A stretch of DNA of 64,000 nt from a virus: IMG/VR virus record IMGVR_UViG_3300043419_002586; one strand, 5' to 3'. Under the pieces are notes generated by a model. That model saw only the letters and a program-made list of their open reading frames with translations. It searched no databases and was not told where the DNA came from. Below, piece after piece: positions 1 to 64,000 of this stretch (positions are counted from its first letter, which is position 1; each line of letters starts with the position of its first letter). The translations under genes and the position numbers were made by a program.

Positions 1-3000
1 TACAATGCTGCTGGAAATGCAAATACAGCTTACATAATTTACAATATAAATTCTGAACCTGGAGATGGATATGACAGAACAAACTATGATTACCCTGTCA
101 GATGGGATGGTAGTCTTTATAGAAGAGTAAATTTATTTAATTCTTCTAGATGGATTTCTGTCAAAAACACAGGCACAGTTTCTAACAATGAAGCGCATAT
201 TATAATTCCAAAGTCTTATTTTGAAGGCGCACAATTTATAAATCCATACACAAATACACCAAAAGATTTAGGAATAGCTTCACATATATATCTTAAGACT
301 CAAGGAATAGGATCAACCTTTTCTTTAGGTGGAAGTATGGCAGGATTAGCTCTAACTTATCTTGCCTTCAATGTTCTTGAAGTATCTTCTACTGGATCAA
401 CTACAGAAAGAATTAAAGATCATTATTTATTCAAGGTAAAGACACCACCATCTTGGACTGCAAATTATTGGTATCATTTAGCATTTTATTGGGATACTCA
501 CGATACGAATTTTCTTCTTACTTATCCAACATACACAAGTGGAACTGCCTTAACTTTTGATTCTAATAACTTAACATCTACTTGGAATATTTACCCAAGA
601 AAAACTTATTTACAAAAAGATATTCAAAATTACATAGCATTTGATAAAACAGGTGTAAATGATACAAATGTTTATCTTTTTTCAAGAAATAAAACAAATC
701 AAAAATATTATGATGGCGATTATATAACAACTACAGAGCCATTCAGATATCTGTATCCAGAAACATTTAGTGCATATGGTGATACAAATTCCTTAGCAAA
801 CTATGTTTCATTAAGTTCATTCGAATATTTACCTGTTATATTAGCAACTAAAAACATTATATCTGGTAATCAATATGAAAATGGAGATATAGACTTTTTC
901 TTGTTTTTTGGAAAAGCTATGCCTCAAGAATCTGTACCTGTAGATTGGGAAGATTTTAAGAATTATCCAACAATTGAAAATGATTATGACATTGTTGCTA
1001 AAATGATTCTTTCATATCCATCTTTTAAAACTTCAGGAACGATTAAAACAAAATCAAATACAACTTACAACTTAAATAATGCTTCAATAATATATATAAA
1101 AAGAGATGCTGATAATTTTGCAGTTCCTCCTATAGGCGATAGTGATTTAATTAACGAAACTTTGCAAGATGTAATCTCTATGACCACATTCTCTAGAAGT
1201 GATGAATATAAAAACATTTACGATAAACTAGGTGCAGATTTAGTTGCTCCATTTTCAAATTTTAAATCTTATGGAACAAGCAGCTATGTAGATATTAAAA
1301 ATAATAGTTTCAAAAAAACAAAACTACTACATAATTTATTAAAATACCCAATTGCTCCAGCCTTAAAATCAAATTTCCAAACAACTAAAGGAAGTGGAAA
1401 AATTTCAATAGCCTCTGGAAATAATATAGTAATTGGCAATGCTTCTAAATTTACAAAAGAAATTACTGAAGGTGATTTTCTTTATAGTACAGATGGCAAA
1501 ATTCTATATGGACAAGTTCTTTCAATTGTTACTGACACATACTTGATCCTCGAAGAAAATTACAAATCTTCTGTTGACAGTCAGACATATGGAATCAAGA
1601 ATAATCCATTAGAAACAGAGCCAATTAACATAGAAGTTGAAGAATCTGGCGCAAACGCAATGATTTCTTGGCTCTCATCTCCTCCTACTAAAATTATCTT
1701 TAAGTACGATGAGAATGGAATGAATTTATATGATATTAATTTTGAAAGCGATACAGAATTTGAATTTTATCAAGAAATTTCAAATGTACCAGATTTATTA
1801 GATCAAGAAACTACTGGAATAAAATTGACTAAAGATTATTCTTTCTCAATAGTATTTCAAAATACTAAGAGTGATAAATTTATAAAGAATATAAAATTAA
1901 ATTCTTCTAAGTTTTTTATTTCTGATGATGAATATCTTAATAGACAAAAGAAAAAATTATCAACATCCGGGTATTTCAAGCAAGGATCACAAACAGAAAG
2001 ATCAAATAATGCTCCCGGAACCTTCAACTCAATAGAAGAATATCGGCTGTATGGTAATGCTGCAATAATTCCTAATATGCAAATGGGTGAAAGCAGAGTA
2101 ATATCAACTAAACAAGTACAACCTGTAGACTCCACAAAGCAAACCAAAACAGATTTTATTGCTAACTTAAAATCTTCTAATCCAAATATTACTGAAGCTC
2201 AAATTCAAGATAATATTAGTGATTATGAATTAACAAAATCTTTTTACAATCCAGATTCAAATAAATTTACAAATTCATTTTCTTCTATTAAGGAAATGGG
2301 GATGAGCGTTTCAAATTATGCATATAATAGAAATACTCATTGGATTTCAAATTATGAAGAAATAATTGGTGGAGATAAAAATAGAAGAATTCACACAGCA
2401 CAAAATATTTTGGATTTAAGATCTGATTCTTTCATTATTTCTATTGCTGGATATTCAACATCAGATGCATCAATTAATAGTCTTGAAAATTTAAACAAAC
2501 AACAAATATCAATATTTGAAGCTACTAATATCAATCAAACTGTTAAGGGCAGCTATAAGAGTGTAAATTACAACAGATTTGCTTTTAAAATTACACCAAA
2601 CGAATATCAAGATATCAAATCATTAAAAATAAGATTACAAAGTTTAGCAATTTGTAATAATCCTGATGCTTATATCCAAGTAAGTATTTGGGATAATTAT
2701 AATAGTCTTCCTAATGCCAAACTTATCACGGGCTCTAAAGTTTTCTATACATCTATAAAGAATTATCTTGATGATGTTTATTTTTATGTAAATTATTCAT
2801 TTACTAAAGATAGAACATATTGGATTGTATTTGAATCTAATACAAACCCGCCAAATTATGATGAAAAAACTTCTGGATTAGTAAGCGTAAGTGGAACAGC
2901 AGTAAGTGGACTTTATAATCCTGTCAATAATACATATTCTAACTTTAATAAATATCAAAAGTATGCTTCTATAGGTTTCGGAAGTACTTTATCAAACAAT

Positions 3001-4311
3001 ATTTCTACTTGGTATGAAATTGCATCTATTGGCTCTTCATCTTATATGACTTTGGCTGGAAGTGCTGGTACAAGTGAAAATCAAAATTATGTTATAAAGT
3101 ATGACCTTAGATTACAAATTCAAGAATCTCTTTCTCCAACAGCACTTAATTTAGCATTTTATGATGGATATTCTTGGACATCATCTACAGGGACACCATA
3201 CGTGATGTTTTTCGGATTAGACGATGAAATTTATGCTGGATTTAATAGGGATTTCAAAGATTCATCTCTTATAATGCCATCACCGAATAAATCAAGAGAA
3301 AATGATACTGATTATTTTGTTGATGAATTTTGGACCTTAAATAATCAAAATTTATTTACGCCTTCACAACTTTATATTTATCCAAGATCATTTCTGTCAA
3401 GAGTTGTCTCAATTGGAGCAACTGGAAGCTCTGGAACAAATTTACTTTATATGCCAGTTGAAAATTTTGATCCATCAGTTATGGTAGGTATAGCTGTCAC
3501 ATCAAATGTTTTAACAAGCGGAACTGCAATTACTAACTTGATTTATGATTCTGATATTGATTCATATAAAATTTATTTAAATAATAATTTATCAGGTACA
3601 GCTAATACTTATTACTTTGGAGATAATTTGAATAGATTTATCAAAAGATCAAATGATATTCATTTATATCTCAAATACAATGTTGATAATCAATTGCAAA
3701 CCAAATATGTAAAATTAGACAAATCACCAACTTGGATTACTAATTGGTATAAGAAATCTTCTTGGAATTATCTTGAATTAGATAAAAATGAAATGAGCGA
3801 CTTAACTTCAGCAAATTATAATTTAAATTTTTATAATTTTACTGGATTAGGTCAAACAAATTATTTTAGTGGTTATTCTTTGGGAGATTTTACTGCATTA
3901 TCTTCTATAGGTGCAACATTTGATTTCAGAGTGACTACAAACGGTGGTGTAAAACTATATATAAATAATCAAGAAAATCCTTATATAAGCGATTGGAATA
4001 ATTCTTCAACAAATTCATATATAGCATCATACGTTGCCACAGGAGCTTCACAACCAATATCTTTAGAATTACAGTTTAATAATTATCAAAACTTACATAG
4101 CTTAAAATTAGAATGGAGAAAAACTGGCGAATCATCTTGGCAAGAAGTTAATAATTCTTTCTATCAAGATTTATCAGTGAGCCCTATATTAATTGATAGT
4201 AGTAAAATTGAAAATTTGACTTATTTAGTTGTAGGCAAAACTTTAGAAGAAATCAATGATCAATATTATGGTTTTCCAATTACTGACAAGATTGTGATTA
4301 GGAACAAATAA
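1..4311 (+). CDS. Large virion (tail/baseplate-type) protein with C-terminal PA14-like domain; 5' end lies outside the window
   Basis: Frame 1 is open from base 1 into the 337..4311 ORF. Ser/Thr/Asn-rich; C-terminal 'FRVTTNGGVKLYIN...ISLELQF...LKLEW' resembles PA14; 'AFKITPNE...YWIV' domain shared with 5168..7618. Confidence 0.6.
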   Translation, partial: YNAAGNANTAYIIYNINSEPGDGYDRTNYDYPVRWDGSLYRRVNLFNSSRWISVKNTGTVSNNEAHIIIPKSYFEGAQFINPYTNTPKDLGIASHIYLKTQGIGSTFSLGGSMAGLALTYLAFNVLEVSSTGSTTERIKDHYLFKVKTPPSWTANYWYHLAFYWDTHDTNFLLTYPTYTSGTALTFDSNNLTSTWNIYPRKTYLQKDIQNYIAFDKTGVNDTNVYLFSRNKTNQKYYDGDYITTTEPFRYLYPETFSAYGDTNSLANYVSLSSFEYLPVILATKNIISGNQYENGDIDFFLFFGKAMPQESVPVDWEDFKNYPTIENDYDIVAKMILSYPSFKTSGTIKTKSNTTYNLNNASIIYIKRDADNFAVPPIGDSDLINETLQDVISMTTFSRSDEYKNIYDKLGADLVAPFSNFKSYGTSSYVDIKNNSFKKTKLLHNLLKYPIAPALKSNFQTTKGSGKISIASGNNIVIGNASKFTKEITEGDFLYSTDGKILYGQVLSIVTDTYLILEENYKSSVDSQTYGIKNNPLETEPINIEVEESGANAMISWLSSPPTKIIFKYDENGMNLYDINFESDTEFEFYQEISNVPDLLDQETTGIKLTKDYSFSIVFQNTKSDKFIKNIKLNSSKFFISDDEYLNRQKKKLSTSGYFKQGSQTERSNNAPGTFNSIEEYRLYGNAAIIPNMQMGESRVISTKQVQPVDSTKQTKTDFIANLKSSNPNITEAQIQDNISDYELTKSFYNPDSNKFTNSFSSIKEMGMSVSNYAYNRNTHWISNYEEIIGGDKNRRIHTAQNILDLRSDSFIISIAGYSTSDASINSLENLNKQQISIFEATNINQTVKGSYKSVNYNRFAFKITPNEYQDIKSLKIRLQSLAICNNPDAYIQVSIWDNYNSLPNAKLITGSKVFYTSIKNYLDDVYFYVNYSFTKDRTYWIVFESNTNPPNYDEKTSGLVSVSGTAVSGLYNPVNNTYSNFNKYQKYASIGFGSTLSNNISTWYEIASIGSSSYMTLAGSAGTSENQNYVIKYDLRLQIQESLSPTALNLAFYDGYSWTSSTGTPYVMFFGLDDEIYAGFNRDFKDSSLIMPSPNKSRENDTDYFVDEFWTLNNQNLFTPSQLYIYPRSFLSRVVSIGATGSSGTNLLYMPVENFDPSVMVGIAVTSNVLTSGTAITNLIYDSDIDSYKIYLNNNLSGTANTYYFGDNLNRFIKRSNDIHLYLKYNVDNQLQTKYVKLDKSPTWITNWYKKSSWNYLELDKNEMSDLTSANYNLNFYNFTGLGQTNYFSGYSLGDFTALSSIGATFDFRVTTNGGVKLYINNQENPYISDWNNSSTNSYIASYVATGASQPISLELQFNNYQNLHSLKLEWRKTGESSWQEVNNSFYQDLSVSPILIDSSKIENLTYLVVGKTLEEINDQYYGFPITDKIVIRNK

Positions 4312-5165
4312 TGGCAATGAATTATGCTTCGGCAATCACAATGAATAATTTAGTACTTGCTCTTGATCAAACATTCAGAACAGTTGATATGGCATTAGCT
4401 TCTCAAGAATATGCACTTTCTTACAATACAGTTGAAAGAAATTTGCAACTTCTTTACGGTCTATCAGCAATCAAATCACAAAACTACAATATGGCACTAG
4501 ATGTCTTAAGTTTTGGTAAAGGGCTTGTAAAAACAGCTTTATTGTCTAATAATATCGAACTCCCTGCTGGTAATGAGCAAGGATACACAATTCAACAAAT
4601 ATTAGGCAATATTGATACAATTTCGGATGGTTATATCTTTGGAAAAATATTCTTAACTTCCGACACAATAGATGGGCAAGAATTAATTTTTTCGTTAGCT
4701 AGACCATCAAGTGACCCAAATGGAAGTCCGCTGATAATTAATAAAGACATTGATATCAACACTGCAGAAGAAATTATCAAAACATCACAAGAATTGTCTT
4801 TTGTAACTGATAAAACATATGATTTAGAATTATATAAATTTATTGCAGATGTTTCGTATTACGATCAAACTATTAAGAATTCAAGAGTATTTTTTAAGCT
4901 TATCGATGAAAGATTACCAAGAGGTTATTTTGGATACACAGAAGAGAACATTTCAAAGATAGTAGTTTCATCTATCATAAGAAATTATGCGTTAATTTCA
5001 GAACAATATAATACGCAGAAAAATTTAACCAAAAGTATAATTTCAAATTGGGTTGGTAGTTCTTCTTGGGAACCTGATTTTGCAACATATTGGCAAAATT
5101 CAAGTCAATCATTACCAGCTAGACTTTTATCTTACCTATCATTAGAGTTGGGTGTAAATATATAA
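4311..5165 (+). CDS. Hypothetical protein, probably structural
   Basis: 284-aa ORF overlapping the upstream stop codon, inside a tight operon. Confidence 0.5.
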   Translation: MAMNYASAITMNNLVLALDQTFRTVDMALASQEYALSYNTVERNLQLLYGLSAIKSQNYNMALDVLSFGKGLVKTALLSNNIELPAGNEQGYTIQQILGNIDTISDGYIFGKIFLTSDTIDGQELIFSLARPSSDPNGSPLIINKDIDINTAEEIIKTSQELSFVTDKTYDLELYKFIADVSYYDQTIKNSRVFFKLIDERLPRGYFGYTEENISKIVVSSIIRNYALISEQYNTQKNLTKSIISNWVGSSSWEPDFATYWQNSSQSLPARLLSYLSLELGVNI

Positions 5166-5167
5166 AA

Positions 5168-7618
5168 ATGGCAATATCATCAAAAGTAGAAGAGATCGTT
5201 CTTGAATTAACAAAAACAGTTGGTAATATTTATGATGCCTTGAATTATGGGATCGGTGATATTGATAAACCTGGATCTTCTATATTTGAAATCAATAATT
5301 TACTATCAATGGCAAATACAGGATTCCCATATTTTGGAATTTTGGAAACTGCTCCATTAGGTTGCGATACAACTTATGATATTACTTATGATCCTTATTA
5401 TGTAACTGTGAGAAGTGGTCAATTAGCTTACAATGGATCTGTTATAAATTTACAACCACAGAAGATTCCATTAAAAAAAGAATGGTCAAAAAATTACTCA
5501 GTGGGTGGATTTGGTTCTAGTTATAAATATGGAGTAACTTTGGGCTTACCTATTACAGAAGCGCAAAAAGCAACTCAAACTTGGGCAACTACTGTAAGTG
5601 ACACTTGTTTGGCAGGGACATCTATTTTATTAGTCAAAGATGCATCTATAGCAGTAAATCTAGGATTTCCAATTCAAGCATTTGTAGGTAATTATTTGAT
5701 CACTTTTTCAAATGTCACAGATGATTTGACAGGCTTGATTGTAGATCCTTCATACTACAATGGATCTTCTTTTGGAACATTACCAGCAACATACTATTTG
5801 GATAATCCAGTAAGTTTTTTGTTTCAACCAAGAGTAAAATACATTACAGGTTTTCCAGTTTTAGAAACTTCTGAAAATGTAAATACTTTTGATTATTTTC
5901 CACCATTACCTCAAAGTTGGATTCCAATCAGTAAGGTTATGGTCAAAAATCCTGAAAATCCAGTTGTTGTAGACTCAGGTACTGGTCTTACTAGAACTGT
6001 AATTGATATGCCTACAGATATATCAACATATCAAATTTTGGGCGATACTACTGATAAAAATTTAATTATTCAAAGTTGCAATGAAGCTAATAGTTCCTTG
6101 ACAGCCTATAAATCAAATGATTATGTCAGGAATACAGTTTCAGCAGTGTATCGATACTTAAGTACAGTGTCTTCTAACTCTGGTCTTACGAACAGAGAAT
6201 TGTTAGCTTCTCAACCATTTAGGAAAACAGAGTTCTATTCTAAGGGTACATCTTTTAGCGGTCTTGAAAGATTTGAATTACCTTATAATTTTTCTAAAGC
6301 ATATTTCGAAACAATTGGCTCTGATGTTCAACACACATTTGCAGTTTTTAGAGGTGATTTAATAACATATAATGCTGCAATTGGAAGTGACAATACTGCT
6401 TCTGCAACTGGATTTACAAATGTGGTAATTCCTTGTTCGAATTATATTTCATCACTTTCTTCTGGTACTCAAATTTATGGTGTGACAATTGTTTATAATA
6501 TTTCAACTGACGAATATGTTGAAAGCATTCCAGTTTACAGTAATTTGATTTCTTCTAATTTTACTTCTAGCAATTATCTTGTTGAATTAAATTGGACAGG
6601 TGCTGGAATTACAAATCCGCTTTTTTATCACGTTTACAAAAAGCCTCAATTATGCAGCGACTTAATAGAAAGAAAGCTTACAAATATAAATGAAATTCAA
6701 CATCCTTCATTTAATTCTATGACAAGTATTGAAGATAATTCTGATTTGTCTTTGAATAATGGATTGACAGCATTCAAGATTACTCCAAATGAAGATTGTT
6801 TCATAGGAGGAGTTTCATTAAAATTAAAATACACAGCTGGCGGACAAATGACAGGATCAGGCTCTACAGGTCTTTCAATTTCAATTTATTCTGCCACAGG
6901 TTCTACTCCTACGCCTAATGGTATGATTACAAGTTCATCTCTTATAAGAAATTCTGATATTCAACAAGGAACTAATGAATATACAATCAAATTTAGTTCA
7001 GGAGCTAACTTAAATCAAGGTTCTACATATTGGCTAGTCATCAATAAACCCTCAGATTTTACAACTGGTTTAGGTTCAACGGCTTTATATACCAGAATAA
7101 TTACAGGAGGATCAGGTCAAGGTTTAACTTCTGTAAACAATGGATCATCTTGGACTGGAACTGGTGGAACTGCGTATTATAAATTTAGAGGATATCTTGA
7201 TGACGGAAACATATCTGGTGAAGTATTAAGACGTGGAGTTAAGCTTACTAATAGAATAGCACTGCAGCCAAGTAAAATTTCTGTTTATGTACCTTATGTA
7301 GAAGATTTGACATCATCAAATGTTGTTTTCAATGGATCAACAACAGGAATTGCAACAACTGATGATCAAACAATCAAGAATGATCTTATCGTTACTGTAA
7401 TTGCTAAAAATGGTGAAAATGGTGAACCTACAACGTTAACTACTACAGTTCCAAAAGGTACACCAAGAAATCAAAGATTTGCTCTTGGAAATGATTTACA
7501 AGTGTTTGATAGAGTGATAGATGCTTATATTACTCCAGGAACAGACTTGACAAGAATAAACAATGGTCCAATTTTATGGGATATTTATGATCTTATAACT
7601 ATTGAAACTACACCATAG
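5168..7618 (+). CDS. Putative tail/baseplate structural protein
   Basis: 816 aa, G/S/T-rich; contains an 'AFKITPNE...ISIYS...YWLVI' domain paralogous to the one in 1..4311. Confidence 0.5.
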   Translation: MAISSKVEEIVLELTKTVGNIYDALNYGIGDIDKPGSSIFEINNLLSMANTGFPYFGILETAPLGCDTTYDITYDPYYVTVRSGQLAYNGSVINLQPQKIPLKKEWSKNYSVGGFGSSYKYGVTLGLPITEAQKATQTWATTVSDTCLAGTSILLVKDASIAVNLGFPIQAFVGNYLITFSNVTDDLTGLIVDPSYYNGSSFGTLPATYYLDNPVSFLFQPRVKYITGFPVLETSENVNTFDYFPPLPQSWIPISKVMVKNPENPVVVDSGTGLTRTVIDMPTDISTYQILGDTTDKNLIIQSCNEANSSLTAYKSNDYVRNTVSAVYRYLSTVSSNSGLTNRELLASQPFRKTEFYSKGTSFSGLERFELPYNFSKAYFETIGSDVQHTFAVFRGDLITYNAAIGSDNTASATGFTNVVIPCSNYISSLSSGTQIYGVTIVYNISTDEYVESIPVYSNLISSNFTSSNYLVELNWTGAGITNPLFYHVYKKPQLCSDLIERKLTNINEIQHPSFNSMTSIEDNSDLSLNNGLTAFKITPNEDCFIGGVSLKLKYTAGGQMTGSGSTGLSISIYSATGSTPTPNGMITSSSLIRNSDIQQGTNEYTIKFSSGANLNQGSTYWLVINKPSDFTTGLGSTALYTRIITGGSGQGLTSVNNGSSWTGTGGTAYYKFRGYLDDGNISGEVLRRGVKLTNRIALQPSKISVYVPYVEDLTSSNVVFNGSTTGIATTDDQTIKNDLIVTVIAKNGENGEPTTLTTTVPKGTPRNQRFALGNDLQVFDRVIDAYITPGTDLTRINNGPILWDIYDLITIETTP

Positions 7619-7626
7619 GTTTTTAT

Positions 7627-9099
7627 ATGAGAAAAGATATTAATGCAAGTTCTTCTCCAGCAGATATGAATGCTCTTGCTTTTGATCAAACCGTTATAGC
7701 TCCAAGCATAGGAAGTTCAGAAGCTTTTCCAAGTCAATATCTATATAAAGAAGCTTACAATAATTTCAGCTCTCATTTGTACGCTCCAGCATTTGAAACT
7801 GGATATTATGATATTTTTGCACTATCAAGAGAATATTCTGAAGATCCAGATTTTAATTTATCATTCAATAATATAAATACAAATTATCTGTTTTCTATAG
7901 ATAATTTTAATATTCAAGGCGCTCAAGAATCTGATGCTGGACAAAGATACGCTGGAGAGGGATCAAATCCCAATACCTTTCAATTAGGTCCAAAAGAATA
8001 CAATGTCAGCTTTACTTATCCATTCAAAGTAGACAGTTGGGGTTACTTAGATTTTTCTCTTGCTGCTTTCTTTGATTATTGCATTCAAGCATTTAAGGGA
8101 TCACCAACATCATTTATAGGAAGATTTACTACTGATAATGCATCAACCATAACTGCTGGAACTACACAACTTTACATAGATAATATTTCGGAATTTATGG
8201 GATTATCTTTACCATTCAATGCAAAAATTAAATCTGATATTAATACGAATTATGATTTAGTAGAAGTTACTGCAATTGATAAAGCTAATAGATTGCTTAC
8301 CATTGCTGCAGGAGTAAATGTTGCTTTCAGTAGAGATACTTCTTTTATATCAGCATATCCTCAATCTGCAGGAAGAGAAGCTTCTTTCTCATTATTCACT
8401 TTGAAACAGGGCTTGCTGAGTGGCTGTTTAGTAGAAAAGTTTGCAATAAATTTTAAACCTGGAGAACAAATAACAGCTTATATTGATTTGAAAGTTCTGA
8501 ATGTAGACAGAACTTATCAAGTGCAAATGTATAACAATTTTACATCAATTATTGAAAATTACTTTAAGAAAAAACCTAGTTACATTCTTAACGGTTTTAA
8601 TGTTAGAGTGTATAAAAGTGCACCAGAGTATGGTCTATTTGGTCTTGGCACTTTAATAGATTCCAAATTATTTAGAGGATTTCAACAATCACAATTAGAC
8701 AGCATTTATGTTACAGAAATGGACATAAGTATTGAAAATAACTTAAAACCTGTGTTTACCCTAAATTCAAAATCAAGTGATTCTAAACAAAATTTCTTTA
8801 AAAATTCTTTACCATATGGATATTACTCAGAAGGACGTAAAATTTCTGGATCTATTACATACACTGGTCCTATAAAACCTTGGGCAATGGTTGAATTTTT
8901 ATCTGGACCTAGCAGCATAAATAATGACGGTATAACTTTTGATATGGGTCCAATCAAATTAGAATTGCCTGAATTGGTTTGGTCAACTGTTTCTCAAGAA
9001 CATTCTAGAATTGAATATCAAAAGAATAAAGTAAACTTTACAGTGGCAACACAAAACTATACTTTTGACCCAGTACTAAAATCAACAGGAAGTTATTAA
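7627..9099 (+). CDS. Tail tube-like protein (paralog 1)
   Basis: C-terminal 'MDISIENNLKP...EGRKISGSITY' resembles phage tail-tube C-termini; tail-module context. Confidence 0.45.
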   Translation: MRKDINASSSPADMNALAFDQTVIAPSIGSSEAFPSQYLYKEAYNNFSSHLYAPAFETGYYDIFALSREYSEDPDFNLSFNNINTNYLFSIDNFNIQGAQESDAGQRYAGEGSNPNTFQLGPKEYNVSFTYPFKVDSWGYLDFSLAAFFDYCIQAFKGSPTSFIGRFTTDNASTITAGTTQLYIDNISEFMGLSLPFNAKIKSDINTNYDLVEVTAIDKANRLLTIAAGVNVAFSRDTSFISAYPQSAGREASFSLFTLKQGLLSGCLVEKFAINFKPGEQITAYIDLKVLNVDRTYQVQMYNNFTSIIENYFKKKPSYILNGFNVRVYKSAPEYGLFGLGTLIDSKLFRGFQQSQLDSIYVTEMDISIENNLKPVFTLNSKSSDSKQNFFKNSLPYGYYSEGRKISGSITYTGPIKPWAMVEFLSGPSSINNDGITFDMGPIKLELPELVWSTVSQEHSRIEYQKNKVNFTVATQNYTFDPVLKSTGSY

Positions 9100-9485
9100 T
9101 GAGTATTTTTGTAGATGCTGGAAAGAGATTTGAATTAAAGATAAATTGCAATATCATCAAAAATGATAATGGCGAAATACTTTGTTACAAAATAGATCCT
9201 AATGGCAAATGTGAAATTTCTTGTGATGTCAAAGGAAGAAACTTCTCAGATATGTCAAATATTATAGAAGAAGCAACTATTATTAATTCAGTTACTGGAA
9301 ATCCTCTCCTAAGAACGTCTGTACTTTGCAAGAGTATCATAACAAGTTTTTTTTCTGTAATCAAAATTAGAGAGGAAGATAATGAAGAAACGTATTATCC
9401 AGATCCTCATAATGTTAATATGATTAGATATGAATTAGTTAAAGCTTTGTCAAAAAAATGGTTAGAAATGACGGGCGGAAAATAA
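9099..9485 (+). CDS. Small protein, possible tail assembly chaperone
   Basis: 128 aa directly after a tube-like gene; call is positional only. Confidence 0.3.
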   Translation: MSIFVDAGKRFELKINCNIIKNDNGEILCYKIDPNGKCEISCDVKGRNFSDMSNIIEEATIINSVTGNPLLRTSVLCKSIITSFFSVIKIREEDNEETYYPDPHNVNMIRYELVKALSKKWLEMTGGK

Positions 9486-10727
9486 ATGCCAGATATCGTA
9501 AACAATGTCATAAATGGAATATATCCAGCATCAGGACACAATATTTTTGTGTGTGAACTTGCTCCATTTAATGAAACAGGTTTATATACACAGCAATTGA
9601 AATCGTTTGGTGGTTTTAGAATTGCAAAAAACACAACTGGATCAAGATCACACCTATGGGATTTATATCTATTAAGCGCAAATATGACCAATCGTGCATC
9701 TTTAGGATATTATTTCACTAAAAGGTTTTCTTCAGACTATAAGCCATTATATTGTTCAAGTTTTACTGATAATGCAGGAGATAATGTTTATCAACCTGTT
9801 CAAAACTTTTCAGGACTTTCGGTATTAAATCATCCTACATTTACAAATTATCAATATTCTGGAAATTTTTCTTTTAATCCAATACTTTCAACAAATATAA
9901 ATCAACAATACTCAGCAGAAATTATAATGTACAGAGCGTCATTCATACCTCTCTATCCTTTAATTTTTTGTTCCAGTATCCCAACTCATAAATCTTTTGG
10001 ACCCGCATTTGTCAGCAACTTTCAAATTAGTGTCGATGGTACTAATCAATTAGGAGATGTTGAAATAAATTGCTCTTTAGTTGGAGGAAGATCTGTCATT
10101 TCTCCAGATAATGTAACTATATATAGACCATTTTTAAATAATAATTATATTCAAATGAAGTCTTTGAATGAGTCAGATAATCAATCTATAACAATAGAAT
10201 CGAATAATTTTCAAGACAAATATAGAGCTATAAATCTTTCTGACTGTGCATTTTATCCTGGATTGTTCACTGGAAACAATGCATTTAGAAATTTTGCAAA
10301 AGCAGTGCAAAGTTCCTACAGTTCAAATAATATGCCAATTCACAAAATTGTAAGTATGTCTTTATCAGTCCAACAATCTGTAGACTTTACATATACATAC
10401 CCTGGTTATTCTTATGGAAATAACTTATATGAGTTTTTCGATATTGCTGGACCTAGATTTGCAGCATTAAGCAATAGAAGAGTAACAGGATCATTAAAAT
10501 TATTTAGTCCACAAAATTATAGTTTCATTCAAACAAATGCATCAGCTTTGACATTATATTTTGGAAGTGTGTTTTTTTACAGTATGAAAAATGTAGATTG
10601 GCAACAACCCACTATCACTATAAGTCCTGGAAATGGATTTTTTATTGAATATAATTTCACTGCTAGATTAACTGAATTTACTGCTTTTAATGGCTTGAAC
10701 AATACAAGAGTTTCGGAATTTTTATGA
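9486..10727 (+). CDS. Tail tube-like protein (paralog 2)
   Basis: 'MSLSVQQSVD...NRRVTGSLKL' mirrors the C-terminal pattern of 7627..9099. Confidence 0.4.
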   Translation: MPDIVNNVINGIYPASGHNIFVCELAPFNETGLYTQQLKSFGGFRIAKNTTGSRSHLWDLYLLSANMTNRASLGYYFTKRFSSDYKPLYCSSFTDNAGDNVYQPVQNFSGLSVLNHPTFTNYQYSGNFSFNPILSTNINQQYSAEIIMYRASFIPLYPLIFCSSIPTHKSFGPAFVSNFQISVDGTNQLGDVEINCSLVGGRSVISPDNVTIYRPFLNNNYIQMKSLNESDNQSITIESNNFQDKYRAINLSDCAFYPGLFTGNNAFRNFAKAVQSSYSSNNMPIHKIVSMSLSVQQSVDFTYTYPGYSYGNNLYEFFDIAGPRFAALSNRRVTGSLKLFSPQNYSFIQTNASALTLYFGSVFFYSMKNVDWQQPTITISPGNGFFIEYNFTARLTEFTAFNGLNNTRVSEFL

Positions 10728-11311
10728 TGCAAGAATTTATTGAATTTTACGAAAGAAACAAATCTAACAAAGTACATATTATCGATATTGACAGTGTGAA
10801 GTTTATTGTGCGAGAAATTACTTGGAAAGAGGGGCTTTTGATCGATGCTAAATCATTTAGAAAGAAAGATAATATTGTTTATCAAAATTCTGAATTTGAA
10901 AAAAGAGAAATCTTAAGTTTAGCTATATTAAGAGCATATGACTCATCCACAAATACAGATTATATGCCTAAATTTGAAATTTCATTATTGGAAAAGTTAG
11001 ACTATACAATAATAGAAAAGTTGTGGGTTGAATATCAAAATTATCTCTATCTAAATGCTGATGAAGCTAATTTTTATTATATTGCTACAAAAAAATATTA
11101 CAATCCAAACGATACAGAAACTTATCCCGTGCCACCTCTAATTGTTGAAATTGATTATATGACACGAGGATTAGTTTCTATGAGCAAAGAAGAATTTTCA
11201 AATTTGAGTATGAAAGAGTTTGAAACAATACAATTAATTTTAGCTACTAAGAATGAGGCTAAACCTGAATCTGCAGCTGATTTAGATATTGATTTAGAGA
11301 GAGAATTTTAA
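10724..11311 (+). CDS. Possible tail assembly chaperone
   Basis: 'VKFIVREITWKE...IEKLWVEYQ' pattern; follows a tube-like gene. Confidence 0.35.
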   Translation: MMQEFIEFYERNKSNKVHIIDIDSVKFIVREITWKEGLLIDAKSFRKKDNIVYQNSEFEKREILSLAILRAYDSSTNTDYMPKFEISLLEKLDYTIIEKLWVEYQNYLYLNADEANFYYIATKKYYNPNDTETYPVPPLIVEIDYMTRGLVSMSKEEFSNLSMKEFETIQLILATKNEAKPESAADLDIDLEREF

Positions 11312-12094
11312 GGTTTCTGATTCTTTCTTTATAAAATGATGAGCTAATTCAGTTCTATCCCATTGATGAAAAATACAATATGGTTCACCCTCTTTATTAG
11401 TAACATACTTTCCATCAAAATAAACTTCAACATTATCTCTCTTTATAGCTTCGCCTGTGCAAGCAAAAGTATCTTTGTATGGATGACAAAGCATATTTTT
11501 CGGATTCTGCTTAAGAAATTGACTTAAGTATCCTAAAAACTGCTGATCCACAATGTTGAATTGAGTCAATCTGTTTGTATTCGAATACATCATTAAACAA
11601 TGATTTATTACGTGTTCTATCTTTCCACCAAATATTCCACCATTAATTACAAACTCATCTTCATATGGTGTGTTGTGAAATCTTAAAACTTTTCTTAGAG
11701 ATTGTGACCACCAAAGATTACACTCGTTTTCTATTATTTTCATACCCTCAAGCGAATAAAACATATTGATTTCAGGATTTGATTCAAAGAAGACAAATGG
11801 ATCTTTCTGAATTACAACATCACGCAGATCAGAATGCATAACATATTTGTAACTATCTATGTTTTCATTTAGCCATTTATATAAAATATAATAACCAGTC
11901 AACATACTTTCATTATGAGGAATTATTTTATCAAAGTATCTGGACAACTTCTTTATATTATATTGGCTCACGCTATTTACAAAAATAACTTTTTCAAATG
12001 AATCAAATTTTGCAAGTGAATTTAAGAAAATATCTCCTTCAATAGAATCAATGCATTTATCTCCAATTGATATATTAACTAATAAATTTTTCAT
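11294..12094 (-). CDS. Putative GT-A glycosyltransferase
   Basis: 'VMHSDLRDVVIQKDPF' metal-binding-like motif, 'INGGIFGG', 'DQ', 'HQWDR'; last gene of the sugar cluster. Confidence 0.6.
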   Translation of the reverse strand: MKNLLVNISIGDKCIDSIEGDIFLNSLAKFDSFEKVIFVNSVSQYNIKKLSRYFDKIIPHNESMLTGYYILYKWLNENIDSYKYVMHSDLRDVVIQKDPFVFFESNPEINMFYSLEGMKIIENECNLWWSQSLRKVLRFHNTPYEDEFVINGGIFGGKIEHVINHCLMMYSNTNRLTQFNIVDQQFLGYLSQFLKQNPKNMLCHPYKDTFACTGEAIKRDNVEVYFDGKYVTNKEGEPYCIFHQWDRTELAHHFIKKESETLKFSL

Positions 12095-12881
12095 TATTTT
12101 TATTCCTTAATTTTTTGTACGTTTCTGTTATACCAATTTGTAATCCTGATAAATTTACATCTATTGAATCTAAATTGTAATCACCAATATAACTCTGCCC
12201 AATCCCTTGAGTTTGTAATTCAACTTTCACACTATAGTCATTTAATTCATTTATCATACAAGCAATATCATTAAGTTTGAACTTTTCTTTATATGTAAAA
12301 TTTATTGATTTTGGACAATTTTCATTATCAATATAAAAATTAATAATATTTAAAAAATCATTCATATAAAAAAAATCCATGTACTTGTCTTGGTGAATTA
12401 CAATCTTAGAATTTTCGATATATCTTAAAATATTTGATTTTATAAATCTAGAATCTAACTCGTCATAATTAAAAAGAGCAAAAATATTAAGATTATAAAA
12501 ATTTTCTGTATGCAAAATTGAATTTGCAATAATTTGTTTACTCAAACCGTAAGGTTTATCATTCGAGTAAAATTGAGCACCAGAACCAAAAGTAATAAGT
12601 TTTCTGAAGTGTTTATTTTTAAGTTGATGTAAGTTATAATACATTTTCAAATTATTGTCCATTTCATTATAACTATCAACTCTTAGCCTACTTCCTCCAA
12701 CCACAGCACAATGAATTATAATATCAAAGAACTTGTTCTCAAAATAAGCATTTACTTCAGAAGAAACTGATAAATCAAAATTTTGTCTTGTAACTAATGT
12801 AACATTATGTAAATGTTTTAAAAAATTATAAATATTTCGAGCTACAAATCCATTACCGCCAGTTATTAATATAGATTTCAT
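12075..12881 (-). CDS. NAD-dependent epimerase/dehydratase/reductase (extended SDR)
   Basis: 'ILITGGNGFVA' Rossmann motif and 'YGLSK' catalytic motif. Confidence 0.85.
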   Translation of the reverse strand: MKSILITGGNGFVARNIYNFLKHLHNVTLVTRQNFDLSVSSEVNAYFENKFFDIIIHCAVVGGSRLRVDSYNEMDNNLKMYYNLHQLKNKHFRKLITFGSGAQFYSNDKPYGLSKQIIANSILHTENFYNLNIFALFNYDELDSRFIKSNILRYIENSKIVIHQDKYMDFFYMNDFLNIINFYIDNENCPKSINFTYKEKFKLNDIACMINELNDYSVKVELQTQGIGQSYIGDYNLDSIDVNLSGLQIGITETYKKLRNKNNEKFIS

Positions 12882-12893
12882 AATAATTTTATC

Positions 12894-13835
12894 TCAATAA
12901 TCCAAATCTATAAGTTTCTTCATACCAAGATGAGTTTCTGGAATGTCACTTGATACAAGTGTTGCCGTTATATTAGTTTTTTGCTTGACATATTCTAAAA
13001 TAACTGGAATTTTTTTTGCAATTCCTCCAGATAAGTATATTTTATCTATTTCAGAAAAATCTATCTCACAAATATATTGATCAATGTAAGCCTTAAGTAA
13101 TGAACTTAAAAAGTTTATTTTTGTAAGGTTAAATTCATTGATATTTTTTATAAAACCAAAATTATCAAAGTTTCTTGATTGCTCAAAAATATTTATATTA
13201 AAAATTAAAGATGAGTTGTTAATATCTTGCAATGAAACTGATTGTAACTCTTTGAAAAAATCTTTACCAAAACACTTAAAAAATCTTTCAAAAGCTAAAA
13301 ACATTCTGCCACTTGGGAAAAATGAAATAATTTTATTTTTATAAATTATTTGTGATCCAGTTCCAAGATTTATGAGAATTGATTTTTCATCTAATTCAAC
13401 TGATCTTTTTACGCAATCAGTATCTCCTAAACAACTTAAAAATACTTTATTATAAAAAACTCCCAATTTTTTTAAATTAAATATATTGCTTTTTGAATCA
13501 TGATCATTGTGCAAATGATAATTTTTTTGTTCTTTGAATAAACACCCTACTACACTCTCTTTCTTGTAATCAGAATTTGGGTTTAGTGCTTTCCAACTTA
13601 CATACTCATTGTTTTCAAATGATCCATTCTTGATTGAACAAGAAACTACCACATCATAATAATTATAAGAATTCATAATTTCAATCAAGCAAGTTTCAAT
13701 TTCAGTGCAAGTTATTTTATTTTTTTCGCTCAATGGAGAATTATATTCTTTATAATCGGTAAAGACATTTAGTTCTTTATTGTAAATACTAGATTTTATA
13801 AAGGATGCTCCAAAGTCAATAAGTAAAAATTTCAA
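12894..13835 (-). CDS. ASKHA/FGGY-like sugar kinase
   Basis: 'LIDFGASFIK' phosphate-1 motif, 'LGD', 'INLGTGSQ', 'YLSGGIA'. Confidence 0.7.
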   Translation of the reverse strand: MKFLLIDFGASFIKSSIYNKELNVFTDYKEYNSPLSEKNKITCTEIETCLIEIMNSYNYYDVVVSCSIKNGSFENNEYVSWKALNPNSDYKKESVVGCLFKEQKNYHLHNDHDSKSNIFNLKKLGVFYNKVFLSCLGDTDCVKRSVELDEKSILINLGTGSQIIYKNKIISFFPSGRMFLAFERFFKCFGKDFFKELQSVSLQDINNSSLIFNINIFEQSRNFDNFGFIKNINEFNLTKINFLSSLLKAYIDQYICEIDFSEIDKIYLSGGIAKKIPVILEYVKQKTNITATLVSSDIPETHLGMKKLIDLDY

Positions 13836-14835
13836 TTACTCTTTCCTCTAGTTTTTCATCAATGTCTGTTGGTAAAAATAATGATATACCTGGCTTTGGA
13901 CTATTAACAAAGTAAATTTTGTTATTGAAAACTTTTTTATCTGATACTATTCTATTGTAAATTTCCAATGGATTTAGATTTACAATTTTATCAATATCAA
14001 CATTTTTCTTAACTATCTTGTCAATCTTTTGGTTATTATCAAATAGTCTGTTTATAATATAAATTCCTAATAAAACAGCTTCTCCGTGTAAAATCTCATA
14101 ATTTGTCATTGATTCTATAATGTGACCAAAAGTATGCCCGTAATTTAGTACTTTTCTAATATTTTGCTCAAATTCGTCAACTTCGATAATACTTTTTTTA
14201 ATAATCAAGGAACTTTTGATTTTATCTTTCAAGGAAAAATTTTCAAAATTATCTACAAAAAAATCTCCACCAGTTATAAATAACTTTATAACTTCTCCAA
14301 ATCCAGAATAAAGTTCTTTTTCAGGTAAAGATTGTAAAAAATTTGTGTCTATAACTACTTTTTTAGGAGATGAAAAAAGAGCAATTTGATTCTTAAAATC
14401 CCCATAATTTAACGCTGTTTTTCCTCCAATACAACTATCACATTGAGACAACATTGTAGTTGGATAATAAACCCAGTCAATGCCTCTCTTGTAAATTTTT
14501 GCAGTAAACGCACAAAGATCTTGAATTACACCACCACCAATAACGTGCAAGATGTCTGATTTTGAGAATTTTCTATTCAACAAAAAGTCACAAATTTCCA
14601 AACTTTTGTATGGCGTTTTTATATCTTCTGTGGGATCTATCAAAAACATATTTGAACTTGTTATGCCATAGATGTCTGAAATATTTTTATCAATAATCAA
14701 AAAATCATTTCTATTGATTTTTGGCATTTTGTCAAAAGTCACATCATAAGGACTAGGATGAGATTGAATCCAAAAATTATCATCTATTTCACTATTGACA
14801 TTAAAAGAAAGATTATCTACAAAAAAATTATGCAT
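13816..14835 (-). CDS. 3-dehydroquinate synthase-like sugar-phosphate cyclase family protein
   Basis: 'IGGGVIQD', 'PTT..SQCDSCIGGKT', 'KNQI', 'LNYGHTFGH', 'HGEAV' motifs. Confidence 0.85.
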   Translation of the reverse strand: MHNFFVDNLSFNVNSEIDDNFWIQSHPSPYDVTFDKMPKINRNDFLIIDKNISDIYGITSSNMFLIDPTEDIKTPYKSLEICDFLLNRKFSKSDILHVIGGGVIQDLCAFTAKIYKRGIDWVYYPTTMLSQCDSCIGGKTALNYGDFKNQIALFSSPKKVVIDTNFLQSLPEKELYSGFGEVIKLFITGGDFFVDNFENFSLKDKIKSSLIIKKSIIEVDEFEQNIRKVLNYGHTFGHIIESMTNYEILHGEAVLLGIYIINRLFDNNQKIDKIVKKNVDIDKIVNLNPLEIYNRIVSDKKVFNNKIYFVNSPKPGISLFLPTDIDEKLEERVIEIFTY

Positions 14836-15455
14836 TATGGTAACAAGCAGCTATATCCACCATCAATTATTAAATTTTGTCCAGTTATAGCATTATTAGA
14901 TTTAATAAGGTACAAGCACATTTTAGCAATTTCATCAACGTCTGTCAATCCTAGTGGAATTATGTTTTCTAGTTCTTGAATTCTTTTTTTGGAATTATTT
15001 TTTCTTGTCAATTTAGTGTCAACAAATCCAGGAGAAATCATATTTACTTTAATTTTTTTTGGTGATAATTCAAGAGCTAACGTTTTAACAGACGCAATTA
15101 AAGCGTGTTTCGAAAAAGCATACATAATCCTTTCTGGCTTCACTAATGTAGCGTAAAGTGAACCTATTGCAATTATATTTGAATTATTGTTAAATTGAAT
15201 TTTATTGCAAAGTTTAATAAAACTTATGGTGTTGATTTGTAATAGTTCATCAAATTTTTTATAATCTATATCATTAAAATTACAAATATCATTAATGCCA
15301 GCACAATGTATAAATCCATCAACATCATTTATTGTTAAGTCAAATTCATTAGAAAGATCTAACTTTAATTTGATTACTTCTATATCATTGCTTTCTAAAA
15401 GATCGCATATTTTTCGTCCAATTCCCCCAGTTGATCCTGTAATAACTACTTTCAT
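14835..15455 (-). CDS. Short-chain dehydrogenase/reductase
   Basis: 'TGSTGGIG', 'YAFSK', 'ITGQNLIIDGG'. Confidence 0.9.
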   Translation of the reverse strand: MKVVITGSTGGIGRKICDLLESNDIEVIKLKLDLSNEFDLTINDVDGFIHCAGINDICNFNDIDYKKFDELLQINTISFIKLCNKIQFNNNSNIIAIGSLYATLVKPERIMYAFSKHALIASVKTLALELSPKKIKVNMISPGFVDTKLTRKNNSKKRIQELENIIPLGLTDVDEIAKMCLYLIKSNNAITGQNLIIDGGYSCLLP

Positions 15456-17206
15456 TAAAATCCTTCTGTAACAGCCATGTCAGTTAATGATCCAGGAATA
15501 ATTTTTCCTTGATCATCAATTCCCTTTGCAATAACTTTGGGTTCGTGTTTTTCATTCGGATGACAAAAAAGCTCAACAATACAAAGTTCTTTTAAGCATA
15601 TTATTTCTTCTAGTTTTTTATTTATTTCTTTATTATTTTTGATTGAAAAATATCTAATATTGAATGATTCAGCAATTTTTTCAAAGTTAGGTAAAGTCAC
15701 ACCACTTTCACTACCAGAAGCAAACATTTCTCCATTAAAAAATGATTCTTGAGTCATCTTAATCGATAAATATCCGTCATTGTTTATGATAAAAATTACA
15801 ATTGGAAGGTTGTGATGTTTTGCAGTTTGAAGCTCCTGTAAATTCATCATTATACTTCCATCACCCTCGAAACAAATGACTTGTTTTTTACTACCAATAC
15901 ACGCCCCAATTGAAGCAGGTAATCCATAACCCATACTTGCGCACCCAACATTTGTAAACATTCTTTGATTGTTGTTTAATCTATACATCTGCATCAATAC
16001 AACATGAGCAGTTCCATTTGATGTTACAATTGTTTGATCTCTCAAATGAGACTTAAGCATATAAGTAAAATAATACATACTCATAAAGTTATTCATATTT
16101 TCATGCTTTGGATAGTAAAAAATTTGAGATAATCTTTTTGAAACAATATGTTCTTGCCAATCAGAAATAGATAATTTTTTGTTGTACTCATCCAAAGATA
16201 AAATAAAATCTTTAATGTCATTATTTATTTTTAAGTTAACAAAAAAATTATGTTTATTTATTTCATTTTCATCAATATCAATAATAATTTTTTTCGATTC
16301 TGGTGAAAATCTCATTACATCGTAACCAGTCATTTTCACGGGACATCTTGAGCCAATAATTATTATCAAATCAGCTTCTTGAACTATTTGATTTGAAGTA
16401 ATTTGTCCTAAAATACCTATTCTTCCAGCATAATATTTGTAATCATTGTCAATTACATCAACTCCTGAGTGTGGACCAGTCACTACAGGAATTTCAATTT
16501 TCTTTACCCATTCGTTAAAAATGTTATATGAATTTGACAGCCTAATTCCATTTCCAGCTATTATAAGTGGTTTCTTAGACTGCTCAAGCAATTTGATGAA
16601 ATTAAATATTTTATTTTTATCATTTTCTTTATTCGAAATTATCTCATCACTTATTTGATTTTCTTTGCTTGGTTTCTTTTCATCAATAAAAGAAGCTTGG
16701 ATGTCCAAAGGGATATCAACCCAAACAGGACCAGGTCTGCCAGAAATTGCAATATTGTAAGCTTTTTCTAATTCAAATACAATATTTTCTGCCTTAGTGA
16801 TAGTTACAGAATATTTAGTGCAATTCTTTATAGTTTGAACAATATCAAATTCTTGATCTCCAATTTGTCTACATCCAGTTCCACGAGACAATTGGTTGCT
16901 TGGAACTTGACCAGATATAATTATCCCAGGAATACTATCAAGCCATAAACCTAATAATCCAGTTATAGTATTTGTTCCACCGGGCCCAGTAGTAACAATG
17001 TTAAGTGATAAATTTCCAGTTTCTCTCGTGTAACCTTCACTTGCCATCAATGCAGCTTGTTCATGGTGCACACAATAAGTCTTTATTTGACTAGATTTTC
17101 TCAAGGAGTCTATTAAGTGAATACATCCTCCGCCAGAAACCGTAAATGCCGTATTTATATTTTTGTTTTCAAAAAAACTAATTACATAATCCGAAACTTT
17201 TATCAT
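15455..17206 (-). CDS. ThDP-dependent acetolactate-synthase-like enzyme (YerE-like by context)
   Basis: 'HHEQAA', 'TTGPGGTN', 'GRPGPVWVDIP', ThDP motif 'GDGS...NN'. Confidence 0.85.
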   Translation of the reverse strand: MIKVSDYVISFFENKNINTAFTVSGGGCIHLIDSLRKSSQIKTYCVHHEQAALMASEGYTRETGNLSLNIVTTGPGGTNTITGLLGLWLDSIPGIIISGQVPSNQLSRGTGCRQIGDQEFDIVQTIKNCTKYSVTITKAENIVFELEKAYNIAISGRPGPVWVDIPLDIQASFIDEKKPSKENQISDEIISNKENDKNKIFNFIKLLEQSKKPLIIAGNGIRLSNSYNIFNEWVKKIEIPVVTGPHSGVDVIDNDYKYYAGRIGILGQITSNQIVQEADLIIIIGSRCPVKMTGYDVMRFSPESKKIIIDIDENEINKHNFFVNLKINNDIKDFILSLDEYNKKLSISDWQEHIVSKRLSQIFYYPKHENMNNFMSMYYFTYMLKSHLRDQTIVTSNGTAHVVLMQMYRLNNNQRMFTNVGCASMGYGLPASIGACIGSKKQVICFEGDGSIMMNLQELQTAKHHNLPIVIFIINNDGYLSIKMTQESFFNGEMFASGSESGVTLPNFEKIAESFNIRYFSIKNNKEINKKLEEIICLKELCIVELFCHPNEKHEPKVIAKGIDDQGKIIPGSLTDMAVTEGF

Positions 17207-18276
17207 TGAATGTCTCTCGATGTTAAAGGAGAATTTTTTTTCAAACTTTTATTCAAAATATAATAACTGTTACTAAACTCTCTTGATGTAATTTGATTAA
17301 TTTCTTTCAAATAAGGAATTGCAGGATAAACATCATCTATTGTAATTTTATGACCTTCAGGAAGATCTTTATTCAAATATAGGCCTCTATATAATGAAAA
17401 AAGATACTTCGCTTCATCATCATCAATAATTCTACGTTTATTTTCAAAACCACCACACATCAACTCTGCTCTAAGGAAAGCTTTAAACCAGATGTCAATT
17501 TGATCAGGTAATGAACAATATTTACTTACACTTTTTTGCTCATGACCATCGGGATATGGAATGTCAATGTGACGTTCCCAAGTTCTTGCACCTTTAGCAT
17601 AAGAAATGTGCATTGATGCTTCCCAATCATGATATTCATGAGTTGAAAATCCAATTATATTTCTAGGATATTTATTTCTTAAGTAGTCAATTTGATTTAA
17701 TTCTAAATCAAAATCTTCTGTAGGATATTTTGATACACAATGATTTATAGCTAGAGGAATATTTCTATTTTTGAAAAATCTAACAACATCATCAATCTGT
17801 TTTTCATTTGCACCGCCCGTAGATATAATTACTGGCTTTTCTGTTTGTGCTATTTTATTCAATAAAATCCAATCATTAATATCTGAACTTGCAACTTTGA
17901 TTATTTCAATGCCTAATTGTACGCACCAATCAACTGATTTTTCATCAAATGGAGTTGCCATAGGAATGCAACCTAAATTTTTTATGTAACCTACCATCAC
18001 CCTTAGATCTTCATATGAAAGTTTTGTTCTTAAGGTTTTTTGGATATATCTATCCTTTTTTTCTAATGATGATAAATCTTCATTTTGTCGATTGATAAAT
18101 GAATCAGGATGAATGAAACTGTCAACATCTCTAAATTGTAATTTTATAGCTGCTCTTACTTTATTTTTGACAACGACAAAGGCAAAGTCTTTGATAATTT
18201 GCTTGCCTCTTTCAAGGCTTCCCCAATGATTATTAGCAAGCTCCAAAACAAATAAATTATTAAAAATTTCGTTCAT
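17203..18276 (-). CDS. NeuB-family PEP-condensing synthase with C-terminal SAF-like domain
   Basis: 'ELANNHWG', 'TPFD', 'IKVASSD', 'IISTGG', 'HCVSKYP', 'ERH'. Confidence 0.85.
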   Translation of the reverse strand: MNEIFNNLFVLELANNHWGSLERGKQIIKDFAFVVVKNKVRAAIKLQFRDVDSFIHPDSFINRQNEDLSSLEKKDRYIQKTLRTKLSYEDLRVMVGYIKNLGCIPMATPFDEKSVDWCVQLGIEIIKVASSDINDWILLNKIAQTEKPVIISTGGANEKQIDDVVRFFKNRNIPLAINHCVSKYPTEDFDLELNQIDYLRNKYPRNIIGFSTHEYHDWEASMHISYAKGARTWERHIDIPYPDGHEQKSVSKYCSLPDQIDIWFKAFLRAELMCGGFENKRRIIDDDEAKYLFSLYRGLYLNKDLPEGHKITIDDVYPAIPYLKEINQITSREFSNSYYILNKSLKKNSPLTSRDIQ

Positions 18277-18278
18277 AA

Positions 18279-19175
18279 TTAGTTTTTCTCAAAAATAAAT
18301 TCTAGTAAAGGCATATCAAGACCAGATTGTACAATTCTTTTATGATTATATCCATATTTAGCTAAATGCTTAATACAAATATCATCACAAAATTTACCAT
18401 CAACGATGTGAGTTTCTACGATAATTTTTGGATTGAACTTTGAAAAAAAATCATCATCTTCAAATATGCAAGATTCAGCTCCCTCAATGTCACACTTAAT
18501 AAAATCAACTTTTTGCAAATTGTATTTTTTGCAAATATCATTCAGTGTATAACAGTCTACAGTTTTAATTCTACCTCTTTGTCCAACAATTGAAACTGCT
18601 GAAGAACCCATACTTTCCTCAGTTGAAAACTCCAAATCTCCACTATAATTCCAAACAGCGGCATTCAAACATTCAATATTTGCATTTTCTTTAAGTTTAT
18701 TTACATTTTTCAACAAACAAGAAAAATTCAATTCATCAGCTTCTACAGCGATTACTTTTCCATTATTTCCAACTTTTTGTGCAAATAATATTGAAGTTAA
18801 TCCAGAATATGCCCCCAAATCTAATACTACATCTCCACTGTCTAAATTTGCATAATCTAAATATTGAGAAGCTGTTTCATAAGTCTCAGCTAAACTTGGG
18901 CAATACAGATCAAATAAATCAAAACCTATTACTTTGTGTTCTTTTGGATAGGAAAAATCTACAACAAAATTTCCATCAATTAGTTCACTCTCTACAGCGT
19001 CAAAATGAATTTCAAAAAATCTCATTAAAGTTTTTATATAAATTTTATGAGAAAAAGAAATTTTTATAATTTTATTATTTTTTTGAATATAGTAGAAATT
19101 TTCATCATTATATAATTTAATTTTATTTTCTAAAATCAAATCATCTATAGTCTTTACAACTGGCTGAATATTCAT
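18279..19175 (-). CDS. FkbM-family methyltransferase
   Basis: 'LDLGAYSG', 'VEAD', 'IKCDIEGAE'. Start placed at Met (MNIQPV) rather than the longer ORF call, which overlaps the upstream gene. Confidence 0.85.
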   Translation of the reverse strand: MNIQPVVKTIDDLILENKIKLYNDENFYYIQKNNKIIKISFSHKIYIKTLMRFFEIHFDAVESELIDGNFVVDFSYPKEHKVIGFDLFDLYCPSLAETYETASQYLDYANLDSGDVVLDLGAYSGLTSILFAQKVGNNGKVIAVEADELNFSCLLKNVNKLKENANIECLNAAVWNYSGDLEFSTEESMGSSAVSIVGQRGRIKTVDCYTLNDICKKYNLQKVDFIKCDIEGAESCIFEDDDFFSKFNPKIIVETHIVDGKFCDDICIKHLAKYGYNHKRIVQSGLDMPLLEFIFEKN

Positions 19176-19228
19176 ATTGAGTGTTTTCCTTAAAGAAATA
19201 ACGAATCGCTTAAACAAAAGTTTAATTA

Positions 19229-20185
19229 TTACCAAACAAACTTTTCTTTGTAATACTTGACAATATGCTTAATTTCTTCATCAAAAACACATTCAGGTAC
19301 CCATCCCAATGCTCTAATTTTTGAATCATCAAGGGCATATCTAACATCCTGACCTGGTCTATGAACATCAAAGTTAATATAATCTGAATGTAAATATTCA
19401 GCTTCAGGATAAAACTCTTCAATAATTTTATAAACAGTATCCAAATTAGATTGCTCAAAACCACCAGCAATATTAAAAGTTTCGTTCTTGACACCTGCTT
19501 CGATTATAGTTAATACTGCTCTGGCTGTATCTTTTGCATGAAGCCAATTTCTAACAGGTGTTCCATTGTTATGTAATGGAATTTTTCTACCTAATGACAA
19601 AAATTTACAAGCTTTAGGAATTAATTTTTCAACATATTGACCTATACCGTAGTTATTAGTAGGCCTCAATATCACGTAAGGTAATTTATAAGTACGAGAC
19701 CAAGCTGTTATTAATTGATCTGCTGCTGCCTTAGTGGCAGAATAAGGATTTGATGGTCTGAGTAAATCAGTTTCATTGTGAGCACCATCAGAAATATCAC
19801 CATAAACCTCATCAGTACTAAAGTGAAGAAAAGTAGGCAAAACATAACCTTCTTTTTTATAATCTTTTAAAAGTTCAAGAATGTTATATACGCCAACTAC
19901 ATTACTCTGCAAAAAATCTTCACTTTTACGAATCGAATTATCAACATGAGTTTCAGCAGCAATATTTATAAAATAGTCACAATCTACAAGTCTATCAATC
20001 TGACAAATGTTTTTCTTTTCAAATTTAAATTTTGAATAAGTATTGAAAATTTTTAAGCAATCAGAATCAGATGCATATGTACAATCATCTATTCCATATA
20101 CATACCAACCTTTATCAAGTAATAATTGAGTAACATATCTTCCTATAAAACCTAAACAACCTGTCACATAAACTATTTTCATCAT
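19229..20185 (-). CDS. rfbB: NDP-glucose 4,6-dehydratase (RfbB/RmlB-like)
   Basis: 'TGCLGFIG', 'AAETHVDNSI', 'STDEVYG', 'YSATK'; AAGGA just upstream of ATG 20185. Confidence 0.85.
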   Translation of the reverse strand: MMKIVYVTGCLGFIGRYVTQLLLDKGWYVYGIDDCTYASDSDCLKIFNTYSKFKFEKKNICQIDRLVDCDYFINIAAETHVDNSIRKSEDFLQSNVVGVYNILELLKDYKKEGYVLPTFLHFSTDEVYGDISDGAHNETDLLRPSNPYSATKAAADQLITAWSRTYKLPYVILRPTNNYGIGQYVEKLIPKACKFLSLGRKIPLHNNGTPVRNWLHAKDTARAVLTIIEAGVKNETFNIAGGFEQSNLDTVYKIIEEFYPEAEYLHSDYINFDVHRPGQDVRYALDDSKIRALGWVPECVFDEEIKHIVKYYKEKFVW

Positions 20186-20204
20186 ATTTCCTTGATATGC
20201 CAAT

Positions 20205-21521
20205 TTACTGCTTTTCACTTACAAAATGATCAACAATTTCGCCAATGTAAGCTATTTGTTCTTCCGTTATTACAGGAGAAGTACCTAAGAAGAAAGTATC
20301 TGTTGTAATTTTCTTAGCTATAGGAAAATCATTTAAATCCATATCACCAACTAAATGACTATAAGCAGGTTGCATTAATATATTGCCAGCAAAATATGGT
20401 CTTGTTTGAATTTTTCTTGATTCTAAATATTGACAAAATTCACTACGCTTAAAAGGAGCATTGTTTTTGATTGTGATAGGAAAAGCAAACCAATTAACAT
20501 CTGAATTCTTTTGAGCAATTGGAAGAATAAAATAATCATCGTACTTACTGAAAATATCAAATAATAACTTATAATTTCTTTGACGTAAATTCTTTATCTC
20601 TTTAAGTTTTTCAATTTGAGCTAGTAACATTGATGCCTGTACTTCTATTGGCTTTAAGTTATATCCAATTTCTTCATAAACATATTTATGATCAAATACT
20701 TCCCCTGGCATACTTGGAAGCCATTCAGAAAATCTTTTATTACAAGCACCACACTCTGTAATATTTTGTTTGCCAATACAAAAACAACCACGACCCCAAT
20801 CACGAATGGAACGAATGACTTTTTCCAATCCTTCATCATTACAAACAACTAAGCCGCCCTCTCCACAAGTAATATGGTGAGCTGGATAAAAGGAACAAGA
20901 AGCCATCGTACCAAAACTACCCAAAGGATTACCGTCAAAAGTAGATCCTAAAGCGTCACAACAATCCTCAAGTAAAATTAAACCATAATGATCAATAATA
21001 TCTAAAAGCCTGTACATATCAGGAGGATTTCCTAATACATGAGCGAAAGTAATAATTTTAATTTCTGGATCCGCTTGTAATGTAGCCTCAACATCATCTA
21101 AATTTAAATTCAAACCATCTAAACAAATATCTACAAATACTGGCTTAAATCTACATTGAAAAATAGGGTTAATTGTTGTGGGAAAACCAGCAATAGGAGT
21201 AAGTACCTTAGTTCCTTCAGGCAAATTCAAGTATCTTTTTGATTTTAAAGCAGACATCATCAAAAGATTTGAACTACTACCAGAATTAGTAAGCAAAGCA
21301 TGGTTTCTGCCAAATAATGCAGCTAATTTGTTTTCAGCTTTATATGCTTCTGAACCTAAAACTAACCAGCCATCTAATAAAGTAGAGATAGATCTTGTAA
21401 TTTCTGCTTGATCAAAATAAGGACCAGCATAATGAACATAATCTTTACCTGGTTTCCATTTTTTCTTCGGCTCAGATTTTATATACTCTTCAATAAGTTT
21501 TAAAAGATCTTCTTTTGACAT
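20205..21521 (-). CDS. rfbH: NDP-4-keto-6-deoxyglucose-3-dehydrase (RfbH/DdhC, E1)
   Basis: 'NSGSSSNL', 'EDCCDALG', 'SFYPAHHITCGEGG' (His in place of the Schiff-base Lys), Cys cluster 'GCFC...CGAC'. Confidence 0.9.
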   Translation of the reverse strand: MSKEDLLKLIEEYIKSEPKKKWKPGKDYVHYAGPYFDQAEITRSISTLLDGWLVLGSEAYKAENKLAALFGRNHALLTNSGSSSNLLMMSALKSKRYLNLPEGTKVLTPIAGFPTTINPIFQCRFKPVFVDICLDGLNLNLDDVEATLQADPEIKIITFAHVLGNPPDMYRLLDIIDHYGLILLEDCCDALGSTFDGNPLGSFGTMASCSFYPAHHITCGEGGLVVCNDEGLEKVIRSIRDWGRGCFCIGKQNITECGACNKRFSEWLPSMPGEVFDHKYVYEEIGYNLKPIEVQASMLLAQIEKLKEIKNLRQRNYKLLFDIFSKYDDYFILPIAQKNSDVNWFAFPITIKNNAPFKRSEFCQYLESRKIQTRPYFAGNILMQPAYSHLVGDMDLNDFPIAKKITTDTFFLGTSPVITEEQIAYIGEIVDHFVSEKQ

Positions 21522-21539
21522 AAAATAATTATACCAAAT

Positions 21540-21567
21540 AAAAAAGGAGCTTCACAGCTCCTTTTTT
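21540..21567. terminator. Rho-independent terminator, potentially bidirectional
   Basis: AAAAAAGGAGC-ttcaca-GCTCCTTTTTT. Confidence 0.8.
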
Positions 21568-22261
21568 ATTTTATAGGCAAATCATCTTCTTCAAAAATAA
21601 GAGGATATTTAGCTTCTGTATGACAACCAATTACCTCACCACTATGATAAAACTTGTAATCAAAATTATCTTCCCACATAAAACCTATCTCTGTAAAATG
21701 ACCCTGGGGACGATCTATTCTTGAATCACTCAAATGCTCCCAATAACTGCCTTTTTCAAATCCACGAAAAACATTATCCTTCAAAGAATAAATCCACTTA
21801 TGATGAAAAAATCCACGATAACCCTTAACACCATACCATTGCTCAAAACGTAAATACTCTGCATACTTTGAAGGAACAGATACGAAACCTCTCTTAGCAA
21901 TCTTCTGCAACATATCGCAAACTAAAGATGGATTACTAATATCCTCCAATGTGTGAGTGCAAATAACATAATCAAACTTGCCATTTTCTGCAACATAATC
22001 TAAAACTTGATGCCAATTATCCCTCTGAGTTATATCAAAATCAAAGAAAATTCTGTCTGGATGAGATTGAACAAATTCATCCTTACTACCTGGATCAACA
22101 AATATATCTACAACATGAGTAGTATGCTTACACCAAGAATTAATTCCACCACCAACATCAATTACAGTAAGATTAGGCTTACTTTCTTTAAGTTCTTCAA
22201 TATATAGGTCAACAAAAGTCCTTGGTTTTGTAAAATTTCTTATCGATTTATGAGTTATCAT
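21566..22261 (-). CDS. Class I SAM-methyltransferase-like protein
   Basis: 'VIDVGGG' and 'FDYVICTHTLED' motifs. Confidence 0.7.
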   Translation of the reverse strand: MITHKSIRNFTKPRTFVDLYIEELKESKPNLTVIDVGGGINSWCKHTTHVVDIFVDPGSKDEFVQSHPDRIFFDFDITQRDNWHQVLDYVAENGKFDYVICTHTLEDISNPSLVCDMLQKIAKRGFVSVPSKYAEYLRFEQWYGVKGYRGFFHHKWIYSLKDNVFRGFEKGSYWEHLSDSRIDRPQGHFTEIGFMWEDNFDYKFYHSGEVIGCHTEAKYPLIFEEDDLPIK

Positions 22262-22268
22262 AAAAATA

Positions 22269-23414
22269 TTATACCTTCAACGCTTCTTCAATACACATAC
22301 CCAACTTTAATAACCTAAAACGCAACTTCTGATAATTTATCTCACAACGGATATCCTGAGACCAAGCTAATATACTTTTTTCCTCACCCTGATAAGTAAA
22401 TAAATGAGTCTTTTTCTTTGCATCAGGATTTGCCCATAAAGTTTTACCTTTGTCAGGAATAACAGTCATAGCAATCTCAGGTGGAACATTTCTTTTAAAT
22501 AATCTGTCATAAAGAGTGTTTTTATCTACAATACATCTTTCATCTTTTAACCAATCAAGATAGTGCTTGTTTTCTCCCCAAGCTTCAACATATAATTGAG
22601 AACGAACATCTCTATTGTCTTTTTGAGTATGAGTTAAGTTATCTAAAATTGGTTTTATGCTACATCTGTTTACATTGTATTTCAAAGATAATTCATTTGA
22701 GTTTAAACCGTTTTTATAGTCATTTCTAATCTTTTCTGCTAAAACAAAATCAACTTTGACAGTTTGTTCCAAGTAATCTTCTTTGTTGATAAATTCATTG
22801 TATATATCAAATTTTCTCTTAAGTCTAGTTTCTTCAGTGCTGTCCTTATAGATCCAATCTAAAAATGATTTAGTGTGATTTGAGCCAGTGTATATCAATT
22901 CATAATATGTGTCATTGTTTTTGATTGAGCCACATTCAGAGCCATAATGTTTTTCAAATTCTGATTTCAATCTTTCAATGAATGGCAACGTACTGACAAG
23001 CTTTACTACTAAATTTTTATTATTGGGATTATGCGCTTGAGCTAATCCAATATGACCATCACCATCAAAATAACCTCTTACAAAATGAGTTACAAATTCT
23101 TCTGGTATTTGTTCAATCCATTTAAGTTCTTGAGATTTATGTCTTGTAAGCCCAAAATTCATTAAGTCTTGAGTAATCTCTTTGGAAACAACCCACAAGT
23201 TGGCGCTTGGCAAATTTTTTCTCAAATAAATATTTCCATCATAATTTAAAAAATTCTTAAAATTTTCTAAAATATATTTATCTTTAGTATGTAGTTGTAT
23301 TGATAGCATATTTCTATGAGTAGCTAAATGACCATCTGCACATATAAATCCCAAGAAATATGCCATTTCTATTGACCAAGTCTGAAAATACTTTTCGTTT
23401 TTAGTTCTTTTCAT
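22269..23414 (-). CDS. Free-standing double-motif LAGLIDADG homing endonuclease
   Basis: 'YFLGFICADGH' and 'HFVRGYFDGDGH'; C-terminal HTH-like segment and two 'GE.K...W..D.RC' repeats. Confidence 0.85.
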   Translation of the reverse strand: MKRTKNEKYFQTWSIEMAYFLGFICADGHLATHRNMLSIQLHTKDKYILENFKNFLNYDGNIYLRKNLPSANLWVVSKEITQDLMNFGLTRHKSQELKWIEQIPEEFVTHFVRGYFDGDGHIGLAQAHNPNNKNLVVKLVSTLPFIERLKSEFEKHYGSECGSIKNNDTYYELIYTGSNHTKSFLDWIYKDSTEETRLKRKFDIYNEFINKEDYLEQTVKVDFVLAEKIRNDYKNGLNSNELSLKYNVNRCSIKPILDNLTHTQKDNRDVRSQLYVEAWGENKHYLDWLKDERCIVDKNTLYDRLFKRNVPPEIAMTVIPDKGKTLWANPDAKKKTHLFTYQGEEKSILAWSQDIRCEINYQKLRFRLLKLGMCIEEALKV

Positions 23415-23463
23415 TTGATTAAATTATACCTTTCAAAATACTTCAGTTTTTTTGTCAAAATAA

Positions 23464-23488
23464 TAGGAGGAGAATAAATCTCCCCCTA
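23464..23488 (-). terminator. Hairpin, likely terminator, after exon 2 of the capsid gene
   Basis: Minus strand UAGGGGGAGA-uuuau-UCUCCUCCUA followed by UUAUUUU. Confidence 0.6.
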
Positions 23489-23511
23489 CTATAGTAAACC
23501 AGACTATCGTC

Positions 23512-24654
23512 TCAACTCACGGAAATGCGACTGACAGCGTAATCGTTGATGCTCCTGTTCGGTTTAGGCTCTTTATCCTAAACTTACCTCCTCATTTCTA
23601 AGGAGTGTCGGACTATATCTTCATCTACTAGAGATGCTTCGCACTCTTGGAAATTTCATCCGTTCTGGATTACTTTTTCTAGTCTCTGAACCTTCTAAAT
23701 ATTCCTATTTAGCTTGGTTGCTGATTGCCATATCTTTCGACTTAGGTTTCCAGCAATTCACGAAGTTTGTTCTATAATGTCGCCATTATAGAGCCCCCAT
23801 TAATTAATACTGATTCTACTTACAGCGTAATCTTGGATAAGGGCGAATCCGAGCTCTTCATAAACAACCCAGCCTAATCTCAATCTCTTTGGATCGTCAG
23901 CTGGAAGAACTGTGATGTCTTGGCGAACTGGCATTGCACCAACAAATTGGGCAGGTGCGAGAACGTAAACACTGTTCTTAGGAACCATTGTGGAAACGTG
24001 GATGTCTGCGGAATAAATATGTCCGTAGAGACCAGTCATAAGAATATCTCTTTGAGTTGCCTCATCGAAGAATTCCTTACCCCAGTTTCTGATATCCTTG
24101 TAGCGTTGTGGGTGAAGAACAACCTTAGCACCGATCAACTCGTGCTCTTCAATGAGGGTCAACGCAAGGTTGACGTTCTCTGGTTGGAGAGTACCGGAAA
24201 CGGAAATTGCTTGGTCAGTTGGAACGCCAGCGTTGATAACCTTGAAGACTTCGGTATCTTCTTGTCTTTGGAGGGAGTCCTTAGCACGAACTTGAGCTCT
24301 ATCGACAATGTAGAATCTTCTTTGGCGAATTTCGTTCAAGCGGATTTGTGGGTGTGCAGCTAATTCAACTGTAGGAACGAGAAGCTCTTCAGCCTCAACT
24401 TCTGCAGTAGGAACAGCACCACGCTTAGGAATGACGTATGACTTGACAGCAACGTCTCTCTCGTAGCGAGCAAGAGCGCCTTGTGGGAGCTCATCAACCA
24501 TCAAAAGCTTTCGACCGATGGCTTGGTACATGAGGGAGGTCTTGATTGGCTCAACCATTGCTTGTGCAAGAGCTGTGCGTCCCTCTGGAGTCTCGAGAGC
24601 CATTGCAATAATGGATTCTCTTTGCTCATTTGTGTTTCTCTTAATCATTGACAT
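23512..24654 (-). CDS. Major capsid protein (HK97-fold-like), join(24654..23840, 23551..23512)
   Basis: Follows scaffold and decoration genes, strong SD (AAGGAG), C-ending codon bias; spliced C-terminus FAL-INDYAVSRISVS*. Confidence 0.8.
23552..23839 (-). ncRNA. Group I self-splicing intron (288 nt, no endonuclease ORF) in the major capsid gene
   Basis: P AAUUGCUGGAAA (23758-23747), Q AAUCAGCAA (23726-23718), R GUUCAGAGACUA (23691-23680), S AAGAUAUAGUCC (23621-23610); IGS GGGGC pairs exon GCCCU with a U.G wobble; terminal G at 23552; splicing preserves the frame. Confidence 0.9.
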
Positions 24655-24687
24655 TTGAATAATTCTCCTTAAAAAATTCTTTACCGA

Positions 24688-25341
24688 TTAGACGCCACTA
24701 AGTTGGGTGAAGTAAAGAAGGCCAGCTGCAGAGTCATAAGAATCAACTCTACCAACGATAACGCCGTCTGTTCCAACAGTGCCTAACTTGACAAGCTTAC
24801 CAGCATTTGCAACACCAGCTGCAACGGTAAGAAGATCACCTACAGCAGGTGTCCAGCCAGCAGCAACACCATCAGTGGTGATGTTTGTGGATGCAACTGA
24901 TGCAAATCTGTCGGTAATAAATTGTGCGCCTGGGGTATTGAAAACGCCAACACCTCTTCTTGGACCTTCGTATCCTGAAGAACCAGCAGTTGGGTTTGTA
25001 ACACCATTGACGTTCTCAGCCAAGAAGTCGCCAATAGCTCTCTTTGAAACAACATAAAAACCGTTGTTGTTTGCTTGAAGAACACCAGAAGCGTCGGTGT
25101 ATGAAGATCCAACTGGATCAGCAAGAATCATAGTGTTGCCGGTTCTAGCTGTATCATCAGCTGAGAAGCCAACAAACTTACCTAATTGTTGTTGAAGTGT
25201 TGTAAAACCAGTTGCTGATCTGTATGCAGCAGCTACAGTTCCGTCAGATTGAAGGAAAAGAGCATCACCTGCAAGCCATGAGCCAGAAGCAGCTGTGTTG
25301 TAGTTTGCAACTACGAGTGTGTTTAATGCACGAATAGCCAT
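24688..25341 (-). CDS. Putative head decoration/cement protein
   Basis: 217 aa, Gly/Ala/Thr-rich, directly upstream of the capsid gene, SD AGGAG. Confidence 0.55.
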   Translation of the reverse strand: MAIRALNTLVVANYNTAASGSWLAGDALFLQSDGTVAAAYRSATGFTTLQQQLGKFVGFSADDTARTGNTMILADPVGSSYTDASGVLQANNNGFYVVSKRAIGDFLAENVNGVTNPTAGSSGYEGPRRGVGVFNTPGAQFITDRFASVASTNITTDGVAAGWTPAVGDLLTVAAGVANAGKLVKLGTVGTDGVIVGRVDSYDSAAGLLYFTQLSGV

Positions 25342-25374
25342 TGTTTATGTCTCCTAATTATTTGTGTGAGGAAA

Positions 25375-27045
25375 TTAGTCCTCGATTTTTGGCATTGTCC
25401 AAGTACCCTTGAGAGCGCCTTGGATGTCAAGAGCTGCACTATTGTTGGATAAACCACCACTTAATGCAGGAGATGTAGATACGCCTAATGTTGAAGCGGT
25501 TCTAGTACTCATTCTTTCAGCTGCAGCAGCTGCAACTCTTTCGGTTGAAGACTGTGCGGACTTAAGTAAGAGTTTGGTTTGTCTGATCATAGAATCAGAC
25601 TTAAGACCATCGTTGATCATTTGTTCTGCATATGAATCAACTTCTTCGGAAGTAATAATTCCAGCTAAAGCTAACTTTGTAGCACAGCTATAAGAAGTTT
25701 TGACTCTTGCAAGATCAACTGCAGATGACTTGAGTTGATTTACAGTGTTGTATGCATCATTCAACTCAACTTGAGTGTCATTGATTTTCTTTTGTGTATT
25801 AACATGTTGTCTTGTGTCAACATTTTGTGCTTCAACTTCCTTGTCTTTAGACTCAGCATTTGTTGGGCAATCCTTGTTTGCACACTTGGTGTTTGGATCT
25901 TCCATAGCTGCTTCTGACAATCTCATAGAAGCGCCACAAGTTGTACACTCTACATCATGCTCATCTTTTGAAGCACCAACTGTTCTGGTGGTCTTATGTG
26001 GCATTGAAGGCATTTGAGTTGGAATTTCTGGTTGATCAGCATCTTCAAGTCCTTCGGAAGGATTCTCTAGCTTGTTCCAATCAACTGTATACTCTAATGA
26101 GCCATCTCCAGAACCTTCAAACTTACTAGGCTTTGTGACTGAAGGGAATTCTAATGAATCTGGATTCATTGTAGGAACTCTTTGTTCAGCCCAAGTTGGA
26201 TTTTGTTCCTTGAGTGAGTTACCCTCACTGTTTTCCATTGTCATGCTTGGGTAATCAACTTCACCCATCATGTCAACCAAATCTTCGTTATACTTAAATG
26301 AGGCTGACGCTGGATAAGTTTCTTCTTCTGAAGCAATCTTCTTGAGAATTTCTTCTCTTTCAGCTCTTCTTAAGAGAGCTTCTCTCTGTGCCTTGCGCTC
26401 AGCCAATGCTTGTTTAGTCATTGATCTAACCTCGTTGCTTTTTTTCATAAATTGTGTTTCATTGTCTTCGTCATCATCTGACTCATCTTCTGAATCCATA
26501 TCATCTTCGTCATCGTTAAAATGGGTGATATCTTCATCATCATCTTCGTCAGAATCATCATCTCCGCCAAGAAGATTATCTAGCGCCTCTTGCACAGCTT
26601 TTTGTGCTTGGTCTACCATATCAGCGGGAACTTCAATCTCAAAAGTGGCGACATCATCACTATCTTCTACTTCGTCTTCGTCTTCCATATCTTTATCAGA
26701 CATGTCATCGTCATCTACATCTTCTGAATCTTCATCACTCTCAAAGTGATGAAATTCCATATCATCGTCATCATCATCAGAATTATCGTTTGCGAAGTCA
26801 ACAGTCTCTTTACCATGATCAAGGTTCAAGTTAGAAACATCAAGACCAGCTTCTCTTGCAATGTTTGGAAGATACTTTGCTCTAATTGCTTTTGCGACAA
26901 CAACAGCTTCATTTGTTTCCAAAGATGCTGTCTTTTCCATGTCGGAAACGCAGTTCATAAGATCTTCCTTATCAGTTGCATTAATTTCAGCTAATCTCAT
27001 TGCTGCATATCTTTCTTGATTGGCTTTATTCGAATTTTTATTCAT
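25375..27045 (-). CDS. Putative scaffold/core protein with long acidic tracts
   Basis: Asp/Glu-rich tracts, helical segments, a CxxC..CxxxxC motif, many [KR]xA motifs; lies between protease and capsid genes. Confidence 0.55.
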   Translation of the reverse strand: MNKNSNKANQERYAAMRLAEINATDKEDLMNCVSDMEKTASLETNEAVVVAKAIRAKYLPNIAREAGLDVSNLNLDHGKETVDFANDNSDDDDDDMEFHHFESDEDSEDVDDDDMSDKDMEDEDEVEDSDDVATFEIEVPADMVDQAQKAVQEALDNLLGGDDDSDEDDDEDITHFNDDEDDMDSEDESDDDEDNETQFMKKSNEVRSMTKQALAERKAQREALLRRAEREEILKKIASEEETYPASASFKYNEDLVDMMGEVDYPSMTMENSEGNSLKEQNPTWAEQRVPTMNPDSLEFPSVTKPSKFEGSGDGSLEYTVDWNKLENPSEGLEDADQPEIPTQMPSMPHKTTRTVGASKDEHDVECTTCGASMRLSEAAMEDPNTKCANKDCPTNAESKDKEVEAQNVDTRQHVNTQKKINDTQVELNDAYNTVNQLKSSAVDLARVKTSYSCATKLALAGIITSEEVDSYAEQMINDGLKSDSMIRQTKLLLKSAQSSTERVAAAAAERMSTRTASTLGVSTSPALSGGLSNNSAALDIQGALKGTWTMPKIED

Positions 27046-27141
27046 TTTATGCTGCTTCCATTAATGTTTGTTTCGATTTACATTTAATTATTCAATTCAA
27101 TGTAAATTTACTATTTTGTTATAGTAATAACTTTTTTTATC

Positions 27142-27168
27142 TTCTAGATAAGTTGTTTTTACACCTTT
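27142..27168 (-). promoter_or_regulatory. SigH-type promoter AAAGG-N17-TAGAA upstream of the scaffold-decoration-capsid operon
   Basis: Same motif and spacing recur at 31407-31431, 39078-39102, 41497-41521 and 57722-57746. Confidence 0.6.
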
Positions 27169-27177
27169 TTTTAAAGA

Positions 27178-27208
27178 AAATAGTGGGAGAAATAATCCCC
27201 CACTATTT
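27178..27208 (-). terminator. Terminator after the protease/core gene
   Basis: Imperfect AAATAGTGGGAGA / TCCCCCACTATTT inverted repeat followed by a U-rich tract on the minus strand. Confidence 0.65.
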
Positions 27209-27214
27209 ATCAAA

Positions 27215-30200
27215 CTAATCTATCCAAGTAATGGATACATCGAGCTTTGATGGATCTTTCTTTGAAGCTTGTACAGTTGTTCTTGAATAATTTCCACACT
27301 TGTAGCAGAAAGTATTATTCTTGACTTTATGTGCTTCTCTGTCACCACAAGATGGACAAATCATACCTACAGGAAGCATTGCTTCTGATGTTCTGTCAAA
27401 TGATGGTAATGCGGTCTTCAAATAAACATCAGAATCAACTGTTGCTGATAACCTAACCATAGTTTTAATTTCAGATGCTACTGGACCCATACCAGGAGCA
27501 GCAGGTGATTGAGCAGGAAGCTCTGCAGGTGCAGTAGCTGCGCCTAAACCAGTTTCAGGTCCAAGACCCATTGGCTCTTCTTCTGGTGAACTCTTGCCCT
27601 TATCTCCCATTGAAACTAATTCAATTTGTTGAAGAATCTTATAGGTTGTTCCACAGCTTTGACAATCAGCATTAGATTCTGAAATATTTACATCATCTGA
27701 TCCACATACAGGACATACTGAGCCCCAAGGCTTTTTCTCACCTGGTTCAGCAATAGCATCCATATCAGCTGATTCGTTCATATCAGCTCCACCAGTTAAT
27801 GAAGAAATTCCTAAATCACCACCAGCAGGAGCGCCAGCGCCTAAACCTGGATCAACAGGACCCGCTGCTGGACCAGCAGGAGCAGGTGCACCTGCAGCAG
27901 GAGCACCCATTCCTGGCATAGCTTGTGCGTATTTTGACAAAATATTGTCTCTTCTAGCCTTTCTAGCTAATCTTGCACCTTCGGTCATAATAACAGGCAT
28001 TTCTGCACTTTCTTCAGAGTGCATTTCAGAAGATTCATCGTCAGTTCTGAATGTTTTTGAAGAGGCAGTTGAAACTGTGGCAGTTACATCACCATTTTCA
28101 GAAACAATCAAGTCTGTGAATGAGAATGTATTTGGATCTACTTGGAATCCGTGACCTTGAAGAACTTCAATTGCTTTCTGCTTGAATGACTCATCAAAAT
28201 TGCTATCACTTGGTTTTACTCCGTCTAAGTCTTCAGCTCTACACATAAATCTAATACAATCAGACTTGCTTTGTGTAACGGTCATACCAGCTGTTCTTTC
28301 AGAAGCAACAACTGCTTTAGCAACTAATTTTTCAGCAACTTCAAATTCTTCACAAAGTCTCTTTGCTGCTTTAGCAATTCTTCTTGTGCTGATACCAAAG
28401 TTTGTTGAGTAGTCTGCAAACCAACCAATTACATTTTCAGAAATATTTTTAGTAGATGCAGTCTTTACACCATAGAATTCTCTTCTTGCTCTGGATCTCA
28501 ATCTTCCATCAGTTGCTGTTGCTGTCTTAGCTCTATCAATTGCAGCCATCAATTGCTTTTCAGGCATTGCATCAACAGAATCTACAACTTCATCAGGAGT
28601 TGTGCCGGTTTCTTTAGCAGACATAGCCATAGCAGAAATAGCAGACTTAAGATCATCTTTAGAAATAAGATCAGCGTCAGCATCTACAGCAGACATAAGT
28701 GCAGACTTAAGTTCTTCATTCTTTGAAGGTGCAGCGTCAACATCCAATCCCTCAACAGGAACATTTGCTTGACCCATAAGAAGTTCGGCAATTCTTGAAA
28801 CGCCTTCCTTGGTCATTTCGCCTTCTTCAACTGCAACTGAAAGAGCGTCAGCAAGATCCTTTGCAGTGATTTCAGAATTTACAGCAGCTCCAAGCTCCTT
28901 AAGAACAGCAGAGACTGAATTTTCTGGCTTAGCGTCTCCACCAAAGAAATCTGCCTTTTCTGCCTTATCAGCTTCCATACCAGCACCAGCAGCTGCAGTA
29001 CCAATCATTTCAGGAAGCATTGGTTCTGATGCTAATGTTTGAGCAACACGAACGATAGTTTTTGGTGTTTCAAGTGAAGAAATTACAGCCTTGCCTAATG
29101 CATTGATAGTAGCTGCCATAATTTCGTGTGCAGATGCAGAACCCTCTGCACGATGGTTAGATAATTGCATCTCTAAAACTTCAGTAGGAACACCGTGTGT
29201 GACTTCATCAACAAGTTCAGTTAAGGATTTACGAACTTCTACATCCTTGATTCTTCTGCCGTAAAGTCCAGCATCTCCAAGAAGAATTTCTCTTACCGCA
29301 TCCTGGCTTTCACCTGTTTGCTTTGGTGCTAATTGCTTTTCACGAACTTCATTTACAACGCCAGTGTTTTTTGACTTGACACCTTCGTATAAATTATCAT
29401 ATGATTCACCACTTCTGACTTCATCAAGTTGTCTCTCTCTGTCATCAAGTCTTTCTTTGACATCAAGTAAAGCAGTCTTGACAAATTGTGAATAATCCTT
29501 GAGCAATTCAGCAGCAACTCTTGTACCTTGTCCGTTTTCCATCAAGCCAAGTTGATTTTCATTAAGGATAGGTTCCCAAGCAGTTCTTTTTCCATTTGTG
29601 TAACCTGTGATTGAACCATCAGTAGAAAGAACAACTCTATTACCTGCATTGTCCTCGACTTTAAAATCGATTGTAACTGCAGCAGCAAGTTTTTTTCTTT
29701 GCTCTGATGCAATCTTTGCAAAGTGATCCATTTGATTTCTGCTCCCCGCCACGAAAGGCGTATTTGTTTTTATATTTTTGCTTCTTTCATTAGCAATTCT
29801 AATGACATTATCAATACTTTTTTGAATTTGAGCACTATTATTTAAATTTTCTTTTAAATTTAAGATACTTTGTGTTAAATTCAAAATTTTATTGGAAGAT
29901 GAACCGTTTTGAGTGCTAGCAAAAACTTCTCTTTTACCATCTCTTGAAGCCCATACCAAATTGTGATTGCTAGAGGCTAATGCAACACCGCCTCCAACTT
30001 GCGTACCTTGATCTCCGGAATAAGTAAGATCCATAATTTTTCCGACAGATTCAGTTGGTGCGTAATTTGCCAGACCAATATTGGCGTTCATTGGAGAAGC
30101 TTGTGGTGCTTGTCCCTGTTGCATATTTTGTGGCTGATTAATTTGTTGTGGTCTTTGTCCTGACCCAACATCTATACCATCATCAATCATATCTTGCATT

Positions 30201-31366
30201 GTAGATTGAAGTTCTGCCATTGATTTAGTAACTTTTCCTACGTGTCCCAAATCAACATTATCTTTTCTTGCAAACATATTCATCACTGCAACTTCTAAGA
30301 AATTCAATGATAAATTGATCAAGTCAAGAATATTAAGACCAGATCTAGGATCAATTCCTAATGCTGTTAATACTGCTTGAACTGTAGAATTTTGATTTGC
30401 TCCTGCTCCAGCCAATAAAGGACCACCAACAAGAGTACCTGCTTGTTGCGCCAATCTTACTGCAGTTTTTGCTGTGGAATTCGCTACTCTTAAGCAGTTT
30501 TCGTATTCTGTTCTAGATGAAGATTCTTGTGGAGATCCTTGTAATGCTAAAACAATATTTGCAGAAATTTCATTAGCTTTTTTCTCTAAATTCATTGCAG
30601 CATCAAGAACATCATCTACATCATAAATTTCTTGAATTTCGCAAGATTCAAAAGCTCCATCACCTACACAGCTAAGTTCAATAAATTTGACACCATAGTT
30701 TTTTTCATAAGCTTTCTTGCCAGTTTCAGGATAAATTTTACCTTTATATCTCTTAAGGTGATCACAATAATCTCTTTCAGTATATGCTTTATTGCCACAC
30801 ACTGAACAAACACCCCATTCAACACTCGCACCCATCGAAACATCGTGAATTACGCCTGTTCGAATATTTCTTGCAATGTCTGGGTAAGCTTCTTCATCTA
30901 CAAAGAAAGTACAATAAACACAATCTTCTTCTTCATCCCATTCAGCGTAAACAACCATTCCTTTGGCTTGTTCAATATCATCATTTTTGTGATTTGTATA
31001 AATTGGAACGCCTTCAAAGGTTTTATAAGATGGGATTTTTTTGCCTTTGATTTCAACTTCTTTAAGTAATTCTTCCTTAGAAAAAAGATCACCATTAGCG
31101 TTGACGACATCTGCATCAATAGCTCTAGCTCTTACCCATAAAAGTTTTGCACCCTTACGAGCTTGCATTTCTTTCACGATGTCGAAATCTTTGTATTTTT
31201 CTAGGACTTCTTTCGGATCAGCATAGAGAGATTGAAGACCAATCTTAGCTGCTTCTCTCATATTTGATGAAGCGGTCTTAATAATATAATCTCTAGCTAT
31301 ATTTCGGTCATTTTCGTTGAGGAAACTATTAATTGTAATAGCACCTCCTTTTGCAACCTTGTACAT
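27215..31366 (-). CDS. Prohead protease fused to a large core/scaffold region and C-terminal zinc ribbons
   Basis: N-terminal 'YTNHKNDD..AKG', 'DVSMG', 'ELSCV' fit HK97/herpes-type maturation protease motifs; lies downstream of the portal; CxxC pairs at the C-terminus. Confidence 0.7.
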   Translation of the reverse strand: MYKVAKGGAITINSFLNENDRNIARDYIIKTASSNMREAAKIGLQSLYADPKEVLEKYKDFDIVKEMQARKGAKLLWVRARAIDADVVNANGDLFSKEELLKEVEIKGKKIPSYKTFEGVPIYTNHKNDDIEQAKGMVVYAEWDEEEDCVYCTFFVDEEAYPDIARNIRTGVIHDVSMGASVEWGVCSVCGNKAYTERDYCDHLKRYKGKIYPETGKKAYEKNYGVKFIELSCVGDGAFESCEIQEIYDVDDVLDAAMNLEKKANEISANIVLALQGSPQESSSRTEYENCLRVANSTAKTAVRLAQQAGTLVGGPLLAGAGANQNSTVQAVLTALGIDPRSGLNILDLINLSLNFLEVAVMNMFARKDNVDLGHVGKVTKSMAELQSTMQDMIDDGIDVGSGQRPQQINQPQNMQQGQAPQASPMNANIGLANYAPTESVGKIMDLTYSGDQGTQVGGGVALASSNHNLVWASRDGKREVFASTQNGSSSNKILNLTQSILNLKENLNNSAQIQKSIDNVIRIANERSKNIKTNTPFVAGSRNQMDHFAKIASEQRKKLAAAVTIDFKVEDNAGNRVVLSTDGSITGYTNGKRTAWEPILNENQLGLMENGQGTRVAAELLKDYSQFVKTALLDVKERLDDRERQLDEVRSGESYDNLYEGVKSKNTGVVNEVREKQLAPKQTGESQDAVREILLGDAGLYGRRIKDVEVRKSLTELVDEVTHGVPTEVLEMQLSNHRAEGSASAHEIMAATINALGKAVISSLETPKTIVRVAQTLASEPMLPEMIGTAAAGAGMEADKAEKADFFGGDAKPENSVSAVLKELGAAVNSEITAKDLADALSVAVEEGEMTKEGVSRIAELLMGQANVPVEGLDVDAAPSKNEELKSALMSAVDADADLISKDDLKSAISAMAMSAKETGTTPDEVVDSVDAMPEKQLMAAIDRAKTATATDGRLRSRARREFYGVKTASTKNISENVIGWFADYSTNFGISTRRIAKAAKRLCEEFEVAEKLVAKAVVASERTAGMTVTQSKSDCIRFMCRAEDLDGVKPSDSNFDESFKQKAIEVLQGHGFQVDPNTFSFTDLIVSENGDVTATVSTASSKTFRTDDESSEMHSEESAEMPVIMTEGARLARKARRDNILSKYAQAMPGMGAPAAGAPAPAGPAAGPVDPGLGAGAPAGGDLGISSLTGGADMNESADMDAIAEPGEKKPWGSVCPVCGSDDVNISESNADCQSCGTTYKILQQIELVSMGDKGKSSPEEEPMGLGPETGLGAATAPAELPAQSPAAPGMGPVASEIKTMVRLSATVDSDVYLKTALPSFDRTSEAMLPVGMICPSCGDREAHKVKNNTFCYKCGNYSRTTVQASKKDPSKLDVSITWID

Positions 31367-31406
31367 ATATTCAATCCTTAAAAAATAAAGTTATCAATAG
31401 GGTTTG

Positions 31407-31431
31407 TTCTATTTTCAACATATTAAAACCT
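31407..31431 (-). promoter_or_regulatory. SigH-type promoter AGG-N17-TAGAA
   Basis: Directly upstream of the protease gene and downstream of a terminator. Confidence 0.6.
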
Positions 31432-31439
31432 GTAAAATT

Positions 31440-31465
31440 TAAACCCGTCGAAATCGACGGGTTTA
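31440..31465. terminator. Terminator after the portal gene
   Basis: TAAACCCGTCGA-aa-TCGACGGGTTTA. Confidence 0.75.
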
Positions 31466-31491
31466 TTGTACAGTGACAAACTATTCTTCAA

Positions 31492-33852
31492 TTACAAATA
31501 TTCTGAATTTCCCTCACCCATACCTGTTCGCTTCTTGATTGCTTTTATCAACACGTTTAAACAATCTTGAGGGTGATCATTAATTTCCTTATCAGTAAAT
31601 CTAACAATTATCCATCCATTTGCAGCTAATTCTGAATCTCTACGTTTGTCTTTTGCAATCTTATCTGGATTATTGTGCCAAATTTCTCCATCAGCTTCTA
31701 TGCCTATTTTAAGATTTGGAATTGCAGCATCTAATTGATAATCCATAGTAGGTCCTGCAGAATATTGAGCATAAAGAGGGTATGGCATATTCAAGGACAT
31801 AGTTAATCCATATAATTTCTTTTCAAGACTTGTAAACATCTTAGGTTGCTGAGTGATATCTATTTTCTTCTTTGCATATTTCTTGATAGATTCGTTTTCA
31901 TTATTTGCAACTTGATAAATTTCTTGCAAAGCATAATTATTTAGTGGATGAGAGTTGTCTCCTCCGCATATAGGCATTTGTAAAGAGCCAAATAAGCCAT
32001 CATATTCGCTTGGAAGAGGACCAAGAGAACCTCTGCCTGTTACTGGTGTTAAGGACATAAGGAAGCCTTCGTGAGCAGCAGATTTGATTCTTTTACTTGC
32101 AGTTCTTACACCAGAATTTTTTGCATTAATTCTTTCATCATAAATTTGATTAATTACTGAACTAGCAAATTTATAGTTTTTCGTCATTATTTCTGCAGTA
32201 GGAGTAGGGCCAGCATTTGGAACTGGAGGAGGAGCGCCTGCTAATCCTTGAGCACCACCTCCAACAGCTAAGTCAGCTGGTGGAGGAGCCATTCCTGCAC
32301 CAGACATATCAGGAGCACCAAAGCCTTGACCTGTAACTCCTCCACTTTGAAAACTTAGAGAAATATTAGGAGTTCCAAAAGATTGATCATTTACAAAGTT
32401 TGCACCTTGTTCAAAACGTAATCTTTCAATTTCTTGATCTGAATCTAATCCAAAAGCTTCTATAAGTGAAACATTTGAAATTACGCCATTTTGATTAGCG
32501 GTGACAAGCATCTGTAATTTTCCAGTATCATCACGCAATTGAAGATCATCGAATTTAATTTTTGGATAAACTAATTCGTCTTGCCCTCTCTCGCCTTCAA
32601 TTACAAAACCATTCCACTTTGCAACTGGCATAAAAACATTTTGTTCAATCCAATGGGCAACTTCTCTTCTAAATGTTTCTAATCTTTGAGCCATAGCAAG
32701 AAGACCAACTTGAGCATTGCCATAAGTTGGGCCCTCACCATTTAACAGAGCTTTATTTAGCATTACGCCATCTAAAATCTCTTGTTCAATCAATTCAAAT
32801 TCACCAGTCAAAGGATGAATTTTTCCAGTTGCACCATACCATTCCAAATCAAAATTGTGGTGTGTTACAAGAGTTAAGTTTGGATCATTAGCAATAGATG
32901 CCAATTCATCTTGAACATTGTCAATATCTTCTTGTGATGCTGGTCTTGTATCGCTACCAATTTTTACAACCTTGATTGGCAAGATAAGTCTTTCAGCTAT
33001 CATATATTGAGCTTGGCGAAGTTTATCTTTGTAAGTTAAAATTGGAAACAATGGTCTGATCATAGAAATTCCATAATCTTCCCAAGGGTTTGATCCATAT
33101 TTGAAATGATGAATTGAAATTGGATTTAATTTGATTGGATTTCCCTGAATAATCATTTTTTTGATATCATCAGGAATTTTGTCATAAATCTCTTTAGGAT
33201 GTCTTTCATTTACAATTCTAATTTCTTCAGCAGAAGGTCGGTAAGCATAGCTACCTGGTTGATCAATCATACCAGGGCTTTTAATTACAGAATCAGGATT
33301 TAGAATTGAAATTGATTTCCAAGTGGCTCCATCGTGCTCACATTCTTTATTTTTGTCATTGTCCCAGTTTGAACCGTGACAATGTGGGCAGTCAAGCGAA
33401 AGAAGAACAAAAGAGTCGCCCAATAAGTGATATGTTTTAGAGATTTCAGGAAGCCATTTTTGAAAATTAAGTGATTCTACTAACTTTTCAAAATAATCCT
33501 TAACATAAGAAGAAGAACATTCTAACTTCCAACCAGAGAAAGGATAGTTGGTGTAAAAATTGACAGCTGCTGCAATTTTTGGCTCATTATTTCTCCACCA
33601 GTTTGCCCAAAGATAAACTTCACGACGAGCATTAGGTATTTGGAACGAAGATGGAGTTAAGAATGGCGAATAGAAATTAGGAGATGTTGTTACTGTATTT
33701 ACACTAGCAGTTCTTGTTACACTCGGACCTAAACCAAGACCAATTCTACTACTTGCATAATTTTTATCTACAGAAGCTGTTGAAGAGGTTGTTCCTGATA
33801 CTTGTGTTGCTGCTGTTCTGATAGCAGAAGCCAATGATGTTCTATTTGCCAT
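31492..33852 (-). CDS. Portal protein with C-terminal DUF559/Vsr-like PD-(D/E)xK nuclease domain
   Basis: Portal-like core ('EPKIAAAVNFY', 'LLGDSF', 'YGISMIRPLF') upstream of the protease gene; C-terminus 'LDAAIP..IGIEADGEIWH...DKRRDSEL...GWIIVRF'. Confidence 0.75.
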   Translation of the reverse strand: MANRTSLASAIRTAATQVSGTTSSTASVDKNYASSRIGLGLGPSVTRTASVNTVTTSPNFYSPFLTPSSFQIPNARREVYLWANWWRNNEPKIAAAVNFYTNYPFSGWKLECSSSYVKDYFEKLVESLNFQKWLPEISKTYHLLGDSFVLLSLDCPHCHGSNWDNDKNKECEHDGATWKSISILNPDSVIKSPGMIDQPGSYAYRPSAEEIRIVNERHPKEIYDKIPDDIKKMIIQGNPIKLNPISIHHFKYGSNPWEDYGISMIRPLFPILTYKDKLRQAQYMIAERLILPIKVVKIGSDTRPASQEDIDNVQDELASIANDPNLTLVTHHNFDLEWYGATGKIHPLTGEFELIEQEILDGVMLNKALLNGEGPTYGNAQVGLLAMAQRLETFRREVAHWIEQNVFMPVAKWNGFVIEGERGQDELVYPKIKFDDLQLRDDTGKLQMLVTANQNGVISNVSLIEAFGLDSDQEIERLRFEQGANFVNDQSFGTPNISLSFQSGGVTGQGFGAPDMSGAGMAPPPADLAVGGGAQGLAGAPPPVPNAGPTPTAEIMTKNYKFASSVINQIYDERINAKNSGVRTASKRIKSAAHEGFLMSLTPVTGRGSLGPLPSEYDGLFGSLQMPICGGDNSHPLNNYALQEIYQVANNENESIKKYAKKKIDITQQPKMFTSLEKKLYGLTMSLNMPYPLYAQYSAGPTMDYQLDAAIPNLKIGIEADGEIWHNNPDKIAKDKRRDSELAANGWIIVRFTDKEINDHPQDCLNVLIKAIKKRTGMGEGNSEYL

Positions 33853-33885
33853 AACATATATTATACCGTTCTAAAAATAAAGAAC

Positions 33886-34428
33886 TTAGTACCAAGTTTG
33901 ATTAGAAGGTTTGTTGCCAAAAAGTATAGGATCTTGTTTACCTTTAAGCGCTTGATAATATCCTTCACCATTTTTAAAATGCTGAAAACTATTTCCCTTT
34001 TCAATCGATGCCATACTTTGAGGGTCTCTATTGTTATTTTGTTGTCTAGAGCCTTCTAATTGTTCTTCAATAGATGTGTTTTCTGGAGCTTCGTGATAAG
34101 GTGAGTGTCTACGTGCTTCATTTGCTGCTGATTGAGGAGAAACTATATAATTACCATCATCGTCCATATTCATTCTGTGAGGACGATCAACTAATAAATT
34201 CCAAATTTCTTTTTGCTGTTCTTGATTCATTTGGTAATAATCATCAAGATTTTTGCCCATTTTTTCAAGAATTCCAGCTAATTCGTCATACAATTCAGCA
34301 GGTTTGACATCTACAATTTCAGCCTTATCAATTTCAGATTGAGTAGTGCCAGAAGCCATAGTTGCGTCTTGCTCTTTTTGTTGTACTGCACCACCACCGA
34401 ATTGAGCTAAAACTTGTTTATACCACAT
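33886..34428 (-). CDS. Putative internal head protein with MWY leader
   Basis: Starts MWYKQVLAQ; contains a 'SIEEQLEGSR' motif. Confidence 0.5.
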   Translation of the reverse strand: MWYKQVLAQFGGGAVQQKEQDATMASGTTQSEIDKAEIVDVKPAELYDELAGILEKMGKNLDDYYQMNQEQQKEIWNLLVDRPHRMNMDDDGNYIVSPQSAANEARRHSPYHEAPENTSIEEQLEGSRQQNNNRDPQSMASIEKGNSFQHFKNGEGYYQALKGKQDPILFGNKPSNQTWY

Positions 34429-36079
34429 CGTCGTATTCTTCTCTTTTAGATTCCATTACATAATCTAAGCCAAGTTCATCAGCAAATTTTTTAAGATCTT
34501 CATCTGAAAATTGATGACCAAAACTATCTTCATCATCTTCACTCAAGAGAGCTTCAATATTTTTGGTGATTTTTGTGTTGTGTCTTGTATCTTCTAATTG
34601 TTCATCTTTAGGCACATCAACAACATTTTTCTTTCTAGTTTCATTTAGAATCTGTTCTTGATTCATTTCTTTTTTTGATGCGGTAATATTTTTATCTAAT
34701 TGATGAATAATCGATTCTTTTGGTTCATCTTTATCCTTATTCAATTCATCTCTGTAATTAACAACATCTTTGTCATTTACATTTAGTTGATCAGCATAAG
34801 AGTTTTCCATTTCACCACGGCGAGAATAAAGATCATCAGAATCAAGTTGTTTTTCTCTTGTTTCATCTGTTTCAGAAACTTGTTGATTAAGTCTTCTCAA
34901 CAATATTTCTAAATAATCTGTACCTTTTTGATCTTTTCTTGGCAATTGAGAATCTATAGTTTTATTAGCATCAGTTTGGGCTTGTTTTGGGCGCATAACT
35001 GGCTTATCACCTTGTTGATGCCCATAATTTGATTGCTTAATTTCAGACAATTGTTTTTCTCTAGAATCATCGACATTTTGTTTGCCTCTGATTTTGTTTG
35101 CACCTCTATCTGAATTATCAAATCTAGCTTCATATCCAATTTCACCTTCGGTCAATTTTTGGGATCTTTCGCCTTCTTTGAGTTCTAGAGCGTTTGCTTC
35201 ATTATCAGGGTGCTTATGAACATCCAATCTTGCCATCACTTCATCGTGGGACTGGAATGCAACCTTAAGCCAATCTTGATACGCACAAGATACGTGTCCA
35301 TCTTTATCAACACGGGAATCGATGCAGTTTTCACGGCACTTAGAAATTTCCATAGGAATTGGAGCTTTGAATCCTTGAAATTTACCTTTAGGGCAAAGTA
35401 AGTAAGGTTCATTTGCTTGCGTTGATAATGATGTGTAAGCTACTCTTCTATTTTCTTTTGGTGTAATCTCTGAATACCAATTGTGTAAATAGTTTGAAAC
35501 CTTGGTTGATTGAAGCTTATTGCCTGATAATACAATGTTTCTAGCACTTTGAAGTTTAGAAATTCTCAGTGATGTAGAAGCAAACTTCTGTAGTTTATCT
35601 AATGAATCTATAGCTTCTATTTGCCAATAACCGGCTGAATTATCTGATGTTTTATATGCAGTTCTTTCAAGTCTAGCAGCTTCATTATTTTTATTGATAA
35701 AGTTTTGTAAAGCCATATACGCATAGCGAAGAATATTTCTTTCTTCTGCTAACTTGACGTTATTTAATTTATTGTAAGCGTGATGTAAATGATGATGAGC
35801 ATCTTTTCCAGGAAGAGCTACAATTTTAATAATGTGCTCAGGGCCACCCATATTTTTAAATGCTGAAATTACAGGATCATCACCAAAATCATTCATATCT
35901 AATACGTGGAAAGGAGAAGACATCGGCATAGAATCACCATCTCCAAGTCCAGCAATTGTGTCTTGAAGCATACTGAGCAATCCAGTTCCGCCAATTAATG
36001 GTTTCTTTTCCATAATCTCGTGAATTTTTTTAGGATCGTGAGTTTCGTATGTTGCTTTGATCTTATAACCTTTATCCAT
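34418..36079 (-). CDS. Putative head core protein with ExQL repeats and a Cys-rich domain
   Basis: Repeated REKQL/DSQL/DEQL motifs; head-module context. Confidence 0.45.
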   Translation of the reverse strand: MDKGYKIKATYETHDPKKIHEIMEKKPLIGGTGLLSMLQDTIAGLGDGDSMPMSSPFHVLDMNDFGDDPVISAFKNMGGPEHIIKIVALPGKDAHHHLHHAYNKLNNVKLAEERNILRYAYMALQNFINKNNEAARLERTAYKTSDNSAGYWQIEAIDSLDKLQKFASTSLRISKLQSARNIVLSGNKLQSTKVSNYLHNWYSEITPKENRRVAYTSLSTQANEPYLLCPKGKFQGFKAPIPMEISKCRENCIDSRVDKDGHVSCAYQDWLKVAFQSHDEVMARLDVHKHPDNEANALELKEGERSQKLTEGEIGYEARFDNSDRGANKIRGKQNVDDSREKQLSEIKQSNYGHQQGDKPVMRPKQAQTDANKTIDSQLPRKDQKGTDYLEILLRRLNQQVSETDETREKQLDSDDLYSRRGEMENSYADQLNVNDKDVVNYRDELNKDKDEPKESIIHQLDKNITASKKEMNQEQILNETRKKNVVDVPKDEQLEDTRHNTKITKNIEALLSEDDEDSFGHQFSDEDLKKFADELGLDYVMESKREEYDDVV

Positions 36080-36081
36080 TA

Positions 36082-37062
36082 TTATTTACCCAATCCTAAA
36101 TTTGATAATTCTTCTTTATCAAAACCTCTATCATTAAGTGCTGATTTGATTTGTTTCAATTCTTCATTGATACCTTTCTTATCAACAGCATCTTTGAAAT
36201 CTCCTTGCTTAGTTGTTTTTGAATAATCTTGTAAATCCATAAGAAAACAAGCTCTCATAATTAATTCAGCAGTTGATCTTTTTTCAAAGTTGGGTTTTGA
36301 ATCATAATTTAAAGCAGCAATTTTAACTGAGGCATTCTTGTTGCCTTTTTCTTCAGTGTCATTAATTTGCTCAATTGTTTCTTCGACATCTTTAGTTTTC
36401 TTTTCAACATCTTTTTTTTCTCTAACTAATTTGTCCAAATCAACAGTTTCTGCAGTCTTTTCTGACTTGTCGTCTTTATCTTTGCCTTGCTCTAATTTTT
36501 TATTATATTCTTTAACAATATCAATAGCACGTTCGATTGTTTCTTTATTCCAATACTTGAGCTTTGAAATGTATCTGACAATATCGTTTTTTTCGACACC
36601 GTGATCAAGCAACTTTCCTACTTTTCCCATCAAAACACGGAAAGGATTGCCTCTAGTTTTCTTTTTCTTTTTGACCTGTGCGGTTTTGGAATTGTTGTAC
36701 ACGTTCTTAGCCTCGGATAAATAAGTTTCTTCAATCTTATTAGCTATATCAGAATAGCTTGGATCCAACTCTTTAGTAATAGGATCTTTTGTTCTAGTTC
36801 GATTGTCATTTGACATAATAAGTGCTTTAGATAACTTATATAATTGATGTCTTAAGTTTTTATCTTGAACCTTGTCTGCTATGATGGTAACTTCGTTGGA
36901 TAACTCACCAAAATTTTCATTAGCAGATCTTACTTTGTTCATCAATTGTCTCATTTCGTCTTTAGTTACACCTTCGACATTTTCACCGTTCAAAGGAATA
37001 TTATTAATTCCATTTGCAGGATTAGATGCTAAAGGCGGAGCCATTTGAGACAATTTATTCAT
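36082..37062 (-). CDS. Hypothetical head-module protein
   Basis: 326-aa ORF with KTA/KIA motifs. Confidence 0.45.
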   Translation of the reverse strand: MNKLSQMAPPLASNPANGINNIPLNGENVEGVTKDEMRQLMNKVRSANENFGELSNEVTIIADKVQDKNLRHQLYKLSKALIMSNDNRTRTKDPITKELDPSYSDIANKIEETYLSEAKNVYNNSKTAQVKKKKKTRGNPFRVLMGKVGKLLDHGVEKNDIVRYISKLKYWNKETIERAIDIVKEYNKKLEQGKDKDDKSEKTAETVDLDKLVREKKDVEKKTKDVEETIEQINDTEEKGNKNASVKIAALNYDSKPNFEKRSTAELIMRACFLMDLQDYSKTTKQGDFKDAVDKKGINEELKQIKSALNDRGFDKEELSNLGLGK

Positions 37063-37877
37063 TAATCAATATCGTCAAAATTAATATCAATACTGTTATA
37101 AATTTCATTAACAGTTTTTGCTCTTGATTGAGCTTTGTTGTTCATATCGCTTTGAATATTCTTCTTAATTGCCATTCTTTCATTTCTATTCTTCTCTTGA
37201 TTGGCAATTCTCATTGATTCACGATTGTCCAGAGCAGATGGATCAATCATTCCAAATGTTGAATTAAATTCATTGTCTGAAGAAGTTCTTAAGATAGAAT
37301 GTGCTCTTGAAGAAACAACAGAAGATTGTCTCAGATTATTAATTTGGCTATCTTCCCAAGCTTTATGACGAGATGCTTTGGCTTCTCTGGCTCTTTGATT
37401 CTCAACAATTGATTGTTCACTTGTAGAAGATTGTGAGTTTAAAAATTCTTCTGAAATTGCAATCATATCTGGATTGAAAATTGATGCTGATCTAGACAGC
37501 ATAGCGTTCATATATTCGTCTGCTGAAAACGCTCTCAAACCACTTGTAGTTGTTCTAGCATTTTCACCTTGATCATATTGTGAACCAGCTCTTCTGATAG
37601 CACCAAAATCTTGAGAAAGAATTCTATCTTCGATTGTGGTATCTCTTAAGTCTTGATAAGTGGAAGCACTTTGGATCTTTTCCCAAGATTTATTAATTGT
37701 GTTTGCTTCTTTTGTGAAACCAATATTTTGTTTAGAAATTGATTGTCTGTTTGCAGTTGAATTTCTCTTTAACTCAGCGTATGGATCTTCTTCAACTTCA
37801 ACTTGAGCGCCAATAAATCTCTTTTCCAAAAATGATGGAATATTTTCGATTTCTGATACTTTTCTAAATCTGCTCAT
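37062..37877 (-). CDS. Hypothetical head-module protein
   Basis: 271-aa ORF, coupled to the downstream gene. Confidence 0.45.
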   Translation of the reverse strand: MSRFRKVSEIENIPSFLEKRFIGAQVEVEEDPYAELKRNSTANRQSISKQNIGFTKEANTINKSWEKIQSASTYQDLRDTTIEDRILSQDFGAIRRAGSQYDQGENARTTTSGLRAFSADEYMNAMLSRSASIFNPDMIAISEEFLNSQSSTSEQSIVENQRAREAKASRHKAWEDSQINNLRQSSVVSSRAHSILRTSSDNEFNSTFGMIDPSALDNRESMRIANQEKNRNERMAIKKNIQSDMNNKAQSRAKTVNEIYNSIDINFDDID

Positions 37878-37926
37878 GTTTATTTTCCTGCTCTTACTTT
37901 TATTTCATCCTCAAATTTTAGAATGT

Positions 37927-37947
37927 CCCAGGGCTTTCGCCCTGGGA
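37927..37947. terminator. Strong hairpin (GAAA tetraloop on the minus strand) after 37970..39037
   Basis: TCCCAGGGC-tttc-GCCCTGGGA. Confidence 0.6.
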
Positions 37948-37969
37948 TTTTTCTTGAGGAGTGTAATTA

Positions 37970-39037
37970 CTACTTGTCGTACTTCTTGGTGAATAGAGCA
38001 TCAATCCACTCTTGATCACCGTATCCGAGTTCATTCTTCCAATAATCAATAATTCTTGAATAATCAGCATCGGAAAGAGTTGCAACCTTGATCATTGAAG
38101 AAGCAGCAGCAACCTTAACAGTAGTGTCTAGATCAGAAGCAAGAACATTCTTGATATCAGACAAATTGTCAACTGCAGGAGTTGATGTCTCACCTAACCT
38201 AGCATTTACATATTCAATCGGAAAACCTTCTGCCAATGCTTTTGCTGCAAATGCTTGTCTTGCTGCAGATGAGAATGCTTTTACTTCTTTCATTTCTGAT
38301 TTTTCGGCTGTTTCTTTTTCATCTTCCATTTCAGCTGCTTCTTTTTCATCATCCATCTTTTCAGCAACTTTTTGAACTAATGCTTCTCTGTAAGCTCTTC
38401 TTTGTGCAAGCTTAAGATTAGTTTCTTGTTGTGCTTGTACTTGACGCTCAATCTTGCTAGCTAAACGAACTCTTCTTTCGTGGCGAGCTGCAAGAATAGC
38501 ATCCTTAAGATCTTCATCACCAGCTGCAATTGCAGCTTCAACTGCTTCAGCTGATAATTGCGATGCGTGGTTGAAATGAAATGCCTTCTTGTCGGATTTG
38601 GATTTAGGACCCTTTCTTGTCATTGGACCCTTATCTTCCTTATCTTCCTTGTCATTTTTGTCATCGCATTCGCAAGGATCACATTCACAAGCTGGGCATT
38701 CTTTTGAATCTTCAGATTCAGCTTTCTTTCCCTTACCATTCTCTTCCATCCACTTTCTCAAGCCTTCTGGAAGACCTTTCTTAGCTTCTTTCATATGACT
38801 GTCAGACTTATGATACATGGAAGACTTTTCATCATGATCATCATGATCTTCACCTTGCATCTCATCAATCTTTTCGTCACCAATAGCATCAATAAGAGCC
38901 TTCAAGCCCTTGTTCTCTTTTGGTTCTTTTGCTTCAGCTAATCTTTGGTTAAAGTTATCCCAATCGATTCCTTGAAATACCAAGTCAGAATCAAGAGGAT
39001 CTTCTTGAAATCTGTTTGGGAAAATTCTATCTGCCAT
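37970..39037 (-). CDS. Charged, helical putative scaffold/core protein
   Basis: Lys/Glu-rich, 'CPACECDPCEC' motif, many [KR]xA motifs, SD GAGGAG. Confidence 0.5.
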   Translation of the reverse strand: MADRIFPNRFQEDPLDSDLVFQGIDWDNFNQRLAEAKEPKENKGLKALIDAIGDEKIDEMQGEDHDDHDEKSSMYHKSDSHMKEAKKGLPEGLRKWMEENGKGKKAESEDSKECPACECDPCECDDKNDKEDKEDKGPMTRKGPKSKSDKKAFHFNHASQLSAEAVEAAIAAGDEDLKDAILAARHERRVRLASKIERQVQAQQETNLKLAQRRAYREALVQKVAEKMDDEKEAAEMEDEKETAEKSEMKEVKAFSSAARQAFAAKALAEGFPIEYVNARLGETSTPAVDNLSDIKNVLASDLDTTVKVAAASSMIKVATLSDADYSRIIDYWKNELGYGDQEWIDALFTKKYDK

Positions 39038-39077
39038 AATTAATTTTTCTCCTCAAGAAAAAATACATTAAGAAAAT

Positions 39078-39104
39078 TTCTAAATTTAATGCTCAAATTC
39101 CTTT
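39078..39104 (-). promoter_or_regulatory. SigH-type promoter AAAGG-N17-TAGAA
   Basis: Upstream of 37970..39037. Confidence 0.6.
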
Positions 39105-39115
39105 AATGCATCCAT

Positions 39116-39496
39116 TTATGTTTTTTTACTGAAAATTACTTTCTTGCCCTTCAAAAGCAATTTATCTCCAATGCTAATGCCAAGTTTTTTGAACAATCCT
39201 TTATTTGCTTCTACAACAAATACAATACTGTTTGAGTCTGGAGATACAGATTTAGGGTCATCTGCTTCCATATCCTTAATGTCAACTATTTTGTAATTTT
39301 TATCTAAAAATGCTAAAGAAAGTGGAAAAGAAACATTTTTATTCCAAAACGAATAGCAATCTGGATAATCAAAAGTAAAAAACACTACTTCAAAATCGTC
39401 CAAAGGTTCAGCATTCATCAAACCTTTTGTTCGCAGCTTTTCAGTATCCGCTACAAACCTAACATTGAATTCATCACGGAATTCTTTGCTAGTGAG
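39116..39496 (-). CDS. DUF192-like domain with no start codon of its own, in frame behind the TGA of 39497..39988
   Basis: 'FVADTEKLRTKGLM...FWNKNVSFPLSLAFLD...VVEANKG...IGD' matches the DUF192 pattern; no ATG/GTG/TTG between the TGA and the GLM motif. Confidence 0.65.
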   Translation of the reverse strand, partial: LTSKEFRDEFNVRFVADTEKLRTKGLMNAEPLDDFEVVFFTFDYPDCYSFWNKNVSFPLSLAFLDKNYKIVDIKDMEADDPKSVSPDSNSIVFVVEANKGLFKKLGISIGDKLLLKGKKVIFSKKT

Positions 39497-39988
39497 TCAA
39501 GAACCTACTTTTTTAAATTTATTTGATGAAGCTTGAACACTTCTTGCTTCTTCAAGATCAAATCTATCTTTTGTTCTTTGCTTTCTAAACTCATTAACAT
39601 TGTCGGTACTTAAGTAATGGTCACGCAATGCTAATTTTGCTCTTTCAGTAAGTTCTACAGATCTTCCATAACCAGTAAGTAATCCAGCAGTTTTTAAGGC
39701 TAAAAGATCATTGTCAGAAATTTCAGTTGGAACACCACACACTTTGCTGTCTTTATGTAAAGCAACATAGCTTGCTGCAGTAACTAAAGCATCTGTATTT
39801 GCATCAATTGACTTTAACATATCAAGATATTTATCACTTAGTTTAGCAGCCTCAATTTTCTTAGGAGTTTGTGAAACACCAAGAAGTTGAATTTGGATAT
39901 CTGAAAGACCAAGGCCTTCCATTGATGGCCCGTCAAAAAGCTCTGCATGTAAATCTAAAGAATGAACTGGTTTAATAGGTATTGGCAT
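39497..39988 (-). CDS. Hypothetical protein with a possible winged-helix-like segment
   Basis: 163 aa; 'LLALKTAGLL...VELTERAK'. Confidence 0.45.
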   Translation of the reverse strand: MPIPIKPVHSLDLHAELFDGPSMEGLGLSDIQIQLLGVSQTPKKIEAAKLSDKYLDMLKSIDANTDALVTAASYVALHKDSKVCGVPTEISDNDLLALKTAGLLTGYGRSVELTERAKLALRDHYLSTDNVNEFRKQRTKDRFDLEEARSVQASSNKFKKVGS

Positions 39989-40000
39989 AATTTTATTTCC

Positions 40001-40459
40001 TTATCTGATTGGTATTCTGTTTTTCCAAGAATTTCCTTCGTCAACATTTTTTTGATATGTTTCTTCCCAGGAAAATTTATCATTTAAATCTTCACCACTG
40101 TGAATTCCCATAGAAGGACTTGAAGCTGGATTACCTGGATCAACATAAGCTGGTCCGGGAACATTGTCTGGTCCGTGAAGCATACCCTCTATATTCTGAC
40201 CATCAGCTTCACCACCCAAATCTCTATATTCTGGAACTCTTTTTCTTGGGTTAATTTTTTGTCGCCAGAAATCGTTTTGTTTAGTTTCTTCTTCAATCTC
40301 TTCATAAGGCACTAAAGATACATTTGGAGATTGAGTTACTGATTGTTGAGGATAATATTGAGCAATCTTTTCAAATAAATTATCGGACTCAAAATAATGC
40401 CCAGTTTTATCTAATTTTGAGCAAATTTTAATAATTTTATGAATTGATTTTACGTTCAT
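40001..40459 (-). CDS. Putative internal head protein with LDxxG leader
   Basis: N-terminus 'KICSKLDKTGHYFESDNLFEKIAQ' resembles that of 52780..53406. Confidence 0.45.
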   Translation of the reverse strand: MNVKSIHKIIKICSKLDKTGHYFESDNLFEKIAQYYPQQSVTQSPNVSLVPYEEIEEETKQNDFWRQKINPRKRVPEYRDLGGEADGQNIEGMLHGPDNVPGPAYVDPGNPASSPSMGIHSGEDLNDKFSWEETYQKNVDEGNSWKNRIPIR

Positions 40460-40494
40460 AATTTGTTCTTTGTTTACTATTCCTATATTTACCT

Positions 40495-41487
40495 TTACAA
40501 ACTATGACCGCTAATTCCATAAAAGGCAGATCCATCATAAACTTCTTCAATACCTTTGTCTTCTTTAAGGGATTGATCGTTATAGTCTAAATATGTTGTA
40601 AACTTTTTATTTGGATGCATTTGCCCCTCTAAAGACATAAAAACATTAACATCTTTCATTCGATCTGATTGTGGGGCTATATCTTTTGGAGCGTGAACAT
40701 TTGCTTTGGTATCAGGATTAGGAAAAGAAAGCACAGTATCTTTCAGTTCGTATTCTCGAAATCCATCATGATCTGGAGTATTGACAGTCATCAAGTCTTG
40801 AATATATCCATCAAACTCTTCACCATGAGTCAAGATTGGAGTTTTACCAATTGGAGCGTATGAAAATTGTTTTTCATCAAACTCATTTCTTTGTTCCGGA
40901 TATTCTTTGGTTATCCTATTTCTTCTTGCAATTTCATAATCTTCTGCAACACGATTTAATGCTTTATCAGAAATTGCAAAATGTAATCTTTCTGGCTTGT
41001 CAGGAGCTTTATAATCTTCTCTTGGATATTTAAAATCTTTGTTGTATTTATGTCTTTCCTCTAAAGATTGTTCCATAGTCATCATATGCTCATCTTTAGG
41101 TCGATAATGTTCTTTTATGTATGCTGGGCTATTTTTTAATAAGCTATTAGCAGCATTTTCCAAAGATTGTTTATAATTATGAAGTTGTGCTCTGAATTTT
41201 GCTCTCATTCTTTCTTCGGGAGTAAGTTCATAAGAAATTAATTCTTCATAATTTTTATGTTGAGGAGTAAGTCTAGATTCAATATTGACATCTCTGTTAT
41301 CTGGCTCTAAATGGGTTCTTCTCAGTAATTTGTCAAAACTAGCATCTTCATCAACATAAATATTGATTTCGTGCCCACCTCTGTTACTGCCACCACGGCC
41401 AATGGGACTTCCACCAGGTTGATATGGTGAACCATTGCCCCCACCGCCTACACCACCAAATTGAGCTGTTCTGATATTGTTAGACAT
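40495..41487 (-). CDS. Putative head-module protein
   Basis: Starts 'MSNNIRTAQFGG' (compare 'LAQFGG' in 33886..34428); has its own SigH-type promoter. Confidence 0.45.
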   Translation of the reverse strand: MSNNIRTAQFGGVGGGGNGSPYQPGGSPIGRGGSNRGGHEINIYVDEDASFDKLLRRTHLEPDNRDVNIESRLTPQHKNYEELISYELTPEERMRAKFRAQLHNYKQSLENAANSLLKNSPAYIKEHYRPKDEHMMTMEQSLEERHKYNKDFKYPREDYKAPDKPERLHFAISDKALNRVAEDYEIARRNRITKEYPEQRNEFDEKQFSYAPIGKTPILTHGEEFDGYIQDLMTVNTPDHDGFREYELKDTVLSFPNPDTKANVHAPKDIAPQSDRMKDVNVFMSLEGQMHPNKKFTTYLDYNDQSLKEDKGIEEVYDGSAFYGISGHSL

Positions 41488-41521
41488 AATGATTTGTTCT
41501 TATTAATTAAAAAAATTACCT

Positions 41522-44500
41522 TTATCGTCTATTTAAATTGACCATTTTTGATCTAGGCAATCTAACCATAATTTTTGATGTCAGACATTCGTAAGCTACA
41601 GCAGCAACAGCATCACATATGTCATCTTTATATCCAGAAAGTGCTTCTATGTAATATCTTTTACCCTTCCATTTTTTTTGCAAGAATAAAAATTGAATTT
41701 TAGCTTCTTGTATTTCATTTAGTGAAATTAATTTTTTATCTTGGTCATAATATTCACCGCCTGATAAATCATAAATGTCAATTCGATCATCACGTATCAA
41801 TTGCGATAATTCTGTGTAAATATTTTCTTTATATTCTTTGTTGAATTGACGCTCTACAATTGGAATTCTCATAGATTGTAATTTGATTATGGAAGATTGC
41901 GAATTCCATTGATCAATACTGACTTGCTTAAACTTAAACCTATTATGCAAATCAATTACGTAATCTTCAACTTCACTTTCTTTAACAGGTTGATTTTTAG
42001 ATTTTGGATTCCAAAAATGAATATGATCTATGACTACTCTTTTTAATGGCTTGAAGTCAGGTCCAATTTCTCCATACATATTTTCAGTGTGAGCTATCAC
42101 AAGAGCATAATAGTCAGAAGTACGAGCTGGATCAAGGTGACAAAAATACTCAAAATTACCTTCAGCTCTTTCTTTTCTTTTAACCATTGTCATTGATGAA
42201 AACATTCTATCTATATCATCGGAAACAAACATAGGGTCAGATGAAGAGGCTCCAAATTCAGCACCATATTGCATCTGAAATTCTTGAGGATCCTTCTTTT
42301 TTTGACCATCTAACCATTCTTTATCGATATTTGGATTGGTAAGCCAAGTTGGAAGTCTCATAACAAGAGTGGTAGGATCTTCTTGTCTGTTTTCATGTAA
42401 ATCATAAAGCAGACCTAATGGACCTTTTGGGTTAGAAAGTAACATCATTTTCCCATCTTTGCCAAACGTAGCAAGAGATGGTTTTAGATCATCATAAAGG
42501 GCATAGTCAACACCAGAATCAGGATTATCTCCAGCCATAGCAGCAACTTCGTCCATAATAATTGTCCAACAAGTTAAACCAACAAGTCCAGAAGCGTTAC
42601 TAGAACCACAACGTAATACTAAAGAGCCAGCAAAAGGATTGATATTTTGCTCTTTTCTTCTAACATTCTCTTCTCGGTCGTGCTCAGTATAAAACCGCAT
42701 TTCAAGCTCAGTATCTTTGCCAATATAAGGCGCAAAAAATGGAGAACCTAAAACTGTTTGCTTAATTTTAGAGAAGATTGCCTTTTTAGCCTGTTCTTCA
42801 TTTCGAGCAACATTAAGAATAACAACTTCATCAAATTCCATCAAACCATATCTTGCTTGAGGATGACCCATAGAAATCAATCTATATAATTCATAAAGAG
42901 CCATAGCAGACACTAGGAATGAATTGTGTGTAGGGATCATACTTCTACCACACAAATACATATGTGATGGGTGTTCTACTTGTATACATTGCATCCCAGG
43001 ATTAGGCACAGGATTGCATTCTTTTATAAAAATCCTATATTTGTCAGATTTATCAATTGAAGTTTTATTATCAAGTACTGATTGTTTTCTAGATAAATTG
43101 AAAACTTTGTCACCAGGGCGAACAGAATAAGTGATACGCCAACGATCAGATGTTTTTCTTCCATACAATTTAGCATCTGATTTTTTTATTGAAGCTTTAT
43201 ATCCCAATCCACAAACAAGTTCATAATAATCATATGCAAGAGTTTCATTGGTATTACAAAACTCCACTGTAAATTTCTTGGGATCTACATAACCATCTGT
43301 ATCATTTAAACCTCGGACTAATTCTAATCTTTGCTCAATAGAAGCTTGTTTATAAATTGATGGAATATGCTTGTTTTTAAATACACCTATCTCTTTAATT
43401 AAATGTAAGAATATTTTATCTGATTCATTGTTTGGTTTTATATAATGACAAACTTGATTATATTCAGAATGTTTAATTGCATGATTACAAGTTGATTCAA
43501 TGTAATCAAAAATTTCCATATCAATTCCAGCAATTTGTCCATTATTATGTGATCCATCTCCTAACCATGCTCCAAGAAGATAAGGATGAATTAAAAGATC
43601 TTGTTCTGGAAATTGAAGAGGTTTTGTAATATCTATGGCATGATTATATTCAACAGTAAATTTCTCATTTCTTTCAGTTTGCGAGCCTTTTTTAAGCATC
43701 TGTCTAGGCTTACCATATGTTAATGATTCATAGATTTGCTTTGTGGTAAATACCTGAGGCACAGGATCTTTCGAGTATTTGCCTCTGGATGCATTTTTTC
43801 TCTGAGCTTTTGTAAGAGTTACCCATTCATGATCTTCACAGGCAACAATCTTATCTCCATTACTAAATACTAATTCATAAGCTTGTTTTTCATAATCTAC
43901 ATCTGATTTAGCAATAATCTTAGTAGGAGTTCCATCAGGTGCAAATACATATTCTCCCACTTTTAATTCACCCATTGTAGACCATCCTCCCATAGTATAT
44001 ACTGGTGTAGATAACCGGGTCGCTTTACCGCTCCTTCTCCCAAGTACTAAAACAAGCTCTTCAAATTTAAATCTTTTTGAACATTTTTCCTTTACTTGCA
44101 TTCTTAATTTTGGATCAAATTCTTCAGAATAAAGTAAATCAAATTCACTTTGAAAACCATCAATAATTGGTCTTGCTTCTAGTAATTCTACTTGTCTTTC
44201 AGCATCAGGATTAGTGGCTTCTTCTTTAGCAAACTTATATCTACTCTCTCTAACATTATTGTCCAATCTTTTACATTGCAAACAAGGAGAATTAACTACA
44301 TTGAAAAAAGTTTTAAATTGCTTACCTTCTGAACGGGCTTTTAAGAAATCATTTTCATTTTTTTGGATATAATGCCAGACACATCCTTTACAATCATCTT
44401 GATTATTAGATTCATCAATGACAAGGTTAGTGTTGCCTTCTTGTCCCATATAAAAACATTTTAATATCAATCTTTGCCAAGGATAAGGTCTTAGATTGCA

Positions 44501-44734
44501 AAAATATGGATGCTCAATAAATGTGATGATATCTACAATTTGATCAGGATTAAATCTATCTTTCGAAGGTTTGGATGGAGGAGCAACTTCTGATCTTGTG
44601 GCAGGAACAATTTCATCAACAAAGTCATTAGCATATTCAGTGTCTTTGAATAATTCTGTTACAGAGTTCGCTTGTTGTAGTAATTGTGTTCGTAATTCTG
44701 CAGGGGATTTAGGAACTTGTGTTTGTTTTCTCAT
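41522..44734 (-). CDS. terL: Terminase large subunit, intein-containing
   Basis: Walker A 'GRRSGK|S' split by the intein, Walker B 'IIMDE', 'LLSNP', nuclease motifs 'HLDPA', 'IDQW', 'DDICDA'. Confidence 0.9.
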   Translation of the reverse strand: MRKQTQVPKSPAELRTQLLQQANSVTELFKDTEYANDFVDEIVPATRSEVAPPSKPSKDRFNPDQIVDIITFIEHPYFCNLRPYPWQRLILKCFYMGQEGNTNLVIDESNNQDDCKGCVWHYIQKNENDFLKARSEGKQFKTFFNVVNSPCLQCKRLDNNVRESRYKFAKEEATNPDAERQVELLEARPIIDGFQSEFDLLYSEEFDPKLRMQVKEKCSKRFKFEELVLVLGRRSGKATRLSTPVYTMGGWSTMGELKVGEYVFAPDGTPTKIIAKSDVDYEKQAYELVFSNGDKIVACEDHEWVTLTKAQRKNASRGKYSKDPVPQVFTTKQIYESLTYGKPRQMLKKGSQTERNEKFTVEYNHAIDITKPLQFPEQDLLIHPYLLGAWLGDGSHNNGQIAGIDMEIFDYIESTCNHAIKHSEYNQVCHYIKPNNESDKIFLHLIKEIGVFKNKHIPSIYKQASIEQRLELVRGLNDTDGYVDPKKFTVEFCNTNETLAYDYYELVCGLGYKASIKKSDAKLYGRKTSDRWRITYSVRPGDKVFNLSRKQSVLDNKTSIDKSDKYRIFIKECNPVPNPGMQCIQVEHPSHMYLCGRSMIPTHNSFLVSAMALYELYRLISMGHPQARYGLMEFDEVVILNVARNEEQAKKAIFSKIKQTVLGSPFFAPYIGKDTELEMRFYTEHDREENVRRKEQNINPFAGSLVLRCGSSNASGLVGLTCWTIIMDEVAAMAGDNPDSGVDYALYDDLKPSLATFGKDGKMMLLSNPKGPLGLLYDLHENRQEDPTTLVMRLPTWLTNPNIDKEWLDGQKKKDPQEFQMQYGAEFGASSSDPMFVSDDIDRMFSSMTMVKRKERAEGNFEYFCHLDPARTSDYYALVIAHTENMYGEIGPDFKPLKRVVIDHIHFWNPKSKNQPVKESEVEDYVIDLHNRFKFKQVSIDQWNSQSSIIKLQSMRIPIVERQFNKEYKENIYTELSQLIRDDRIDIYDLSGGEYYDQDKKLISLNEIQEAKIQFLFLQKKWKGKRYYIEALSGYKDDICDAVAAVAYECLTSKIMVRLPRSKMVNLNRR
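42923..44023 (-). mobile_element. Class 3 (Ala1, WCT) intein with LAGLIDADG endonuclease, 367 aa
   Basis: Starts ATRLSTP, block B 'CEDHEW', block F 'MQCIQV', ends 'PTHN|S'; endonuclease motifs 'LLGAWLGDG' and 'VRGLNDTDG'. Confidence 0.9.
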
Positions 44735-45414
44735 TAATTATCTTGTTGAATTTTTTCTCTCAAGGCAACAATTTCTTCTCTGATAATTCTCTTATCATTT
44801 TCAGAATCCATCTTTTCGTGCAATTTAGCAAGAATTTCAAAAATGTTGATATTGTAAATTCCTTGGTTATCTCTTACTTCTTTAAGATGCAGAATTTTAG
44901 AAATTAACTTTTCTACCATTGCTGCTCTCTTAAGTTTCATATCATTGTTCTTAGAGCAGTCAATTCCTCTTACATCATCAAGTTCCACAAGTAAAGCGGT
45001 GAGAGCAAGATGGTGTTCACGGAAAATCCAAGGGGCAATAAGTTCTTCTCTTTGTTCGTAATTCTTAAGACCTGAAGTAGAGATCTTTTTAAAATCACAG
45101 TGTTGTTCCATATGAGTATTAATCTGCATCCAGTTCATCTGTGCATCAAAATACTGTTGGAAGAATCTAATTACTGATTGATTTTTACGACCAGAATCAA
45201 GATATACGTGTTCTACCAAATCTCTGAAAGGCGAAGTACAAATTGCACACCTTGGTTCCAAAAATTGAGGATAAGATATATCACTCATATTATCAGGCGG
45301 AAGAGGCATCAATGGTTTATCGCCTTCTTTCAAATCCCTGAACATTTTAGATGGCTTTTTTGGCCCTTCATCGGGAACAATTAGTGCATCTACAGTTTCT
45401 TTTTTTGATTCCAT
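44734..45414 (-). CDS. Zn-binding helical protein, candidate terminase small subunit
   Basis: Directly upstream of and coupled to terL; 'CAIC...HMEQH' motif. Confidence 0.4.
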   Translation of the reverse strand: MESKKETVDALIVPDEGPKKPSKMFRDLKEGDKPLMPLPPDNMSDISYPQFLEPRCAICTSPFRDLVEHVYLDSGRKNQSVIRFFQQYFDAQMNWMQINTHMEQHCDFKKISTSGLKNYEQREELIAPWIFREHHLALTALLVELDDVRGIDCSKNNDMKLKRAAMVEKLISKILHLKEVRDNQGIYNINIFEILAKLHEKMDSENDKRIIREEIVALREKIQQDN

Positions 45415-45434
45415 TTCTTTAGTTATACAAAACA

Positions 45435-45460
45435 AACAAGCCGCTCGAAAGCGGCTTGTT
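45435..45460. terminator. Rho-independent terminator
   Basis: AACAAGCCGC-tcgaaa-GCGGCTTGTT. Confidence 0.75.
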
Positions 45461-45479
45461 CAATAGTTTAGAGAAAGAA

Positions 45480-46193
45480 TTAGTCTTTGAGGGCTCTTTT
45501 TAATCTCTGATATGGGGAAACTGTATCAGCAGCTTTTACCATATATTCATCAGCAAGTCCAAAATCAACATAATTTCCACCAATAAATTTGTCGCTTGAT
45601 GAGGTTGCATTCATTAAATCAACTTCAGCAGATCCCTTCTTCATAGATACAACATATTTATTCTTTGAAGCAGTCTTAATTTGTGCTTCTTGAGATTGTG
45701 CCAAAAGAACATTATTTAATAATGTCTCTTCAATAAAAGGTTTCAAAGATGCGTGAAGATGATTCTTGCCAGCATTATTATCCTTTGCAGCCTCAGTAAT
45801 TCTCAACCAGTATCCTAAGCCCTTATCATCTGTTTTTACAATTGAATGAGGACCAGTGCAAAGTCTCTTAACAAATTCCTTAGCTGAAAATTTTGTCAAT
45901 GATCTTTCAATAATAGGAGCACAATCAGAATATTTTGTTGGAACGACAGCAACTTCAACAGCAGTATTTTGTTCAACTTCTTCAGTAGAATCAAACAACT
46001 TTGAAGCAACTCTATTAGCAATGTCTAAATCAAAATTTTCAGCTGCAAGTAATTCTACAACTTCTGACTTATCGAAACCTTGATTTTTATATTTTTGAGC
46101 TTGACTATTAGCTACAACGAGTACACCATCATGATGTGAACGTAATTCGTTGCGCCAGTTGTAAATCATGTCATTTGTGTTGTTTTCAGACAA
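45480..46193 (-). CDS. Hypothetical, probably virion, protein
   Basis: Likely TTG start behind SD AAGGGAG; RVAS/KTAS motifs. Confidence 0.45.
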   Translation of the reverse strand: MSENNTNDMIYNWRNELRSHHDGVLVVANSQAQKYKNQGFDKSEVVELLAAENFDLDIANRVASKLFDSTEEVEQNTAVEVAVVPTKYSDCAPIIERSLTKFSAKEFVKRLCTGPHSIVKTDDKGLGYWLRITEAAKDNNAGKNHLHASLKPFIEETLLNNVLLAQSQEAQIKTASKNKYVVSMKKGSAEVDLMNATSSSDKFIGGNYVDFGLADEYMVKAADTVSPYQRLKRALKD

Positions 46194-46337
46194 TTCTCTA
46201 ATCTCCCTTAGATTTTTTATCCCCACCAATTGAAAGGACTTATTTAAATAGAAAAACCTCAAGACGTACTTATAATGTCTTAGAGGTTTTTAGTGGAACA
46301 TATTTATATAATACGAGAAATAAAAAAATATATTCCA

Positions 46338-46904
46338 TCAATCAAAAAGAAAATCTTTACCTAATATATTTTTCATCTGATCAAGAGCTTTAGATAATCT
46401 TTTTGAAAATGCTCCTTGAGTTATTCCAAGCTTTTCCGATGCTTCTTTTTGATCTAATTGTTCAAAGAAATATACTTGTATCACTTCTTTACTTTTGCCA
46501 TTCAATTTTTCAAAAGCTTGATGAATACAAATTACATTGTCAATTTTGTTAAATGGATCATCATATTGTTCAGTAAATTCTAATTCTTCTGCAGATTCTT
46601 CTTTTGGAAAATATTTGTCAGAAATATAACGAAATAAATTAATATCAATTCTGGTAGATAAGAAATAAGAAAAATAAGACAACTTAGGGTCATACTGATC
46701 TATAAGCTTAATAAAAACAAATAATGTATCTCCTAAAATATCTTCTCTATAAGGTGAAAGTCTAGGTTCTTTGTAGATAATTCTTTTTACCGATGAAATG
46801 AATAAAGGTTTGTAAAATTCGTATAGTTCATATAAAGCTGAATCATCACCAGCTTTGTACTTGTGTAGTAATTTATTAATTTCGTCGTAGTTCTGATCAG
46901 CCAT
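46338..46904 (-). CDS. Sigma-70-family RNA polymerase sigma factor (regions 2 and 4)
   Basis: 'GDDSALYELYEFY', 'YDP...FSYF', C-terminal HTH 'QKEASEKLGITQGAFSKR'. Confidence 0.8.
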   Translation of the reverse strand: MADQNYDEINKLLHKYKAGDDSALYELYEFYKPLFISSVKRIIYKEPRLSPYREDILGDTLFVFIKLIDQYDPKLSYFSYFLSTRIDINLFRYISDKYFPKEESAEELEFTEQYDDPFNKIDNVICIHQAFEKLNGKSKEVIQVYFFEQLDQKEASEKLGITQGAFSKRLSKALDQMKNILGKDFLFD

Positions 46905-46911
46905 ATAAAAA

Positions 46912-47913
46912 TTATACAAAGGCGAGTTTTGAAATTAATATTGGCACAGAATGATTTACAGAACCATTAGTACGCAAATCAATTATGCTATCTACTACCA
47001 TAGTAATCATTTTAGAAAACTGGGCTGAATTATATAGATTCTCTTTACTTGATTGTATACGGATTCTTATGGGATTTTGAGCCTTTACAGTGAATGTAGG
47101 CTCTTTGTATTCATCATTTAAATACTTGCCCAAAAGATCCCGTAATTCAACAATTTCTTGAACTTTTGTTAATGAAAGATCTGTCTTGTTTGTTTCTGAT
47201 ATTACAAGCATAAAGTTCAATTGGCTCAAGAGAACTAACAAAAATCCTTGTTCACCCATAGAATCGATAAGAAGATCTATCTTAGTTAAACAATAATCAA
47301 GATCTTTATTCATTAGTTTGTCGATAAATTCGAATATGTCACATTCTTCATTGAAAGAAGCATTTGAGATGTCACGCAAAAATATCTTGTCGGTGTAAGA
47401 AATGATCTTTTCTAATTCTTTAAACAAAATATCAATGTCATAGCACAAGATTTCTTTCTTACTGCCAGATTGTTTTGATTTGATACGTAAAATAGGGCAA
47501 ATTTCAACAAGATAATTCAAAGTCTCGCCATTTATATTCGCATTATTTTTCATAACAAAATTATTGATATGGCGCTTTAAAGAATTTGAATCACCAACCA
47601 AAGGATAACTACAATCAAAAATTAAGTTATTCTTTTTGGCTTTAGCAATTAAGGACAATCTACCATCAAAACTATCATCCTCGTATAAGATGATGTGTTT
47701 AATACCAAACTTTTCACTCTTTTCTTGGATTAGCTTTACGTCTTCATTTGAAATATTGGTATGGATATAAATGTTACTGCTATCAAAAAATTTAGAATAA
47801 CCATTGATAATCTTTTCAACATTATTATCAATACAAAGAATAAGACCAGGGAATTCTTCCTTGATCTTATTCAATGCTAATGTAGTTGATCCGTAGTAAA
47901 TTCTTGGGAACAT
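46912..47913 (-). CDS. DNA polymerase III delta (HolA)-like clamp-loader subunit
   Basis: 'ELEKIISY', 'IFEFIDKL' pattern; adjacent to the beta clamp. Confidence 0.55.
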   Translation of the reverse strand: MFPRIYYGSTTLALNKIKEEFPGLILCIDNNVEKIINGYSKFFDSSNIYIHTNISNEDVKLIQEKSEKFGIKHIILYEDDSFDGRLSLIAKAKKNNLIFDCSYPLVGDSNSLKRHINNFVMKNNANINGETLNYLVEICPILRIKSKQSGSKKEILCYDIDILFKELEKIISYTDKIFLRDISNASFNEECDIFEFIDKLMNKDLDYCLTKIDLLIDSMGEQGFLLVLLSQLNFMLVISETNKTDLSLTKVQEIVELRDLLGKYLNDEYKEPTFTVKAQNPIRIRIQSSKENLYNSAQFSKMITMVVDSIIDLRTNGSVNHSVPILISKLAFV

Positions 47914-47914
47914 A

Positions 47915-49012
47915 TTAATCCATCGGAAACAGTAAATGCTTAAAGTTTTCTGCTTCTAGCATCAATAGAATAAAATCATTGTGCCTAATAAAATTAAGTT
48001 TTATCTTTTTACTATCAAGCAAATCTAAGGCTCTAATTAAGTGAGCAGAAACATATGACACTGAAAACAGTTCATAATTATCTATATCAATCGTATCTAC
48101 CACTGCATTCTTCTCATTACTATTACCTGAAATGACAAGTTTATTGATATCTAAATTCAAGCTTATCATATGGGAATTTGCGATGCTAGACACAAACTTA
48201 ACTGACTTGACTAATACATCTTTCTCTAATTGAAGAGATAAAAAGAAACTATCACTGAAGAACTGATTAAAATTTGAGAATATTTTTTCAAAAGTATTCT
48301 TCTCAAGATTGCAAAACAATTCTCCACCATCCCAAGTTAGATAAAGCTTGCTGTTATGTAGCGAAAAAACTACTCCTGATACTTTTTCGACATAATATAA
48401 AACAATATCAGAAATGGTTTTTGAAATTAGATAAGATGGCTGTAATTCATATTTCTTGCCAAATACACTAATCCTGTGCTTGTCTGAAGATTGAGTGTTG
48501 ATTTTTCCATCTTCAATAAACCAAAGAATTGAAGTATAAGGATGCTCATCAAAATCAGGCGCACAAGAAAATGAAGTCATCTTGATACTGTGGACAAAAT
48601 CATCAACAGTTATATCTAATGGTTCTAAATTACTAGAAAAATCTACTGTAAAGTTATCGACAGGAGCAGAAGATAAAGATACTCTGGTTTTCTTATTGCC
48701 AAAGATAAGTATATTTTCTTCAGCATTGTATATAAATTGAATTTCTTCTGTAGGGAAATTATTTACAGCATTATAGAAAGAAGATATATCTAAACCAAAA
48801 GTACCATCTTCTGTAGGTTCAACATTCTTAAGTAAAAATTTAGAGCAGCAGAAATTATTTTCTGATTGAACATAAAGTTTGCCATCAGAAGAATGAAAAA
48901 TAAGACTACTCGATGATGTTTTGTTTTCACGCATCGACAGTTTAGATTTCTCAATTTTATTAAGTAAGGCAAAACATACAAGATGTTCTGCCTTATTCAA
49001 CTTAAATTTCAA
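47915..49012 (-). CDS. dnaN: Beta sliding clamp
   Basis: 365 aa, three-domain length, 'SSDKHRIS', C-terminal 'HLLFPM'. Confidence 0.75.
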   Translation of the reverse strand: MKFKLNKAEHLVCFALLNKIEKSKLSMRENKTSSSSLIFHSSDGKLYVQSENNFCCSKFLLKNVEPTEDGTFGLDISSFYNAVNNFPTEEIQFIYNAEENILIFGNKKTRVSLSSAPVDNFTVDFSSNLEPLDITVDDFVHSIKMTSFSCAPDFDEHPYTSILWFIEDGKINTQSSDKHRISVFGKKYELQPSYLISKTISDIVLYYVEKVSGVVFSLHNSKLYLTWDGGELFCNLEKNTFEKIFSNFNQFFSDSFFLSLQLEKDVLVKSVKFVSSIANSHMISLNLDINKLVISGNSNEKNAVVDTIDIDNYELFSVSYVSAHLIRALDLLDSKKIKLNFIRHNDFILLMLEAENFKHLLFPMD

Positions 49013-50004
49013 TGTAATTGCCCTTGGAATTCTACTTCAGTGTTAGGGAGATAGATCTTTATTTCTTTCAAGATATTTGAAATGAATGTATCCTCATCAG
49101 AGCAAGAAATCAACATTCCATTCTCATAATAATTCCAAGCACTAATAACTTGTCGAAGAACATCCATTTTGTTAATAATAAGCTTTGTAACACCATTCAT
49201 TTGGCAAGCAGTTATAACTTCTTGGATATTTAGCCAGTCAATTTGTCTTGGTCGTCCTGTCGTGGCTCCATATTCCTGACCAATTTCTCTGAGTTGCTCA
49301 AATCGCTCGTCATCTTTTTGGTATCCTTTAGCTCCAACATAGGTAGAATAACATTTGATAACCCCGACAACATTCCGTACTTGCTTAAAATTGAAACCAT
49401 TATTTAATACTGCTCCTACTCCAGTGTTTGAAGAAGTGACATAAGGATAATCACCAAAGTCAATGTCAAGCCAATATCCTTGAGCACCTTCAGCTAAAAA
49501 CTTCTTTGGCTCTGAATGAATTAAGTCGTGCATATTGACAAGATATGGTGCTAATTCAGGTACATCTTTAGCACGAAGACCAGTTCGACCAACTTTGTCT
49601 TTATAACAAGGGCCATTTCCAGTTCGTGTTGTTCCAATAGTTGTGTCTTTGGAATCTTCTTCGATATGCTCTAAGGTAATAATATGGGCGTTTTCTGCAA
49701 TCTTTAAAAGCGATGTGTCAAATCCAAATCCTTCAAGATACTCAAGTTCGTCAAATAATTTTTGCGTATTGATAACACAACCATTACCGATGACACTAGG
49801 AACACCATGCAAAATGCCGCAAGGAACAAGGTGTGTAACAATTTTCTCTCCATTGAGGTAAATTGTATGACCAGCATTGCCTCCTCCATTAAAGCGGACA
49901 ACATAGTCATAATTACCAGTACTTACCATTTGATTGGCAATTTTACCTTTGCCTTCATCTCCATACTGCATACCAATAACTACATCAACAATTGAAGTTT
50001 CCAT
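49009..50004 (-). CDS. purA: Adenylosuccinate synthetase, short form
   Basis: 'QYGDEGKGK', 'NAGHT', 'EGAQG', 'YPYVTSS', 'GATTGRPR'. Confidence 0.9.
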   Translation of the reverse strand: METSIVDVVIGMQYGDEGKGKIANQMVSTGNYDYVVRFNGGGNAGHTIYLNGEKIVTHLVPCGILHGVPSVIGNGCVINTQKLFDELEYLEGFGFDTSLLKIAENAHIITLEHIEEDSKDTTIGTTRTGNGPCYKDKVGRTGLRAKDVPELAPYLVNMHDLIHSEPKKFLAEGAQGYWLDIDFGDYPYVTSSNTGVGAVLNNGFNFKQVRNVVGVIKCYSTYVGAKGYQKDDERFEQLREIGQEYGATTGRPRQIDWLNIQEVITACQMNGVTKLIINKMDVLRQVISAWNYYENGMLISCSDEDTFISNILKEIKIYLPNTEVEFQGQLH

Positions 50005-50073
50005 AAAAGAATATTACCAAGCTACCCATTCAAAATCAAGGGCTTATGGGGATAAATGTAAAATATACTAAAT

Positions 50074-52788
50074 ATGTGGTACTCAAGAATTATCGAATCA
50101 GCAACTGCCTGGGATGTCCTTTCAACTAAAGAAGTTGTTTGGAGTGGCTCTTTTTCTAGAACATTTAAAGATTTTTCATTTTATAGCTCAACTAATATGC
50201 CTACTATGACTGCTATGCTAAAGTTCTTAGCTGAAATAGAAAAAGGTAAAAATAACGATTCTATACTAGATAAATATTTTGAAAAAGCTAAAAGTGATTA
50301 TGTTTCAATGGGGGACATAATGAATTTTGCTAGCGGATTATCAAAATTTATTGATAATGAAATGAAAAAGCAAGGTAGTTCTGCCAATACAGATATGATG
50401 AAAGTGCTTGATTTTTTGGGTAAATTAAATAGTTTCGCAAAATCTCAAGGTCAAAAAGGCAATAAATTAGGAGACGAAATTCCTGATGCCGAAAAAGCAA
50501 AAGCATATGTCAATTCTACTTTAGGTATTGGATTTACGACACTCAATTTATTAGTTAGAAAAGGCACCGAAATAAGTGATTCTCTAGCTCTTTTTATGAT
50601 GCGTGGTGATGACAAAGCATTATTGGGAATACCTGATTCTGAACAAAGAGATATATTGATAGATCAATTAAAACAAAAGAAACCTGAACTGGAAAAGTTT
50701 GAAAGCTACGAAGCTGCTATAGAAACAATTTGGAGTGGTGAAATAAAGAATTATCTGCCCCTATTGAAAAGTTTTCTTTTTTCAGGAATTGATCCACCTC
50801 AAATTTTACATATGATCATTCAAATATTAAATCAATCTGATGTGGAACAAAAAGACGTTGTTAACATGGTTATGGGATTACCTACAGATTCTTTAGTTGA
50901 CACACTTACTAATTTAGAACAATATTCCCAATATGATGAATTTACTTCTCCTTTAGCTAAAAGATTATATAACGCAATTGGTGAATATGAACTTGGCTCA
51001 AATCCTGTGCTTGTTGGAAAACTTAAAAGAAGCAAAACATTTACTGATTATGTAGATTCATTGGGTGATAATTGTCAACCTATGTACATCATAAAAGGAA
51101 TTGCAAAGCCTGAAGTGATCATCAGGTATTTGGAAAAAAATCCAGAAGATTTTGAAAAATTTGATACCAATCTCTTAAGTAGTTTAGGCGATGATGTTAA
51201 AAAACAAATTATTGCTCGTGGAAATGCAGCAAAAGCAAGAATACAATCTGATGGTTTAGCTTTGTTAGAAAAAGCTGCACAAAAAGGTGTAATTACAATC
51301 ACTAAAGCATCAGATGCTTCTTTCAATTATGCATATGGAAAAGGTGCTAAAAATCAACCTGTTCAAGAAGGTATGTCTGAAAGTGAATTAAGACAAAAAG
51401 GCAAATCAGACGAAATTTTTGGAAAGCTTTACCAATCTTATGAAGATCGTATGAAACAAGAGGCTCCTTTTTCTGGTGTCAGTGAAGGAGATATCGAAAA
51501 ATATGCTGATTCAATGGTTATTATAGAGTTTAGTACATACAGCTTACAAAGTTTCTTAAAAGAAAACAATGCACCAAAAATGAAAATTGGTCCTGTAGAT
51601 ATGCTTGATGAAAAATGGGGCGGATTATTTGTACCTAGATTTCCAACAAAAGATAGAGGTCCTGTACCAGCTATCTTGATCAAAACAGATATTTGGAATC
51701 AACTTGCATATCATCAAGCATTAGCACAAAATATTGGTATGAGTGATCAACATTATGTTGAAGCTACTAGAAGACACGAAGTTGCTCACGCATTACAATA
51801 TTTGCAATCTGGTGATTTGACAATGCAAGACTCAATTGCACTAAATCCTGAATTGACACCAGAAGAAGCATATATTTCAAACCCATCAGAGCTATATGCA
51901 AGAATTCACGGAGACATTCCTTATCTATCTAAAATATTTGATGCTCATATTGGCAACTTAATGTCTGACAGAAAAATCTATGAAGCTGCAAAAGAACAAT
52001 GGATTTTAGATATTCAAGATGAAATGGTTCACTTAATGTCAGGTGGAACTAATGCTACAAGATTGCTTGCAGATATGGAAGCTGGAAGATTTGGAACTTT
52101 CACTACTGATTCTGGTCAAACTATAAAATTATCAGACCCACTTGAAGCAATTAATAAAAAATTACAGCGTCAAAGAAACAAACTTGAGATGATTTTTCAC
52201 GAAACATTTCAAATTCAAGGCAGAAAAGATTTTAGAAGAGGCTTGATTGCAAAGAAAAATCAATTAGCCCAACAAATACAATCTACCCCTATTTATTCTT
52301 CAGAAAGAACACATCTTGAAGAAGAACTAAAAGATGTAGAAACCCAATTAGTAGAATCTGGAAAAATGTTAATCTTTGATGTAAAAGATGTATCTGAAGC
52401 TGTAGTTGAAGGGTATATGTCTGATTATTATTCAAAAATTGCTGAGGCTGTAGCTAATGGTTTACTTACTACTGATATTGTAAATCCAGAAGGCGCAGAC
52501 AGAAGATTAGAAAATGAGCAATTAAAAGAAGAGGCCAAAAAGCAAGATCCTCCAACAGCTCAAGACATCAGACAACATTCTAGATTCCAAATTCAACAAA
52601 CAGAACCAATTCCAAGTGGTAGAAAAATTGATGTTATTATTCCTAGATTTAAAGGACCAGGAAGACCATCAGGCAATTTTCCAGGATTTGATGATTCTGA
52701 ACAAGATGACCAACAAGTTGATCTTACAGTTGAGAGAGATGAAGATAAAACTGCTAAAGTTTATAATTTTAGAAAAAGTTTAGGTTAA
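50074..52788 (+). CDS. MWY-leader protein with zincin metallopeptidase motif
   Basis: Starts MWYSRIIESA; 'RHEVAHALQ' (HExxH) and a downstream 'NPSELYAR'. Confidence 0.6.
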   Translation: MWYSRIIESATAWDVLSTKEVVWSGSFSRTFKDFSFYSSTNMPTMTAMLKFLAEIEKGKNNDSILDKYFEKAKSDYVSMGDIMNFASGLSKFIDNEMKKQGSSANTDMMKVLDFLGKLNSFAKSQGQKGNKLGDEIPDAEKAKAYVNSTLGIGFTTLNLLVRKGTEISDSLALFMMRGDDKALLGIPDSEQRDILIDQLKQKKPELEKFESYEAAIETIWSGEIKNYLPLLKSFLFSGIDPPQILHMIIQILNQSDVEQKDVVNMVMGLPTDSLVDTLTNLEQYSQYDEFTSPLAKRLYNAIGEYELGSNPVLVGKLKRSKTFTDYVDSLGDNCQPMYIIKGIAKPEVIIRYLEKNPEDFEKFDTNLLSSLGDDVKKQIIARGNAAKARIQSDGLALLEKAAQKGVITITKASDASFNYAYGKGAKNQPVQEGMSESELRQKGKSDEIFGKLYQSYEDRMKQEAPFSGVSEGDIEKYADSMVIIEFSTYSLQSFLKENNAPKMKIGPVDMLDEKWGGLFVPRFPTKDRGPVPAILIKTDIWNQLAYHQALAQNIGMSDQHYVEATRRHEVAHALQYLQSGDLTMQDSIALNPELTPEEAYISNPSELYARIHGDIPYLSKIFDAHIGNLMSDRKIYEAAKEQWILDIQDEMVHLMSGGTNATRLLADMEAGRFGTFTTDSGQTIKLSDPLEAINKKLQRQRNKLEMIFHETFQIQGRKDFRRGLIAKKNQLAQQIQSTPIYSSERTHLEEELKDVETQLVESGKMLIFDVKDVSEAVVEGYMSDYYSKIAEAVANGLLTTDIVNPEGADRRLENEQLKEEAKKQDPPTAQDIRQHSRFQIQQTEPIPSGRKIDVIIPRFKGPGRPSGNFPGFDDSEQDDQQVDLTVERDEDKTAKVYNFRKSLG

Positions 52789-53406
52789 GTCTATATCTTT
52801 TTCTTCATCAAAAAATTCCCTGTCGTCCACACCATTCATTTGATAGTCAATGTGGGCATCAGGGAATTTTTGTCTTATTCTGCTTATTGCTTCGTCTTTG
52901 CTGTAATCTTCTAAAGGTAAATTAGTTGTGAAAACAACCTCGTGATGAATTTCTTCTGCATCTTCTTCATCACTATATAATTCTTCTAAACCAGGAATAG
53001 ATAATTGATCTGTAATTAATTTGCCTTCTTTATCAGATCCTGCTGATAATGCCTTGAGTGACAAAGGATCCATAAAGAAAAATTTCCAAACACCGCTTTC
53101 AGGAAATAATAAAATTTGTGGGTAAAGCTCAAAATGTTTTCTTGTGCCTTTATGTTTGTCAGCAATTTGTTCGACAGGATCTTTTGAACGATCAAAAATA
53201 AATTTATCATCACCTAAAACTTCGATAGGATCTTTGCCTTCTTTTCTTGCTCTAGTCAATGCAAAGTCAGAAAATGTTTCAGGGTTTTTATAAACTTGAT
53301 CAAAATCTAAATCAGAAGCGTCAATTGCCACTTTGGTGAATTTATCTGCTAGTTTAAAACAACCTAAATTATCCAAAATAGATGCTGTGCGAAGAAAGTT
53401 AAACAT
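52780..53406 (-). CDS. Hypothetical acidic protein with LDxxG leader
   Basis: 'MFNFLRTASILDNLGCFKLADKFTKVA'. Confidence 0.45.
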   Translation of the reverse strand: MFNFLRTASILDNLGCFKLADKFTKVAIDASDLDFDQVYKNPETFSDFALTRARKEGKDPIEVLGDDKFIFDRSKDPVEQIADKHKGTRKHFELYPQILLFPESGVWKFFFMDPLSLKALSAGSDKEGKLITDQLSIPGLEELYSDEEDAEEIHHEVVFTTNLPLEDYSKDEAISRIRQKFPDAHIDYQMNGVDDREFFDEEKDIDLT

Positions 53407-53408
53407 AC

Positions 53409-54092
53409 TTACTTCTTTGGCATTTTGTGAGAGGCATCCTTTTTCTCATCATCTTTGAATTGAACATAAACTTCGGATGCTTTTTTTCTGATACGAGTAA
53501 GTGCATTATCAACACATTTAGCTGGAACATTCAAAGTATATGAAATTTCTTTATATGATGAATTATGACCATACTCTACAAATATATCTGCTTCTAATGG
53601 CGTGAGTTTATCCATCAACATTTCAGAGTTTAATTCTAATTCTTCTCTGACAATAAGATCTTCTACTAAATTTACTTCTGGAGATTCATCATAAGGATTT
53701 TTCTTATCAGGAATATAATCTCCCAAGGAATGAAAATTGCCATCATCATTTAAAATAAAAGGAGCATCTAACGAAATAGAATCATTCAACGCTGAATTCT
53801 TCATTCTTTTCGCAGATGCTATAGCTGTGGCTAGATGTCTTTTACAAACTAAATTTACGCAAAAGTTCTTAAATGTTGTGTCTTTGGTACAATCGTAGGA
53901 ATTTACTGCTTTAAATACACCCAATCTCAATTCTTGCATTACATCTTCTCTGTCTCCACCGACAATGAAAAAGTGAGGTGCAATCTTCTTGAGATCTGGT
54001 TCTACCATTTTAAGCAGCTTTTTAAAGGCTGCTTCATTACCTGCTTTTGCTCTATTAACTATTCTTACTATTCTGAAATCTTCGGTTGCCAT
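53409..54092 (-). CDS. sigH: SigH-like RNA polymerase sigma factor
   Basis: 'FFIVGGDREDVMQE', 'KRHLATAIASAKRMKNSALNDSISLD', 'SYKEIS...KCVDNALTRIRKK' parallel Bacillus/Clostridium sigma-H. Confidence 0.85.
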   Translation of the reverse strand: MATEDFRIVRIVNRAKAGNEAAFKKLLKMVEPDLKKIAPHFFIVGGDREDVMQELRLGVFKAVNSYDCTKDTTFKNFCVNLVCKRHLATAIASAKRMKNSALNDSISLDAPFILNDDGNFHSLGDYIPDKKNPYDESPEVNLVEDLIVREELELNSEMLMDKLTPLEADIFVEYGHNSSYKEISYTLNVPAKCVDNALTRIRKKASEVYVQFKDDEKKDASHKMPKK

Positions 54093-54131
54093 CAAAACTC
54101 CCGAAGGCACAATTCATCACAAAACTTCTTT

Positions 54132-55193
54132 TTACGCCTTTTCCCTATTTGCGTACTTTTCTATAATTTTGAGAACACCTGTAGTTGCAACAATGTCCTC
54201 GGAAACAGTTTGCCTTATGTCTTTTGAAATGTTATACAATTGTTCTGCGATATCTATAAGCAACAAAGTATCAACAGACTTGGCTATATTTTCTATATCT
54301 TCATCTCTTTCGACCTTTTTTGTTTTAATAACAACATATCTGAAGGCTGTAATGAATATATTTGATGTTTCTGCTAATAAATTACCTAAATTTCTTCCCT
54401 CTGCGTTGGCTGATTGAATTAATCTAAATGCATTAGCAAAATCTTCGTTGATAATTGTGTAAGAAAGGTCAATTGCAAGCTGTTTTGGTGATCTATCAAG
54501 TAATTCTCTAATGTTTTCTTCAGATATATCTTTGTAAGAAGCTTGCTCAAGAATAGATAATGCAGTTCTAGCACTACCTTCAGCATCAGTAGAAATAAGA
54601 CTTAATGCTTCTTCTTCATATGTAAGATTTTCTTTCTCGCAAACATCTGAAAGCAGTTCAACTAAATTTTGTTTAGTCAATTTCTTCATCATAAATGTTT
54701 GACAACGAGTATGGATAGCACGAAGAATTTTATGTGGGTCTGTTGTGCAAAAGAAAAACTTTACATATGCTGGTGGTTCTTCAGTAAGTTTAATAAGAGA
54801 TGTCTGTGCTTGAGTGGTAAGCATTTGAGCCTCATCAAGAATAAAAATCTTGTATTTTCCTAATGTTGGAGCAAGACGAGATAATTGAACTACATTTTCT
54901 CGAATATGATCAACGCCATTATTTACAGCACAATTGATTTCATAAACATCAGGATGCTCATCATTTAAGACCATATCTTTTAAGTCATCTTGGCCATCAT
55001 TGCAAAGAAGATGAGCTGAAGCAACACGAGCAAGAGTTGTCTTACCAGTACCAGGAGGGCCAGCAAAAATATATGCGTGAGTAGTTCTGTTATTCTTAAT
55101 CTGAATTTCAAGAATTTCTGCTGATTTACTACCCTTTATATCTTTAAATGTTTTAGGGCGATATTTATTGTAATAGCTTTGACTAATCATCAT
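54132..55193 (-). CDS. dnaX: DNA polymerase III gamma/tau clamp-loader ATPase (gamma-length)
   Basis: 'KYRPKTF', 'GPPGTGKTT', 'ILDEAQML', 'EEPP', 'TRC'. Confidence 0.9.
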   Translation of the reverse strand: MMISQSYYNKYRPKTFKDIKGSKSAEILEIQIKNNRTTHAYIFAGPPGTGKTTLARVASAHLLCNDGQDDLKDMVLNDEHPDVYEINCAVNNGVDHIRENVVQLSRLAPTLGKYKIFILDEAQMLTTQAQTSLIKLTEEPPAYVKFFFCTTDPHKILRAIHTRCQTFMMKKLTKQNLVELLSDVCEKENLTYEEEALSLISTDAEGSARTALSILEQASYKDISEENIRELLDRSPKQLAIDLSYTIINEDFANAFRLIQSANAEGRNLGNLLAETSNIFITAFRYVVIKTKKVERDEDIENIAKSVDTLLLIDIAEQLYNISKDIRQTVSEDIVATTGVLKIIEKYANREKA

Positions 55194-55665
55194 CTTCCAT
55201 CGGTAATATAAGAGGTAAGGCGTGAGTACCTTCTAAAAGAGAGGGTAAACCTTCCTTCGACATCCAATAAGGACCAAATCCAGTTCTAACAAAATATTCT
55301 GTAATAAAGCCATAATCTTGAACATCGAATGTACGAATTTTACCATCTAGTGAGGGACTTATCGAATACAAGCAACGGAAAATAATCCATTCCTTTTTAG
55401 ATTGTTCTAATTCTTCCCACAAGTCAGACCACACACCAAGGCAGTAAACTTTTCCATTACCAAGAGATTGCAAAATTCCCCTAGCCCAAGATTGAGTTAA
55501 CCCCGACATAATATATGGCGGGGCATTCTTTCCTTTATATCCATCCATCTCTACAAAATGAACTAGATCTAAATTTACATATCCTAAAAATGGATAATAT
55601 TTAGAAACTAGCTTTTCTGCAATTTCTTGGCACTCAATGGATTCTATAAATTCTGGATCACTCAT
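55183..55665 (-). CDS. Phage metallopeptidase-like protein lacking HExxH
   Basis: 'WEEL..SKKEWIIFRCLYSI...DVQDY' resembles the family pattern without the metal ligands. Confidence 0.4.
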   Translation of the reverse strand: MSDPEFIESIECQEIAEKLVSKYYPFLGYVNLDLVHFVEMDGYKGKNAPPYIMSGLTQSWARGILQSLGNGKVYCLGVWSDLWEELEQSKKEWIIFRCLYSISPSLDGKIRTFDVQDYGFITEYFVRTGFGPYWMSKEGLPSLLEGTHALPLILPMEDDD

Positions 55666-55997
55666 AATGATAATTGTGTCACTGCTACAACTTGGCCATT
55701 CTCGTCACGAACTGCTGTTGGGCCTGTATCAACGCAAAAAACATCCTCACGATCAAATGGTATAAACTCCATTGTCACTCTACTAACAATGTAATACACA
55801 CCCTCTTCAGGATCAGGCAAGTTTACAATCTTTTCAAAATGCGTTTCAGCAATAGGAATATTAGCAACTTTTCCAATAATTCTTTGCTTAGTTTCAACAA
55901 AGCAAGGTTTATCTGCCTTTGATAAAGTTCCATATCCTGAAACAGTGATATCGTGTCCAATGAGGTTAACAAATTTCTTAAACTCTGAATACATCAT
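55662..55997 (-). CDS. Hypothetical phage protein
   Basis: 'NLPDPEEGVYYIVS...VRDENGQV' pattern; coupled to both neighbours. Confidence 0.5.
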   Translation of the reverse strand: MMYSEFKKFVNLIGHDITVSGYGTLSKADKPCFVETKQRIIGKVANIPIAETHFEKIVNLPDPEEGVYYIVSRVTMEFIPFDREDVFCVDTGPTAVRDENGQVVAVTQLSL

Positions 55998-56371
55998 AAT
56001 TCAATACCTGAAATTCCCTCATTACGGGCTGGCTGGTAAACAAAAGCTGATTGATCACCATTGTCTCTTAAATCATTAATAAGAACTCTTGATCCACCAC
56101 CAATGCCCATAACCAATTGATCATAAACAATTCCAGCATAAGAAAGTTGTTTAACTGTTACATCACGCAAGCTTTCTTTTCGCCCAGTAGTGAGAATGAT
56201 CTTAAAGCCCTTGCTATCCCACTCACGAATCTTGTCTACAGTTCCGTGAATAATTTTAGGTTGATATCCAGGCTTAGCAATTTCAGTAGGATCACCTTGC
56301 TCCCAAAGTGTTCCATCTAAATCACAAAAAATAGTGTAATTTTTTGTGGCTTGATCAATATTATGTTCCAT
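55994..56371 (-). CDS. Small HAD-family phosphatase
   Basis: 'DLDGT', 'LTTGR', 'LIND'. Confidence 0.75.
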   Translation of the reverse strand: MEHNIDQATKNYTIFCDLDGTLWEQGDPTEIAKPGYQPKIIHGTVDKIREWDSKGFKIILTTGRKESLRDVTVKQLSYAGIVYDQLVMGIGGGSRVLINDLRDNGDQSAFVYQPARNEGISGIEL

Positions 56372-57711
56372 TACTTATTACTGCTCCCAAATCCACCATC
56401 ATTTCTAGATGTTTCTTCAAAACTATCTACTTCTACCAAATCTACATTAACAATTTGTCTAGGAATCATTTGAGCAATTCTACAAGGTAATTCTAAATCT
56501 TTAGCATCATCATCTACTTTTATTAAAGCTACAAGAATTTCTCCCGTGTATGTCCTATCGATAATACCAACATTATTTGCTAACATATAACCAGTTTTAG
56601 AAATTGAACTTCTGGGCACTACATCTAAATACCAGCCAAACTCAGGTACTACTTTAATACCAGTAGAATACAAAGTCGTTTTTCCAAAAGATTTTACTGG
56701 CTCTAAAATTGTTAAATCGTATCCGCTGTCCGAAGCTCTTTCTTTTGAAGGCTTAATTGCATCTGGACGAGTCTTCATCCATCTGAATTCAATAGATTTA
56801 CCAGATCTTTCTCTATGTTTCAAAGAGATACAAGGCATCCAAGTAGACCAATCCACATAGTTATTTCTTTTTCTTGGAAGATAATAATTTGCATCTTCAT
56901 AAATCTTACCTAAAAAATCTAAAGCATTATTTCCTGTCCATTTCAAGCTTATGACAGAATTTGAGCAAGGAATCTTACAAAAATCTATTATACTTTGGCG
57001 AAAAGAATCAGAAGAACTAGAAACACCACAACTAGGAGAGTGTGAAGAATCAACATAAGACACGTATCCATCTCCGTCAAAATATCCTCGTAAAAATGCC
57101 CATTGTAATTTTTCATTTTCTAAAACAGGCCAAGATATTGTATGACTTTTCTTCCCTGGGTTTATTCCTAATAAATTACACAAATCATTGGTAATAGTTT
57201 TAGAATTAATTGACAAACTTTTTAAGTTTTCATCTTTGTTGGTTATCTTCAAATCTTTATCTATAATATTTCTTAAAGATTCAAGTGTTGACAAATCTTT
57301 TTCGTGTATTGCAATCGTAAAGCCTGACTTGTTTATCGTTCCATCGCTTGCAATCCAGCCAAGTAAATACGCTTTTGCTTCAGAGTCAATATGTTTAAAA
57401 AAATTATCGTCCAAGTTCATATACCTAGTATTTGGATTTGATCGACCTGTAAATTTGAGTTTTCTTGAGCAATAAAGACAAATTATCTTATTATTATTTC
57501 TTAAAAGTGTTCGTTCTAAAAATCTTCTTGATACAGTCCAATTTTTTTTACATTTCTCAGAAATTATAAAATCACAACTTACTTCAACTCTTTCTTCTCT
57601 GATAGATTTATGAGGTCTAATTGAAACAGAACAGTCTCTAGAGCAACAAATTTGAATTTTTGACTTTGGTGTAAAAAGAATTTTACAACCAGGGCACATT
57701 TTATTTTCCAT
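56371..57711 (-). CDS. dut: LAGLIDADG endonuclease fused to a C-terminal trimeric dUTPase
   Basis: N-terminal Cys motifs, 'YLLGWIASDG', 'FLRGYFDGDG'; then 'SGYDL', 'PRSS', 'GIIDRTYTGEI', 'RIAQM', 'RNDGGFGSS'. Confidence 0.85.
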   Translation of the reverse strand: MENKMCPGCKILFTPKSKIQICCSRDCSVSIRPHKSIREERVEVSCDFIISEKCKKNWTVSRRFLERTLLRNNNKIICLYCSRKLKFTGRSNPNTRYMNLDDNFFKHIDSEAKAYLLGWIASDGTINKSGFTIAIHEKDLSTLESLRNIIDKDLKITNKDENLKSLSINSKTITNDLCNLLGINPGKKSHTISWPVLENEKLQWAFLRGYFDGDGYVSYVDSSHSPSCGVSSSSDSFRQSIIDFCKIPCSNSVISLKWTGNNALDFLGKIYEDANYYLPRKRNNYVDWSTWMPCISLKHRERSGKSIEFRWMKTRPDAIKPSKERASDSGYDLTILEPVKSFGKTTLYSTGIKVVPEFGWYLDVVPRSSISKTGYMLANNVGIIDRTYTGEILVALIKVDDDAKDLELPCRIAQMIPRQIVNVDLVEVDSFEETSRNDGGFGSSNK

Positions 57712-57781
57712 AAAAACTTAATTCAATTAAATTTACAATAGTTCCTGCTTCATTTATTTTTATCGATAGTTCCATTGTTAT

Positions 57782-58153
57782 TTAGTAAATTTTTACAAAA
57801 TAAAATGATCCTATTTTTTGATTATGTTTTAGAGAAAATGGAATTTTGTTATGATTAATTAAATTAACATACAATTCTCCTTCTTCATTAACGGAAATAT
57901 TCATACAACAAACAGCATATTTATTTACAATTTCAGAATCAATCCTACATTGAATTTCGTATCCATTTGGAATATTTACATTAAGACCAGTTGGGACGAT
58001 TAAAGTTGAATGAGGTGCAATCAAAGTTTGCTCATCATAAGAATCTTTCAACCAAGCGCACAGATCATATCCTGCAGCACTTTCTGTAGCCTTCTTGGGA
58101 ACAATTGCACCCTCACGAAAAGCTTTAACTTCAACCTTTGCAACGATATCCAT
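57782..58153 (-). CDS. Degenerate dUTPase-like protein
   Basis: Keeps 'SAAGYDL' and 'IVPTG...IPNGYEIQCR' but lacks motif II Ser, motif III (GxIDxxY) and motif V. Confidence 0.65.
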   Translation of the reverse strand: MDIVAKVEVKAFREGAIVPKKATESAAGYDLCAWLKDSYDEQTLIAPHSTLIVPTGLNVNIPNGYEIQCRIDSEIVNKYAVCCMNISVNEEGELYVNLINHNKIPFSLKHNQKIGSFYFVKIY

Positions 58154-58155
58154 AA

Positions 58156-58473
58156 CTAAATACCTTCCTCATTCTTAATCATATCTGCAGTAATTTCTTC
58201 GGCTTCTGGGTTAAATATTAGAGACAAAGGATGTTCACGATTCTTAAGGGCAATGCTAAAATTAATTAGTTCACGACCTTCTAGGTAACGGTCCATCTTT
58301 GTTAATTCTTTGATATCTTCCAGTGATAATACAGCAGTATACACTCTTTCAGATTTTACATCTTGAAGTTGAAGCCAAATAAATTGAACAATTGTAGGCT
58401 CATCTTCAGTGCCTTCATCTTCCTTAAGTACTGCATCTAAAATTTTTACTTCTCTAACTACTGATTTTGCCAT
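58156..58473 (-). CDS. Hypothetical acidic protein
   Basis: 105-aa ORF with a -10 box 6 nt upstream of the ATG. Confidence 0.5.
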   Translation of the reverse strand: MAKSVVREVKILDAVLKEDEGTEDEPTIVQFIWLQLQDVKSERVYTAVLSLEDIKELTKMDRYLEGRELINFSIALKNREHPLSLIFNPEAEEITADMIKNEEGI

Positions 58474-58516
58474 ACAAGGATTTTACCCGATTTTAGAGTA
58501 AAAGTAAAGATATGTG

Positions 58517-59696
58517 GTGATTGCTGCTTATGTAAAATAAGCCTTCTAAGGATTTTCACCTAGAGAATATAACCCTATTCTCAATATGTTTTTAGCTGCA
58601 TTTAAATCTCTATCTATTATCAATCCACAATTGGGACAATTGTGGATTCTGTCTGATAGTTTTTTCTTAACTCTATATGAACAATTAGAGCAATCTTGAC
58701 TTGTATATGCAGGATTTATTAATTTAATTACCCTACCAGCATCTTCCGCTTTGTAGATTAAATTATTTATAAAAAGATTCCAAGAAGCGTCATTTATACT
58801 TTTGGATAAATACTTCATATCTTCTTTCATTGCATTGATATTCAAATCTTCAACAAATATTTTTGAATATTTGTTTACAATTTTTCTTGAAAGTTTATGA
58901 CAAAAATCTTTTCTTTTGTTTTTAATTTTATTGTGTCGTTTACGTATAACTTTGTTTAATTTTTTGTTTTTAGTTTTATCTCTTCTTGATTGAAGTTTTG
59001 CAATTTTCTTTTCTTCTTCCTTGAAAAATTTTGGATTATGAATAATTGTTTCATCAGAAAAAATGGCAAAATTTGATAATCCTACATCTATTCCTATTGC
59101 TTCATCTGTTTCTGGAACTGTTTCGTTATACTCAGTTTCATAAACAAAAATTACATACCATTTATCGGCTTCTTTTTTGACTGTGCAGGTCTTGATGTTG
59201 CCTTCTATGTGTTTATGAATAACTGATTTGATTTTTCCAAATTTTGAGAGCAGTATATTCTTTTCTTCAATTTTCCATCCTCTTTGTGGATAAGTGAAAG
59301 AATCGTATCTATCTTTGCTTTTAAATCTAGGATACCCAGGTTTTTCTCCATTTTTCAATCTTCTGAAAAAAGCTTTATAGGCTAGATCAATTCTTACTGC
59401 AACATTTTGAATTACCTGGGCATAAATGTCATATTCTGTTTTATCAAGAAAATCTTTATTTATTTTTTGTTGTTCAAAGCAAGTGTGATGTTTTTTGTAA
59501 TTTTCCCAACTATCTTTTCTTTGAGATAAAAGATGATTATAATAAAGCCTACAGCCCTCTAAAGTATTATTTAATAAATGAATTTGACTTTTAGAAGGAT
59601 AAATTCTATATTTTATAGACCTTGTTGTAAGCATATTTTATTATTCTGCTTACAAAAGGTTTTCACCTTTTTTAAATGTAAAAATTATTTTATGTG
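58517..59696 (-). mobile_element. Solo tnpB cassette (IS200/IS605-derived, no tnpA)
   Basis: Right-end hairpin GCTTAT-tttac-ATAAGC ending in TCAC at 58517; flanked by an 8-bp TATGTGGT repeat (58511-58518, 59691-59698). Left boundary is inferred. Confidence 0.6.
58546..59634 (-). CDS. tnpB: TnpB RNA-guided endonuclease
   Basis: 'KYRIYP', 'GYPRFK', RuvC motifs 'GIDVG', 'VEDL', 'DRDLNAA', zinc finger 'CSNC...CPNC'. Confidence 0.95.
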   Translation of the reverse strand: MLTTRSIKYRIYPSKSQIHLLNNTLEGCRLYYNHLLSQRKDSWENYKKHHTCFEQQKINKDFLDKTEYDIYAQVIQNVAVRIDLAYKAFFRRLKNGEKPGYPRFKSKDRYDSFTYPQRGWKIEEKNILLSKFGKIKSVIHKHIEGNIKTCTVKKEADKWYVIFVYETEYNETVPETDEAIGIDVGLSNFAIFSDETIIHNPKFFKEEEKKIAKLQSRRDKTKNKKLNKVIRKRHNKIKNKRKDFCHKLSRKIVNKYSKIFVEDLNINAMKEDMKYLSKSINDASWNLFINNLIYKAEDAGRVIKLINPAYTSQDCSNCSYRVKKKLSDRIHNCPNCGLIIDRDLNAAKNILRIGLYSLGENP

Positions 59697-61260
59697 GTAT
59701 CGAACTGCTCTAACTACAATAGATCCAACAGGTCAAATTAATTTTCCTGATATGGGCGGACATAAATTTAACTTAGATGATTTAAAATTTAATGTTAAGG
59801 ACAAGAATTATGCAAGCACAAGAGGTGTCACAATCTTTGCTTATATTCCAGCTAGAAAAAACCCAATTGGAGAACTTACATTTACATTTGATAGAAATAC
59901 AAATGCTATTGATATTGAGGGAGTTCTTGTTCAAAAAATAGGAAAAATACCCTTAGAAAAACTACAACAACAACACAATGATCAAGTGCAATTAAAAACA
60001 ACTGGTATTGGAATTGGAAAAAAACTTTATGAAAAATTTTTAGAAGTTGTTCAGAATGATGAAGAATTTTCTAAAGCAGATTATATAAGAGGTTTAGTTC
60101 ATTCACAACAAGCATATAGAGCGAAAAACAATGCATTTGGTAGACCTTTTGAGGCAACTAGTAAATTTGGTATTCCTGAAGAAAGACAAGAAATACAAGA
60201 TAAAATTTTTGATCTAAACGATGAATTAAACGAACCTTATATAACTTTTGAAAGAAAAAGACAAATTTTACAATTTATAAACGCACTTACATATGAAATG
60301 GAAAAATCTAAACCTGTTTCTCACGAAGAGTCTATGGGTATATTAGTACCCGCAAGCTGGTCTAGAGATGGAGCATATTCAGATCGTCTTTTTGATTTCC
60401 CAAGTGTTGAAACAAAACATAGAATTCCTCCTAAAAGTGAAGAACAACCAAAAAGAAAACTATATCAAGACCCAAGACAATTAAGTTTAGATGTTGTTGC
60501 TAATAAAAAAAATTATAAGATTGCTGTAACTAAAGTTGATCCTTCTGGGCAAATTAATATGGATTTTCCAGGTATTAGACCTAAGCCATTCAATATAAAC
60601 AAAGATGTTGATTTTAAAATTAAATACGATGAATATTGGCAATCATATACCATTACTGCCTACTTAAAAGATGGAAGAGATTTGGGACATATTACGATTG
60701 AAGCTCCCGAAGGTATGAATACAGCTAAGATTGAGTTTGTCACCCTAAACGAATATCCAATTAGTAAGGGGACAGAGGAATGGGAAAAACCTAGAAATCT
60801 TGAAGACAAATTAAGACCGGACGTAATGAATGAATTGAAACAAGCTGGATATGATGTAGATGAATCTTCTTACACTAGATTGAAATGGGGTATAGGAAGA
60901 AAACTGTATGAAGAAGCTAAAAAATTCCTACAAAAGAATAAACCAGATGTTGAATTTGTCGAAGGAACTGTTCATAGCAGAGATGCATACAATAGCAGAA
61001 ATTCAGTATTTGGATTACCCAACTCTGCTTATGATCCAGATGGGAGCACTTGGTATAGAATTCATCAAGATCATTCTCCGGAAGAAAGAGAAGATTTATC
61101 CAAAAAAATCTCATATGAATTATTTCCTTCTAGATTTCAAAACTCTGGAGAATCTGAAATTCCACCAAGTATGTTCAGCGTCAAGCATAAATTAGACAGA
61201 TTACCAGCCAAAAAGGATAAACAAGATCAATCTGGAGGACTTTTCGACGATGTGGTATAG
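59692..61260 (+). CDS. MWY-leader protein with two tandem GNAT-like domains
   Basis: Start taken at ATG 59692 (MWYRTA); two homologous halves, each with 'DP[TS]GQIN', 'GIG[KR]KLYE' and 'G.VHS..AY...N..FG'. Confidence 0.6.
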   Translation: MWYRTALTTIDPTGQINFPDMGGHKFNLDDLKFNVKDKNYASTRGVTIFAYIPARKNPIGELTFTFDRNTNAIDIEGVLVQKIGKIPLEKLQQQHNDQVQLKTTGIGIGKKLYEKFLEVVQNDEEFSKADYIRGLVHSQQAYRAKNNAFGRPFEATSKFGIPEERQEIQDKIFDLNDELNEPYITFERKRQILQFINALTYEMEKSKPVSHEESMGILVPASWSRDGAYSDRLFDFPSVETKHRIPPKSEEQPKRKLYQDPRQLSLDVVANKKNYKIAVTKVDPSGQINMDFPGIRPKPFNINKDVDFKIKYDEYWQSYTITAYLKDGRDLGHITIEAPEGMNTAKIEFVTLNEYPISKGTEEWEKPRNLEDKLRPDVMNELKQAGYDVDESSYTRLKWGIGRKLYEEAKKFLQKNKPDVEFVEGTVHSRDAYNSRNSVFGLPNSAYDPDGSTWYRIHQDHSPEEREDLSKKISYELFPSRFQNSGESEIPPSMFSVKHKLDRLPAKKDKQDQSGGLFDDVV

Positions 61261-61720
61261 ATTGGCCCAAGAAAATCTTGATATTCATCCAAAAGAACAA
61301 GAAGCTTTAAGTTTTTATGGTGAAACTAAAAATCCATCAAAAGCTGGTTATATTTTAAGCAGTGGAAAACTTTTAGATTTTTCAGAAGGTGGCGATGAAA
61401 GATCTTTAGATCATAGAAATATAGAAAATGTTATCGGAGCGCCTGAAAATTCATATGGTGATAGATATAGAGATTATGTTGTGCCTTTTATGAATTTAAC
61501 TGGAGCAATAAGAATGCATTTTGATGGAGTCTGGAATGTTGATATTTATGCCAGACCTACAAATGAACAAATAACAGCTATTGCAAAACATCACAGGAAT
61601 GGCAGAGATTTTGTTTATGAATGTGATCCTTTAGATGATTATGGTGTTATTGAAAATGCATCTAAATCAGCTGTTTTCAATAAGTTAAAAGAAATTCAAA
61701 AACTATTTGGGTCGAATTAA
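61250..61720 (+). CDS. MWY-leader hypothetical protein
   Basis: MWYRLAQ; 'AGYILSSGKLLDFS...DHR' motif. Confidence 0.55.
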   Translation: MWYRLAQENLDIHPKEQEALSFYGETKNPSKAGYILSSGKLLDFSEGGDERSLDHRNIENVIGAPENSYGDRYRDYVVPFMNLTGAIRMHFDGVWNVDIYARPTNEQITAIAKHHRNGRDFVYECDPLDDYGVIENASKSAVFNKLKEIQKLFGSN

Positions 61721-61721
61721 A

Positions 61722-62084
61722 ATGTGGTACAAATTTGCCCAAGAACAAAATGATATTCAAGAATTAATCAATTTCTTTTTGAATAAATATCCAGAAATTG
61801 TTTTAAGAATCAATGAATTTGAAAACAAAATCAAATTAGATAAAATATTTATTCCAAAAGAGATGAGAGGTATGGGTATAGGAACAGAAATCATCTCTGC
61901 TCTCAAGGAATATAGTCAAAGAGTGGGCAAACCAATTGTTCTTAATCCTGAACCTGAAAAAGGCAAAAAGGGAGCGCTTCAAAGATTCTATGAGCGAAAT
62001 GAATTTGTAGATAATGCTGGAAGAAGAAAAGATTACGATTTGACAGATACATTTTCCAGAACTATGTACTACAAACCGAAATAA
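61722..62084 (+). CDS. MWY-leader GNAT acetyltransferase
   Basis: MWYKFAQ; 'MRGMGIGTEII' acetyl-CoA motif A; 'LQRFYERNEF'. Confidence 0.75.
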   Translation: MWYKFAQEQNDIQELINFFLNKYPEIVLRINEFENKIKLDKIFIPKEMRGMGIGTEIISALKEYSQRVGKPIVLNPEPEKGKKGALQRFYERNEFVDNAGRRKDYDLTDTFSRTMYYKPK

Positions 62085-62114
62085 AAAAGAGGGGATTTCT
62101 CCCCTCTTTTTTAT
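62081..62114. terminator. Bidirectional terminator between convergent genes
   Basis: ATAAAAAAGAGGGGA-tttc-TCCCCTCTTTTTTAT. Confidence 0.85.
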
Positions 62115-64000
62115 TCAACTGCCACAAACAAGGCAGTCCGGATCATCAAGTCTGCATTGTGGAACATCATCAGCAAATTCTAAAGGTTTCATTTGCTCCA
62201 CTTCTTTAGGTTTTTCTACCTCTTGAATAGATGCACTTGAAAGATCAATTCCAAGTCCCTTTAATGCTTGTGCTTTTGGTTTGACACGCAAGTAATACAT
62301 ACCTGTCTTCAAACCCAATTTCCAACCATACATATGAGCAGAAGATAATTTGCTTGCAGTAGGTTCAGCCATAAACATATTCAATGATTGTGATTGATCA
62401 ATAAAGTATGAACGATCACGAGCCATTTCTAGAATAGTCTTACCCTTCATTTCCCAAACTGTCTTGTAAACTTCTTTGATATCAGTTGGAATTTCAGGAA
62501 TGTTTTGAACTGAACCATTCTCATTGAACAATTTCAACCTAACATTGTCACTCCAAATACCAAGGTTCACTAGATCTTCTACTAAGTGCTTGTTAATAAC
62601 AGCATATTCACCACTCAAAGTATTACGCTTATAGAGATTGGTAGTGAAAGGCTCAAAACACTCGTTATTTCCAAGAATTTGTGCAGTTGAAGCAGTAGGC
62701 ATTGGAGCAACGAGCAGTGAATTTCTCAAACCAAATTGCTTGATTTCTTCTTTGAGTGCTGAAAAATCCCACATACCGGAAAGATCATTCTCAGTAAGTC
62801 CCCAGAGGTCATATTGTAGTGAACCTTGAGATGCTGGAGATCCTTCAAAAGACGCATAAGAGCCATATTTCTTTGCCAAATCCTTAGATGCAGTAAGAGC
62901 AGCAAAGTAAATTGTTTCAAAGATATCCTTGTTCAACTTGCGAGCTTCTTCTGATTCAAACGGAAGACCCATCATTACAAAAGTATCAGCCAAACCCTGA
63001 ACACCTAAACCAATAGGGCGATGCTTATTATTTGAATTAGCTGTTTCAGGAGTTGGATAATAATTTACATCAATAACCTGATTCAAGTTAACTGTTGCCT
63101 GATAAACAACGTCGTACAAGAATTTAAAGTCAAACTTGCGTAATTTCTTGTCTTTGCTTCTTACATTTCCTGTGGGAACAACAACATACTTAGGTAAAGC
63201 AATAGAGGCAAGATTACAGACAGCAGTTTCGTTCTTGTCACATCGCTCAAGTATTTCTGTGCACAAATTTGAATTGTATATAGTTCCAAGATTCTTTTGA
63301 TTGCTCTTGTAATTACAGGAATCCTTGTAAAGCATATAAGGAGTACCAGTTTCAACTTGTGAATCAAGAACTTTCTCCCACAATTCACGAGCTTTGATGG
63401 TTTTTAATGCCTTGCCTTCAGATTCATATTTTTCATAAAGTTCAGTAAATGCTTTCTTATCTGGTGAATCATAAGCATCAATCAAACCTGGAACTTGGTC
63501 AGGCGAGAACAAAGACCAATTGCCATCAGATTCAACACGCTTCATAAACAAGTCTGGGATCCAAAGAGCAAGGAATAAGTCTCTGGCACGTAATTCTTCC
63601 TTGCCTTGATTCTTACGAAGATCAAGAAATTCAAAAATGTCTCCGTGCCAAGGCTCAAGATAAACAGCAATTGAACCCTTGCGCTTCCCACCACCCTGGT
63701 CAACAAATCTGGCAGTCTCATTGAAGACCTTGAGCATTGGAATAATTCCATTAGAACTTCCGTTAGTGCCCCTGATATAACTACCTTTAGAACGAATCTT
63801 GTGAATATTGAGACCAATTCCACCTGCATTTTGGGAAATTAAAGCACAATCTGAAAGTGTCTTGTAAATTCCTGGAATACTGTCATCATCAATATCAAGC
63901 AAGAAACAAGATGATAATTGAGGGCGATTAGTTGAAGCATTGAAAAGAGTTGGAGTAGCGTGAGTGAAAAGACCTTGAGAAAGCATATCGTAAGTCTTCT
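62115..64000 (-). CDS. nrdA: Class Ia ribonucleotide reductase alpha subunit; 5' end outside the window
   Basis: 'ATPTLFNA', 'QLSSCFL', 'SNLCTEI', 'PTAST', 'KTGMYY', C-terminal 'CLVC'; frame stays open to the window edge. Confidence 0.95.

Follow-up and report, generated by a model that had tools for sequence, protein, structure and literature searches.

A group I intron 12 codons from the end of a phage-G-like major capsid gene begins with a conserved in-frame look-alike of the downstream exon

In the introns of bacterial and phage protein genes, ribosomes trail the polymerase and may enter the RNA before it has folded, and an early in-frame stop codon inside such an intron is usually taken to do no more than park the ribosome. 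A capsid protein must be supplied in large numbers for every particle, and defective subunits might spoil its assembly. How, then, can a selfish intron be tolerated in a high-copy gene? Here we discuss a locus in a 64,000-nt stretch of viral DNA (IMG/VR record IMGVR_UViG_3300043419_002586; hereafter the window) at which a group I intron in the capsid gene begins with a full look-alike of the ending that it interrupts; this look-alike, which occurs in three diverged versions, would offer a concrete and testable answer to that question.

The host gene lies on the minus strand. Read without splicing, an open reading frame of 284 aa extends from 24654 to 23800 (-), and its product aligns with the major head protein gp27 of Bacillus phage G (48% identity, 283 aa, E 2e-90), a similarity on which we take the host gene to be the major capsid gene of a phage-G-like jumbo phage. 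Exon 1 (23840..24654, (-)), in which the gp27 similarity resides, comprises codons 1-271 and 2 nt of codon 272, with the terminus ...TTC GCC CT at 23840, and its protein is identical over 271 aa to that of an intron-less relative, L002. From there the unspliced frame adds 12 residues, IQDYAVSRISIN, and stops at 23802-23800; when 23840 is joined to 23551, the tail becomes INDYAVSRISVS, with its stop at 23514-23512. Exon 2 (23512..23551, (-)), which supplies the last nt of codon 272, 12 canonical-tail codons and the stop codon, fits the family consensus tail, and is followed by a terminator-like hairpin (23468..23487, (-)) that, together with the sequence 3' of exon 2, is homologous to the post-stop sequence in several intron-less relatives. 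An AlphaFold model of the capsid protein, with a mean pLDDT of 54 (low confidence, unfit for a fold search), renders the last C-terminal residues as a confident strand. The capsid gene is immediately preceded by a gene for 217 aa (24688-25341), which occupies the place that the decoration protein gp26 has in phage G, and farther upstream is one for a 556-aa protein (25375-27045) that has long Asp/Glu runs and a scaffold-like look; neither has a Pfam match.

Between the exons lies an ORF-less intron of 288 nt (23552..23839, (-)), inserted in phase 2 of codon 272, 12 codons ahead of the end of the capsid gene, and identified by its Rfam match, its modelled pairs, its minimum free energy (MFE) fold and its absence from relatives. 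Rfam RF00028 matches 23816-23588 (-) with 93.7 bits (E 8e-23; threshold 50), and this group I intron is the sole RNA family match across the window and the 122-kb virus record. Related introns were collected by several routes. A metagenome scan with a loose pattern, with at least one true relative among the 120 stretches listed, yielded L112, the intron of which is 94.8% identical to that of the window, and about 20 further contigs came from exact-protein look-ups in ENA, NCBI, JGI and Logan. In IMG/VR scans, no further capsid gene with an intron turned up: the single match to the guide motif (L082) was due to chance, and exon-anchored gap patterns at three distances gave no match. An odd tail in L045, picked up by a regular expression, proved to belong to an unrelated gene. 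A search of the C-terminal 50 residues against 5.8 billion protein clusters returned 157 representatives, only 2/157 of which lack the Asn motif of the tail, and both of these are intron-bearing alleles with intact look-alike tails, L251 and L252; truncated or garbled capsid ends were found in 0/157. In L251, the look-alike tail reads VQDYSVSRVTIN, the ribozyme is 95.6% identical to the L112 type, and the capsid background is L023-like, as is the tail that its exon 2 encodes. In L252, known from a single short contig without exon 2, the look-alike reads VTDYAVARIICN, the ribozyme is ~76% identical, and the spacer to the guide is 18 nt longer, with the insertion site and phase unchanged. Their Rfam scores are about 88 bits (88-88.2) for L112 and L251, and 58.6 bits for L252, in which the contig end cuts the intron. 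The L112 intron (5843-6071) was missed by a multi-source cmscan at the gathering threshold and scored 88 bits when run singly; the speed filters of cmscan can lose true matches in larger batches.

The predicted fold and splice sites hold together across these relatives. P1 pairs GCCCU with GGGGC at 5/5 positions in all sequences, with a U.G pair at the 5' splice site, and the terminal intron G is 23552. The internal guide (23793..23803, (-)) is made up of a P10 guide, UUAAUG (23803-23798), and a P1 guide, GGGGC (23797-23793), and the stop codon of the unspliced frame lies inside the P10 guide, one base ahead of the G run that holds the P1 guide; P10 forms 6/6 pairs in L112-type alleles and 5/6 in the window. 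We built a pairing model of 75 base pairs, from P1 to P9.1, with P7 as a pseudoknot and P10 replacing the P1 extension, in which 98.7% of the pairs form across four distinct sequences, against 34-43% when the partners are slid, and 7/8 helix substitutions preserve pairing, including 2 compensatory changes (one each in P2 and P9.1) and three to G.U. The core helices P3-P8 form all of their pairs and are invariant among near-identical copies, the compensatory changes being peripheral, and the covariation support is modest, because 33/500 shuffles attain it. An unconstrained MFE fold recovers P1, P2, P4-P6, P8, P9 and P9.1 (z = -3.3), its P1 consisting of the exon GCCCU and three intron bases set against the guide. 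An earlier sequence-only reading of this DNA had proposed an intron at 23839-23552 with these splice sites, the P1 U.G pair, P10, the terminal G and an intact ribozyme core, and had named a covariance-model search and folding as checks; the Rfam match, the pair model, the MFE fold with most of its helices, and the relatives' tails, which match exon 2, all agree with it, and we regard the group I intron as virtually certain to be real.

Whether the ribozyme is also at work is best judged from the intron-less relatives. The intron is missing, to the base, from 80/80 related IMG/VR capsid loci, in which the gene runs uninterrupted, and the tails of intron-less relatives resemble exon 2, unlike the in-intron tail. 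Asn stands at tail position 2 in 78/78 real tails from the 80 related loci and in phage G, and at the intron-bearing locus it is restored only by exon 2. The predicted spliced products of six L112-type alleles are 100% identical over 284 residues to the capsid protein of the intron-less L216, and intron-less alleles of that population end in INDYSVSRISVA, which is what exon 2 of their intron-bearing counterparts is predicted to encode; exon 2 itself occurs in six nucleotide versions that encode just two near-identical peptides. This agreement of predicted spliced product and intron-less capsid is the strongest support available for the junction, short of RNA. When the spliced junction was sought in the DNA of all fetched contigs, the sole match was an intron-less DNA allele, L023. 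On this evidence, splicing very probably yields the canonical 284-aa protein. The contrary proposal, that the ribozyme is inactive, that the look-alike is the working C-terminus and that exon 2 is an orphan remnant, could account for the conservation of exon 2 by its repeated import with endonuclease cassettes; however, the ribozyme core is intact and its substitutions keep the helices, the P10 guide fits exon 2 at 5-6/6 positions, the frame is restored exactly to a product equal to intron-less capsids, and the supposed working protein would miss an Asn that is invariant from phage G onward, so that we give a dead intron hardly any credence.

The second, and more unusual, aspect of the locus is what the intron begins with. 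Within the P1 loop (23800..23839, (-)), 1 nt completing codon 272 is followed by 12 codons and a stop, and L251 and L252 carry diverged versions of the same length, so that each of the three versions (window type, L251, L252) has 12 codons plus stop. In the window, the in-intron tail and the exon 2 tail share 9/12 residues, 4/9 of them in different codons. Truncated, frameshifted or absent look-alikes were not found among the intron-bearing relatives recovered, and the presence of the tail in every one of them, together with the two further diverged forms, argues that its resemblance to exon 2 is not due to chance. Pairwise, the look-alikes show 13, 17 and 16 nucleotide differences over 36 nt and just 4, 5 and 6 residue differences; when equal numbers of changes were scattered at random in simulations, residue changes as few as these, with no stop, arose with P = 0.001, 0.0002 and 0.014. 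The Arg codon is AGA, AGG or CGT across the versions, and the replacements peculiar to the in-intron tails are all conservative. Among alleles of the window/L112 group, a sample gathered partly by exact protein identity and hence biased, the tail is invariant save for one Ser codon (AGT, AGC or TCA); the window and L112 differ at 1/40 nt in the tail and at 14/248 in the ribozyme, counts that leave this pair without power on the conservation of the tail. The look-alike is almost certainly a conserved, inherited part of the intron. A possible structural cause, namely that the tail is kept as an RNA hairpin, was rejected, as the MFE stems are broken in L251 with no compensation; RNA structure therefore does not account for the conservation.

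Conserved as it is, the look-alike is not equivalent to the real tail, because the invariant Asn is replaced, by Gln in the window type, Gln in L251 and Thr in L252, and its final residue is Asn in all three; a product without the Asn at position 2 may differ functionally from the canonical protein. What the sequence-only reading had called a recoded spare copy of the exon is in frame, of equal length and conserved in relatives, including the diverged L251 and L252, rather than an unconserved copy, and to this extent the description holds; with its Asn replaced, it is better called a look-alike. That reading's account of the two tails, their 9/12 identity, the four recoded residues and the stop position is correct base for base, and the frames, read directly, would give a 284-aa capsid protein from both RNA forms. 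Its argument that different codons imply selection on both copies is weaker than it seems, because synonymous sites are hypervariable in all capsid tails of the group, the exon 2 region varies among near-identical introns with the endonuclease present or absent, and the in-intron cores are nearer to real tails than to each other.

To understand how such a pattern might arise, the mobility of the locus has to be taken into account. Adjoining the capsid gene on its downstream side is a free-standing LAGLIDADG homing endonuclease gene of 381 aa (22269..23414, (-)), recognized by Pfam LAGLIDADG_3 and LAGLIDADG_1 (PF14528, 35.5 bits; PF00961, 27.5 bits; both exceeding the cut-offs). Its LAGLIDADG domains end near residue 190 of 381; the C-terminal half, which has no Pfam match and is conserved in 382-aa relatives, may be a DNA-binding extension. 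In many relatives, intron-bearing or not, tblastn against the collected loci finds homologues that are 33-76% identical at this position, and two deep lineages, 33-35% identical, adjoin the same intron; as a single query in IMG/VR, the protein retrieved just one relative. Contigs whose neighbouring protein (219 aa) is identical include all four combinations of intron and endonuclease gene (both, either alone, neither), and the intron-bearing open reading frame and the intron-less protein are about equally common (33 vs 43 index blocks). The intron and a short exon 1 tract are 95-99% identical in capsid backgrounds that are ~17% apart, and the final 20-45 nt of exon 1 form a tract found only in intron-bearing alleles. 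The intron-bearing L214 and the intron-less L216, which carries the endonuclease gene, and L217, which lacks it, are identical for ~765 nt, then show 5 differences in 45 nt and then 15-19 in the last 45, whereas the window gene is near-identical to L002 until the last ~100 nt and ~17% from L112 throughout except beside the intron. This mosaic background implies that 20-45 nt of exon 1 moved between backgrounds along with the in-intron tail and the ribozyme, and the comparison of alleles indicates that the intron is mobile. Seen along its length, the capsid gene of the window (23840-24654) is L002-like for ~700 nt (0-2 differences per 45 nt), nearly L001 from 121 to ~25 nt before the splice site, and then enters the intron-linked tract.

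On the other side of the intron, sequence diverges sharply from the 3' splice site on, the exon 2 region being accompanied by either endonuclease lineage or by none. Exon 1 is 96% identical to L002, and both tails of the window are just 60-72% identical to any relative, a consequence of the sequence traffic linked to the intron and the endonuclease. Comparison of intron-less alleles that carry the endonuclease gene with those that lack it shows no difference up to 4 nt ahead of the intron site and 13/45 nt changed beyond that point, the divergence setting in only at the Ala-Leu codons. Because these endonuclease-linked tracts begin within a few bases of the intron site, the intron and the endonuclease probably share one target, as in collaborative homing. 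In the intron-less L023 (4807-4830), the nearest background to the intron-bearing L251, exon 1 ends in GCCCT, as P1 of the intron requires; with this ending already in place, it looks like a ready homing site. An intron and an endonuclease gene, both selfish elements, converge here on a single site in a natural setting that is well sampled, and variants with and without each of them are plentiful in public freshwater metagenomes.

Sequence traffic of this kind bears directly on the question of whether the look-alike is kept for its translation. That each tail is merely a remnant of the recipient's own was rejected, since the same tail occurs in two backgrounds with differing own tails, and the L251 tail also mismatches its background. 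The look-alike cores (codons 3-10) lie 3-4 nt from some real tails of other phages and 9-10 nt from each other, and a Ser codon is changed at all three bases from one near-identical intron to another, a swap that looks like a short gene-conversion patch; the in-intron tails thus seem to exchange sequence with real tails, and such exchange could produce a coding-like pattern without selection on the translation of the look-alike. A by-product reading can be built on this in two parts: the tail would have begun as a partial 3'-end duplication, left by imprecise double-strand-break repair beside the endonuclease gene and having no protein role, and recombination with the real tails of co-infecting phages would have kept its coding look, with its edges shaped by the ribozyme or by endonuclease immunity. 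The interspersion of tail cores among real tails and the fully swapped Ser codon fit this reading, as do the recombination hot spot with breakpoints at the splice sites, the loss of the invariant Asn from every look-alike copy, and the partial C-terminal duplications beside homing endonuclease genes in atp6 and cob of fungal mitochondria (PMC6279837). It sits less easily with the retention of exactly 12 codons and a stop in three lineages, including L252 with its ~76% ribozyme and 18-nt longer spacer, with the lack of any decayed or deleted copies among those seen, and with the movement of the tail with the intron into a new background in place of being rebuilt from the recipient. Furthermore, several features at the edges lie beyond what recombination could supply (the replaced Asn, a position 11 that is Ile or Cys, the Asn at the end, the stop codon and the length of exactly 12 codons), and these, unavailable from real tails, are kept with synonymous or conservative change only, although the counts are small. 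We rate this by-product reading as less likely than not.

The reading that we prefer is that the look-alike is kept because its translation product is useful, that is, as a fail-safe, and we rate its chances as about even. An ORF-less, mobile, self-splicing intron would join exon 1 to the 40-nt exon 2 to give the canonical 284-aa protein; ribosomes trailing the polymerase would enter the capsid RNA before splicing, and because the intron opens with an in-frame look-alike and a stop, the unspliced RNA would still encode a full-length capsid protein. Such ribosomes would complete a full-length, near-native subunit in place of a truncated or garbled one, and the cost of the intron in the most heavily translated late gene would thereby be reduced. 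The replaced Asn codon would prevent the look-alike from taking the place of exon 2 at the P10 guide, or would let it escape the endonuclease cut, or both: with the canonical codon present, the first bases of the intron could match the P10 guide no less well than exon 2, and so compete with exon ligation. This competition is a plausible reason for the loss of the Asn codon, endonuclease resistance being the alternative.

Endonuclease resistance could also be made the whole explanation, the tail serving at the DNA level as a cleavage-resistant target copy or as a homology arm for intron transfer, with the peptide irrelevant. The Asn codon is indeed replaced in 3/3 versions, the Asn and the following Asp-Tyr are the most conserved part of the tail and a likely endonuclease target, and endonuclease-linked tracts start at the intron site; but a resistant copy needs neither an open frame, a fixed length nor conservative substitutions, and exon 1 and exon 2 already serve as homology arms, which makes a purely DNA-level role improbable. 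The sequence-only reading had also offered ribozyme-controlled production of two isoforms, for which we find no support. In such a scheme, tuned splicing would make canonical and Gln-variant subunits with separate roles in the capsid, as might be suggested by two open frames of equal length and by the replacement of the Asn position in every look-alike, though the residue differs. The substitute may be either Gln or Thr, regulatory elements were not seen, and, by the index-block counts given above, relatives that lack the intron but have the same capsid protein occur no less often and get by with one form; we think this scheme very unlikely, though it keeps slightly more ground than the dead intron. 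If the fail-safe reading is extended beyond this locus, group I introns near the 3' end of highly translated virus genes would carry a selected, translated stand-in for the exon as a general adaptation that limits their cost, a generalization that we put forward tentatively and would rate somewhat below an even chance. If true, splicing failure or delay would cost the host genes of such selfish introns nothing.

Several known systems resemble parts of this arrangement. In collaborative homing, as described for the ORF-less group I intron of cyanophage S-PM2 psbA with the adjacent free-standing F-CphI and for T4 mobE with the nrdB intron (PMC3984707; PMC2790892), an ORF-less intron adjoins a free-standing endonuclease gene, and the present locus is alike in this, in the independent occurrence of the two elements and in an endonuclease-linked tract that starts at the insertion site. 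Unlike in the S-PM2 and T4 pairs, the enzyme here belongs to the LAGLIDADG family, the host gene encodes a capsid protein, the virus is a phage-G-like jumbo phage, and cleavage at the intron site is inferred; no in-intron copy of the downstream exon has been reported for those systems. Group I introns in capsid genes are likewise known, from mycobacteriophage LittleE, for which splicing was shown by RT-PCR and N-terminal sequencing (PMC3706429), and from lactococcal phage Tuc2009 (as cited in PMC3706429). As in LittleE and Tuc2009, the intron here lies in the most highly expressed late gene, exon 1 ends in U and the intron ends in G; the LittleE intron, however, has an endonuclease gene within it and lies away from the 3' end, and no exon look-alike has been described for it. 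In-frame stops just inside phage group I introns, and effects of ribosomes on T4 td splicing, have been documented (PMC3984707), and as in introns of the T4 td type, the exon 1 frame here stops early in the intron, ahead of the catalytic core, so that translation and folding should interact; in contrast to the td type, 12 sense codons mimic the real tail before the stop, and the product is not truncated but of full length. Partial C-terminal duplications of fungal mitochondrial atp6 and cob (PMC6279837) similarly tie a second copy of a gene's 3' end to LAGLIDADG or GIY-YIG genes, but these are downstream, unused fragments, whereas the copy here is upstream, intronic, in frame and read if splicing fails. 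Phage capsid-gene introns (PMC3706429) and collaborative homing (PMC3984707) are already known; for an in-frame exon look-alike within a group I intron, the literature, of which our coverage was incomplete, yielded no account. Other arrangements of group I introns were encountered along the way, including five matches nearly back to back (52-111 bits) in a 3.5-kb metagenome contig (L150:784-3022), and two closely spaced introns in each of two IMG/VR sequences (L249:6181-7628 and L250:1149-1762), with P4-P5 like that of the window's intron.
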